A DNA stretch of 63,808 nt, the filler included, from Welwitschia mirabilis (Eukaryota), in the NCBI GenBank assembly GCA_051453625.1. It is 5 parts of one record of this genome, joined end to end, with 100 filler letters (N's around TTAATTAATTAA, not from the genome) between each part and the next. Parts side by side here need not be neighbours in the genome. Positions count along the whole stretch, not along the records: positions 47,719 to 61,064 come from JBOZIK010000001.1; 4 more parts are not named here. The stretch is one strand, 5' to 3'. A program made the translations under genes and the position numbers. The notes under the pieces are model-generated. The model saw nothing but the letters and a program-made list of their open reading frames with translations. It did no database searches and had not been told where the DNA came from. Below, one piece after another: positions 1-63,808 of this stretch; position 1 is the stretch's first letter; each line of letters opens with the position of its first letter.

Positions 1-870
1 TGAGTATTGTTCCAAAAGATCCTATTATCATCTATGGCTTAGCTATTTATATTGAAAACCTTTTAGGGCTTATTACATTTGAAATGTTCCTCCAACAGCT
101 ATAAACAACTAGAAAATAGCTACCTAATGGCTACATAATGGGTACATAATGTTTATAAAAATTTTATTTCTGCTCCGTTCAGTTAATCCCATAAAAATCC
201 GATCGATCTCATGTGGTACCATAATTTACATAGGTCACCTAAGAGAGAAATTTGGTCATCCTAATTTCTTACAGCTTCCTATCTAATTAATCCCATCTGA
301 TCTAATTGACCCCAATCTAGTCTCCCATAGTTTATTTAATCACCCACTCCTCTGATAAAGAACTTTCCAGTTTCCTATATTGAGTCTGATCAACCCCTTC
401 AGGTGTTTGGTCTACCCCATGATAATTGGTTCAGGCATACCAGCTACATAGTGTTTAGGTCTAGTCAACTCCATCATAGGTCTAGTCGACCTCTTGTCAT
501 TCAGTCTAGGGATACTATCTGTCAAGCTCTTAAATTTGGTTGAATCCATTCATATTTTATCAACTTCTTTTTATTTGGTTCGAGAATAATGGTTCTCGAG
601 GTTATAGATCTGGTTGACCCTATCAAAATCCGGTTAACCCCTCTAAATGTAGTTCACTTTTCTATCTACTTCAAGTGTGGTTGACCCCTTGAAAATCTAG
701 TTCACCCCATCTTGAGATAAATGAACTAATAAGTTTCTAAGCTTAGAATTTGATCATTTTAGTTCCATCTTTTAACATAAAAATAAATTAACATCTTTTG
801 CATAAAATACACAAAATTTGCTATATAAAAAAAATTATTTTGACATCAATTGGTAAAATATAATATAACA
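1..870 (-). repeat. 3' LTR (partial, runs off the window start) of SIRE-like Copia element A
   Basis: Colinear with 20640-21506 and 21560-21942. The minus strand begins TGTTATA at 870, immediately after the purine tract AAAGGAGGAGAT (871-883). Rich in degenerate GGTCGACC/GTTGACCC palindromes. Confidence 0.85.
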
Positions 871-1465
871 ATCTCCTCCTTTGACATTGATGGCAAACAA
901 TACTTAGTTGTGACACACTTAAAACTCATAGAAAAACTCATATAAAAGTCCCCCTTACAAAATTCTTGTTTGTAAAATAATAATCCAATTTGAAACAAGT
1001 GAAAGAATTTTGAACAAACAAATTTTGTGTTTTGAATGCAACCAATTTAATATAAATATTTGAGAGTTTAAAGGGCATAACTTTATGATAGACATAATGT
1101 GATCCTAAACATTGATTTAACATTGAATCAAATGATATAAATTTTGGTTCATTTCCAAATGTTATAAAGATTTTAAGTTTTTCAAGTTAAGTACATATAA
1201 TAGCATAAGAAAGCATGCTTGACATATATAATTTGTGAAAGATACAATAAGTTTTAGGATACCAAAATAACAGACCAAATGACACATGATTTTATGATAA
1301 AATAGAAAGTTGCATTTCATTAAATATAAGTGAAACATTACATGACTAACAAGAAAAAATTACAAAGTAAAAGTACTCATCAAGAGCATACAAATGGACT
1401 CATAAAAGAAGTTTAGTAATACAACTAACTCTTCCCCTTTTGACATCAATGACAAAGGAGAGAAC
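871..1465 (-). other. Multi-PPT 3' region of element A
   Basis: Several purine tracts on the minus strand: GTCAAAGGAGGAGAT at the LTR border, AAGGGGGAC at ~948-956, and GTCAAAAGGGGAAGAG with an inverted-repeat partner at ~1429-1462. Multiple PPTs are a known Sirevirus signature. Confidence 0.7.
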
Positions 1466-1526
1466 ACAAAACATAATCTAAAAAATTTCAATCTGACTCC
1501 TCTTCTTCTTTTTCTTCTTCTTCTTT

Positions 1527-2532
1527 TTATTCTTTTGAGTTTTCATCTGATTCTTCTTTATCACCTCTTATGTGTGCTGAACTAGTGGCTTTTGATGAAG
1601 TGTCAGTAATATCATATTTAGTTACAATGAAAGCTTCCTTCATATGTTTAATACAAGAGTCAATCCATCTTAGATATGAGAGGGTCTCATGAGGAAATAC
1701 TTCCTTTGATGAAGGAAATTTTGAATATTTCTTAGAGGGGATATAAATATAATGCAAGACAAGGTTGCACACCCAATGGGTGCCATAGGCTAAAGGGTTT
1801 CCAACTTCAAATGAAAGGTAATATGAAAGTGACAAAAATGCTTATCATAAGCACATAGTAGGATAAAGCCCTAGTTTTGTAATACTCTAGATCTAAAACC
1901 ATATTTTTCAGTATTATAGCAGAAGCATCTATAGAATGCTCAATTCCTACAAAATACATCAGATATGCTCGATAACAAGAGGCCTCATCATAATGGTCAA
2001 CTAAGGGCAAGAATTTATAAGTAAAAATTAAATGAATAAAGTAGTATTTTGGAGTTAATAAAGAAGTAAATAAAGTATGCTTCCAAGTATGCATCTTACC
2101 ATAGAGCTCCCTAGTAATAGCAGGCTTATCTTTCATGGTGTCCTAAAGAGGCTAAAAATATTCATAATCCCTCTTTAGAAGATCATTCAGCTCTGAAATG
2201 AAGTTAGCTATCAATCTTATCCACTTCCCTAGAATGAGGATTTCAAAGGTTCTAGTGTAACGATCAAAAGAAGCATTACAATAAAACATTCTAGTAAGAA
2301 AAGGATAGGCAAAACCAGAAACATCTAAAAAGTGATCAAAACTCTAATTTCTCAGGAGTTGGATAACTTCCTTGAGCTTTAAAGTAGCTACATATCACTC
2401 CTAGCACACTACATCTTTCTTAAACTTCTCAAAAAACATTTCAATTTAATTCTCTGACATTCCTTAGTAGAAGATGGACGGATCCCTAGAGGAGGCCTCC
2501 TTTGCTTTTCTTCTTGATGAGCTTTCTACCAT
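1527..2532 (-). pseudogene. Degenerate env-like / extra 3' ORF of element A
   Basis: Hand translation gives FLDVSGFAYPFLTRMFYCN (YPxLxRxFYxN motif), which is shared with 14903-15178. ORF fragments at 1807-2136 and 1527-1835 end in an acidic tail. It lies between the coding region and the multi-PPT. Confidence 0.65.
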
Positions 2533-3066
2533 TTCTAGACTTTGCAATCATACAACACTAAGAGAAAAGCACTAGATATAGAAGCAGAGCTCTAGATCTT
2601 AAAGGAAAGGCACTAGATATGAGATCTAGAGGGGACTAGAACATAATGAAATTGATTTAGGGTGCTCTCTTTTTTATAGACTATAAGAAATAGGGCAAAA
2701 TAAAGAAAGAAATTGGGTTTACTAACTGTACTTCCACATTGTAATATATTAAGTTCCATCAATTGCTTGAGGTTTCAATCGACCTGTCGAGATGAGAGTC
2801 AATAATATTGGAAGCAGTCTAGGCAATCAAGCTTTCAGGACGGTCGACTGATCACATCCGGTCAACCGAATCATAAATTCGGTCGATTACCCTATAATCA
2901 GCCAAGGAATGGTGACTGAACACCTAGATCATCTTCATGATTAACAATTAGATAACAGACTAGGGGTGTTACATCAGAATTTTCCAGAAAATGTTCAGTT
3001 TCATTAAGATTTAGTCTAACATTATAATTTTCATAAAATAATTGGTCAATCAATTTAGAATCTACT

Positions 3067-4135
3067 TGTTGAGAATCCATTCTCATTAATTAATTTAATG
3101 AGTTTTTGTAATTAGTCAATTATGTAGAGATTTTCTAGCACCGGGTGACCAATTCTTATAACTGGGTAATCAACTTGTTAAGAACTATGAAACTACTTCA
3201 GGTTTGGGCAACCTAACCTATCATACCAAGTGATCAAACTGATACATCAAGAAGAAGAATGATTGCAAAATAGGCGATCGAGTGTATCTTACTAGGTGAC
3301 CATGTTGATACATTAGGAGGAAGACCAGTTCTAGCATAGACGACCATGAAAATATAGTTGGATGACCCAGTTAGAACCTCTATGAAAAATTGAGATACAA
3401 GCAGGTGAACATGCAAAAATATAAGGGCAACCACATTACAATATACTGAGTTCAGTCTTATGACAGTACAAGCAACTGATCAATTATAACCGGGTGATTG
3501 CATGGCATTCTATAAAATCTCAAGACTCATAACAGAAAGGACGATAGAACAACTTAGTTATGGGGGACTGCATGTTTTCTAGAATCTATCCTCACAAGAT
3601 TGACCAAGTTATTAAAGTAAGGGAAATTGAATGAAGGTCGATCACATACTTTCATAAGGGTGATCGAATGCTCATCTATTTTATACTAGTTAATCTATGA
3701 CAAATAAAAATGATCAAAGATAAAAAATAAGGGTGACTGGATACTAGGAAAACTGAGTTTATCTCCAGGTTGATTGTATGTAATACAAATGTAACTGTTG
3801 CATTTTTAATGGTTCATCAAAAATTATGAAATATCACAACAGTTCACTTCCCTTATCTCTTTTTTTAATACCAACAAATAGAAAAAAACAATAGTCATAC
3901 TATTCTATTATTAAATCTAAATAAGCTGTTAGTTCAAATTTATATTTGAAGCTATCGTTGCATCTTTTATGAAGAAGAGATTACTATACCATTTAAAGAA
4001 AATCTATGTATTAGTGCATCTATCCTACTTCCTTTCTTTTATGGTTGAGGATCAGTCTTAAAATCCTCTAATGTTGGAATAGGTTTTTGGTAAGCCTAAA
4101 AACTAATCTTGGGAGTTAATATATGCTAACCAGGG
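3067..4135 (+). repeat. LTR B1 (3' end lost in a gap)
   Basis: Starts TGTTGAGAATCC. Colinear with 16186-17310 up to the N run at 4136. Confidence 0.85.
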
Positions 4136-4235
4136 NNNNNNNNNNNNNNNNNNNNNNNNNNNNNNNNNNNNNNNNNNNNNNNNNNNNNNNNNNNNNNNNN
4201 NNNNNNNNNNNNNNNNNNNNNNNNNNNNNNNNNNN

Positions 4236-7200
4236 CTTGACTCGAGTCATAGGTCTTCTAAAATGTAGCAGTGGTCATTTCATCATTGCAAGTTCTTAGA
4301 GAGTCAATTCTTGATACAAGAGAGTAAAGTGCAAGAGGATCTTTGTAAAAGACAAAGTGCAAAATGCAAGAGAGTGAAGCACAAAGATAAAATGTGAAAT
4401 GTAAAGAATGAATTTAAGTCTATCTTTATACTATTTTTTAAGGTTTTTATCAAAACCAATGATGTCATACTGCAAGCACATCAGGGCACATTTTCCTAAG
4501 AGAGGCCTTTAGGAATTTGATATGATAGCTATGGGAACTCCACTAGGGTGTTAGTTGGCCATGATGTATAGGTTTCTACTCCTCTAATAGGAGTTATACT
4601 TACCTCATCATGGAGAAATAATTATCATTTAAAGGCTATGAGATCAATGCCTCTCGTATCATTTTCAAATTCATTTTGTATGTTGTACTTTCACATGATT
4701 ATTTTACTTTTTTGGATTCTAGTATTGTTTTGGTATGTGAGATAATGAGTTTATGTTTGAATATCTTTTAGTCTTATCATTTATTATTTAACAACATTAA
4801 ACATATTTGACATCAGCATAATCATTGCCTATTTAAATGATATTTTCTAAGTTTTTACATACTATCATGCATTATTAATTAGGTGATTTATGATTTTTAC
4901 CAAGGTTATTTGTTACATTAGAAATTATGATCGATAATCAATATTCTTTGTGTTCCTAGTTGTCCATTTATGCTTTTCTTGTTTATTTAGCTGTTTTATT
5001 GAGTTTCAAAAAGTTATTTCCATACTTTTTTAAGATAATATTTTAGATCTAATCATTCAAAAATTTTTGTTGATATTAATTATAGTTTTTGTTCATAAAG
5101 GTTGTTTTTCTTTTAGCACTTTCTAAGAGGTGATGATGCTACTTCATCTTTTGTGTTTCATTCCTACTTTTACATGTTGACTAAGTTCAAGCATATTTGA
5201 GGATCTCTTCTAAGCATTACTTCTTTTATTATGGTCCTATGCTTCTCTTCTTGAGTTCTTTCAATATTTGTCTCTCATGATCATTGTTTTTGAGGATGAT
5301 TTTTTACTTTTAATCATCTTCCTGACTTTCTAATAATTTTCTGATCCCTAATTATTCCTACCTTGCTTATTATACTTTTCCTTGTGTTTACTATTTTTCA
5401 AAAACATCTCCTTTGATGGGCATTGTTCCATGTCTATTGTCCACATGATAGAATAGAGAAAAGTGGTCTTTTTGGTATTTTTACAATTTAGGACATCTTG
5501 GTTCTCTTGTGGAGGAAGGAGAAGGTAGGACAACTTTTTGAGCTACTTCTAAGATATCAAACATAATTTTTAATTTTAAGGATCATTTTTGAGCTTTTCA
5601 TGATACATACTTGTGATGAGACTATTTGGATCTGATTCCATATTACTTGTATAATTTTTCGTCATGGAAATTATCTAGCAAGATCACAACAACACACTTA
5701 TAGAGTTTTGTAATAGGTATGATTTAAAATATCATGGATAATGGCATCAATTTTATGATAATTCTTCATGTTTCAGCCCTCATAGATTGTTTTTTTAGTC
5801 TCTTTGACTATTCATACATATCATTTTTAGTTACTACTACTTTGATTATGCATACATATAATCATTTCTCACATTGTCATTATTATACCTTATGATTATT
5901 ATTATTTTTAAACATTTCATCATTATCTGGTAATGTGTTAAAAACTTCAAGTAGAGGGCTAATGAAGATTTCAGTACTTAGATTTTGTAATCATGTTTTA
6001 GGTATTTGAGTTTCATTTTAATTTTACAAGATCTGTCATTGCTATAGTCATCCCGATGAGATGCAAGATGACATATCCATTATGCATCCTACAGAGGTAT
6101 GGTATCAGTGAATTAGTTTTTAATTTTATTCGTACATGATAAATAGTTTAAAACTTAATTCACATTTTCCTTAGTTGTTGGTTATCTTGGTCAAATTGGC
6201 TTGCAATCTTATTGATCACTTACTTTGTCAAGGACTAATAAGGCTAAGTATAGGGATATGTTACAATGCCAATTTATAGGATTCTGATAGGGTATTTTGA
6301 GTACTTTTGTAGAACATTTATATAGGCTTATATAGAATTTTGATAATTATGAAGAATTGATGGGATGATCACTAAAACATGTAAGTATGGACATATTTAG
6401 AGGCATATCAAGAATATTCTAATATTTTATGTCTTAACGAAAAGATTAATAATGGAGAAGACTGATTTCTATTAAGCTGAAAAGACAAAGAGGCTTGTTG
6501 TCCCCTCTGTCATTTCCATGATAGTTAGGATGATAGTATTATTAATATGGAATGAAGCTATGGAGTTGACTACTATGTTTAAAGCTGATGAATCATCTCT
6601 TCTTATAGAGTATCATCCCTAGTGTCATCCCCATAATATATAGGACAGCAATTATTTTATATAAATAAAAGTGAATCATCTTTGTAATGGGTTCATGTAG
6701 CCCATGTGGGTTACTAGGGTTTCTTTTCTAACTTCTAGGATTTTTCTTTTAGAACTTCAATGTAAAACTATAAATATACTCCTTTTTCTTAACTTCCATT
6801 TTCATCTTTTGTAATGGCTTTTTTTGTGATGAAATATTAAAGTATAACAGATCCATTCATTAGGTGTACAGAAATGATTTCTTTGCTATTGTGCTAAGTA
6901 TCCTCTATTGAGGTGTTTCTACTTTATTATAATTGAATGTTAAATTAATAATTATTTCAAGAACTCTTTTCACTTCTATTGTGTAAACCTTCATTACGAT
7001 TATGTTGATTATGATTTAGTGATTACTTAATAGTTTATCTAAATTATAAGAGAAACCTTTGTTAAGGTTGAAATTATTATTTTGGATTTTACATTGCATT
7101 TCATTTTATTCCCTTCTATATTTACATTTATTTACATTTTTTTTAGTATATCTAATAGCTTTTGTTGATTAGGGATAAGTGATAACTTTTTCTAATTGAT

Positions 7201-7348
7201 CTAAGTTATAAGGGTTAATTATTTTGGCAGAAGGATTCGAATTCAAATAGACCCATTAAACTTGCATTTCATCTAATTGAATTCATCATCATTTATCTTA
7301 TATTATATTTGCATTACTTATTATTTTATTTATTAAAGAAAGAAGACT
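4236..7348 (+). mobile_element. Athila-like Gypsy fragment: 3' non-coding region, PPT (~6228-6258) and truncated LTR (6259-7348)
   Basis: TTGGCTTGCAATC...TTTGTCAAGGACTAATAAGGCTAAGTATAGGGATA|TGTTAC matches the reverse complement of the PPT/LTR junctions at 24114, 31242 and 39813. The motif at 4530-4560 recurs inverted at 43570-43602. Confidence 0.65.
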
Positions 7349-8550
7349 TGTTGAAAACCTATGGTCGTTGATTAATTTAATGAGTTTTTATAGTTAGTCA
7401 ATTGTTAGAGATTTTCCAGTAGCAGGTGATTGAGATAATACATCAAGAAGAAGACTGGTTATAAAATGGATAACCGAGTTTATCCTACTAGCGACTGCAC
7501 TGATATATTAGGAAAAAAACTAGTTCCAGAATAGGTAACCATGATAATCTATTTAGTGACCTAGTAAGAACCTCTATATAAAAAGTGGAGCAAACGTGGA
7601 CAACCATTCAAAAAGATAGGGTGACCACGTTACAATCTACTAAATTCAGTCTAATGATAGAATAAGTAACCGATGAGTTATAAATGGGTAATCACATAAT
7701 AACCAATGAATCTTTAGTCTCCTGATAGCAAGGATGACCAAACAAATTACTTACAAGCGACCACATACTACCCAAAATATACCCTCACAAGATTGATCGA
7801 GTCATCAAAGTAAGGGCAACTAAATAAAGGTCAATCACATAACTTTATAAGGGCAATTAAACATGAATCTATTTTATACTGAGAAATTTGTAATAACCAA
7901 GGTTAATCGAAGATAGAAAAGAAGGATAACTGGATACCCAGGCAATCAAGTATTGTATTAAGATCAATTGTATGTAGTACAAATGTAACTGTTACGTTTC
8001 TAACAATTCATTAAAAAGCATAAAATCTTACAATGGTTCACTTTCCTTCTCTTAAATGATTACCTTGTATATTTTCATTATTTAAGCTTCCTTCAAATCA
8101 AAAGAAAGGCACCTTTTTATCACACCAACGAATAGAAAAAGAAAAACTGTTATACCATTTTAACATCGTATTTGAACAATCTATAAGTTTAGATTTTTAT
8201 TTGAAGATATCATTGCATCTTCTATGAAGAAGAAATTGTTGCATCATTGAGATCAAATCTGTGAATTTGTGTATCAATCCTACTTCCTTTCTTTTATTGT
8301 TAAGGATTAGCTTTAAAATCCTCTAATGTTGAATAAGGCTTTTAGTAAGCTTGAAAATTAATCTTAGGAGTTAATATATGCCAGCTATGGATCGAAGGTT
8401 TAAGGGGTTAAAGGATGATGTATATCCACCATTAAAATACCTTGCACCTATGTTTTGTACTTTCATTTCTTTGATTTTCAAGTTTTTAAGAGTATAGAAA
8501 TTGGATTTAAGTCCTATCCACTTCCCTTTATGGTCAATCCACTATTTTTA
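7349..8550 (+). repeat. LTR B2 (5' LTR of the coding unit)
   Basis: Starts TGTTGAAAACC and is colinear with B1 and B3. Ends CTATCCACTTCCCTTTA...ACTATTTTTA, followed by a decayed PBS. Confidence 0.85.
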
Positions 8551-8564
8551 ATTGGTTTTAAAGC
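8551..8564 (+). other. Degenerate tRNA-iMet primer binding site
   Basis: ATTGGTTTTAAAGC versus consensus TGGTATCAGAGC, directly after the LTR end and ~50 nt before gag. Confidence 0.65.
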
Positions 8565-8615
8565 AAAGTTAAACAATAAATCCTAATAGATCTTTGCTCC
8601 ATTCAACTCTAGAAA

Positions 8616-11600
8616 ATGAGTCAGTCCATGGAATAAAAATTTGTCACAAGGCCTTTCTTCTTTGATGGAAGCAACTATGGTTATTGGAAGGCAAAGATGA
8701 GAGTCTTTGTTTAATTTATTGACTTTAAAATATGGGAGTCTATTACTAATGGATATTGTATTCCCACTGTGCAGGATCCTGTAACTAAGTTAGCTACTCT
8801 AAAGAGCAAGGACAAGTGGATATAGCAGTAACTTACAACTTTAAAGGACTAAATGCCATATTCTATGTCATAGGTCTAGTAGATTTTAAAAGAGTAGTAA
8901 ATTTCACCACTACTAAAAAAGCTTGGGATATCTTAAAGACAGCTCATGAGGGAACCAACCTAGTAAAGCTAATAGATATTGTAAATTCTATGCGTACTTA
9001 GATAAAATTATTGAAGAATCAAGAGTAGTTCACAAAGCATTAAGATCTCTACTCAAAAGATTCAAATCCAAAGTAATTGCCATTGAAAAAAGCAATAACT
9101 TGAATATTATAAATATGGATGAAATCCAAGGAAATATTCACACATTTGTACTCAAATTTAAAAAATAAAAGAAGAAAAGTATGGCCTTGACTACTACTCA
9201 TGAAATCCCTGAGATCAAAAATGGATCTGACCAAGAACTAGAAAGAGATAATGAAGTGGCTCTTTTAACCAAAAAATCTAGATTCTTCATGCAGAGATAA
9301 CAAGGTGGAGGTAAATCTAGGATATTGCTAAGAAGGAAAGAGGAAGGACAATGATAAATTCAATGATATTATTACAAAGCCTTTGGTCACACATCAAGTA
9401 TCTGCCCAAAACTAGAAAAGATAATAAAAGAAAAGAAAAGAAAGTCTTGTTAACAACATGGAATGATAAAGAGAGTGAGAGTGAATAGAACTCAAATTCA
9501 GAACATGGTGGAATCTCTCTCACAGCCATTATAGATAAAAAGGTATGCTCCTCTCCTATCATTCATTCAATTGTTAGTAATGATACATTAAATGATATAG
9601 AAATGAAACTTTATTTGGAATGTTAAAATCTAACTCATAAAGTAAATAATCTTAAAAAAGAAAATAAAAGTCTACTAGATAAGCTTGAGAGTCAAGAAAA
9701 GGAAATTAAACATCTAAAAAATAACCTTGCCTCAATCTCCAATTGGATTAAAGAAACTGTGTCTAGAAAATTGTTTGCTAGCTTATTTAATTCTTATAAT
9801 AGTTCATATATCAAGCCTTTATCTAAATTAAATTCTAAATATCCTTTACCAAATATCACCTTCCATTATTACAACAAAAAATGTCATTCAAATATTGATT
9901 ACATTCTTTGCAAAAGTTGATTCCCTCACTCCATGTTAGGATCTAAGTTTACTTTTTCTCCAAAATCGAATCAATATTTGAGTAACGAAAAAAAAAATGC
10001 CTAAGATGGATTCTAAAATCCATAAATAAAATACTATTAATCCAAACTACTTTAAAAGCAACTAATTATTCTTGCTAGTATCGTGATAGTGTTTGCTCCA
10101 GATATATGACAAGTGGCAATTCAAACTTCATCAACTTCAAGGAATACAATGAAAGAGAATTAACTTTTGGGGACAATGGAAGACCTAAGATTGAAGGCAT
10201 TGAAAGCATTAGTGGAGGTGAGATATTTAATATTCACAATGTGTTATTTGTAAAAGGATTTAAGCATAATTTGTTAAGCATTAGTGAAATTTGTAATAAA
10301 CATCATAAAGTATTTTTTGATGAAAATAAGTTTATTATGAAACATAGTAAATCAAATCAACTTTTACTTGTAGAAAATAGACATGAAAATGTATATTATG
10401 TAAATCAATCTAATAATTTTACTTGTTTTTCATCTCATACTCAAGAAGACAACATATGACATCAATGTTTAGGTCAAATTAGTTTTGATTCCTTGAATAA
10501 ATATTATCATGATGAAATAGTTAGGGGTCTTTTAAAAATCTCTTTTTCTCCTAAAGGACTATGTGATGCTTGTCAAAAAGGGAAACAAAGTAGAATGTCT
10601 TGTAAAAGAATTAGCAATATCACAACTAGTAAAGGTTTAGATTTAATTCAAATGAATTTGGTTGGGCCTATTCAAACTGCTAGTCTATTTGGAAAAATAT
10701 GTTTTCTTATTATGGTTTATGACTTTTTTAGATTCTCGTGGGCAACTTTTCTTCATGCAAAATCTGATGCATTAGAAAATTTCATTAAAATTTGGAAGAA
10801 ACTTCAAACTGAAAATGGATATATAATTAAGAAAATCCAAAGTAATCATGGTAGAGAATTTAAAAATGAAAGATTTAAATTGTATTTTAACTTGAATAGA
10901 ATTAACCATGAGTTCTTAGCTCCTAAAACCCCTCAAGAAAATGGGATAGCTGAAAAAAAAATCAAACTTTATTAGATATGATAAGAGTTATGTTAAAATG
11001 ATAAGAATATTTCAAAACATTTTTAGATTGAAGAAGTGAACATGGCTTGTCATACCCAAAACTTCTAAAACTTTTTATGAGCTTTGACAAGGAAAGAAGT
11101 TGAATATATCTTATTTTAAAACCTTTGGAAGTAAGTTATTTATCCTGAGAGATAGAGAATAATTAGCAAAATTTGATTCTAAATTTGATGAATGAAGCTT
11201 TTTAAGGTACTATCAATTAAGTAGAGCTTATAGAGTGTTTAACAAATGTACTCTACATATGAAAGAATCTATTAATGTAAAAATCCATAACGTTTTAGAT
11301 ACCTCAAAATCCATTGAACTTAATGAAGATCTAATTCATTCCTCTTCTATCAATCAAAATGAAAATAACTCAAAAGATAAGGCAATCCTAGAAATCAAAA
11401 AACTCAAGGATCATCCTCTAGACTCTATTATTGGAAATGTTCAGTAAGGCATTATTACTAGAAACTCTCTTAAAAAAATTAGTGCTCATGTTTATTTTCT
11501 ATCTTAAGTGGNNNNNNNNNNNNNNNNNNNNNNNNNNNNNNNNNNNNNNNNNNNNNNNNNNNNNNNNNNNNNNNNNNNNNNNNNNNNNNNNNNNNNNNNN

Positions 11601-13510
11601 NNNNNNNNNNNNNNNNNNNNNNNNNNNNNNNNNNNNNNNNNNNNNNNNNNNNNNNNNNNNNNNNNNNNNNNNNNNNNNNNNNNNNNNNNNNNNNNNNNNN
11701 NNNNNNNNNNNNNNNNNNNNNNNNNNNNNNNNNNNNNNNNNNNNNNNNNNNNNNNNNNNNNNNNNNNNNNNNNNNNNNNNNNNNNNNNNNNNNNNNNNNN
11801 NNNNNNNNNNNNNNNNNNNNNNNNNNNNNNNNNNNNNNNNNNNNNNNNNNNNNNNNNNNNNNNNNNNNNNNNNNNNNNNNNNNNNNNNNNNNNNNNNNNN
11901 NNNNNNNNNNNNNNNNNNNNNNNNNNNNNNNNNNNNNNNNNNNNNNNNNNNNNNNNNNNNNNNNNNNNNNNNNNNNNNNNNNNNNNNNNNNNNNNNNNNN
12001 NNNNNNNNNNNNNNNNNNNNNNNNNNNNNNNNNNNNNNNNNNNNNNNNNNNNNNNNNNNNNNNNNNNNNNNNNNNNNNNNNNNNNNNNNNNNNNNNNNNN
12101 NNNNNNNNNNNNNNNNNNNNNNNNNNNNNNNNNNNNNNNNNNNNNNNNNNNNNNNNNNNNNNNNNNNNNNNNNNNNNNNNNNNNNNNNNNNNNNNNNNNN
12201 NNNNNNNNNNNNNNNNNNNNNNNNNNNNNNNNNNNNNNNNNNNNNNNNNNNNNNNNNNNNNNNNNNNNNNNNNNNNNNNNNNNNNNNNNNNNNNNNNNNN
12301 NNNNNNNNNNNNNNNNNNNNNNNNNNNNNNNNNNNNNNNNNNNNNNNNNNNNNNNNNNNNNNNNNNNNNNNNNNNNNNNCTCAAGGCTTCTCTGATCCAC
12401 ATAAACTTGATTATGTATATAAACTTAACAAGGCCTTGTATGGGTTAAAACAAGCTTCTACAACTTGGTAAGAAAATCTTTCCTTATTCTTACTCTAGTG
12501 TGGTTTTTATAAAGGTTTGATTGATAAAAATTTATTTAGAAAAGTTTTAAATGATGATTTAATTTTACTTTAAATCTATGTGGATGATATTATTTTTGGG
12601 TCAATAGATGTAAAATTGTTAAATGATTTTACAAGACTAATGAGTTTTAAGTTTGAAATAAGCATGGTTGGACTAGTAAATATGTTTTTGAGCCTATAAA
12701 TTAAACAACATCAAGATGGTATCTTTATAAATCAAAAGAAATACTCTTTAGATTTAATAACAAAATTAAAACTTGAGAATGCAAAGTGTATGAACTCTCT
12801 AATAACTACAAATGTAAAGCTTTATCTTGATGAAAATGGTAAGGATGTGGATAAAAAGGTATATCATAATATTATTTAAAGTCTATTGTATCTAATAACT
12901 AGTCATTCCAACATAGCTTTCAGTGTTGGTTTGTATGCCAAGTATTAAAGCAAACTAAAGGAATCACATCTTTTTACTACAAAGAGAATACTTCACTATG
13001 TAAAAGGTACTCTAGACCTTGGTTTATGGTTTTTAAATTACACTCCCTTAAGATTAATAGATTATAGCAATACGGATTGGGATGGATGCAAAGATGATTG
13101 TAAGAGCACAAGTGGTGAATGTTTCTTCTTTGAAAATTATTTCACTACCTGGTATAGCAAAAAACAATGCTCCATATCTCTATCTACTGCTAAAGCTGAA
13201 TATATAGATGCTGGATCATGTTGTACTCAGACTTTATGAATGAAAGACACTTTAAAGGAGAGAAGTTCCCATTTTTTGTGATAACTCAAGTGCTATTCAA
13301 ATTACTCATAATCCAGTTCATCATACTTGCACTAAGCACATTGATATCAGGTATTATTTTATTTGAGAATTGGTAGGAAAAAAAATAATTACCTTACAAT
13401 ATGTTTGAATTGAAGATCAATTAGCAAATATATTTACAAAACCTTTATCATCTAATCTTTTTGCAACTCTTCATTACTTTCTGGGTATTAAGTCTAAAAA
13501 GAACTTGTAA
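8616..13510 (+). pseudogene. Copia gag-pol pseudogene (gag, protease, integrase, RT, RNase H)
   Basis: gag RPFFFDGSNYGYWKAKMRVF (~8650-8710). Decayed protease motif of YLDSGCSRHMTG type (~10076-10117). Integrase ORF 10493-10975 (CDACQKGK, PKTPQENG). RT GFSDP..VYKLNKALYGLKQA and IYVDDIIFG (12574-12600). RNase H end TKHIDIRY, EDQLANIFTKPL. Many stops and frameshifts; gap at 11512-12379. Confidence 0.95.
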
Positions 13511-14696
13511 GACCCAATCTCATTTGAATAATAGAGTTTAGTTAAAGGGTTTAAACCTTTCATTGTAATATAAGTTTGAACCCTAGTTGATCTACTTCTC
13601 ACAGTGGGTAACCAATCATCTTTCAATTTCTTACTGTTAAACTTTTCCCTTCACTGGGTCGACCAACCATACCATTGGGTTGATCAGTTTTAATTCCATT
13701 TTGATTGTTAAAACCTCATCTTGTAGGGTTTACTGCCCATTTAGTTAGGGTCAACTTCCACCTTACCTTTCTAGTTTTAAAAATTTTACACAGGTTGACT
13801 GATCGTATCGATAAGTTGCCCTCATTTAAGGCAATGCATCCTGAATTTTTAAAATATGCATTTTCTTTCCNNNNNNNNNNNNNNNNNNNNNNNNNNNNNN
13901 NNNNNNNNNNNNNNNNNNNNNNNNNNNNNNNNNNNNNNNNNNNNNNNNNNNNNNNNNNNNNNNNNNNNNNNNNNNNNNNNNNNNNNNNNNNNNNNNNNNN
14001 NNNNNNNNNNNNNNNNNNNNNNNNNNNNNNNNNNNNNNNNNNNNNNNNNNNNNNNNNNNNNNNNNNNNNNNNNNNNNNNNNNNNNNNNNNNNNNNNNNNN
14101 NNNNNNNNNNNNNNNNNNNNNNNNNNNNNNNNNNNNNNNNNNNNNNNNNNNNNNNNNNNNNNNNNNNNNNNNNNNNNNNNNNNNNNNNNNNNNNNNNNNN
14201 NNNNNNNNNNNNNNNNNNNNNNNNNNNNNNNNNNNNNNNNNNNNNNNNNNNNNNNNNNNNNNNNNNNNNNNNNNNNNNNNNNNNNNNNNNNNNNNNNNNN
14301 NNNNNNNNNNNNNNNNNNNNNNNNNNNNNNNNNNNNNNNNNNNNNNNNNNNNNNNNNNNNNNNNNNNNNNNNNNNNNNNNNNNNNNNNNNNNNNNNNNNN
14401 NNNNNNNNNNNNNNNNNNNNNNNNNNNNNNNNNNNNNNNNNNNNNNNNNNNNNNNNNNNNNNNNNNNNNNNNNNNNNNNNNNNNNNNNNNNNNNNNNNNN
14501 NNGTTTTAAAAATTTTACACAGGTTGACTGATCTTATCGATTAGTTGCCCTCATTTAAGGCAATGCATCATGAATTTTTAAAATATGCCTTTTCTTTCCT
14601 CCACTCATTTTCATACTCATCTTCTATCATTTTCTCATTTTTTGTGGGATATTTCTTTAACTTTTTATATGTTTTTCTCTTATATTTAGGCTTAAA

Positions 14697-15591
14697 ATGA
14701 CTTCTTAGCAGCCAAGACAGGGATCCAAAAAGAGAAGAAAGGAGGTTACTATCAAATCACCAAGTTATGTTTTCTTAAGGATGAACACTAAGCAACCTAG
14801 ATATTTTGAGAAGCATTTTGAAATTAGCCCCATAGCTTTGGAAAGAAGCATTTTGAGATCTAAACTTTATTAGAAGAGGTCAACTAAGGTTATTTTCTTC
14901 ATGTGTTTGGCACCTGCTACCCTTTAGTGATCAGGTTATTTTATTCTAACACTATATTTGATGCTTCTCAATCTACTTTCATTACTTTAGTTTTTGGCCA
15001 TAATGCTTACCTCATAGCTTCCCTCACTGAGTACCTTAAGGAAACTAGGGGGAATACTGATCCATGGCAAAGTTCTTTGAAGAAAAGGACATTACCGTTC
15101 AACATATTTATGACACACATGTTACTTAGTAGAAGACTCTTAAAGCTTCCCAGCTTCTCCCAACATTTCGTTCTTTGAATATTATGATGTCTTACAACTT
15201 CTTGCCAGTTATTGGGCACAGAGATAAGCTCTCTAACTATAGGGTCTTCGTTCTTTACTCGCTAGATAGGAGATAAAATATTGATGCTCCTGGTATCATG
15301 ATTAAGCACATGGCTAACCAGCTTCAGCCTTACAAGAGGCGTGCCCTGCCATATTCCTTTCTCATCACACAGATATATCATTACTTCGACATTCCACATC
15401 TATCTTGGCAAGAGATTTAGAAGCCCATGAGACCTATTGNNNNNNNNNNCTCTCAAACTCCAGAGATCCTTCATCTTCTGCACCGTATCAACTCACGGAC
15501 TCATCATATCAAAGAAAATCTCATCACCAGTGGTACTCTAGTGGATGACACCTATCAAATTGAGGGTGTAGTATCCTTTGAGTTAGATTAA
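14697..15591 (+). pseudogene. Degenerate env-like / extra 3' ORF of complex B
   Basis: GTCYPLVIRLFYSN motif and later ALPYSFLITQI. Downstream of RNase H and upstream of several PPT-like tracts (15655-16185). Confidence 0.65.
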
Positions 15592-16185
15592 GTCTTTGTA
15601 TCTTTTTCTTGTTTTCTAGTATTTTTTAATACTCCTTGTCATTTATTTCATCAAAAAGAGGGAGGACAATTTGTACTTATNNNNNNNNNNNNNNNNNNNN
15701 NNNNNNNNNNNNNNNNNNNNNNNNNNNNNNNNNNNNNNNNNNNNNNNNNNNNNNNNNNNNNNNNNNNNNNNNNNNNNNNNATGTTGTCAATTTTTATGTG
15801 TTATAAAAAATGTACTTCTCATATCATAATCCAACTTTTTTTATTAATAAAAGGTCTTTTTTCATTATAAAAATATCTTTGATATTTACTATAATTTTTC
15901 ATGCAAAATTCATATAAATTTAATTAATGACAAAGTTAATTGAGTTAGGGGAAGATCCATATGTTAAATTATTATTTTTCCTCAATCAATGACAAAGGGG
16001 AAGTTTGTTTAGNNNNNNNNNNNNNNNNNNNNNNNNNNNNNNNNNNNNNNNNNNNNNNNNNNNNNNNNNNNNNNNNNNNNNNNNNNNNNNNNNNNNNNNN
16101 NNNNNNNNNNNNAGTTAAATGAGTTAGGGGAAGGATCCATATGTTAAATTATTATTTTTCCTCAATCAATGACAAAGGGAAAGTT

Positions 16186-17476
16186 TGTTTAGAACCTGTT
16201 ATCATTAATTAATTTAATGAGTTTTCGTAATTAGTCAATTGTGCAAATATTTTTTGGATCCAATGGCTGATTCTTATAACTGGGCAATTGACCTATTAAT
16301 AATTGTAAAACTGCTTCAGATTCAGATGACTGAACCTATCATACTAGGTAATCGAAATAATACATCAAGAAGAAGATCAGTTGCAGAATGGGTGACCAAG
16401 TGTATCCTAATAGATGACCATAATGATACATCAGGAAGAAGACTAGTTCCAACATGGGCGACCATGAAAATATAGTCAAGCGACCCAGTTAGCACCTTTA
16501 TGAAAAACTGGGACATAAGCAAGTGACCATGCAAAAATATAAGGGTGACCACATTACAATTTGTTGAGTTCAGTCTCATGATAGTACGGGTGACTGATCA
16601 GTTATAAATAATTGATTACATGATATTCTATGAAAGCCCAAGATTCATAATAGAAAGGGTAACCAATCAAATTTATTATCAACGATCACATATTACCTAG
16701 AATCTATTCTCACAAGATCAACCAAGTCATCAAAATAAGGGTGACCGAATGATAGTCAATCACATACTTTCATAAGGGTGACCGAACATTCATCTATTCT
16801 ATACTGAGAAATCTGTGATAAACAAGAACGAATGAAGATAAGAAAGAAGGACCACTAGATACTAGGTTAATCAAGTTTATCTCTAGATTGATCGTACATA
16901 ATGCAAATGTAACCATTGCATTTTTAATAGTTCATCAAAAAGTGCAAAATGTCACAATGGTTCACTTCTTTTCTCTCAAATGACTACCTTATGTACTTCA
17001 TCTATTTAAGCTTTTCTCTAATTAAATAGAGGTAGATCTCTTTTTGTCACACTAATGAATAGAAAAAGAACAACAATTATACCATTCTATTATTGTATCT
17101 GAAAAAACTATAAATTTAAATTTATATTTGAAGCTATCATTACATCTTCTATGAAGAAGAGATTGTTGCACCATTAAAAGAAAATATATGCATCAGTGCA
17201 TCCATCCTACTTCCTTTTTTTGTCATTGAGGATCAGCCTTAAAATCCTCTGATATTGGAATAGATTTTTAGTAAGCCTGAAAACTAATCTTAGGAGTTAA
17301 TATATGCCAGCTAGAGATAGGACGTCTAAGGGGCTGAAGGGTGATGTCTATCCATCATTAAAATATCTTGCACCTTTGTGTTGTACATTTGTTTATTTTA
17401 TTTATAAGTTTTGAAGAGTATGGGAATTGTTTTTAAGACCTATTCATCCCCCTCTAGGGTTGATCTATTATTTTTA
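16186..17476 (+). repeat. LTR B3 (3' LTR)
   Basis: Preceded by PPT GACAAAGGGAAAGTT. Ends CTATTCATCCCCCTCTAGG...TTTTTA (SIRE-type terminus), followed by CTACT. Confidence 0.9.
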
Positions 17477-17481
17477 CTACT

Positions 17482-18650
17482 CTATACACATTATCCACTT
17501 GTTTTGTAGAAAACATAAAAATATTTATTTTCTCATATATAACTTCACATTTTGATTTTGCAAAAATTACTTTGTGACATTTTTTATATAATTAACTTAC
17601 AATCAATAAATTATGTTTCAATCCATTTATATAAATCACATGATCAAGTTTAGGCAACTTACCTTCCTTGATACATTCTGTACCTTCTATCTTTGTCTTT
17701 TTATTATTTTTAAAATGAATTCTCCTTCATTTGTATTCTTCAAGTACTGAAGGCTCAATCCTGATCTTGACATATGTCTTGAGCAACCACTATCTAGATA
17801 CGAACTATTTATACATGATCTTTGATGAGCTATCTATATTAGAAAACTTTGAAGATCATTAGCTCTAATCCATTTAGTCTTATAAGACTTAGGTGGTACC
17901 CTTTTCTTAGGAACAAATTTAAAAGGTAAAGTATTTGCAGTTTAAAAAAAAGAATTAATTTTCTAATTCTACAAAAAAGCTTTGGATGACCAAATTTGCC
18001 ACAAAAATTACAAGAAAGATTAGAAGCATCCTTACTCTTCTAGTTTACCTGTTCTTGAGATTTTTAAGAACTAAAGGTGATACCTGATATCTCTCCCATA
18101 GATTTTATACTCCAAGCATCTATTCTAATTTAGAAGAGCTACCAGATAATTTATTAATAAAAAAAGAAAGATATTTTACTTGATAAATTTAGTTGATGCN
18201 NNNNNNNNNNNNNNNNNNNNNNNNNNNNNNNNNNNNNNNNNNNTTAATTAATTAANNNNNNNNNNNNNNNNNNNNNNNNNNNNNNNNNNNNNNNNNNNNA
18301 ATATCAGTAAGTCTAGCAAAAAATTCCTACAATGTTTCTTCTTCATTTATATGAAGATCTTCAAACTTTGAAATAAGTATTTGGAGTTTTGCTTGTTTTA
18401 CAGTTGATGTTCCTTCATGTACTACTTCAAGAATGTCTCAAGCTTTATTAGCACGGTTACAGTTTACTATGAGTTTGAATTCATATGCACATACTACAAC
18501 ACAGGCATCTATGGTGGCTTTTGACTTGTCAGTGATGGTCCATTGGTCTCAGGCTTTGGGAACAAGGGTAGTGTTTCCATTTACATCAGTTTGGGTTAAC
18601 ATAAGCATAGTGTAACCTTTATAGATGACTTCCTCTATGTGCTTTATAGA
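17482..18650 (-). pseudogene. Copia gag-protease remnant of element A
   Basis: Minus-strand translation: gag DILEVVHEGTSTVKQAKLQILISKFEDL (~18355-18440), Zn knuckle CNFCGKFGH (~17985-18012), protease YLDSGCSRHMS (~17768-17800). Confidence 0.9.
18200..18299. other. Artificial assembly spacer 44N-TTAATTAATTAA-44N (also at ~32146, ~47619 and ~61065)
   Basis: The same 100-nt construct occurs four times. The 12-mer encodes stops in all six frames. Confidence 0.95.
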
Positions 18651-19938
18651 TGCTAAGATACAATAGTAAAAGTCATAAGATTACAATGCTTGATCCTTCA
18701 GGTCTAATAGATTTACCCAAATAAAGATAGTTTCAAAAGATTCTTTGATCATCTATGTCTTTGTTATTTATTTTCAAAAGATTCTTTAATCATCTATGTC
18801 TTAGTTATTTATATTAGAAGGATTTTAGGGTTTATTATATTTGAAATGTACTTTCAATGGCTATAAATGACTAGAGAACAGCTACCCAATGGCTACATAA
18901 TAAATACATAATAATTAGNNNNNNNNNNNNNNNNNNNNNNNNNNNNNNNNNNNNNNNNNNNNNNNNNNNNNNNNNNNNNNNNNNNNNNNNNNNNNNNNNN
19001 NNNNNNNNNNNNNNNNNNNNNNNNNNNNNNNNNNNNNNNNNNNNNNNNNNNNNNNNNNNNNNNNNNNNNNNNNNNNNNNNNNNNNNNNNNNNNNNNNNNN
19101 NNNNNNNNNNNNNNNNNNNNNNNNNNNNNNNNNNNNNNNNNNNNNNNNNNNNNNNNNNNNNNNNNNNNNNNNNNNNNNNNNNNNNNNNNNNNNNNNNNNN
19201 NNNNNNNNNNNNNNNNNNNNNNNNNNNNNNNNNNNNNNNNNNNNNNNNNNNNNNNNNNNNNNNNNNNNNNNNNNNNNNNNNNNNNNNNNNNNNNNNNNNN
19301 NNNNNNNNNNNNNNNNNNNNNNNNNNNNNNNNNNNNNNNNNNNNNNNNNNNNNNNNNNNNNNNNNNNNNNNNNNNNNNNNNNNNNNNNNNNNNNNNNNNN
19401 NNNNNNNNNNNNNNNNNNNNNNNNNNNNNNNNNNNNNNNNNNNNNNNNNNNNNNNNNNNNNNNNNNNNNNNNNNNNNNNNNNNNNNNNNNNNNNNNNNNN
19501 NNNNNNNNNNNNNNNNNNNNNNNNNNNNNNNNNNNNNNNNNNNNNNNNNNNNNNNNNNNNNNNNNNNNNNNNNNNNNNNNNNNNNNNNNNNNNNNNNNNN
19601 NNNNNNNNNNNNNNNNNNNNNNNNNNNNNNNNNNNNNNNNNNNNNNNNNNNNNNNNNNNNNNNNNNNNNNNNNNNNNNNNNNNNNNNNNNNNNNNNNNNN
19701 NNNNNNNNNNNNNNNNNNNNNNNNNNNNNNNNNNNNNNNNNNNNNNNNNNNNNNNNNNNNNNNNNNNNNNNNNNNNNNNNNNNNNNNNNNNNNNNNNNNN
19801 NNNNNNNNNNNNNNNNNNNNNNNCAAGTCTGGATGACCCCTTTAGGTGTCTGGTCAACCCCATAAGGATCGACTCAGGCGTACTAGCTACATAGTGCTCA
19901 GGTAAAGTCAACCCCATCATAGGTCTAGTCAACCCCTT

Positions 19939-21506
19939 TGATAGGATTAAGAACCCTTAGGGGAAGTGAATAGGTTCTTTACAAATTCTAAATAATATTT
20001 TAAATGAAATCAAACTGAAACACAAACTTGCATACAAAAATTGAACTAACCTAGAATGTGTATAGTAAGAGAAAATAATAAAAGTAAAGAACCAAAAACT
20101 TAAAGCATAAAAATACTAGTTTAATACACACTAGATTTAGAGTGGTTTAGGAAACCTCCTACTCCACTCTCGATGATTAACTTATACTCAAGCTAGATCT
20201 TGGATCTTTGTTACTCCACCAGGTATTCTAGGTTTACCTGTAACCTTACAAATAGACTTTTCCAGGATAAGTTTCAATCTTTAGAATAGACAGACTTTTC
20301 AAGGCTTAGTCTTAACCTTTAGAACGAACTTTTTAAGGCTTAGTATTAACCTTTAGAACAAACTTTTCAAGGCTCAGTATCAACCTTTTACAAAGCAAGG
20401 TAGTGATGAATTGATGCCTCAAAAGCACAGGTATCACTCATTCTGAAGTCATTACATTTGATGGAAATATCCTCCTATAGTAGTAAAATAATTAAAGCTC
20501 TACTTTCGAACTTAAAGTGTAGAATGTATACAAATAAGAGATCTCCTTTAGTCAGATACAATAATGCTAAGATACAACAGTAATGATCATATAAATCTAA
20601 TGCGTAATCCTTCAGATTTAATAGATTTAATCAAATAAGTATTGTTTCAAAAGATTCTATTATCATCTATAGCTCATCTATTTATATTGGAAGGCTTTTA
20701 GGGTTTATTACATTTGAAATGCATCTCCAACAGCTATAAATGGCTAGAAAATGGCTACCTAACAACTACATAATAAATACATAATGTTTAGAAAAATTTC
20801 ATTTCTACTCTATCCAGTCGACCTCACAAAAATCTGGTTGAATCCATGTGGTGCTGTAATTTACATAGATCACCTAGAGAGAAATTGGGTCACCCAAATT
20901 TCCTATGGCTTCCTATGTGGTTAATCTCATATGGGCCTAGTCAACCCTAGTCCAGTCACCCACAATTCATCCAGTCACCTGCTCCTCTAATAAAGAACTT
21001 TTTAGTTTCTTGCATTGAGTCTAGTCAACCCCTTCAAGTGTTCAGTCAACCCCATGATAATTGGTTTAAGCGTACTAGCTGCACAGTGCTCAGATCCGAT
21101 TGATTCCATCATAGGTCTAATTGATCCCTTATCATTTAGTCTAGGGATACTATCTATCAGGTCCTCAAATCTGATTAACACCATTTAAGTCTAGTCAACT
21201 CCTTTCCATTCAATTTAGAGACATTAGTTCTTGAGGTCATAGATCCAGTCGACCCTATTAAAATCTGGTCAACCCCTCTAGATGTAGTTCACTTTTCTGT
21301 CTACTTCAAGTGTAGTCGATCCCTTGAAAATTTGGTCAATTCCATCTTAAGGATAAATGAACTAATAAGTTTTTAATCTTATAATTTAATCATTTTAGTT
21401 TTATATTTTGACCTGCAAATAACTTAACATCTTCTGCACAAAATACACAAAATTTGCTATACAGAAAACATTAGTTTGACATCAATTGACAAAACATAAT
21501 CTAACA
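19939..21506 (-). mobile_element. Solo LTR of the element A family, TSD CCCTT
   Basis: TG...CA termini. CCCTT at 19934-19938 and 21507-21511. No PBS or PPT on the flanks. Confidence 0.9.
20255..20390. repeat. ~30-bp tandem repeat inside the solo LTR
   Basis: About four degenerate copies of ACTTTTCAAGGCTTAGTxTTAACCTTTAGAAC. Confidence 0.8.
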
Positions 21507-23013
21507 CCCTTGACAATTAGTTCAGGAGTACTGTTCCTTGGCTCATAGATCCGGTCGACCCCATCATAAGTCTGGTTGATCCCTTATTATTTAGTCTAGA
21601 AATACTATTTATCAAGTTCTCAAATCTAGTTGACCTCATAAAGGTCTAATCAACCCTTTTCCATTCAGTTTAGGGACATTGGTTCTCGAGGTTATAGGTC
21701 CTGTTAGCCCCATAAAAAATTTATTCGACCCCTCTAAATGCAGTATAGCGGTCAATCCCTTGAAAATCTAGTTGACCCTTCAAGAGGATAAAAATAACTA
21801 ATAGGTTTCTAGTGCTAAAAAATTAATGGTCTTGGTTTCATCTTTTGACCTACAAGTAGTTAACATTTTCTGCACAAGATACATAAAATTTGCTATACAA
21901 AAAACATTAGTTCGACATCAATTGTTAAAACATAATCTAATAAAAATTACACTACCTCTTACTAACTTGCAAGTTACAAAAATAAATTAAAAAAATAAAA
22001 ATAAGAGGGAGTTCAAATTTTGTTTTTGAAACTTCATTGAAAAAGTGGAAAGCAAGCAAGCTCCAAGTCATTCTATTCGTCCTCCTATGAATCCTTACTC
22101 GACCATATGCAACATTAACCTAAAATAACTTTAAACCATTAAGTATAAAAGCTTAGATCATGGTGATATAATTTCACTCATCATTTAAATATTGGTAAAA
22201 TTAATAGTCACCAATCCTTCATAACTTTGCAGTAAAAATAAAAAGTATAAACTTATAATGCACAAGATCTATCAAACTATAAGGATAAAGATCAATTAAT
22301 TTATTTGAATTTACATGGTTAACTAAAGCAAGTGCATTGCTACTTAAGTATCCCTAGTACAAAATAAATTTAAACTAACAAACAAAAGAAAACAACTCTT
22401 TAGTATTAAATTAAAAAAATGTACATTACATTAGATAGAAATCAACTAGAAAGAATTCCTTAAGATTCTTAAAAGAAGCTCACTACCCAACGAAGTACTT
22501 AGAAGACCATTACACCTTAACACTTCACAGGTTTTATGCTTTTGCCAAATGAAGGATGAATACGAAAGACTCAAAGCCTTTTTATAGGTAATCATAAGGG
22601 TAAGGGATGATTACAAGCTCCTGTCTTATATCATTAGATGAATAGTTACATAATCATAACATTAGTGGGATGGTTTGTTATTTCTTTCATTTGGTAGAAA
22701 TTACAATGATGATGCTAACACTTGGTTCATGGATGCTAAAACTACTAATAATCACTATTATTACCATGTGTTTCCATCATTATCTTACTTAGTCCTACTA
22801 AATATCATCACTATGAGTCTTCATCATTACTACCATGTATTACTGAGAATGGAGGACATTTTCAAGATAAAATATGATTAAGACCATAACTCCAATTGAT
22901 TGAATTATTCATGACATTTTAAGAACATGAAAATAAAAGTGATCTCCTCTTATAAATTAATGGTGCTAGTAGATTTAATAGATGGCATTGATGTTTTGTT
23001 ATGGAAGTTATTG

Positions 23014-24113
23014 CAATGCATATTTATGCTTCTAATTCCAATATTGTAAAGATCAAATTTAACTTGCAACATCTAAAAAGCTAATAATTTGATTACACAA
23101 AATACAAATTTATATAGTAGGATCAACCTGAATGTCATACACTTAGAGAAGACTTCTAAAAGGGAATATGAAAAATTATTTTTATAAAGAGAAGAATAAC
23201 ATATTTTGAAAATTTACTTTATAGGAAATAAAATTAAACAATGCAAAGATGAAGATTTAATGCAATTTAATGAAACGAAATAAAATGCAATGTAATGAAT
23301 GTAATTCTAATGTAATGAATTAATTAAACTTCCAATCTACTATCACTTAGATTGGTTCTTATAATCTATTTTTAATTACAAATTCAAGTCACTTATATTG
23401 CAATTAAGATAAGATATAATAAAGAATAATAAAAAAATTAGAAAGATTTTAATTCAATTAATACTTTTATTAATGAAATTGAATTACATCCACTTATGAC
23501 AACAATTCTCAATGGAAGATTCACTACCTAACACCAAGGTGGTCCTTCTCATAAGTAGGATAGATCTTTTTATCACAATCTTCTATCATTACAAGAGTGT
23601 AAATGACAAAAGATGATTTTGAAAAGGGTCTAAAAGGGTCTATTTATAGGTTGGGATAGGTTGCTAAGGGATGTGAAATGAAGAGCTATAAGTTAGATTT
23701 ACCCTTTCATAATAATTTAATTAATTTTACAAATCATTTTAACCATCATCCACCATGTTGTCCTCATGACATGGAGGATTACACTTCATCTACCAATTAA
23801 TGCTCAACACATGTTAAAAATGTTGACAATCATCCTGATCGTCATCTCCATGACATAGTGGATAACATACTTTTCTTTTCTGACTATCATCCCCTTTGTC
23901 ATCCCTACAACATAGAGGACAACCATAATATATTCATCAAATTACTTTGATTCATCATCATTCAAAAATGGCTTCTTGTGTTGGAATTTATTGCATCTTT
24001 TATTTTGTATGAAAGATTTGTATAATTTTCATAAATCCCTAGAAAAATCTGTTAATAGGACCTAAACATGTATTTAATAAGTGTATTAAATAGGTCAAAT
24101 TAGCATCACAACA
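23014..24113 (-). repeat. Athila-like LTR C1 (3' LTR)
   Basis: Colinear with 30147-31241. PPT (CAGCCCATCACCCCCTTAGC on the + strand) immediately to the right. Left edge uncertain by ~2 nt. Confidence 0.9.
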
Positions 24114-26899
24114 CAGCCCATCACCCCCTTAGCATTTATCAGTTCTTGACAAAGTAAGCAAATAATAAGTTGCGAGCCAACTAGCAGAGGCAAAAGGATC
24201 TTTTTGGAAGTCTTGAAAAGAGATCAAAAGAACATATAAGGCAAAGAGATCATAGTGAGAGAGCTATAAATTGACTTCATAAGCTACAATACCTATTATG
24301 GAAACATAGGAAGTGATTAATTACTATATTTTCTTGATAGGAAATACAATCTATGTTACTTTGAAAAAAATCTTATGTTGCTGACGTGTATAATTTGGAA
24401 AAGTTGCATGTCATCTTTTTCTTATTCTTAATACTGATATTAGCTAGAGTTAATACTAAGATAGTGTATCAGTTAGGAACAATTTATGCACATAATCTAG
24501 CTATGTTTTCTTTGCTTTAGTGACTTTTTATTTGCCCATATCTTACAAATTGATGTTTATAAATAGAGTTACTATCAGAACATCTTTTTACCAAGAATAG
24601 TCATTCTTAATAAGGTATGTGTCTTGATTAAATAAGAAAAGTTTTTATTTGAGTTAAAAGTAGAAAGAAAAGTAAACTCTATATAAAAAATAATTATTAA
24701 TTATCAAATTTTATGGGTAGATGTGATAAGTTATATGTATGTTTTTCTAATATTTTATTAATATAATAGTTTCTTTTTAAGCATTTTGTCAAACCTAGTT
24801 AACTATTTTATAGTATTTTTAGTTAAATTTTAGCCATGTCAAAATACAAGAAAATTAATTTTTAAATCCAAAGAAAGATACAAATAATTAAAAGTAAAAG
24901 AAATAAAAATATCAATACAATAATGAAATTCAAACTAAAAATGAATTTTTATTATGTTCAAAGACCTAAAGGATTTATTAAATAGAGGAAATAATCATGT
25001 TGTGCAATAGAAAGATAGATTCAATAAAGTGGCTAATAAGCACTAAATGTAATATGAAAAAATCAAAGAGATTTTTCATGGTGATAATGACTTATTCTCT
25101 TATAGATTCTCTAGGAGTACAAAAAAGTAAAATAGATTCTTTATCTTCAAGGGCACTTATATTACATAATCTATATGTTCACTTTTATTTAGACATGCTA
25201 TTNNNNNNNNNNNNNNNNNNNNNNNNNNNNNNNNNNNNNNNNNNNNNNNNNNNNNNNNNNNNNNNNNNNNNNNNNNNNNNNNNNNNNNNNNNNNNNNNNN
25301 NNNNNNNNNNNNNNNNNNNNNNNNNNNNNNNNNNNNNNNNNNNNNNNNNNNNNNNNNNNNNNNNNNNNNNNNNNNNNNNNNNNNNNNNNNNNNNNNNNNN
25401 NNNNNNNNNNNNNNNNNNNNNNNNNNNNNNNNNNNNNNNNNNNNNNNNNNNNNNNNNNNNNNNNNNNNNNNNNNNNNNNNNNNNNNNNNNNNNNNNNNNN
25501 NNNNNNNNNNNNNNNNNNNNNNNNNNNNNNNNNNNNNNNNNNNNNNNNNNNNNNNNNNNNNNNNNNNNNNNNNNNNNNNNNNNNNNNNNNNNNNNNNNNN
25601 NNNNNNNNNNNNNNNNNNNNNNNNNNNNNNNNNNNNNNNNNNNNNNNNNNNNNNNNNNNNNNNNNNNNNNNNNNNNNNNNNNNNNNNNNNNNNNNNNNNN
25701 NNNNNNNNNNNNNNNNNNNNNNNNNNNNNNNNNNNNNNNNNNNNNNNNNNNNNNNNNNNNNNNNNNNNNNNNNNNNNNNNNNNNNNNNNNNNNNNNNNNN
25801 NNNNNNNNNNNNNNNNNNNNNNNNNNNNNNNNNNNNNNNNNNNNNNNNNNNNNNNNNNNNNNNNNTGAGATAGCAAACTAGTAAATCAAACTAATTATTT
25901 TATTATAAAATAATCAAGTAGATTGATTGTAGATATTGAAATATCTTAATATTAGCTAAATCCAATCTTTATCACATGAAAACCAAAGTAAAGAATTAGT
26001 TAATCATAATAACACCTATGGAAGTCAAACATAAATCAAGTCAAAGATGATCAAGTAGTTTCACAACTTAAACCAAGGAATAAAGATAAGAAAGAATCTA
26101 GTAAATGGCCAAGGGAAGNNNNNNNNNNNNNNNNNNNNNNNNNNNNNNNNNNNNNNNNNNNNNNNNNNNNNNNNNNNNNNNNNNNNNNNNNNNNNNNNNN
26201 NNNNNNNNNNNNNNNNNNNNNNNNNNNNNNNNNNNNNNNNNNNNNNNNNNNNNNNNNNNNNNNNNNNNNNNNNNNNNNNNNNNNNNNNNNNNNNNNNNNN
26301 NNNNNNNNNNNNNNNNNNNNNNNNNNNNNNNNNNNNNNNNNNNNNNNNNNNNNNNNNNNNNNNNNNNNNNNNNNNNNNNNNNNNNNNNNNNNNNNNNNNN
26401 NNNNNNNNNNNNNNNNNNNNNNNNNNNNNNNNNNNNNNNNNNNNNNNNNNNNNNNNNNNNNNNNNNNNNNNNNNNNNNNNNNNNNNNNNNNNNNNNNNNN
26501 NNNNNNNNNNNNNNNNNNNNNNNNNNNNNNNNNNNNNNNNNNNNNNNNNNNNNNNNNNNNNNNNNNNNNNNNNNNNNNNNNNNNNNNNNNNNNNNNNNNN
26601 NNNNNNNNNNNNNNNNNNNNNNNNNNNNNNNNNNNNNNNNNNNNNNNNNNNNNNNNNNNNNNNNNNNNNNNNNNNNNNNNNNNNNNNNNNNNNNNNNNNN
26701 NNNNNNNNNNNNNNNNNNNNNNNNNNNNNNNNNCCTCATCCTCTAACAAGGGAGAGTTATGTAATAAAAGGAGCCTTCCTTCTAAAGGATGATGTTGAAC
26801 TAACATGGATGACCTAATTTTTTCTTCTATGTTTAATTCTTCTTCCATGTCATTTTTAGTGGTATCAAATACTTTGATATTAAAATTTTTGTTGCTTAT

Positions 26900-29626
26900 A
26901 TGACATGCCATCATCCTCTTGCAAGTATTGATGACATAGTGGACTATTACACAAAAGGCTTTTCGTAAAAGTAGAGGATATCTGCCATTATATTTAACCT
27001 TTATAGTGATCACATATATAAATAGAAAGCTTCCTTAATTTGAATCACTAAATATTTGATTATTCCTATAGGTTTATTAATTGATACATTAACCAATTTT
27101 AATACTATTTTTATAGGTTCAATCCTCTCTTTTAATCCAAGCTTTTTACAAATATACAAATGCATAATATTGATACTTGCTCCTATGTTTATTAAAGTTT
27201 TTTTGGTTTTTTATTTCCTTCTAAAATAACACCAATAGTAGTGGTCCATAGATCTTTAAACTTAGGATATTTTTGAGAAACTAAGTTGGGAAGAGATTAT
27301 GCAATGAATACTTTATTTAGGATGACCATCTTTTGTTTTTTTCTTACTAAGTCATTCCAAATTTTGTTGTACTAGGGATTGTCTTGAAGGATCCTTCAAA
27401 AGGGTAAATTGATAGTAACATCAATCATAATTACCTTTTAAGTGCTCATCATAAGTTGGATTGTTATTTAACCTATCTAGTCATGAGGTAGTCTTCTCCT
27501 TTGAATGTTAGTTATTGTTGAATTCAAAGTTGACAGTAGGAGGAAAGTTTAGTTGATCAAGAATTTCAATATCATCTTCTTGCTTCCTCATCTTTATGGA
27601 TATAAGTTGAAGATTTTTCATGAGATTTAGTATTATGTCCACTTCTGGTTACTACTTTCCAATCTTTCTTTACATCATTCAGGTTTGAAATAGTTTGATT
27701 TGAAAGTGAGTCTTATGGCCTTTAATTTTCTAGCATGTTTTGTTAAAGGAGATCAAGCAAATTTTCTAAGTTCTTATTTTGATTTTTTAGAATTTTATTA
27801 GTGGTATCTTGTATCTTTTTAAGTTCTTCCATCATTTTTGTATAAGGGTCATTTCTGTTATANNNNNNNNNNNNNNNNNNNNNNNNNNNNNNNNNNNNNN
27901 NNNNNNNNNNNNNNNNNNNNNNNNNNNNNNNNNNNNNNNNNNNNNNNNNNNNNNNNNNNNNNNNNNNNNNNNNNNNNNNNNNNNNNNNNNNNNNNNNNNN
28001 NNNNNNNNNNNNNNNNNNNNNNNNNNNNNNNNNNNNNNNNNNNNNNNNNNNNNNNNNNNNNNNNNNNNNNNNNNNNNNNNNNNNNNNNNNNNNNNNNNNN
28101 NNNNNNNNNNNNNNNNNNNNNNNNNNNNNNNNNNNNNNNNNNNNNNNNNNNNNNNNNNNNNNNNNNNNNNNNNNNNNNNNNNNNNNNNNNNNNNNNNNNN
28201 NNNNNNNNNNNNNNCTTATTTTGATTTTTTAGAATTTTATTAGTGGTGTCTTGTATCTTTTTAAGTTCTTCCATCATTTTTGTATAAGGGTCATTTCTGT
28301 TATAGTTGAAAAAATTGGATTGAGAGTTATGACTTTTTTATTTATTGTCAAATGAAGGTTGGAAAGATGTTGAAGGTCCATGATTTCTTGGTGTATATTA
28401 TTGGTTTCCTTCAAAGTTGTTTGGTTTTCGGTTGAATACATAAAATTCATTGAATATAGCCTCTCTACAAGTTGGTAAAACTAGATATTTCTTGGTAAAG
28501 TGATAGTTTTCATCACATATTTTACAATGGTTGAGTTGATTTAGTTATTTTACATTAGTTAAAACTTTTATATAACCATCTAATATACTAGTAAGACCAC
28601 TAAGTAGGGTGTTAACCTTTTGTTATTCTTCTTCATGTTGCACATTTTTGAGTATCTAAGCATTTTACTTATAGTTCTAATGTCTTTACATGCAGTTTTT
28701 AGCTAATTTTGAATTCTTTCTATAATGTCTTTCAATAAGTTAAAAGCATAATCTAAGGTTAAACTAAGTAAATCTTGATCATATGAAAAATCTACCATTT
28801 GTTTGATTTGACTATTTAATCCACTATAGAAGTGATCCATAAGTTCTTGTTTTTCAAACTCATTCACTAGGTTGAATGACATGGCAATTAAGAATATTTC
28901 ATATGTTGAGGAATAACCTTCATAAGGGTATTATTGAAAATTTATTACTTCTTTTTTTTTTTGTTCTCATAACTGTCTCATCCATGAATCATTTGATAAA
29001 GACTTCTTGTACATGATTCCATGAATTAAGACTTTTATGTGGAATGGTTTTAAGCCAATTTTTTGCTTTTTTTAAAAGGTAAATGAAAATATTATCATAT
29101 AGGTCCTATATAAAATTTTATTTTTCCCATTTCCATAAGTAAGAATGGATTGTTCAATCTCAGCTATGTGTTAGAATGGGTCTTCATTAGGTTTTCTAAA
29201 AAAGGTAGGATAGGTATTCAAGTTTTTTAACTCTACATCATCTCTAGGGGGTAGGTTAAATGGGTTTTAAAGTTTCCTCTTTTTGTTAGCTAACATATCT
29301 TTTAAAGTGACATTTGAATTAGAGGATCCTAATATTTTGAGTGAATATTTATTGGATGCCATAGAGGTAAGAGTATTAGGATGATTAAGCAAAAGAGGAG
29401 GGGTAAAATTTTTATTAAATCTTGGCTGATTTTTAGAAATTTTTAAAAACTTAGAAGTATTTGAATAAGAAATAGTAAATGCAAGATAATCATCTTGATC
29501 AATTAAAGAATTAAGTTTTTCTTTATCATCTTGAGTTCTTGAATTAAAGTCCACCAAACCCTCTTTGATTACTTCATTAAGAAAATGTTTTTCATGAGTG
29601 TATTTTTCTTTGTTGCTATTTACCAT
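26900..29626 (-). pseudogene. Athila-like gag-protease pseudogene
   Basis: NPFNLPPRDDVELKNLNTYPTF..NEDPF and AKNWLKTIPHKSLNSW (retrotransposon gag, homologous to 56143-56859). Protease remnant KKTLINIGASINIM at ~27160-27205. Confidence 0.85.
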
Positions 29627-30119
29627 TATACTGTAAGATCAATTTATGCTAAATAAAGTTCTTTACGTTCAAGTGGCATCAATCTCTAGGATCACAAAAA
29701 GGTACAAGGAGTAGGATATACTAAATGAATGTGGCAATTACTTAGATCACATAAAGTGCAAAGTGTAGGCCAAGTTTACTACAAGTAATAATCAATGTGG
29801 TAATCCTCAAGATCATACGAAGTGTAAGGGGTAGACCTAAAAAATTAATGAATTAAAATATAAAATTCCTAAAAGTAAAATTTCACTTAATAGTAAAGAA
29901 AGAAAAATTGCAAGAAATAAAAATTACAATTTACAAGAAAGGAAAATTAAAGTACACTCTAAATGAATAATTAAATAATTACTTGTAGACCAAAAAGATA
30001 ATCAAGAAATTGCAAGTACATCCAAAAGGATAAAATACATAAATACTCAAATAAAAAAATTGAAATGAATTTAAAATACTTACTTGAGTAATGATAATCT
30101 TCATTTTCTCTTAAAGTAT

Positions 30120-30146
30120 TCCACAACAATAGTGCCAAAATTTTTT
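30120..30146 (-). other. Degenerate Athila-type PBS
   Basis: Minus strand TGGCACTATTGTTGTGGA versus TGGCGCCGTTGCCGGGGA, adjacent to the LTR end (TGCATCA). Confidence 0.7.
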
Positions 30147-31241
30147 GATGCATATTTATACTTCTAATTCCAATATTTTAAAGATCAAATTTAACTTGCA
30201 ACATCTAAAAAAATAAATATTTAAATTCACATAATACACATTTGTATAGTAGGATCAACCTAAATGTCGTACACCTAGGGAAGACTTTTGAAAGAGAATA
30301 TGAAAAATTACTTTCAAAAAGAGAAGAATAACATATTTTGGAATTTTACTTTAAAGGAAATAAAATTAAACAATGCAAAGATGAAGATGGAATGTAATGC
30401 AATGGAATGGAATGAAATTCAATGTAATAAATGCATTTCGATTGTAATGAATTAATTAAAATTTCAATCTACTATCACTTAGATTAGTCCTTATAATCTA
30501 TTTTAATTATAAATTTATGTCACTTAAATTGTCATTAATATAAGCTATAAGAAAGAACAATAAAACATTTGAAAATATTTCAATTTAATCAATACTTTTA
30601 TTAATGAAATTGAAGTACATCCACTTACAACAACAACTCCTTAATGAAAGATTCACTGCCTAACACCAAGGTGGTTTTTCTCACAAGTAGGATGGATTTC
30701 CTTGCCTTAAATAATCTCTAATTATCATAAGAATGTAGATACAAAAGATGATATTTAATAGAATCTTAAAGGGCCTATTTATAGGTTGGGATAGGTTGCT
30801 AAAGGATGTTAAACAAAGAGATGCAAGTTAGATCCACCCTTTCATAACAATTTAATTAAATTTACAAATTATTTTGAGTGTCATTCCTTATGTCATTCCC
30901 ATGACATAGAGGACGATACTCCATCTTTCAACTAATGCTTAGCACGTGTCAAAAATGCTAACTATCATCCCGATCATCATCCTCATGATACAAAGGACAA
31001 CTATATTATGACTGTCATCTTCTCTGTCATCCTAATGATAGTAAGGATGACCAATATATCTTTATCACTTTGCTTTAGTTGATTATTATCCAAAAATTGC
31101 TTCTTATTTGGAATATTATTGCATCTTTTGACCTATATGAAATCTTTGTAGAATTTACATAAATCTGTAGAAATACTTGTTAATAGGACCTAAAAATGTA
31201 CTCTATAAGTGTAAAAAAAAGGTAAAGTTGTCATCACAACA
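30147..31241 (-). repeat. Athila-like LTR C2 (shared middle LTR)
   Basis: TG...CA termini. PBS on the left and PPT (TAGCCCCCTACTTAGC) on the right. Confidence 0.9.
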
Positions 31242-32245
31242 TAGCCCCCTACTTAGCATTTATCAGTTCCTAACAAAGTAAATAATAAGTTGTAAGCCAA
31301 CTGATAAAAGAAACTCAAAAAATGTATATCATTTAGATTTAAGAGTACAACATGTAAAATACATCTATAAAAAAGCATAAGTTAAATTGATGTATATTAT
31401 AAATTATTAAGTTTAACATCATAAAAAAGTTACATAAGTCATGAAGGAAAGGTAAAGTAGGGTAATAATTTTATAATTACAAGGTTAAGTGATAAACGAA
31501 GTTATAAAAAGGGATATTGTCAAAAGAAAGAAAAGCATCAATATTATTATGTGAAAGGATGATCAAAACAAAAGTTAATTTGATTTTATGCATAATAATT
31601 AAGTGGTAAAAAAATGTAACAAGTAGACTAGAAAATGACAAAGTCCTAACTATTATTTTGAAAGAGGTAAGAAAAATGACTTTAAGAAGACAAACCCTCA
31701 AACTAAGATAAGATAAAAAGAAAAATGAATAACACAGAAAATGAAGAAGATTAACTTTTTGGTTAAAATTAGACTTAACAAAATTTCTTGGTAAGGTTAT
31801 AGAGCTACTTAATATAGAAATGCATGGTTCAATGTGAAACACCAAAGAATACTATTCCAAGATGTAGAGATGATGATACTATTTATTAATTATATTTTGC
31901 AAGGTATCAAGTTATGTTTAGCTATGATTCAATTCTTTTTCAGCTATGACAACCATGGGACTTTGATAAGATATCATCCAATAATCAATATACTCATATG
32001 CTCATAAAGTCTTTGCCTTAGAGTGATGGGAGTTTTAGTCAATGGGATGTTGAATAATACATCCATCATGATGAGGAGAGTGCAACCACTACCAAGAAAA
32101 TAAGAACCCACAAGCTGAAGCTAGATCATGGCCAACTAATCCTCCNNNNNNNNNNNNNNNNNNNNNNNNNNNNNNNNNNNNNNNNNNNNTTAATTAATTA
32201 ANNNNNNNNNNNNNNNNNNNNNNNNNNNNNNNNNNNNNNNNNNNN

Positions 32246-32884
32246 GAAATTAAATTACGTCTACTTATGACAATAACTCCTTAATGGAAGATTCACTACC
32301 TAACACCAAGGTGGTTCTTGTCATAAGTAGGATGGATTTCCTTACCTCTAACAAGCTTTAATTGTCATAAAAATGTAGATAACAAATGCCAATTTTAAGA
32401 AAGATAAAAAAGGGTCTATTTATAGGTTGGGATAGGTTGCTAAGGGGTGTGAAATGAAGAGCTACAAGTTAGATCCATTATTTCATAATAATTTAATTAA
32501 TTTTACAAATCATTTTGAATATCGTTCATCGTGTTGTCCCCACGACATGGAGGACGACACTCCATCTACCAACTAATGCTCAATACATGTTGAAAATGTT
32601 GACTATCATCCTAATTATCATTTTTATGACACAGTGATGACTATACTTTTCTGACTTTCATCCCCTCTATTATCCCCACAACATAGAGGGTAATCATAAT
32701 ATATTCATCAAATTTCTTTGGTTCATCATCATTCAAAAATGGCTTTTTGTGTTGGAATTTATTGCATCTTTTGATCTATATGGAAGCTTTATATAATTTA
32801 CATAAATTCCTTAAAAAACCTATTAATAAGACCTGAAAATGTACTTCACAAGTGTATTAAATAGATCAAGTTGGCATCATGACA
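32246..32884 (-). repeat. Athila-like LTR C3 (partial)
   Basis: Colinear with 23477-24113. Ends GGCATCATGACA with no PPT following. Confidence 0.85.
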
Positions 32885-32999
32885 ATTGTCATCATAAAAT
32901 GGTCATCTTTAAGCACATCCTTCAAAATGTGATAATTAACTTGAAATTATTATGGGAAATCGATAAGTTTAAAATGAATATCTAAATCAATAGAGGACA

Positions 33000-35900
33000 T
33001 ATTTTTATGATAAAATTAATTATACTAATGTCTTTAATTAATATAATTTGGTCATTTAACTTGATTGTAATGTCAATTTTTACATGTTAATAGTATCTAA
33101 CATAAGTCATATACTCTCTGACATCCTTAGTCTAATGATTAAATAGAAGTAATAAATAGGGAATTAAATAGGATCATGATAAAAAATATTAATATAAAGA
33201 AAACAAACTAGACCAAGAAACTAAATTAAACTCTTTAAGCTTATAGAATAACTTAGAAAGACAATATAGGATTTACACCTTATAAGTTAACTTATGAAAA
33301 TAAAGCAACATTGTCACTTGAATTTAGAGTAAAAACTTTTAAAGTAGCTAACGAACTAGAATTAATATAGAAAAAGCTTAAAAATAATAAATAGAAAATA
33401 TAAATTTTTATTATGAAATGAGAAAAGAATTATTTTTAAGTAAAAAAGTTGTTTAAGAAAGAACTAAATTATGTCATGATAAGAAATAAGAAAAATGAAT
33501 GTTAAGGAACGATAGTCAGTTATAGCTTATGATCTTTAAAAAACTTAAATAAAAATAAAGATATGAATAAAATTAACTTGGACCTTATACCATAATGAAG
33601 GTTATAAGAAATGGTGATATAGAAATATATAATATAGAGGAAAAATGAATTATTAAGTTAATGGTTAAAGACTAAAAGTATATAATGATTATAAATGTTT
33701 ATTAAACTATTTAGGAAACTTAAATAGACTAGAAAGAGTCTTTCTACTTACAAAAGAATACCTTAATAAAGAAATGCACATATATTAGATACATATATGT
33801 ATGAAACCATATCATATCTTTGGAAATATCCCTTACATTGCTTAAAAGATTAATTGAATGATCATTGAATGCAAGAAATAATATTATAATTAGAAAAAAT
33901 ATATTTTGCATACTATGAAAATTTAGAGGTACTATCTATTACATGTTAAGGAAAATGTCTTTCTCCTAAGAAAAAGAGTTAAAAAGAAAAAAAAAAAGAC
34001 CCCTAATGTACTACTATAGGTGGACTAAAGCACAAATTTCCAAAGGGGGCCTTTGGTATTAGGAGCCTAGATAATCATAATTTCAAGAAATTCTATAGGT
34101 TCTTACTCATCTAATAGTGGTTGTACTTTTTTCATTACGGGTAAATAAATAAATATGAGCTGTAATAAGAAAAAGGGATAAGAAACAATTGTGCCCTAGA
34201 AGTCATCCAAGGTATAACTAGTTACCTAGTCCTATATTATCAGCAACTCATAATAAGAAATGAAGATATGAGATTACCTTAGCATGTAATAGAAATAACT
34301 CAAAAAACTTTAATTTCAAATTATCCATAATTATGAGTTCTTGTTATGCAACCAATTTCTTACTCTCAAAGGTTATTTAATTAAATCGTGATAAAATTAA
34401 TGAGATTTTTCTAAATTAACATTAACATGATATAGTGCAACTAAATGAACTATTAATAAAGTCCTAAGAATTAAATCATAAAACAAACATCTTTATTAAT
34501 TTTTAAAGGGTTTATCTCATTAGAATGTTATCAATAAAAAGATATAATTTATTTGAGGAACAAAAAGGGGAAAAAAGAGTAGGAGCTAGAAAAGCTGGAA
34601 AAATCATTTCTTATAGGGGCTCGAAAATTTATTATTCTTGTTTAATCTCCTAGGTTTAAAGAACCCTGAGGAGATGTTAGTAGATGAATATTAGCTAGAA
34701 TATTAGTAAGTGTTTACATGCTAAAATTGACATTACAAGTAAGTATAATTAATTAATTTATCATAGGGAGAAATAATAAATTAATAATTTTGTCACATAT
34801 TAATGTTTTCTACCATTTTTATTCAATTGTGATGAAATCAACAACTTCCCTTAACATTAGAAAGGTTAATTGCTATATTCTAAAAACTTGTGCACAAACT
34901 AAGCAAATAACAACATCAAATGTTGGTGTCATTAGCTAGGACACTAGCTCTACGATCTTTCTAAGGCAAATTAAGGAGCCACTCACATTCTTACATTATT
35001 TTGAAGAGTTCATCACATTTTCCTTATGTGCTAAGATAGGAGTAATTTAGAATAAAAGTTTAAACCTGAAGACACATGGCAGAAGTATAAAATGAGATGT
35101 TGTAGGGACATGTAGTACAAACAAGGATTACTACATGAAAGATACATGATATAACATTTGTTTACAACATCATCAACAATCAGAGGATACATCATCAACA
35201 TGTTTTCATTAAAAGATAAAGGAATCCTCTTTATGGCTACATGTTAAATAATTATAACTTCCGCTTATGTAACCAAGCTTAAGTAACCCTCTTTATGTAA
35301 CCACCACCTAATGTAATCATGATGTAACTCCTCTAGCATTTTATCATCTATTAAATGGACTTGAGAACCCCTTATAAAAATTTTTTATTTGGCTTAATAT
35401 GGGGAAGACTTAAAGAATAGGATATAATGGCACTCTGATCATCTTTTTTAGGGGCAAAATGATTCAAGGCTATTGAGGAATTCTTATTCTTCTTCTCCTT
35501 CATTAGTGTAGTGCATCCTAATTTCTATTTTAATAAAGAATTGATTTAAACCCTTTCATTCTTGTTGCACAATTTATTTGACATTAGCCATATTTATGCA
35601 TGTCCATTTCTTGAATTAGTTTAAATATGTTCATTGTTATTACATACGAATTTAGCATTAGTAATATTTATGTAGAACTAATTCTAAGTGTGTTTTGTTC
35701 TTTTATTATTATTGCATAATCATTTTAGCATTAATAATTTTAGGTAGACCTCACTTAGTAATCAAGTTTTAGGATATATAAATCATTAAAATGAAGGTAA
35801 AGAGCTAGATAAAATGATTAGATACTTGAAGCATTTTCATTGCATCACCAAATTTTCATTTTTTTTGATTAAGTTACCACATATATCACTATGGAAGAAT

Positions 35901-38590
35901 GATAACTAAGTGCAAAATTAGTTTTAAGTTTAAATCACTATAAATCTATGATCATATTTTGATTCCATTACTAGGAATATATTAGTATGATAACTTTTCA
36001 AGAGCGCATGATTTCTTCTTGCAAATATTTTTTTTTTTTTTAGGTTTTTTTTTTCAATGGTGGATACTGGTCCTTCTTCTAGTAATACCTAGACTGATCC
36101 TTTTCTTTTTTGTTCTAGTATTTTCTTTTCCTTCTGATGGTAGGAACTCATACTTTTACTAATAAAACCTAAACTAGTCAAAATTGTTAAGTTTGGTTAT
36201 CTTTTCTAATAAGTAAAACTTTATTTTTATAACTAATATTTTGAGTTATAAGTCTAGTGTATTTCCTGTAGGTACAACCAAATCTAAAACTATGAATCAA
36301 AACTAAATTAAACTTTAATAATTTATTTTATATTTTATGTTTTGTTTTTAATTAAAATCTATGATTTTTTTATTTCTATTAATTCTTATTTTTGTTAAAA
36401 TTTTTAAGAAAATTAAAAACATTTAGGTGAATTTTCTAGGTTAAATTTTATAAAATTACAATCATTTTGGGTCCCTATATAAAACATCTAAAAAACATCT
36501 CTTAGAACTTGTAACCTAAAAACTATTGCACTAACCAAATTAATATTCTATTTTGTTTGTAAATCTTTTTTTCAGATGGATCAATACCACTACATTTCTT
36601 GACTAGTGCTACTAGTGTTTTTGAGCTAAATACTTTGTAACTTGGATACATACATCCTAGAGTCTCTCTAAAGTTTTAAGATTATAGCCTTTTTTTAATA
36701 CTCCAATAAATCAGAAAAATGTAAACCTTAGTCCTAGACTGTAAGCCATTTTCTAATCCTTTGATAATTAGTTGACCTTATTATCCATTTTAAACACCTT
36801 TTAGTTAGTAGCCTGTCTATACCTATAGCTTTAAAAATCAAAACCAATCTAAATGCCTTATAAAAGACTTAATTTGATCTAGAAAAACCTTTGAAAAGTA
36901 TCCTCAAATTAATTTATATCTAAATAAACCTCCTCATAATTATGAATTCTAAAGCCTACATATTCATCATTAGGAGTTTGGTTTCACACCTTTCTTTACC
37001 ACTCATAATTCTTACCCTTCATCTCACTTTTTTGTATTCTTCATCCTTGAACAAATACCCATCATCTTCATACATGCAACAAATAATCTTAACGTCCTTT
37101 AAGGGTACCTTTTAAAGATTCTTAGAAGGTGTAATTGAATCTTATTCCATCACACTTTAACTCTAGTCATAACTTTTGTAATAATCCACTACAAAAATCA
37201 ATGAAATCCTTAAGCATCATCTTCAATGAATGGCTATAACTAATAATTAAATCCTCAAGGCCTTTAATAAATAACAATAAGAATAAAACCTTTTCCCATT
37301 CAATGAAGTTAATAGCTTTAAAAACTTTGAAGGAATTAATGAAACTAGAATTCATGAAAGATAAATTGGATCCCTTACAAATGAGAACTAAAATCATAAA
37401 AAGCCCATAACAAAACCAACAATGATATCCAAGAAGACCTTGAGTATAGAAATGCCTTAAAGAACGAACGATTGCATGTAAATAGGCTTTACTTCAAAGG
37501 AGGATTAGATACTTTAGATTAGATAACGATGATTAATAAATAATAAGTGAGTAATTGTTTGAATAAAATAACAAACTAGAATGTTATACATTAGAAGACA
37601 AACCAATAGGTAACATTGATGAAATAGAAAATAAAACTATCTTTGAACCATAATATTTATTATTTTACAACCTCTTGAGAAAAAATACTTTATTAATGTT
37701 AATGAAGAAAATAACATTAGCCAAGCACATTTACAAGATTGACTCTACAAAGATCCTTCATCTTTTTGTCAACAACCTTTTAAACCCATTATATCATTTT
37801 CATATTTATCTTTTGAGTAATACTTAAACCTTATGAGGAAAATAAACTACCTTCATCTTTAAAATCATCTTTTGATACCATTTTTAATGATCATTTCCCT
37901 TATCTAATGGTTTCTAATTCATGTTTATCTTCATCCAAAAATAACGACTTGCATGAGTTATTGAGTAAATGGAAATAGGATAAGGGATAGATGATTTCTA
38001 ATTTCAAATGCATAAATTATACTTAATGTTAATTTTCTTCTAATTTTTAATAATTCTTGCATAAATGTTTATAGGGATCTAGTTTCATCTTTGAATGCAG
38101 TATATAAATTTGATACATCATTCAAGCATTAAATTCATCATTTTAAACCTTCACATTTGCAATAGCTTGAAAAATGCCTTGAAATTTTTTTAGATTTTTT
38201 GTGTTCTTTTAATTTAGGCTTTTCATTCCTTTTAAAATAAATTTTCATTTAAGAAAACTAAAAATGCTAAAAAAATTTGTTCTTGATGCCCTTTCTTATT
38301 TAAACCCTTGTAAGCACTTCCATTTGTATAATTACAAACTTAAACATTTTTAGGTAGGAATACCAAAATTTCACCTACATCTTTGAATAAATCATCATCA
38401 CCTAAAATCTCATGTTTCATTACTTTGATTTGTCATTTTAGACTAGGTAAAATGTAATTTTATCTATAGTTCTTTGAGAAAAGTTTTTTTTTTTGAATTA
38501 ACTCATTAAGGTTTAGTTTCATCTAAGATTTCATAATTGGAAAATACAGTTAAATTAAGGTGAAATCTACTTTCATACTAAGTAAATTGT
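33000..38590 (+). mobile_element. Highly decayed LTR-retrotransposon-like sequence (boundaries unresolved)
   Basis: ACATCA followed by PBS-like TGGTGTCATTAGCTAGGAC at ~34912-34942. LTR-like texture at 35050-36010. No recognisable protein motif. Confidence 0.35.
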
Positions 38591-39812
38591 TGTTGTGGCA
38601 TATATTTGTGCAAACATCACATCTTCAAATAGATCCTATAAATCACAAATATATATAGATTTTGCATAACCCAATACACTGATATAGATGAAAGTAATCC
38701 AAATGTCATAATCTCATTGAAGACATAGCAAGAAGAAAGAAAATTAATTTCACAAAAACAATATGATATCCTCAAAGTAGAATGAAATAACAATGCAAAT
38801 AAACACACTATGTAAGAATAAATTAAATGCAACTTCCATTTGATTACCAAAATCAAATTGTAATAGAGATCAGCCTTGTATAACTTGGATTAATTAAGAA
38901 AAGCTATTACCATATCAAGACTAACCTAAGCTATCAAGTACATCAAACAGAATATGAAATAAAATTAAATGCAATGCACCTAAAATACTAATGTCAATGT
39001 TAACAAAGGTTTCCCTCATGATCTATGTCACCAAAGAAGTTATCATGGAATTAGAGACAACATAAACCATAAGAGAGATGTACAAAATAAAAGATATGCA
39101 AGAAAAATAGAGTTCTAATTAAAAGCAAACCAATATCTATGTTACAAAACAACAACACCTCATTGAAGGATACATAGCCCAAAACCAAGAAAGACATCTT
39201 TTTGTAATAATAATGGATGGACCTCTAGCCTTTCAGTCTCTTCTGATAAGAATTTCTGATGTAAACATATATGAAAATGGAGTCAAAAGCAGAGGAGGTA
39301 TTTATTACAAATAGACTCCAAAATCAGAAAGAACTAAAACATGCACAAATAATTCTAACAATCATGCAAAAAAGTATGAGAGAAATGGCTAGAGTTTGGT
39401 AAAATTTGGTGAATCTATTATCTCAAATATTATCTTGTTTGTCATCTAGACATCACAGAAGATGATGCAATATTATAAGAATTTCACATTAGCTACTACA
39501 TTTAGTCTAGTAAGCATCCTCTTTTGCTTAAGTGTTTCTATTAAATGTACTATTGTTTCGACAATGAGGTGGATGATAGGTTTTTTTAAAGTATTCTATG
39601 TGTCATACTAGCCTTTCTTATTGTAGAACTATTGATTTAGATAGGAAGTAATATGAATTGTTTAAATGCTGTCAAATGTAATGAAGATTATATGTTTTTG
39701 TAAAATTTGTATTATCTCTCCATTATCATCAAAACTCAGCATAAACCTACGTAATGTCCTATAAAACTACTCATAATACTCTATCAAATACATATATATT
39801 GGTAGTACAACA
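38591..39812 (-). repeat. 3' LTR of Athila-like element D
   Basis: TG...CA termini. Followed on the right by the family PPT block (CACTTAGTCTTGTCAGTCCCT...GATTGCAAGCCAA), homologous to 6196-6258. Confidence 0.7.
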
Positions 39813-40329
39813 TAGGCTTTCACTTAGTCTTGTCAGTCCCTATAAAACTAGTTAAACAACCATGATTGCAAGCCAAATTATTTAAAAATAAATTAACTAG
39901 AAAACTATAAAATAAACTTAGAAATATTTTTAGAAATCTCAGAATTCAAAACAAAAAAGTCAAAAACAGATAACTAAACATTTTACTTATGTAATGCAAC
40001 TAGCTATACTATCATCCTAAGTGTTATTTAGACGATGGAGGAGATGACAGGCTAAAAAATGTTCTTATAAAATAGAAGACTATGAATTTTTTTGAAAAAG
40101 ATAGACATTAAATATACTAATAATTAATATCCCACACTAAAATGTATAGTAGATAAAAGATACAAACATAAATAACATAGATGATTCTTATCATGGAGTG
40201 TGATAAAAAAAAATGCATAAAATCCAGTAATAAAAATATACATCATTATGATACTCAATGAATAAGATGCCTATATATAAATCATGAGTTTATATAATAC
40301 ATGAAGGAGAGGATATAAAAATATAATAA

Positions 40330-41560
40330 TAAATAGTCACTCCCCTCATCTAATCATAATAAACTCCTAGTGGACAATAGGCTTAGATGCAGGAGGAGAA
40401 GAGGGAGAATGCTTAGGGCCTGCAAGGAAATAGGGGTTAAGTGATATTATAATTGTCCACATTGTCTTATCTCTTTATACTCAAATAGGCTTTAGGAGGT
40501 ATACCATCATACTATTCTTTATCTATAAGATGCACTGTTGCACATTCACTAGCTGTTCCTCAATGTGTTGTACTCTCTTCTAAAATGTTCATACCCTCTA
40601 CTCTAATGTAGAGATGTCTCAATTTATGATGTATTTAATTATATCAATAGTCTCTAATAGGAGAACCTAATATACTTTATAAAATCACCAATCGTAGGTC
40701 TTTACACCTGAGATCTCTTTATCTCTCCTAGTACTTAGATATCCATGTTCTACAGGTAATGAGCTAAAGTCTATATATGCATGAATTGTAACTTGCCTAC
40801 AAGATCTAGTATGTCGAAGCATTTAAACATGGTTGAGAGGAGTCATGGATATCCTAGAGTCTAAAACTAATATGACTCTAATATAGGCCTAATTCTCCTT
40901 CAGATAAATGTGGGTACTACTCACCTTGCTTGAATACTATCAAGATCTATAGATGTTAATCATAGCATAACTATTATGAAAAGATAGACTAGTGTTGTGA
41001 ATTATCCCTCTATGTAAAATCTGATAAGAAGGAGTTAACTATGTTACCAAAACTCCTTACCTATCTATAGCTAGATCTGCTAGTATATCTAGTACTATGT
41101 TGTAAACACAATGCTCCTATGTGCCACAAATTAAATGTATTTGAATGCTTCAAATACCACCAAGATTAGTCACTACTATAATATGGTTTGGGAGGATGAT
41201 ACTCTTATGTTCCCAAATCATAGCTATAATCATATTCATAAGCTGGCCATAAGTATCTGGACAATGCTTGATATGCATCGTATCATAAAACTCCCTAGTC
41301 TTAAATACATAGTATGCACCCTGTGTATCTAATGTTCATCAAAGTTATAGGTCTATCAATTGCTAGTCCACCTCATGCTTCACATGGCTTATGAAATCAC
41401 CAAAGTACCTCTCAACACAAATGGTTATGATCTAGATACTCAATGATTGAGCATATCAAGGTGGAGGATGGACTAACTCTACTTGCTTGACCTCAGATTT
41501 AGCATCAGCCTATCTAGCTCTACATATGCATAGCCTACTTAGTCATAAATACATAATACA
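40330..41560 (-). pseudogene. Possible env-like / extra ORF remnant of element D
   Basis: A less AT-rich block between pol and the 3' LTR. Minus translation has a coiled-coil-like stretch (KRVQHIEEQLVNVQQCI) and a Pro-rich tail, with many stops. Confidence 0.4.
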
Positions 41561-44099
41561 TTATGTGAGATTAGGTGAATATATCTAAAATATGTTACAT
41601 GGATGCTCAAACTGATCCCATCAATTTGTTTAAAATGTGAAAAAATTATGAAATTATGTCCTGCCCTTCTTAAAAGTGTTAATAAATTCCATATTTCTTG
41701 GTCATGTGTAGAAAAACGTGAAACATGTGAAAAATTTGAAACATGTATTTTAGGTGGGCCTCACATAAAGTAAAAAAAGAAAATTCTTAACAAAAANNNN
41801 NNNNNNNNNNNNNNNNNNNNNNNNNNNNNNNNNNNNNNNNNNNNNNNNNNNNNNNNNNNNNNNNNNNNNNNNNNNNNNNNNNNNNNNNNNNNNNNNNNNN
41901 NNNNNNNNNNNNNNNNNNNNNNNNNNNNNNNNNNNNNNNNNNNNNNNNNNNNNNNNNNNNNNNNNNNNNNNNNNNNNNNNNNNNNNNNNNNNNNNNNNNN
42001 NNNNNNNNNNNNNNNNNNNNNNNNNNNNNNNNNNNNNNNNNNNNNNNNNNNNNNNNNNNNNNNNNNNNNNNNNNNNNNNNNNNNNNNNNNNNNNNNNNNN
42101 NNNNNNNNNNNNNNNNNNNNNNNNNNNNNNNNNNNNNNNNNNAAAGAAAATGCTTAACAAAAAATTTAATCTACTAGAAATGTAAAGCATGTCATCCTGA
42201 TCAATTTTCCATGAAAGACTATAATGTTTTAATTTATGGTTTACAAGAAAATGAGGTTTAAAGTGAAAAATCTAATTCTACTTTATAAAGTGTAAAATTT
42301 ATCATAACAAACTAGATTCGTAAGTTCCTAATCAAATAGGTTAAAAAACTAAATAACATATGTTGAAAATACACATCAAAAGGTTGTAAAATGGGGGAAA
42401 AAATTAAAAAAATTACATACCTCATTTTAGAGAATTTACTAAAATCTAAAAATTTGGTAACGATTTTGATTGGGGGAACTTTTAGCACATTGGCAGGGAT
42501 CAAAGACAATGTCATCTCTTTAGAGAATAGATAGAAATAAAAAAGAATGAAATAAAAATGAGAAAAAATAAGTCCCACCATGGCTTTATCACACTATCAT
42601 GTAGTCACATCGTCCAGATGACAACCCTAGGATAACTGTGAGAAATAATCCTAATGTCGTCCTTAGTGTCATCTGGGCAACTAGGTGTACAATAGGAATT
42701 TAAATCATTTAAGAAAATATTGAGATGTTAATCAAAAAAGATAGGCTCAGATATCATCATAAAGGTATCAAAATGTATCAGAAAGCTTAAAAAATTGGAA
42801 TGGTAAAGAGTCATGACAAATAAATATGAGGAGAAAAATGCAAAAGATTGAAAGATAGGTGATGAAAAAAAAACTAAGTAGGAAGAAAAACTGGTAAATA
42901 AAACTAAATAAATATGCCCAAACTAATAAATAACCTTAAATATACATAGAACTCAAAAAGAATTAAAGGAAACTCATAAAAATTGTGAAGAATAAGATAT
43001 GATTGTCTAAATAAAATGCTAAAATAAAGTCAACTTTTTTACTTAAAAAATGACATGAATAATAAAAAAGAAACTATTAAATGATAAGGTCTTAGATGTG
43101 GATGAAAAAGTACCAAAATGACATTAAAATAATAAATTAAAAAACCAAAGGAAAGTAAAATAAAAATGGATATAAGGAACATGAAGAAAATAGCTTATCT
43201 ACCCTAAATTCTAACCTAGCAAAATCCTTTAAAAAACATCATAAAGCCATTTAAGTAAAAAATGCATGACAACTCCATAAATTTCATTTAATAAGGTAGT
43301 GATAATGATAACATCAAAGATCAAATGCTTAGAATAATGAATGATAAGATCAAAAAATACTAAAAATAGATTCACCTCCTCACACCCCAAAAAACACCTA
43401 AGTCCTCAAAAGTAAAATGATCATGTGTGAATACTAAAAGTCTAAGAAATAAATAATACCTCTAGTAACACCAAAAAAACCACTAATTCCGTAGCCTCAA
43501 AGTTTTTTTAGTACTTTTTATGATGAGGGTAGTGTAACCATAGTTAAAGAATTAAAAACACATGAATTAGGGCCAACTGATCCCCCAGTGGAGTTCCCAT
43601 AACTATTAATACTATCAAAGATTTCTTTTAGAAAAATTTACCCTAGTATTATAGGACATCATGATGACCATGTATTTTAGTACAAATACAATAGATCATG
43701 GCCATCTCTCTTCTTCTTCTTTTTTTTTTTTAAAATACAAATAATTCCCATATGATCACACACTCAAAAAGACGAAGATAAATAAATGAGATAAAAGATA
43801 GAAAAGAATATACTTAAACAACTAAAAACCTCACATCATTGAAAAAAAAAAGCATAAGAACTAAGGTATCTTCTTTTACAGTGAAGTTTNNNNNNNNNNA
43901 TGAATCTAATCTTATCACTATAAAAATGATCAAGTATGAATACTAGTCATAAAAACTTTATAAAGCACACATATAAGTCAAGTTTAAAAGATGATTAAGT
44001 GACATTATAACACCCACTAAAGGAATAGGCTAAGAGAGAATTTAGAAAATGATATGGTGGAAGTATTCCTCATTGGGAGGACCTCCAAAGCAATTTATT

Positions 44100-46090
44100 C
44101 TACGTTATTCAAGATTGCATTAAAAGGTTTTTCATATATTCTTAACCTTTATTCATTAACTTTCAAAATCTCCTTAGTTTCTAAATTGAAAATCTTAATA
44201 GATCCATTAGAATGTACTTTTTCCTATAAGATAAGGGCCTAATCATTTAGATGTTAACTTGTAATGTAAAAGATGTACTCTAGTATTATATTAAAAGATA
44301 AGTTGACCTGGTTCAAATTTTTTATGAAGTAATTCTATCATGTTTGATCTTAAATTAGCCTTTGTAAATGAATTAATGATGTATAGCATGAGTACTTTTT
44401 TTATCAAGATGATCAGGTTGGGCTAATCTATGTTTAAAATTCTTACGAAAATCTACAAGATTAAGTTGATGAAAAAAAAGGAGTTATAACACACATCAAC
44501 AGGTAAAACATAATTTTTTTCTATATATAAGTTCATAAGGTAAAAAATCAAGAGAATTATGCCAAATAGTATAATAATCCCAAAGAACATCATTAAGATT
44601 AGAAGCCCAAGATTTCTTATTAAGAGAAATAAGATTTTGTAGCATTTACTTTATTTATCTATTTACATTTTTTGCTTGACTATTAATTTGTGGATGATAA
44701 GCACAAGCCACTCTATGTTTAATTCTAATGGATAAAAGAAGTTTCCTAAAATGTTTATTAAGAAAATAAGTTCCTTAGTCACTAATGATAGTCTTATAAA
44801 ATCCAAAATGTTGAAAAATATGATTTCTAAGAAATGTATAAATAATTTAAGCATCATTTATAGAAGTAGGAATAGCTTCAACTCATTTAGTAATATAATC
44901 AATGACCACTAAAATGTAGTTCTTATTATTAGAAGGTGGTTTAATAGGACCTATAAAATTAATTTTCTAATAATAAAAAAGTTTACATTCAAGAATAGAT
45001 TTAAGGGATATCTTTTAAGAATGAATAAGACAACAATAATATTAACAACCATCACACCTTCTAGAAAAATCAAAAGAATTTTTAAAAATACTAGGCTAAT
45101 AAAAAATAGAGTGAAGGATTTTCATGGTTATTTTTATCCACTAAAATAATCTTCAAAAATACTACTATGACAATGATGAAGTATTTCTAATTTTTCCCAT
45201 TTGGACACACATTTTTGCATGATTTTATCTTTGCACCTATAATAAAGATGTAGCTCTATCCATTCATAATTACCAATTCTATGGAAAAAGCGTATTCTTT
45301 GATTATAAGTCTAATGTTATGGTGTTTGCATGATAACAATGTAATTAACAATGTTAATATATCAATGAGGAGGATAAATAAAAGATATGACAAAAAGTTG
45401 TTCATTCTAAAAAGAATCATTAATTATAATATCGTTAAGAGAGGGAAAAAAAATGACAAATGATCTGCTACACTATTATGTTTTCCTGCTTTATCAATGA
45501 TGGTCAAATTAAATTATTACATAAGGAGGATCCATCTAATAAGTCTAGCACTAAAATAGTTCTTGGTAATAGGTATTTAATTATTACATAATGTATATAA
45601 ACATTCATATGAAATCCTAAAAGATAATGTCTAAGTATATCAAAGAAAAGGATTATTGTTAACATTTCTTTTTCTATAGTAGTGTAATTCATTTGAGATT
45701 TAAAAAAAAGTTTTACTATGATTAAATATAACCTTAAAATCATTTTCATATTTTTATCTAAGCATCCCATCCACAGCAATATTACTAGCATCACACATTA
45801 ACTCAAAATTTTTATTCCAATTAGATCCTATTACAATAGGTATAGAAGAGATTTTATCTTTATGTGTGTTAAAAGTAAGCTAATAAGATTAATTATAATC
45901 AAATTTAGCTTCTTTTTCAAGTAAAAAGTGAAGGGATTTATAAATTTTAGCATAATGTTAAATAAAATGATGATAAAAACTACAATGACTAAGGAAAGGT
46001 CAAACTTGTTTTACATTTGTTGGAGGAGTTAGGTTTTTAATGATACTAACTTTTTTAAGGTACATTCTCATTTCCTTATTAGAAATGTGA
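44100..46090 (-). pseudogene. Athila-like Gypsy pol pseudogene (RT C-terminus, RNase H, integrase)
   Basis: RNase H NYTTIEKEMLTII..RHYLLG. Integrase INFIGP..NYILVVIDYITK*VEAIP (~44870-44965). C-terminal KVNE*RLRIY (decayed KVNGQRLK.Y). Order is RT-RH-IN. Confidence 0.92.
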
Positions 46091-46190
46091 NNNNNNNNNN
46101 NNNNNNNNNNNNNNNNNNNNNNNNNNNNNNNNNNNNNNNNNNNNNNNNNNNNNNNNNNNNNNNNNNNNNNNNNNNNNNNNNNNNNNNNNN

Positions 46191-46344
46191 GATATCAAAT
46201 TTCATTTCATAAGAGGATTGATTGAAGATGGGTTATTGGTTATCACTTTCTGTCAATCTAATGAGCAGCTTGCAGATTTGTTCCCCAAGGCCCTTGATAA
46301 ACAAAGATTTATTACTTTAAGAGAAAAACTGAATATTCTTGATA
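46191..46344 (+). pseudogene. Copia RNase H C-terminal fragment
   Basis: DIKFHFIRGLIEDGLLVITFCQSNEQLADLFPKALDKQRFITLREKLNI. PPT-like tracts at ~46332-46342 and 46481-46490 (AGGGGGAGAT|TG). Confidence 0.9.
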
Positions 46345-47718
46345 TTGCGGTCGGGGGGGAGTAGGAATGACAGATTACACCAAAGACTCATGTAAAAACT
46401 GTATCACACAGCTAAAAATTGTGGTAATTCTTTTTCTTAGATGTTGCTTTTACAAGAATAAAATGTGCCCGTCAATGTCTAGGGGGAGATTGAGAGCTCC
46501 ATTTTAACTTTGTAGCATGCCATTGTCCGTCACAATTTTAGTTAATAGGTTGCACTTGGTGACCTAACCCGCCTTTGCAGATGTGATTGCTAAGTCAAGT
46601 GATTCAACTCACTTGTGAATAGATGGGTCTAGTTAGCCCGCTCCTTTTTTCCTTGAAAACCCAAAAGGACAAGGTTTTTTTCAAGAGACATTATCTAGTG
46701 AAAACTGACAACAGTGCTATGTAAATGTGTTCAGGAAAGCTTGGCAAACTTATTAAATAAGCCCAATTGAAGTTGTTCATTTTGAATTTAGTAATTCAAA
46801 AAGCTTGGAAATTTTTTAGTAAGACCAGCACCCATTTATATGGAAATTGTCAGAACTCTTCCTTGTTATTATGCATTATTGGGATGATGAATTATAAATA
46901 GTACAAAATACTATCATCATTAAGAGGCATGACGAATCCATTTCACATTGCCCTTGTAATGATCAGTTTATGACAACATCATTTTGAGCCACACACAGTG
47001 ATTAAGACATGAAAATATAAAATCATATAAACTATAAATTCCTGGCATTTACACAATTCAAATGTTTTGGGAGGCCCCACAGTCTTCCCACTAAAATCTG
47101 GATAGATGTTTTGACTTTGCTTTAGTATGTAAATTGTCCACATTTGGGCTTTGCCTCAGAATATAAATGGGCCCCTTCTTCAACACTAAATTTCTTCAAC
47201 TAAAGTCAACCAAGAACAACGCCATTTCCATCGTGGGGTTCTTTCCAAATCATCCACTGATTCAGCCATGTCATCAACTCCACATCTGCAATAGAAACCA
47301 CGTCAAGGAGATAATTTCAAGCAAACGACAGAGGATAAATTATTGGCTTTTTCGCTTGACCAAGTTAACGAGATGCTGCAACTTCCGCCAAAACAAAGAT
47401 TCTTAGCCACTGCAATGATTCCGTTGCAAGATTGTTGATTCTAACACAATCTAGAGCGCTTATAATCCTGCTGATCAAGATCAATGAAAACATGGCCTGA
47501 ATCCAGCATTTCATTGTTCATATTTGGTGTAACTCAGGGCATATTCAACGGCCTGATAAGGCATGTTGAAAATTAGTTTTTGATCTGATTTGAATGTCAT
47601 TTTTTCTCCCTTTTTTGTNNNNNNNNNNNNNNNNNNNNNNNNNNNNNNNNNNNNNNNNNNNNTTAATTAATTAANNNNNNNNNNNNNNNNNNNNNNNNNN
47701 NNNNNNNNNNNNNNNNNN

Positions 47719-49450
47719 ACCTAATTTGGGATCTTCAATCCTATCATGTCTAGATTAGACTTTATTACAACCAAATAAGAATCAGTGAAAATATATAACC
47801 AAAGAAGCCAAAACTCCTTCGGTTACTAAATACATGGTGGGATGTTCGACCCCTACTATTGGGACATTCATCTCTTGATAGTAACCAAAGGTCACCAAAC
47901 ACCATGTGGGACATCCATGTATAGTAATTGGGACGTTCGACCCCTTGCAGCCTGTTCAGATTGGGATGTCAACATTTTGCACTAGAACATCTGGACTTTA
48001 ATGCAGATAGATAGACCTGGCCATGGGACATCCAAGAAAATAGACATTGGATGCAGATTACAGGTTAGATCCTGTCCAACTCACGTAGTTCAAGGCCTAA
48101 ATAGTTATCAAATGATCCCTATAGCACATTTACCTTGGCTACCTAAAAATACTGATTAATTACAACAACTAGTTTGATCAAAAATATAAATAGCCAGGTA
48201 ATTCATTTTGAAGATGCTGGAAAAATACGCACAAGTTAACTGAAGTGTATCTTGAAAAAGAACTAGCTTTCTGTACTTACCTGTGATCATCACATGTGTC
48301 GATGAATTGCTAACGTATTGTGCACTGATAGGCACTATTCCATCAAATTCTTGCAATATTCTATTCATAAGAAGCTCATTGGGCTAAACAGTTGTATTGT
48401 GAGTAGATCCCTCTTGGGAAGGGTATTGTAATTTTATTGTTGAAGGACTCTAAAGGAAACAGAAGGTTGATAGCACTTGCTACCCCTTGAAAGTGGTGTA
48501 GACAAAGTTGCCAAACCACTATAAATTGTCTATGTGCTATTCATTTCTTTCATTGTATTTTGTTTTCTAGACATTAGAAGTTCAGTCTAATGTTCATAAT
48601 CCGTTTTTATTTGTCAATTTTGTAATTTCATTGTAATTTTACTATTGGGGGATCTGACTCTAAACAGTAACCAAAGGTTACCAAACACCATGTGGGGTGT
48701 CACAATATTTTAATTGGGTGTCCGACCCAAGGCTTGTTAGGGTTGGGACGCCCAACATTCTGCACTAGGACATTTGGATTTAATGCAGATAGACAGACGT
48801 GGCCATGGGAAGCTCGAGATGACTTTTGGAATGTCTTAGAAGATAGATTTTTTGGGCACAAATTACAGATTAGATCCTATCCAAATCATGCAGTAAAAGG
48901 CCTAAGCAATTATCAAATGATCCCTGTGGCACATTTGCCTTGACTACCTGAAAATGATAACTGATTTCTAGTTTGATCAAAAATATAAATAGCCATGTAA
49001 TTCATTTTATAGATTCTAAAAAAATAGGCACAAGTGAACTAAAATGCATCTTGAAAAAGAACTAGCTTTTTGTATTTACCTATGATCATCATATGTGTGA
49101 ATGAATTGCTAATGTACTATGCACTAATAAGCATTATTCCATCAGATCCCTATAATATTTTATCCATAAGAAGCTAACTGGGTTGAGCAGTTGTATTGTG
49201 AGTAGATCCCTCCTAAGAAGAGCATTGTTATTTTTATTGTTGAAGGACTTTTAAGGAAATAGGAGGCTGCTAGCAGTTGCTGCCCCTTGAGAGTGGTATA
49301 GGCAGAGTTCTCAAACCACTACATATTGCCTGTGCGCTATTCATTTCTTTCATTTCATTTTGTTTTCTAGATGCTAGAAGCTCAATCTATTGTTCATAAT
49401 CTATTTTTATTTATCGCCCCCACTCTTGGGTGCCCTTCTTGATCCTAACA
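47719..49450 (+). repeat. SIRE-like LTR fragment with a ~790-bp internal tandem duplication
   Basis: 47880-48630 repeats at 48667-49410. The terminus CGCCCCCACTCTTGGGTGCCCTTCTTGATCCTAACA resembles the reverse complement of the LTR end at 59517. No PBS follows. Confidence 0.75.
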
Positions 49451-51617
49451 AATCTTACAAGTAATAGCTTGTGTTCTCTTTCCAACAACATATTGGATCT
49501 AGAGGAGGCAATTATAGAGATTAAATTCTTGATTCATTAAGTTCCACATATGACACGTTTGCAAGAATGAAAAGCAATATTAGCGAGACATACAAAAAAA
49601 TCGCCATAACCTTGTTCATAAGGACAGAAGCCAAAAGCACTATGTTAAGTTGTTATGTAAGACCTAAGAACATACTCAAGCTTCAAAGCCCAATTCATGT
49701 GAGAGGAGCTAACAATTTTCTGAAAAAAGACTTTGCATTGCGATGGAGTCAAGAAAATACTATGTTGAACAATATGAGGAGGAATGCCACATAAATCTTT
49801 GTGAGTTTATGTAAAGGCTTGAACATTCTTTGTTAACACATTCACTACTTGAGCTTCTTCATGTTGAGATAAAGTTGATGATATAATGAGAGGTTTTTGA
49901 GAGGCTTGTGGATGTAGATGTATTTCATATTGAGAGGTAAATCTTTGAAATTTAGCTTATTAGTTTGAAGTTCCACCCCTTCTTCTGATAGGAGGTTAAC
50001 TAGTTGTTGCAAAATTCTACTTCTTTCCAAATTAAACAATGGCTCTTCATCCAATTGTGAGTCCTCAAAGTTTTCCTTAATAGGGCTTCATTTAATTGGC
50101 ATGAGTTGGGGGAATTCAAAGAGGCTTGCATTGCTGTGAAGCCAATTTGGCCCATTTGACAATGTTGTTGGAGTGTGATTTCAGATGTCTTTGACAGGTT
50201 TCCAAGCAAATCAGGAAGAATTTGAAGATCTATCAGGATGATCACATGAAACATCAATTTCTGATATCATGGACCTTGTCCTGACATATTTCAAACTCCT
50301 CAACTTATCCAGAGCATTAGCGGCCCAACTCAGATTGTTAAGTGATGATCAAGAGGCCAAAAGATGCAAAAGAAGTATCGTCCATTCCATCCACTGGACG
50401 TTACTTAGAAGATGACAAACCAAATACATAAATAAGAAGATCATTTTTTGTTGATAGTCGTCCACCTATTCATTCACATGAATTTAGAGGATGACAACCA
50501 CTTATAAAGCAAAATTTGAAGATGGCTCTAAAGGATGACAAAGTATACCATCAAATTTAAGCTCCTTCAGAAGATATTGGGATGTGTCAATAAACTTAGA
50601 AGCCATGATCAAAATTAGAAGAACACCCGATTTTAATCAATGTACTTGTGAAGGATGAAAAAAGGTCAATTTTAGCATAAGAGAAAATCCAGTTGTAACC
50701 ATCAAAGTAGAGAAGGTTTCAAAAGGATTGTTGTCCTAGTCATCCTCCGGATGAAATATAAGAGGACAATAATCATTGTAGCTATTGTCCACTTGGTCAT
50801 CTGGACGATATTCAAGATGATTAGTAGGAACAGAAGAAACAGAAATGTTAGTTTTACAACTGATAGTTGTCCACCCCGTCGTCCGGACGACACCAGACGA
50901 ATGACACTCAACTATTACACCAAGAAGGCACATGGAGGAAAAGCAGCAGTTAGAAAAGAAGATCACATGTTGTCCACCCTATCATCCGGATGATACACAG
51001 GAGGGCGACAACTCTAATGAGTATAAAATGTATTTCATCCATTATGAAATCAATGATATGATTGCTCACAGTCCATTACTACTTCTTAGTGACTCTAACC
51101 ATCAATCTGAAATTATAAATACCCCTTTGAGTCCCTCATTTCTCATCTTTGATGCATCGACTATTCTGGTGACAAATTGGAGTTCAATTGAGCAAGGAGT
51201 CCATCTAGCTTAGGAAAGGAGCTTACCTTGGTGTTAAGCTATGTTTCTGTTTGGATTCAGAGATCCCAGGCATAGTGGAGGCCCTTGAAACCGAGTCATG
51301 AGGACCTTGCAGGGAACGTGTGCATTGATCAATTAAACTAGCTCATTATTTACATTAGAAAAGAGGGGTTTAAACATCCTCATCTCATAAAACAAAATAG
51401 GACAGGATGGGCAAGTGGGAAAGAAATATAAGGGGGTGGTTCTAACAACCACTTGAAATGGGAAGGGTTGGCTATTAAAAAATGGAAAATCCAACAAACT
51501 CCCCCTTGATGACCAATCTAAGAATTAGATTGCCATCACAATTAAAGTATTAGCGCATGCTTTGAGCATCGCAATCCACATAAATTTACTACGTAGCTAT
51601 GGAATGACCATTGCAAA

Positions 51618-51692
51618 GTGGACTAACCATGACAATGTGGACTAACCACAACAATATGGACCAACCATGACATTGTAGACTAACCATAGCAA
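51618..51692. repeat. 19-bp tandem repeat, about 4 copies
   Basis: GTGGACTAACCATGACAAT and variants. Confidence 0.85.
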
Positions 51693-52203
51693 GGGACAAA
51701 CCCAAGCAATTTTCTTGTAAAAACAACGTCATAAAAAGTGTCCCATACCACTTTTCATAACATCATCTTTATATGAAATTGCAATATTTGTTGGTTCTGA
51801 CAAGCCAAAGGATTGGGACACACTTAGGAAACGTGACACATCCAACATTATATGTGGACTTACCACAACTAGAGGACCAACTCAACAAAATAAGAAGGTG
51901 CCTTCTTCCATTCCAAGCCACTTTCACATCAATTTTAAAAATAATAATAATAATAATATGAGTGTCCCCTAAATACAAACTTTGCTTAAAAACACAAATA
52001 AGATCCAAACTACAAATCTTAATATCAATAAATATGTTAATGAGTTTTGAAAGGCATCAAAAGGGTAAGAAGAAAGCCTTATAAAGTATAGTAAAGGTGA
52101 GATAGCCAACATGACACAAGGACTGTAAGAGGAGGCTTAGCCCTGTGCATGATAAGACTGAATTTATTGCTTAGATTGCTTTCTATGTCGCTCAAGCACC
52201 GCC

Positions 52204-52516
52204 AAAATGACTATAGTAGCATCCCAACACAAAATGAATGACGATGCTCACAAGTGGCATCCCCACGCACATTCTTTTCCCCGCACCAAAAGTCCATTCT
52301 GTTTTACAAAAATCTTTCTGGCTTGATCTCGCCCACCTTTTCCCCCACCTTTGGATCTATTTTGATTGCCCAATAATTTACAATGATATGGGCATCCATT
52401 GGTGTCACATAGTGCCCGACTTTGTAGCTTTGCTTAGCTCTGTGAGGAACCAGCAATGGAGTTGAGAAAGGCTTCTAAAAGAAAACGATATAGCACAGCT
52501 GCCTGATATGACATTT
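52204..52516 (-). pseudogene. Cytochrome P450 C-terminal fragment (CYP71 clan, CYP76-like), captured and pseudogenised
   Basis: Minus translation TPLLVPHRAKQSYKVGHYVTPMDAHIIVNYWAIKIDPKVGEKVGEIKPERFL*NRMD, then after a frameshift FGAGKRMCVGMPLVSIVIHFVLG. PERF is at 52310-52321 and FxxGxRxCxG at 52261-52290. Confidence 0.9.
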
Positions 52517-53949
52517 CTAGACTGCTTTTGTATGTAGAGTCACCACTTTTGTCAAAAGACGAGCAAGTGGATCGCAATTGCAGAGGTGGTTCTATCTAAG
52601 GCGGTGTCCCTGCTAGCGCACAATCGCCTGCGGCCTTAGAGTTCGACGTTTTTGCTAGCTAATGGTTCTTTGAATCACAGGCTTCTTTGTAGGCATCATC
52701 AGACCCTTAGATTCTTGTTGCTTATTGGATTTCAAATTTGCAAGCTTCGCCCTAAATTCTTGATCACCAGCGTGGCCCTGACTCTTCCTCAAGCCAATTG
52801 TAGGCATCGCCAAGATTGAAAACATATTAAAACCATCATATAAGACAAACCAAATGTGAATTGTAGATCAAAACCTCTATGGAATAGGTAGAAAGATTCT
52901 CTACAACTTCAATGTAGAATTTATTTCCCTGTTTCTCCCATTTCGTCACTCTCAAGAAACTAGTCTAGGGTTTGGCCATGTAAGGATCGACTCCAAGGCA
53001 GCAATGGTACTAGTCCTGAGTGCACGATCCAAAGCAGAACACATAACAACGATGTGTAATAGCCTTCTTGTTGCAATCCTTCTCACTCTCCTACAAGATC
53101 TCGAGGCTAGCTATTATGTTACTCTTGAGACCTGCTCCGATACCATTTGTTAGGATTCAGAGATCCCAAGCGTAGTTGAGGCCCTTGAAACCAAGAGTCA
53201 TGAAGACCTCTCAGGGAGTGTGTGCATTGATCAATTAAACCAGCTCATTATTTACATTACAAAAGAGGGGTTTAAATGCCCTCATCTCACAAAGCAAAAT
53301 AGGAAAAGATAGGTAAGTGCAGGAGAAATATCAAATGATGGTTCTAACAACCACTTGAAATGGGAAGGGTTGACTATTAAAAAAAAGGAGAAGCCAATGG
53401 TTTCCTCCATTAAGGAGTGACTACTTCTAAGTGGATGTAAGAACATTGTGATTAATAAAAAATCATTTTGTTCTTCTAATTTCTCTCTTATGTTCTTTAT
53501 ATGTTATGTCAAAATCAAGTTAATTACGTAAACGTTAATTGTGATTTTGATATAGTGTATAAGAGTCAACTTGGGTGACAAGAAGTTGGTAAACTTGGTT
53601 AGTGTTTGCATTTAGGCTTGCATCTCATTTTTGCATCCATTTATTGCATGTCATCCATCATTGTGTTTTCACTCATTTATCATTCTGAAATTAGAATAGA
53701 AAATCATTTCAATCCCTTTCTGATTGAAGCAATTTTCCAAAAGTACTTTCGAATTCCTCTCTAGAGTACGACATTTGGGATGACCTCCTATACTAGTGTG
53801 CTTTGTATGCATTAGATAATTAACATTGCAGGTTATCATTAAAGATCAATACTTGAAGAAAAGAAGCACACAACACACACTCTAACATGCATCAAGTGAA
53901 AATCATGATGGAAATGACTAGAAGGGGATGAACTGGATTGATTTAAGAT

Positions 53950-56859
53950 AATGATTTCTTTAGTAGTATGCAGATAAGCTTAAAACCTTGAACCATTGAG
54001 TCTCCTATGTCAGAAATTTCATCAATCACTTCAACTTCCTCTACTGCATCAAAGACCCTAACATTAAATTTTGATTTCCAAAGGCTAAAGTTATCATTCT
54101 AGTTCGAGTGTATATGATGCAATGGGTTGTTGCATAAAAGGCGCTTCCTAAACTTAGTGGATATCCTCCTCCTTTGGCTACTTGAAGAACTACAAAATTG
54201 GAAGATAAAAACCTTTATCAATTTGGAGAACAAGATCCTTGATACTACCTACTAGTTTACCAATTGAAGTGTCAACCAATTCAAGAATAATATCAGTTGG
54301 TCGTATTCTTCCTTCAAGTTGCAACCGTTTAGCTATGTGAAGGGGCATGACATTCACATTTGCTCCTACATCAATAAGGCACTTCCTTACCTTTTTACTT
54401 CCCTCCAAGGTCACACTAATTATAGCTACTCCTAGATCTTTGTATTTATCTTTGTATTTAGGTGCCTCACTGGCTAGGAATGATGTTGTACTTTGGGCCA
54501 TAAAGACTTTCTTTAGTGTGGCTCTATTCTTTCTTCTAGTAACTAAATTTTTCTACACCTTATCATATTGATTGCTATCTTTAAGGATTTTTCAAAGAGG
54601 AAGGTTAATGTTGACTCCCTTCATTAATTCTTTCAAGTATTCATCGTATACGATGGTAGGTTTCAAACACTTCATCCAAGGCATAGGCTCCACATCAATT
54701 TTCCTTTTACCATTATCGTCAGTTGTGGAGACTGTAGATTCCTTATCAACTTTGCTTTTGCCCTTACTGTAGGATGTGGATGAGGTAGGTTGGTCTAGTT
54801 GGGTTGGCGGATAAATTTCCTCAACCTAATCTTCACTCTTTTCTTTTTCCTCCTGTGTATGTAAGTAGTTGGGATTAGTGTTCCTCCCACTTCGAGTTAC
54901 AATGTTGTAGATCTTCACATTGTTTTTTTTTGCATAAGGTTGAGAGGGAATGGTCCTTTGCTTTCATTTATCACAAAGAATTGCTTGTTGCATGATACCT
55001 AACATCTTCTCCATGTTTTTGTTGGTTTCTAGATTTTCCTTANNNNNNNNNNNNNNNNNNNNNNNNNNNNNNNNNNNNNNNNNNNNNNNNNNNNNNNNNN
55101 NNNNNNNNNNNNNNNNNNNNNNNNNNNNNNNNNNNNNNNNNNTGTGTATGTAAGTAGTTGGGATTAGTGTTCCTCCCACTTCGAGTTACAATGTTGTAGA
55201 CCTTCACATTGTCTTTGTTTGCATAAGGGTGAGAGGGAATGGTCCTTTGCTTTCATTGGTCACAAAGAATTGCTTGTTGCATGATACCTAACATCTTCTC
55301 CATGTTTTTGTTGGTTTCTAGATTTTCCTTCACCATGTTTTCTAGAGTAACTTTCAACGTGTCCTGTTCAAATGAATTATAGGAATTANNNNNNNNNNNN
55401 NNNNNNNNNNNNNNNNNNNNNNNNNNNNNNNNNNNNNNNNNNNNNNNNNNNNNNNNNNNNNNNNNNNNNNNNNNNNNNNNNNNNNNNNTGGTTTCTAGAT
55501 TTTCCTTCACCATGTTTTCTAGAGTAACTTTCAACGTGTCCTGTTCAAATGAATTATAGGAATTATCTCTTGAGTAATAAGGCGTTGAATTATTGTAAGA
55601 TACCTTGGAGGATTATTAGGAAATTTTGAAATCAAGTATTAAAGGCCTTCTTAAAGTTTCCTGTTGGTGACGGATTTGTTTGAGCATTGAAGGCACACAC
55701 TTCCTCATAAATAATCTCCTTACACGTTGATAATGCAGGGCATTGTTTAGTTGTATGCTCATTCCCTTTGCAAAGACAACAAGCAACAACATGCGTTTTG
55801 GATGTGGAAGGTTTGTCATGATCCTTCACCACTTTAGATCTTTAAGATTTGAAGACACTTCTTTCAAGGTTCAACTAGAAGTTTCAATTAAAGATAGAAC
55901 ATCAGGAGTGGATGAAGTAGATGGTGAGTAGTCCACAGCCTTTAAAATCTTTCATTAGTTCCCTCATTGTTTTAGTTCGAGGTCTTGATTTAGTGGTGGG
56001 CCAACTTTTACTCATTTCACGTATTTGTTCTAACTTTGCCCAAGTAGTTGTAGGTTCCTTATCAAAAATGTTTTCCCCACTAGCAAAGGCAACTATTTGT
56101 CTAGTACATGAGTTTGGGTCCCTCAAGGACGTAACCTACAACCTAATAGGGTTGGAATTTGTTACTAGCATTTTGAGTAACATAGTCAATGAAGCATTCA
56201 AATGCTGCATAAAAATCCTCCTCATCCTTTTGTTTAAATCCACTAACTTGCTTTCTTAACTCCTGATTTCGTTGGCTCGTCATATACCTCCCTATAAAAG
56301 TTATGCACATATCATCCCAAGAGCCGATACTTTGGTTGGGCAACAAATTGAACCACATCTTAGCTTTCTCTCTAAGGGTTAAAGGGAAAACTTTCAAAAA
56401 AGTTCTATCACCTACATTTTTCCTTGCAACTTTTGCTATTTGCTCAATTTCTATTAGATAGCTATAGGGAACCTCATGACCATGTCCATGGAAAGTTGGG
56501 TAGATAGACAGGTTTCGAATTTCGGCATCCTCTCCGTCTGGTAGTTGAATGGGATTGTTTGATCGATTCTTGCGATTTAAAAGTAGATCCCTTATGGAGA
56601 TAGTTGGAATATTGGGAGAGCTCATTGAGGTATTTAAAGCTGACCCTTGTTGAGAAAAAGGTAGAAAAGCAAAGGTGTCCCAAGTTTCCTTGCCCAAGCC
56701 ATGAATTGTGGTATATTGAGAGCTAGCATGAGCTTCTTCGTTTTCCAAATAGAATTCAGAAGGAGGGGAAGTTTTAGAGGAGTCTTTCTGTGCTTCATGT
56801 TGGTATTGAAACAGCCCTTCTTTGATGTTGTCTCTCATTAATCTCAAATCATTGTTCAA
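53950..56859 (-). pseudogene. Athila-like gag-protease pseudogene (element E)
   Basis: ORF 56143-56859 (YPTFHG, FPLTLREKAKMWFNLLP, SWDDMC..F). Cys/His knuckle CCLCKGNEHTTKQC. Protease KYKDLG..CLIDVGANVNVMP (54190-54501). Confidence 0.92.
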
Positions 56860-57373
56860 AACTCAAGGCATATGAAGTCATGGAATGATGTGCCTATTGT
56901 TGTTAGACAAAACCACACAACAAAAACTAGCACATGTAATTCACTCAATGCAAAGCGTAGGAGTACACAAGCCTCAATCACCAAGATCGTATAGGATACG
57001 TCTCTCAAACTTCCTCTAGACGCAAGGTGTAGGAGTGCACAAGTCCTCAATCATCACTATCATACAAAGTGGTATTGGAAAGACGTCCAAACGTAAGGTG
57101 TAGGAGAACACAAGGTTTCAATCACCAGACTTGCATTGGTGAGTATTATTCAAAATCAAAATATAAAAACAATGTAATTTAAGAAGAGAAAAAAACTATG
57201 GAAAGATAGCGTAATCGAACTCAAAAGAGTTTGTAGACCAATCTCTTCCTTAATTCAATACCATGTTCACCAAAACACAAACAAATAGAACAATCTCAAC
57301 TTACTTGTAGCTTTGGGTAAAGGTCTTTTTGTCTCAAAGGTCCTGCTTGGCTTCCCAGGTAATGATGCCAAAA

Positions 57374-58342
57374 TGTTAAGGGGGTTTCTCTTAGCCTTGT
57401 TCAATTGTACATTTCCATCTCGAAATATTTCTCTCGAGTGTCATATTCAATGAAGTCAAGAGGTTAGAGACAAGAAGAACTGGGGGAGTGAGGCGAGGAA
57501 GGAGAAGGGGTTTTGGGGGAAAAAGAGATAAGAATCAGTGCTGCAAGAATGTTAAATTATAAAAATAATAAATAACTATGCAATTTACTATGTAGGTCAC
57601 TAATGAGTTTTTAGTTGGTTGTCACCAACCTAGTCTCAAACCATGTATCAACACAAACAATTAGTATATCAACACACAATTTGAGAATTGTCCAGAGAAA
57701 ATTTATTTAAGCCAAATATTCGTAACACATGACTTTACATTGAGTGGTGAACACAAGAGTCTCACACCAACTAACAAGTAAAGGCAAGGGGTTCCATTTC
57801 CATTTTCCCTTCTCAATGGCTCTATGTCCTTCCCAAATACTTGTACCATGTTATTTAGGAATCCAAAAAGTTCCTTAAGCAAGAAGAAACTCCTTGCTTT
57901 AAAGCTTTCTTAATAAGTTAGGAGGTTGCTAAGTCGGTTAACATAGAACCACTACGATTGCTATATGAGTTGCTAGGCAACCTGTAAGTTGTCATAGTTT
58001 TAGCTTGTAATAATAGGATGTTACTGGGTCATCATTAGGCGATGGTATGTGGCGATAGTTTTAGCTTGTGATAGTAGAAGGCATCATTGGGTTGTCCCTA
58101 GGTAATCGCTGGGTCGTCGCTGGGTCATCGCTAGGCGATTATGTTGCTATAGTTTCATTGCTACTTTCATCAGTAGGCAGTTGCAAGTAGCGATAGTTTT
58201 GTCAGTGCCTAGTTTTTGCATTCTTTGAGTCCAATCGTGATTTGAACTTATCATGTCTTCTTTCGAAACATATAACCTCATAAAACACTTGACATTTCCA
58301 CCATTTATACATTCTATATGCCTCATTTTTTTATGTCTATCA
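57374..58342 (-). repeat. 5' LTR of element E with adjacent PBS
   Basis: TG at 57374 and CA at 58342. PBS-like TGGCATCATTACCTGGGA on the minus strand at 57353-57370. Internal GGGTCATCGCTAGGCGAT repeats. Confidence 0.7.
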
Positions 58343-59516
58343 AAGGGGTAGAAGGCAGACAGGTGATGAGGAATTCCACACCCTACTCATGGAATCTAAC
58401 TAGATTTCATGCCTAGTGTAGGGTTGGGGAAGGAGAGCGAAGAGATGACAAGAAGAAGGTAGGGTGAAGAAAAAAGAGAGAAAAGAGAGAGGATAAGAAG
58501 AGGAAGAGGAAAGTGAGAAAGAAAACAGTAGGCAGAGTCAAGTTTCAAAGGCAACTTGGAGTTGGTCATCAGAGATTGATGGCTTAAAGTTAAGAGCGTA
58601 GCCAACATCCAATTCTTCTTCTCTATGAGCCAGTCGAGGCTGGGGACTATATGGTTTTGGATGAGGGGGGATGAGGACTAGAGAAGGACTCTCATGCTAT
58701 AAGACCTAATATTGAGAAGCCTAGAGGAGGTTAGGAAAAGGAGGTGAATGAGTTAATAAGTGAGAGAAGAGGATGGTAGAGAAGAGAGAATGAAAGTGGG
58801 TTCGAGGTACGATTCTAGATAGGTGAGGTAGTTAGAGGATGTCTTGTTGTCAAGTAAGAAGGTCGGAGACCTAGACTAAATGCAAATCCTAGAGTAGAGA
58901 GACATGGAACTAGGTTCCAATTTGACCTCTAAAACTGGCCTAAAGGCCAAAGCTAGGTAAGAGAAGGAAGGGACCAGACAAACTGGATTCCACAACCTGG
59001 GCATGGAATCTGACTAAAGTCCATGCAAAGAGAAGAGGGAGAAAGGAAGAGGTGGGGGATACGAAGAAAGAAGAGAAGAAGAAAGAAAAGAAGGACAAGA
59101 AAGAAGGGGAAAAAGAAAGAAAGAAGGAACAGAAAAGAGAACGAAGGAAGGAAGAAAAGAGGAAGGATAAAGGCAAAGTGGGAAAGAAGGTTACATAAGA
59201 TTCAAAAAGGGGTTCCCTAGTATCTCGCGGTCGGGTTGGTATCCAACAGTTAGAAACAACAAAATTGCAATTTGCTTTGTGGCAACACTAATGTGATATT
59301 CTTAGCACCATAGTTTTAAAAACCAAATCACAATCATGATTCTAGTGATTATGGACTACAATATGATCAAACAAAGTTAGAATCACATCAAAATGGTGAT
59401 TCCTAAGAATCTTGCTTTAATCACAGTGGGAATTGGAAATTCAACACAATTCTAGTGATTCCAACAATTCTGGTGATTCTTGGCTTCCTAGAATCCCGAT
59501 GTTGAGAAATAACATC

Positions 59517-60190
59517 TGTTAGGATCGTAGAAGCACCCCTAGAGAGGGGGTGAATAGGGTAATTTTAAAATTATTGTAAAATATGGATATAAACCTAAAT
59601 ATTCACAATTAACATGATATACAATATTAAACAAGAGAATACACTATAAATAATGCACAATAAACAAAGAGCAATGCACCAGATTTATAGTGGTTTGGCA
59701 ATCCTTACCTACTCCACTCACAGGAGGCAGTAACGTGCTTTCAGCTTTGTGGTTCCCTTATCAAAATACCAATCTCTTCGGGTAGCACCTTTTCTCAAGG
59801 TTACNNNNNNNNNNNNNNNNNNNNNNNNNNNNNNNNNNNNNNNNNNNNNNNNNNNNNNNNNNNNNNNNNNNNNNNNNNNNNNNNNNNNNNNNNNNNNNNN
59901 NNNNNATCAGCAATAAAGGTACATAAAGAATTTCTTCTTCAATAGATCACGTAGTGAGGGCATTCAGAAGAATTACAGAGATAATTTTCAACAATGTGGG
60001 AACAGTAACCATTCTAAGAGATTTTAAATGGCTTATATAGACTTGTTAAGAAAAATAGTTGTTGGATCCTTTAGATTGGATCCCTAACCGTTAAATTACT
60101 GTTATGGACGTTTAAACCACATCCCAAAGGAGTTCTAACCGCTGCCCAAGACATTTACTCTTGAAAACCGTGTCGTTCTGACGAGTACAA
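59517..60190 (-). repeat. SIRE-like LTR fragment
   Basis: TGTTAGGATC..AGAGGGGGTGAATAGG terminus, and GATTTATAGTGGTTTGGC..CCTACTCCACTC motif shared with 20134-20170. Gapped. Confidence 0.75.
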
Positions 60191-60290
60191 NNNNNNNNNN
60201 NNNNNNNNNNNNNNNNNNNNNNNNNNNNNNNNNNNNNNNNNNNNNNNNNNNNNNNNNNNNNNNNNNNNNNNNNNNNNNNNNNNNNNNNNN

Positions 60291-61064
60291 AGTGAGTTTT
60301 AGTGATTTTTCCTTTAAGACACGATTCACACACTTTTGCTTGGTCAAGGCTAAGATTAGGAACTCCTCTCACAATCTCTTTTGAGACAATTCTTGACAAG
60401 TCCTTAATGTCGATGTGTCCCAATCTCTTGTGCCATAGATTAATATCATCATTTTTAGCAAAGTAGCAATCTCCCCTCATTTGGGGGTTGATTTTGCCAA
60501 TTACACACATACATCTTGATCGATTGCTTGTAAGCACAATCTTGTCAGAGACAGCATTTCGAATCACGCACTTGTCTTGATAAAAGGAAACAACATAGAC
60601 TCTATCACAAATGTGAGAAATGCTTAAAAGACTGTGTTTTAGACCATTGACAAGATAAATGTCATGAATNNNNNNNNNNNNNNNNNNNNNNNNNNNNNNN
60701 NNNNNNNNNNNNNNNNNNNNNNNNNNNNNNNNNNNNNNNNNNNNNNNNNNNNNNNNNNNNNNNNNNNNNGAATCATGCACTTGTCTTGATAAAAAGAAAC
60801 AACATTGCCTCTATCACAAATTTGAGAAATTCTTAAAAAACTGTGTTTTAGACCATTGACAAGATAAATGTCATGAATCGTTGGATGATTATCATTTACA
60901 CTCACAACCCCCTTGCCGACAATCAAGCCTTTACTGTTATCCCCAAAAGTTACTTCTCCACTGTTGTAATCTTCAAAAGATGTGAGAAGATTCTTATCTT
61001 CAGTCATGTGCCTAAAGCACTCACTATCTAAGTACCATCTAGAGTGATCTTATGCCTTGAAAGC
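60291..61064 (-). pseudogene. Copia protease / GAG-pre-integrase fragment
   Basis: WYLDSECFRHMT, VTFGDNSKG, LVNGLKHSLLSIS, LWHKRLGH, CESCLKGK. Confidence 0.92.
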
Positions 61065-61165
61065 NNNNNNNNNNNNNNNNNNNNNNNNNNNNNNNNNNNN
61101 NNNNNNNNTTAATTAATTAANNNNNNNNNNNNNNNNNNNNNNNNNNNNNNNNNNNNNNNNNNNNC

Positions 61166-63808
61166 CGATCTTCATTTGTAATACATACTTGGTTGTATCC
61201 GTTACACCCATCAAGGAAATAGTAGAATGCGTGTCTTTGTATTCCATCCAATACTTGATTAAGAAAAGGAAGAGGGAAATGATCCTTTTTAGTTACTTCA
61301 TTAAGTTTTCAGAAGTCTATGCATACTCTCCACTTATCACCTTTCTTAGGTACTATAGTTAATGGGCTAATCTACTCACTATCGCTTATAAGGTAAATGA
61401 TGTCAGCATCTAAAAGTTTAATAATCTCATCCTTAATCATTTTTTTTAGTGCTAGATTTAAACATATTTAAGGTTAACTTATGGGTTTTGAATTGTTCTC
61501 TAGGTATATCTTGTGTTACATAATATGTGGAGGAATAGGAGATAGGTCCTTATGACTCCAAGAAAAAGATTCAGATTTAGATGTAAGAAGTGATACTAAT
61601 GCTTGCTCAGCTTTGGGGTGAAGATGGCTACTAATGATTAGTGAATTTTTAGGGTTGTTATTGATAAAAATGTATTTCAATCCATTTTTAAGCTCCTTCA
61701 AATTCATTTTAGAGTTGACTTCTTCATGTCTATTCGAGGTTGCATAACCATCCTTATCAAACGCTGTCTCCATGGATTTTACTTCTTCAATATCTTGGGT
61801 TGTGATGTTCTCAAATGTTTATTCCATCAAAGGTTCTATATCACTATCAAGTTCATAAGGGTTGACGGAGTTAATACTATCTAAGATTATTGAGAATTCC
61901 TTCATATCATCAAAAAGAGTTGGTTGTTCATGTGTGAGGGCCTTTAATTCAAGTGAATGGTGAGCTATAAATATTATTGATCTAATATCTTTACTTAGTT
62001 CATCATTTAGATCCCTTGTGTCCTTTTCTACTATATTGAAGACTTGAACTTGAATCTTTTTACTACCTGTGTGAAGTTGCATGGTTCATCTCTAGTATCT
62101 ATAATATAGTAGGTAGTAGCACAAAAAGCTATACCTAAAAGTAAGCGGTATTCACCATTGTGATTAATTTCAATAATTATGACAGTAATGGGTAGTAGAC
62201 TTTCTCTATTTTGATAATCAAATCTTTAATAATTCCAAGTGACTTTCTTAATGTTGAATCAGCCATTTCTAAAACAATTATTATTGGCTTAATTTGATTT
62301 TCTAATCTAAACTTTTTACAAATATGGAGGGTCATTATGTTCACACTTGTACCTATGTCAATAAGAATCTTCTTAACCTTGGTGTTGCCTTCTAAGATCA
62401 CACTAATGGTTGTTGCCCTTGGATTTTTGAATTTTAAACATTTTTGCATCACCAAGTTGGCCATGGATTGGGATAAAAACACTCTACTTGGTAAAGTATG
62501 TTTTCTCCTATAAAGTTACTTCTATACTTTGGCATACTTAGGGTTGTCTTTAAGTATGTGCCAAAATGATAGTGTGACATTGACATCCTTCATAATTATT
62601 TTGATGTACTCATCATAAGTTGAATTAGAGTTGAGTCTATCTAACCAAGGGGTAAGATGTTTTCTTCTTTTACTTGATATTTTATTCTTGTTTATTGAAG
62701 TGGAAGTGGAAGGAAAGTGCTTCTCATCAAGGATTTCTACATCTTCATCCTTTTTTCTTTTAATGTTATCACTTGTAGATAGTTCTTCAGTTGTAGTAGT
62801 AGTGCCTTTTCAAGTGACTATCTTCCAATCTTTCTTCACATCATTGGGGTTAGGCAATGTGTTAGAAGCTAATGTGCCTTGTGGTCTTTGGTTGGCTAAT
62901 ATAATTTGTTACATAATTCCAGCTAAATCTTATATACTTTTCTGAGTTTGCTTAATACTTTTATGTGTTTGTTCATAAATGCTTCTTATCTCTATCATAG
63001 CTTCCTTAATTAGATCCTCTTTGTATTGATTGTATTCTTCATATCTTAGGTTATATGGTTGTTTAAAGGAGGGTTTATACTCAGGTTTAAATGAAGGACC
63101 TGGTTGATGATAAGGATTTTTCTCATTATGATAAGGTCCTTTGTAGTGATTAGGGTCTGATTTATTGGCATATACACTTCTTCCTTTACTACTTCCTTCA
63201 TGATTGATCAAAATGGACATTCAGTAACTAAGTGGTTTTATTCACGTAATTCATAAGTAGGAGTTAATGTAGTGTGGGCTTTTGCTAATTTTACCTTTTG
63301 GATTTCTTTCACCATTATCCTTACAAATGGGTTGTCCCTATCACTACTATCTTCATCTTCATACATGAGTTATTTTTGTTTTCCCTCTCGATGTTTGACA
63401 TGATGGATTTTCATCAAAGATTGTTCAAAGGTTTTATTTTCTCTAGGCTCAAGGCATGCTTAGCTAAGTTTAAATAAGTCTTATAAATATTGTTATGTTT
63501 CATTAGTTGTATGTTGAAATAAACTCTCTCCATTAGAAAGATCTACATTTGTTTTGTTGCACTAGTAAAGCCACTATAGAAATGGTAAATTAACTCTTCT
63601 TGTTGAAATTCATCTATGGAATTAGCTAAAACTAAAATTAGAAATTTTTCCCAAGATGAAGCATAATCCTCATTGTCTTTTTGTTGAAAATTTGTTATCT
63701 CATGATGTCTTTGTCTAAAAGTGTTTTTACTCAAGAATCATTTGATAAAGCTTTCTTTGATAGCCTTCCAAGTTTTGAGACTTTTATGGGGTAAAGTTTT
63801 AAGCCATT
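61166..63808 (-). pseudogene. Athila-like gag-protease-RT pseudogene (element F, runs off the window end)
   Basis: gag WLKTLPHKSLKTW and FYSG. Protease ILIDIGTSVNIM. RT WRVCIDF*KLNEVTKKDHFPLPF..FLDGCNGYNQV. Confidence 0.93.

Follow-up and report, generated by a model that had tools for sequence, protein, structure and literature searches.

A small, old LTR retrotransposon of Welwitschia mirabilis with a decayed cytochrome P450 fragment in a mosaic interior

One way in which exon shuffling and pseudogene or small-RNA loci can come about in plants is the capture of gene fragments by LTR retrotransposons, already described for TRIMs and for Bs1. Transduction by the Katydid-At1 TRIM in Arabidopsis was reportedly described by Witte et al. 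in 2001. Documented LTR captures are few in the accessible text of three sources and consist of Bs1, Katydid-At1 and 30 TRIM elements in two legumes (PMC13317346, PMC4717578, PMC8616336). These sources, as excerpted, disagree on the cargo of Katydid-At1, which is a cytochrome P450-like gene fragment in one (PMC13317346) and a nonsense-mediated decay gene in another (PMC8616336); the likeness to the element described here lies in a TRIM-type element reported with a host gene fragment. According to the available portion of PMC4717578, the fragments in TRIMs derive from a single gene up to more than two. The gene-fragment TRIMs in that portion, for example GmaRetroS15 of soybean (Gao et al. 2016, PMC4717578), resemble the present element as small non-autonomous LTR elements with short LTRs and a TSD, and in an interior to which at least two transcribed host sequences contributed, with a UTR-like piece and a coding fragment among the contributions. 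They measure 1,172-1,449 bp against 2,152 bp here and are exon-only, whereas homology in the Welwitschia element starts at an acceptor-like motif, and the cargo of the present element is by comparison low-copy and heavily decayed. Bs1 of maize likewise has an LTR retroelement interior with several transduced host gene fragments, but in the accessible text these form, fused with gag, a hybrid ORF that undergoes both transcription and translation (PMC13317346, PMC8616336); the present element is without gag, without an open frame and without reads on its P450 part. Among DNA transposons, Pack-MULE, Pack-CACTA and Helitron elements are also mobile carriers of host gene fragments, often with introns (see also PMC13317346).

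The element occupies positions 51248-53399, minus strand, of a 63,808-nucleotide stretch of W. mirabilis DNA (the window, in which all coordinates are given) and is 2,152 bp long. It is flanked by exact copies of GTTTC (51243-51247 on the left, read directly, and 53400-53404 on the right), a 5-bp target-site duplication within the 4-6 bp range of the LTR retrotransposon definition. The 3' LTR (249 bp, 51248-51496, minus strand) starts with TGTTGG and ends with AACA, and the 5' LTR (252 bp, 53148-53399, minus strand) starts with CATTGG and ends with AACA. Three of the four termini therefore fit TG...CA, the TG at the start of the 5' LTR being mutated relative to its partner. The two LTRs are direct repeats with 85.6% identity over 250 nt (blastn), and in a MAFFT alignment, which has 3 gap columns, 37 of the 249 aligned sites carry substitutions, for a K2P distance of 0.17; no further LTR copy was found in the window by blastn. 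The PBS TGGTATCGGAGC (53134-53145, minus strand) is located 2 nt after the 5' LTR end and agrees at 11 of 12 positions with the plant tRNA-iMet PBS motif TGGTATCAGAGC, as that motif appears in the accessible part of PMC7215508. It is the sole match to this motif at one mismatch or fewer on both strands of the whole window, with 0.21 expected by chance. The PPT AAGGGGGAG (51499-51507, minus strand) sits 2 nt upstream of the 3' LTR and is followed by TT and then by the LTR start TGTTGG. No hallmarks of Pack-MULE, Pack-CACTA or Helitron elements were found at this locus. Elements of those classes are bounded by TIRs or by Helitron ends and lack LTRs, a PBS and a PPT.

The outer boundaries were independently visible in empty sites. 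Contigs of two DNA runs (14 in X1 and 6 in X5) join 51242 to 53400 and skip 2,157 nt, with five letters at the joint that fit either side, and the loose ends recorded ahead of 53400 (97 and 75 records) are similar in sequence to 51213-51242. The element is nested in a high-copy repeat, and since other copies of this flanking repeat are present without the insert, it arrived as one unit: the 2,152 bp were inserted together, making the 5-bp duplication. An earlier note, made from the sequence alone, had described a complete 2.15-kb element with an LTR pair, an iMet PBS, a PPT and a GTTTC TSD, and this description was borne out, including by the empty-site contigs. Its statement that the element moved with its cargo also stands, insofar as the P450 piece lies inside the unit that integrated.

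The interior is a mosaic. Next to the PPT lies a very high-copy repeat of about 390 bp (51482-51869, minus strand; tandem family D1/D2), with a summed contig depth of 723-8,828 and a 19-bp tandem array at 51600-51694 (minus strand). Beyond it, depth is low and continuous over a block of about 1.2 kb (~51870-53068). This block holds an AT-rich 3'-UTR-like tail (51870-52081, minus strand, depth 65-131) that follows the P450 frames, the P450 fragment itself, and a low-copy segment of about 430 bp (52640-53068, minus strand) that is 80-95% like an expressed RNA without the LTR and PBS. An (ATT)n run occupies ~51930-51955 of the tail, and positions 52600-52640 are G+C-rich. No poly(A) remnant was seen after the tail when the sequence was read. 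Summed contig depth was 38-290 over the 3' LTR and 18-40 over the P450 part. The cargo is low-copy, with about 2-5 contigs per place, and LTR-like sequence is several-fold deeper, so that the earlier proposal of a multi-copy family with the same cargo found no backing. A second copy with LTRs joined to the same cargo was not found among the contigs, and the only LTR-like contig among those listed (X5) does not continue into the element interior. A diverged contig does run colinearly through 52383-52716, across both internal boundaries, and a contig 88% alike spans 51851-52095. The contigs across these interior junctions are 82-88% alike and share them with the element, so that one or more further copies of similar age must have the arrangement too.

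The decayed P450 fragment (52082-52474, minus strand) corresponds to about residues 364-490 of a CYP71-clan enzyme of about 500 amino acids, which is the final ~130 codons or about a quarter of a gene. It is distributed over three minus-strand frame pieces, at 52307-52474 (PLLVPHRA...KPERFL, then TAA), 52195-52356 (FGAGKRMCVGMPL...) and 52082-52210 (C-terminal ...NKFSLIMHRAKPPLTV). PLLVPHRA, VNYWAI..DP and KPERFL share one frame, and FGAGKRMCVGMPL is in another. PERF and FxxGxRxCxG are the motif definitions of P450s, and both are represented here, as KPERFL and the heme-binding FGAGKRMCVG, translated in different frames. A repeat search also returned a 12-bp tandem duplication within the fragment (family D4, 52329-52352, minus strand), which translates as KVGEKVGE. 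The earlier note had read a P450 3' half in the sense orientation, interrupted by one stop and one frameshift. The motifs and the Pfam match uphold the P450 identity, and cargo and element are on the same strand, but the extent is limited to the last ~130 codons, and the damage comprises a deletion of about 10 codons, in-frame stops and no fewer than two frameshifts. A complete P450 enzyme has an I-helix and a K-helix ExxR, and the fragment has neither.

The Pfam search that the note had proposed gave a significant match to p450 (PF00067) at 52307-52474 on the minus strand (E 5.3e-7, 29.2 bits, above the cut-off of 22.8), with a second match at 52195-52356 on the same strand that fell below that cut-off (E 0.0025, 17.1 bits). 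A custom HMM built from 19 full-length relatives returned E-values of 3.2e-21 and 6.6e-6, plus a marginal colinear third piece. An exhaustive protein search with the 56-aa P450 piece produced 132 matches; a word-indexed search with the same piece among longer proteins produced 54 candidates, none of them significant. No other P450 was found in the window by tblastn. The nearest full-length relative, P0011, has 60% identity over 52 aa. In a comparison with PDB entries, P0011 was closest to the CYP76AH ferruginol and sugiol synthases (369 and 357 bits, versus 245 for the next plant enzyme). By the nomenclature rule, a protein belongs to CYP76 when its overall identity to members of that family is 40% or more. 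The CYP71-clan/CYP76 flavour noted earlier thus appears reasonable by way of P0011, the fragment's own ~130 decayed codons being non-discriminating. The P450 match is a transposon-borne pseudogene fragment.

Homology to P450s begins abruptly. A frameshift-aware alignment to P0011 reaches residues 317-489, but shuffle tests were passed only from 52474 down, and no significant P450 homology (I-helix, ExxR) was found upstream of that position. Alignments to the I-helix-like and still earlier parts of P450s, which seemed plausible on inspection and in one frameshift-aware alignment (P0026), were rejected. Tested protein by protein, the upstream sequence gave z of 2.7 or less in 17 of 18 cases, with a single outlier (P0103, z 4.5). 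A three-region test gave mean z of 0.36, -0.06 and 0.02 with isolated outliers (P0088, z 5.5 and 3.5), and pooled tests against 78 P450 slices gave z of 0.7 (41 of 200 shuffles reach the observed value) and -0.86 (162 of 200). The best tblastn match of the 132 matched proteins to 52475-53147 had an E-value of 0.017, and strands were inconsistent. Directly before the first P450-homologous codon lies a strong splice-acceptor-like motif, TTTTCTTTTAG (52475-52487, minus strand). Such sites number 25 in 57,760 minus-strand positions, so that one would lie no more than 6 nt to either side of a given position with a probability of about 0.006, in a test that was chosen post hoc. An intron at the PLLVP site would not be usual, since, of 15 library P450 fragments starting within 30 aa of the motif, 10 have a K-helix (...RLHP or a close variant) that continues unbroken into PLLVP. 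One intron occurs in 83 genes (81.4%) of one species in the accessible text of PMC8493724; on where the conserved CYP71-clan intron lies, the literature search gave intron counts only.

Expression was assessed in two RNA-seq runs, and the number of reads on the P450 part was zero. Reads of both runs (X15 and X18) cover 52646-53130 at a depth of 2-20 and break at 53068, where 16 and 25 reads continue into unlike sequence on which they concur (agreement 0.93 and 0.85). There were none in 53131-53227, and depth was at most 0.52 in 53228-53324, within the 5' LTR. Read strand in 52646-52839 showed no consistent direction, X15 and X18 leaning opposite ways. Since no protein homology and no Pfam match were found for 52640-53068, it is probably a second host-derived, non-coding piece. 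A 70-aa ORF at 52658-52867 (minus strand), considered as SERF-like, was discarded with no Pfam match and no homologue. RNA reads less than 95% alike were also present on the PPT-proximal repeat at 51482-51869.

Based upon these observations, the locus is probably best explained as an old non-autonomous element with a low-copy, host-like block of about 1.2 kb, the host sequence having been acquired at the RNA stage and left to neutral decay thereafter. The layout would be a short PBS-proximal leader, the low-copy block at ~51870-53068 and the high-copy PPT-proximal segment, the block carrying, in the element's sense orientation, the last ~130 P450 codons with their 3'-UTR-like tail and, upstream, the ~430 bp that resemble an expressed, apparently non-coding RNA. 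The progenitor may have gained these host sequences by a switch of template to host transcripts packaged with it, or by way of a chimeric read-through transcript. The composite RNA, primed by tRNA-iMet, would then have been reverse-transcribed and integrated with the proteins of an autonomous element acting in trans, with presumably neutral decay since insertion (LTR K2P 0.17). Several points count against this account. The abrupt P450 start at 52474 after the acceptor-like motif is not predicted by capture of a spliced mRNA, TRIM captures in the available part of PMC4717578 being exon-only, and it weakens the earlier note's template switching in the version with a spliced transcript; the missing poly(A) remnant and the lack, among the contigs, of a second copy with LTRs joined to the same cargo were also counted. 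With the motif exactly at the homology start, an unspliced or genomic origin fits at least as well as spliced-transcript capture. The corresponding alternative, possible though unlikely overall, is that the cargo was taken unspliced or as DNA in one contiguous genomic block (terminal P450 exon, upstream intron end, 3' flank and neighbouring transcribed sequence) and not from processed mRNAs, which could have happened by pre-mRNA read-through or by recombination or repair with genomic DNA. The missing upstream homology favours it, as the I-helix and ExxR are normally well conserved, and so do the colinearity of the diverged contig through both internal boundaries and the continuous low-copy depth. 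Set against it are the unbroken K-helix in most library fragments, the G+C-rich stretch at 52600-52640, which is unlike plant introns, with no clear donor site seen, and a T-rich tract that could be a remnant of F-R-L codons; the TRIM and Bs1 captures in the available portion of PMC4717578, moreover, are exon-only.

Two further readings would detach the P450 piece from the retrotransposon. In one, it came after integration of the element, through gene conversion, with a nested mobile element or as filler during the repair of a double-strand break, and was never moved by the retrotransposon. A patchwork interior with segments of very different copy number would suit such a late entry, and an element of this age has had time for secondary events. 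A repeat search, however, found no TIRs, flanking duplications or other hallmarks beside the P450 piece, which the earlier note had named among the signs of a secondary insertion; contigs only 82-88% alike keep the same junctions, and the cargo has the element's orientation, all of which makes a late entry very unlikely. The other reading, in which no single element exists and two unrelated solo LTRs of one family flank a P450 pseudogene by chance, could draw on the 15% LTR difference and the 5' LTR start that is not TG, but can practically be set aside given the exact 5-bp duplication, a PBS and a PPT each at the correct inner LTR edge, and the empty-site contigs that skip all 2,157 nt at once.

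It is doubtful that what the element mobilised was an unspliced gene piece, consisting of an intron end with the terminal P450 exon and the adjoining 3' flank, and linked to a second transcribed sequence of the host. If true, the locus would depart from the exon-only pattern of TRIM and Bs1 captures and would suggest that small LTR elements can draw on pre-mRNA or read-through transcripts; the locus is a test case for whether captures by such elements can include intron sequence. The present copy adds a well-delimited case to those described, with boundaries confirmed by paralogous empty sites and a mosaic interior. Being old, broken, low-copy and silent in two RNA samples, it carries little functional weight by itself, and its main use is in annotation, where the P450 match at this place ought not to be entered as a gene. 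The few copies that bear the cargo might, as a further possibility, supply small RNAs directed at CYP76-like genes.

The element encodes nothing usable. Its two strands contain 39 stop-free pieces 30 aa or longer, of which two match Pfam p450 and none matches a gag or pol family, in agreement with the earlier note; the gag and pol coding regions of an autonomous Ty1/copia or Ty3/gypsy element are lacking. It is a genuine small plant LTR retrotransposon, non-autonomous, old and long dead. The label TRIM-like, also used earlier, fails on size: TRIMs were first defined as shorter than 1,000 bp, and 225 of 289 subfamilies are below this length in the accessible part of PMC4717578, against the 2,152 bp measured here. 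Minus the ~1.2-kb low-copy block, the element would measure about 950 bp. Short LTRs and the lack of coding sequence do agree with a TRIM, the LTRs of 249 and 252 bp being borderline given that they are under 250 bp in 197 of the 289 subfamilies (PMC4717578, same part). A tRNA scan of the window returned 0 genes, and metagenome scans with LTR patterns returned 0 loci. LTRs of the Cassandra TRIM carry 5S rRNA-derived sequence according to the available text of PMC7215508, and none was detected in 50500-54200 by an Rfam E-value scan. The only matches in that scan were two sub-threshold plastid 3'-UTR matches, both located in the flank.

The element occupies 51248-53399 on the minus strand (2,152 bp); it holds up as a genuine element with exactly defined ends. 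Its LTRs are direct repeats at 51248-51496 and 53148-53399 that share 85.6% identity across 250 nt; no further copy of either was found elsewhere in the 63.8-kb window. The PBS TGGTATCGGAGC (53145-53134, minus strand) begins two bases past the upstream LTR end ...CCTAACA. The plant tRNA-iMet PBS motif TGGTATCAGAGC, as given for Cassandra elements in an excerpt of PMC7215508, has this site as its single match in the window with at most one mismatch, both strands included (0.21 expected by chance). A polypurine end, AAGGGGGAG (51507-51499, minus strand), precedes TT and then TGTTGG, where the LTR starts; GTTTC is duplicated on both flanks (51243-51247 and 53400-53404). The complete LTR element reported in the earlier note was confirmed by the LTR pair, PBS, polypurine end and GTTTC on both sides. 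The 5' LTR starts with CATTGG rather than TGTTGG, one among many differences between LTRs that are 15% diverged. Alignment of the pair with MAFFT gave 37 substitutions (27 transitions and 10 transversions) in 249 aligned sites plus three gap columns. The resulting K2P of 0.169 indicates an old insertion, dated to about 6.5, 12 or 39 million years at substitution rates of 1.3e-8, 7e-9 and 2.2e-9 per site per year, a wide range. Differences among copies are mostly of two kinds, C>T (193 of 652 places in the DNA run X1) and G>A (176); an excess of this kind is expected for methylated repeats.

Contigs of two DNA runs (X1 and X5, from Logan) were placed on 50900-53800 at a likeness of at least 80%, together with the raw reads from RNA runs X15 and X18; X1, X15 and X18 represent organism A and X5 organism B. 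The flanks (50900-51247 and 53400-53800) are a high-copy repeat with a summed contig depth of roughly 400-7,000 in the two DNA runs. In many other copies of this repeat, 51242 is joined straight to 53400 (14 contigs of X1, six of X5), a joint that skips 2,157 nt and at which five letters fit either side. Loose ends before 53400 (97 and 75 records) look like 51213-51242. These contigs are paralogous empty sites, so the 2,152 bp and a 5-bp duplication represent one insertion into a pre-existing repeat. The empty sites also rule out two unrelated solo LTRs around a pseudogene.

Both strands of the element together yield 39 stop-free pieces of 30 aa or longer, and none of them matched a gag or pol family, in agreement with the earlier note, which had also proposed a Pfam p450 search. 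Two of the pieces match that family: 52307-52474 (minus strand; E 5.3e-7, 29.2 bits, above the cut-off of 22.8; positions 338-389 of the 462 in the profile) and 52195-52356 (minus strand; E 0.0025, profile positions 403-432). All the P450 motifs first read from the sequence are present in the translations. An exhaustive phmmer search with the 56-aa P450 piece matched 132 proteins at E ≤0.001. The closest full-length relative, 60% identical across 52 aa, is P0011, a library protein of 501 aa. When 19 full-length matches were combined into a profile, it recovered both pieces (E 3.2e-21 and 6.6e-6) along with a third, colinear, C-terminal and marginal piece (52082-52210, minus strand; E 2). No other P450 similarity was found in the window by tblastn with 13 of the phmmer matches. 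The P450 piece aligns twice to each of P0001, P0003, P0007 and other top library matches, which look like two tandem partial P450 C-terminal halves and probably represent gene models of other genomes that were fused or duplicated. Among solved enzymes, P0011 is closest to ferruginol synthase (369 bits) and sugiol synthase (357 bits), both of them CYP76AH enzymes; the next plant enzyme follows at 245 bits. The earlier assignment to the CYP71 clan, CYP76-like, is therefore a fair label by way of P0011; the fragment by itself cannot discriminate between P450 families.

The fragment is shorter and more decayed than had been supposed. In a frameshift-aware alignment to P0011, a TAA stop directly follows KPERFL, about ten codons are absent between PERFL and FGAG, and there are two frameshifts and one more stop, where a single stop and frameshift had been noted. 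A 12-bp tandem duplication (KVGEKVGE) is also present. Homology continuing through the I-helix and beyond, suggested by eye and in one alignment, to P0026 (another library match), was rejected in four tests. Local frameshift-aware alignment of 52596-52900 to 18 P450s, with 40 shuffles each, gave z ≤2.7 for 17 of them (the outlier, P0103, reached 4.5), and three sub-regions compared with 17 P450s gave mean z of 0.36, -0.06 and 0.02. Pooled K-helix and I-helix slices of 78 matches gave z of 0.7 and -0.86, the observed values being reached in 41 and 162 of 200 shuffles, respectively. With all 132 matches as queries against 52475-53147, tblastn gave a best E of 0.017 with inconsistent strands. Because these tests yielded no support for homology upstream of 52474, the captured "3' half" reduces to about the last 130 of some 500 codons, a quarter. 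The I-helix and the ExxR motif are absent, and the fragment cannot encode an enzyme.

The interior has a mosaic make-up. Across X1 and X5, in which single listed contigs are about 3-10 deep, summed contig depth is 38-290 for the LTRs, 723-8,828 for the PPT-proximal interior (51482-51869), 65-131 for 51870-52063, 18-40 for the P450 part and 5.6-66 for 52549-53130. The PPT-proximal ~390 bp thus belongs to a very abundant repeat, and LTR-like sequence is moderately repeated. About 1.2 kb, from roughly 51870 to 53068, is low-copy, with about two to five contigs at the places listed; the multi-copy family with the same cargo envisaged in the earlier note was not borne out, LTR-like sequence being several-fold deeper than the cargo. 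A 19-bp tandem array (51600-51694; four to five units of TGGACTAACCATGACAATG-like sequence) lies within the deepest part of the interior (up to 8,828), and RNA reads less than 95% alike fall on this region too. RNA coverage was taken from about one quarter of each run. No RNA reads fell on 51967-52548 in X15 or X18 (neighbouring bins ≤0.35), and almost none on the 5' LTR. Across 52646-53130 RNA depth is 2-20, with reads mostly less than 95% alike. These reads stop matching at 53068 and run on into a concordant sequence unlike the window (16 reads with agreement 0.93 and 25 with 0.85), indicating an expressed relative of 52640-53068 with no LTR or PBS ahead of it. This segment has no Pfam match and its longest ORF no homologue; it is probably a piece of a non-coding host transcript, and transfer could have gone either way.

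The element moved with this cargo at least once, unless the cargo came in later. Such late entry is unlikely: no TIRs, flanking duplications or other hallmarks surround the P450 piece or the block (the earlier note had counted insertion hallmarks of the piece's own as a sign of secondary insertion), and contigs only 82-88% alike retain internal junctions (X5 record 9, 52383-52716; X1 record 1, 51851-52095). The composite is therefore present in at least one other copy of comparable age, either an LTR-flanked element or the source locus. The sole LTR-like contig among 16 listed of more than 13,000 pieces (X5 record 11, 85% alike) does not run on into this interior, though the sample is small. 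We favour RNA-stage capture by a progenitor, as suggested by cargo that lies between PBS and PPT, in sense orientation, and comprises pieces of more than one transcribed sequence, as in published TRIM captures and Bs1. The progenitor would have taken up host sequence by template switching onto co-packaged host RNA or through a chimeric read-through transcript, after which tRNA-iMet would have primed reverse transcription and proteins provided in trans would have carried out integration. Of the host-gene transduction originally described, the empty sites support an insertion that included the cargo; transcript capture by template switching stays a proposal.

A rather improbable alternative is that the cargo is a contiguous genomic block, taken up unspliced or at the DNA level. 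The first homologous P450 codon is directly preceded by TTTTCTTTTAG (minus strand), which looks like an intron end, placed at the start of P450 homology; if it were one, the element would carry a terminal exon that had not been spliced. On the minus strand of the window, AG preceded by 12 letters of which 11 or more are pyrimidines occurs 25 times in 57,760 positions; such a site would lie within 6 nt of any given point with a probability of about 0.006, in a test picked after the site was seen. Against this, the K-helix (...RLHP or a near variant) runs unbroken into PLLVP in 10 of 15 library P450 fragments beginning within 30 aa of the motif, 52600-52640 is rich in G+C, and the T-rich tract could be leftover F-R-L codons. 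A-type P450 genes reportedly have a conserved single intron near the I-helix. The fragment would then lie wholly within the usual last exon, making an intron-loss test impossible. An excerpt of PMC8493724 on P450 introns gives counts only.

RNA-stage capture would make the element work like TRIM captures and Bs1. Excerpts of Gao et al. 2016 (PMC4717578) describe gene fragments in 30 TRIM elements of seven subfamilies, the gene-carrying ones measuring 1,172-1,449 bp and holding exons only. At 2,152 bp the element falls outside the size criterion, so "TRIM-like" does not hold as stated; its remainder without the low-copy block (about 950 bp, made up of the LTR pair, a leader of 79 nt and a PPT-proximal part of ~370 nt) would be of canonical TRIM size. 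No 5S rRNA was detected, so it does not belong to Cassandra. PMC13317346 and PMC8616336 both cover Bs1 and cite an Arabidopsis TRIM capture (Witte et al. 2001), whose cargo is a cytochrome P450-like gene fragment according to the former and a nonsense-mediated-decay gene according to the latter, a contradiction. Gene-fragment capture by such elements is already known, and this one is an ordinary, neatly documented further case; the original observation was confirmed and its interpretation upheld only in part.

The window is a repeat-rich gapped draft (26 N runs totalling 5,654 N, many of the runs exactly 44 or 100 bases long), so long "ORFs" across N runs are artefacts. Fragments of Retrotrans_gag (56146-56862, minus strand; E 2.8e-9) and RT_RNaseH (45507-45797, minus strand; E 3.4e-6) share a strand and flank the element on opposite sides, and the element may lie inside a large decayed Ty3/gypsy-type element. 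In the left flank (50729-51011) a 44-nt unit occurs in three diverged copies (61-70% alike): TGTTGTCC...CCGGATGA.... At 53694-53742, Rfam plastid ccsA-ndhD 3'-UTR models match both strands below threshold (29 and 22 bits against gathering values of 51.5 and 48.5), probably a chance hairpin of the flanking repeat. Transposase_32, a putative plant transposon protein, is weakly matched at 1807-2142 (minus strand; E 0.0022, 18.4 bits, below the cut-off of 45). Two adjacent open pieces at 10079-10975 (plus strand), with Pol_BBD, gag_pre-integrase and integrase core matches, are a Ty1/copia-type pol remnant.
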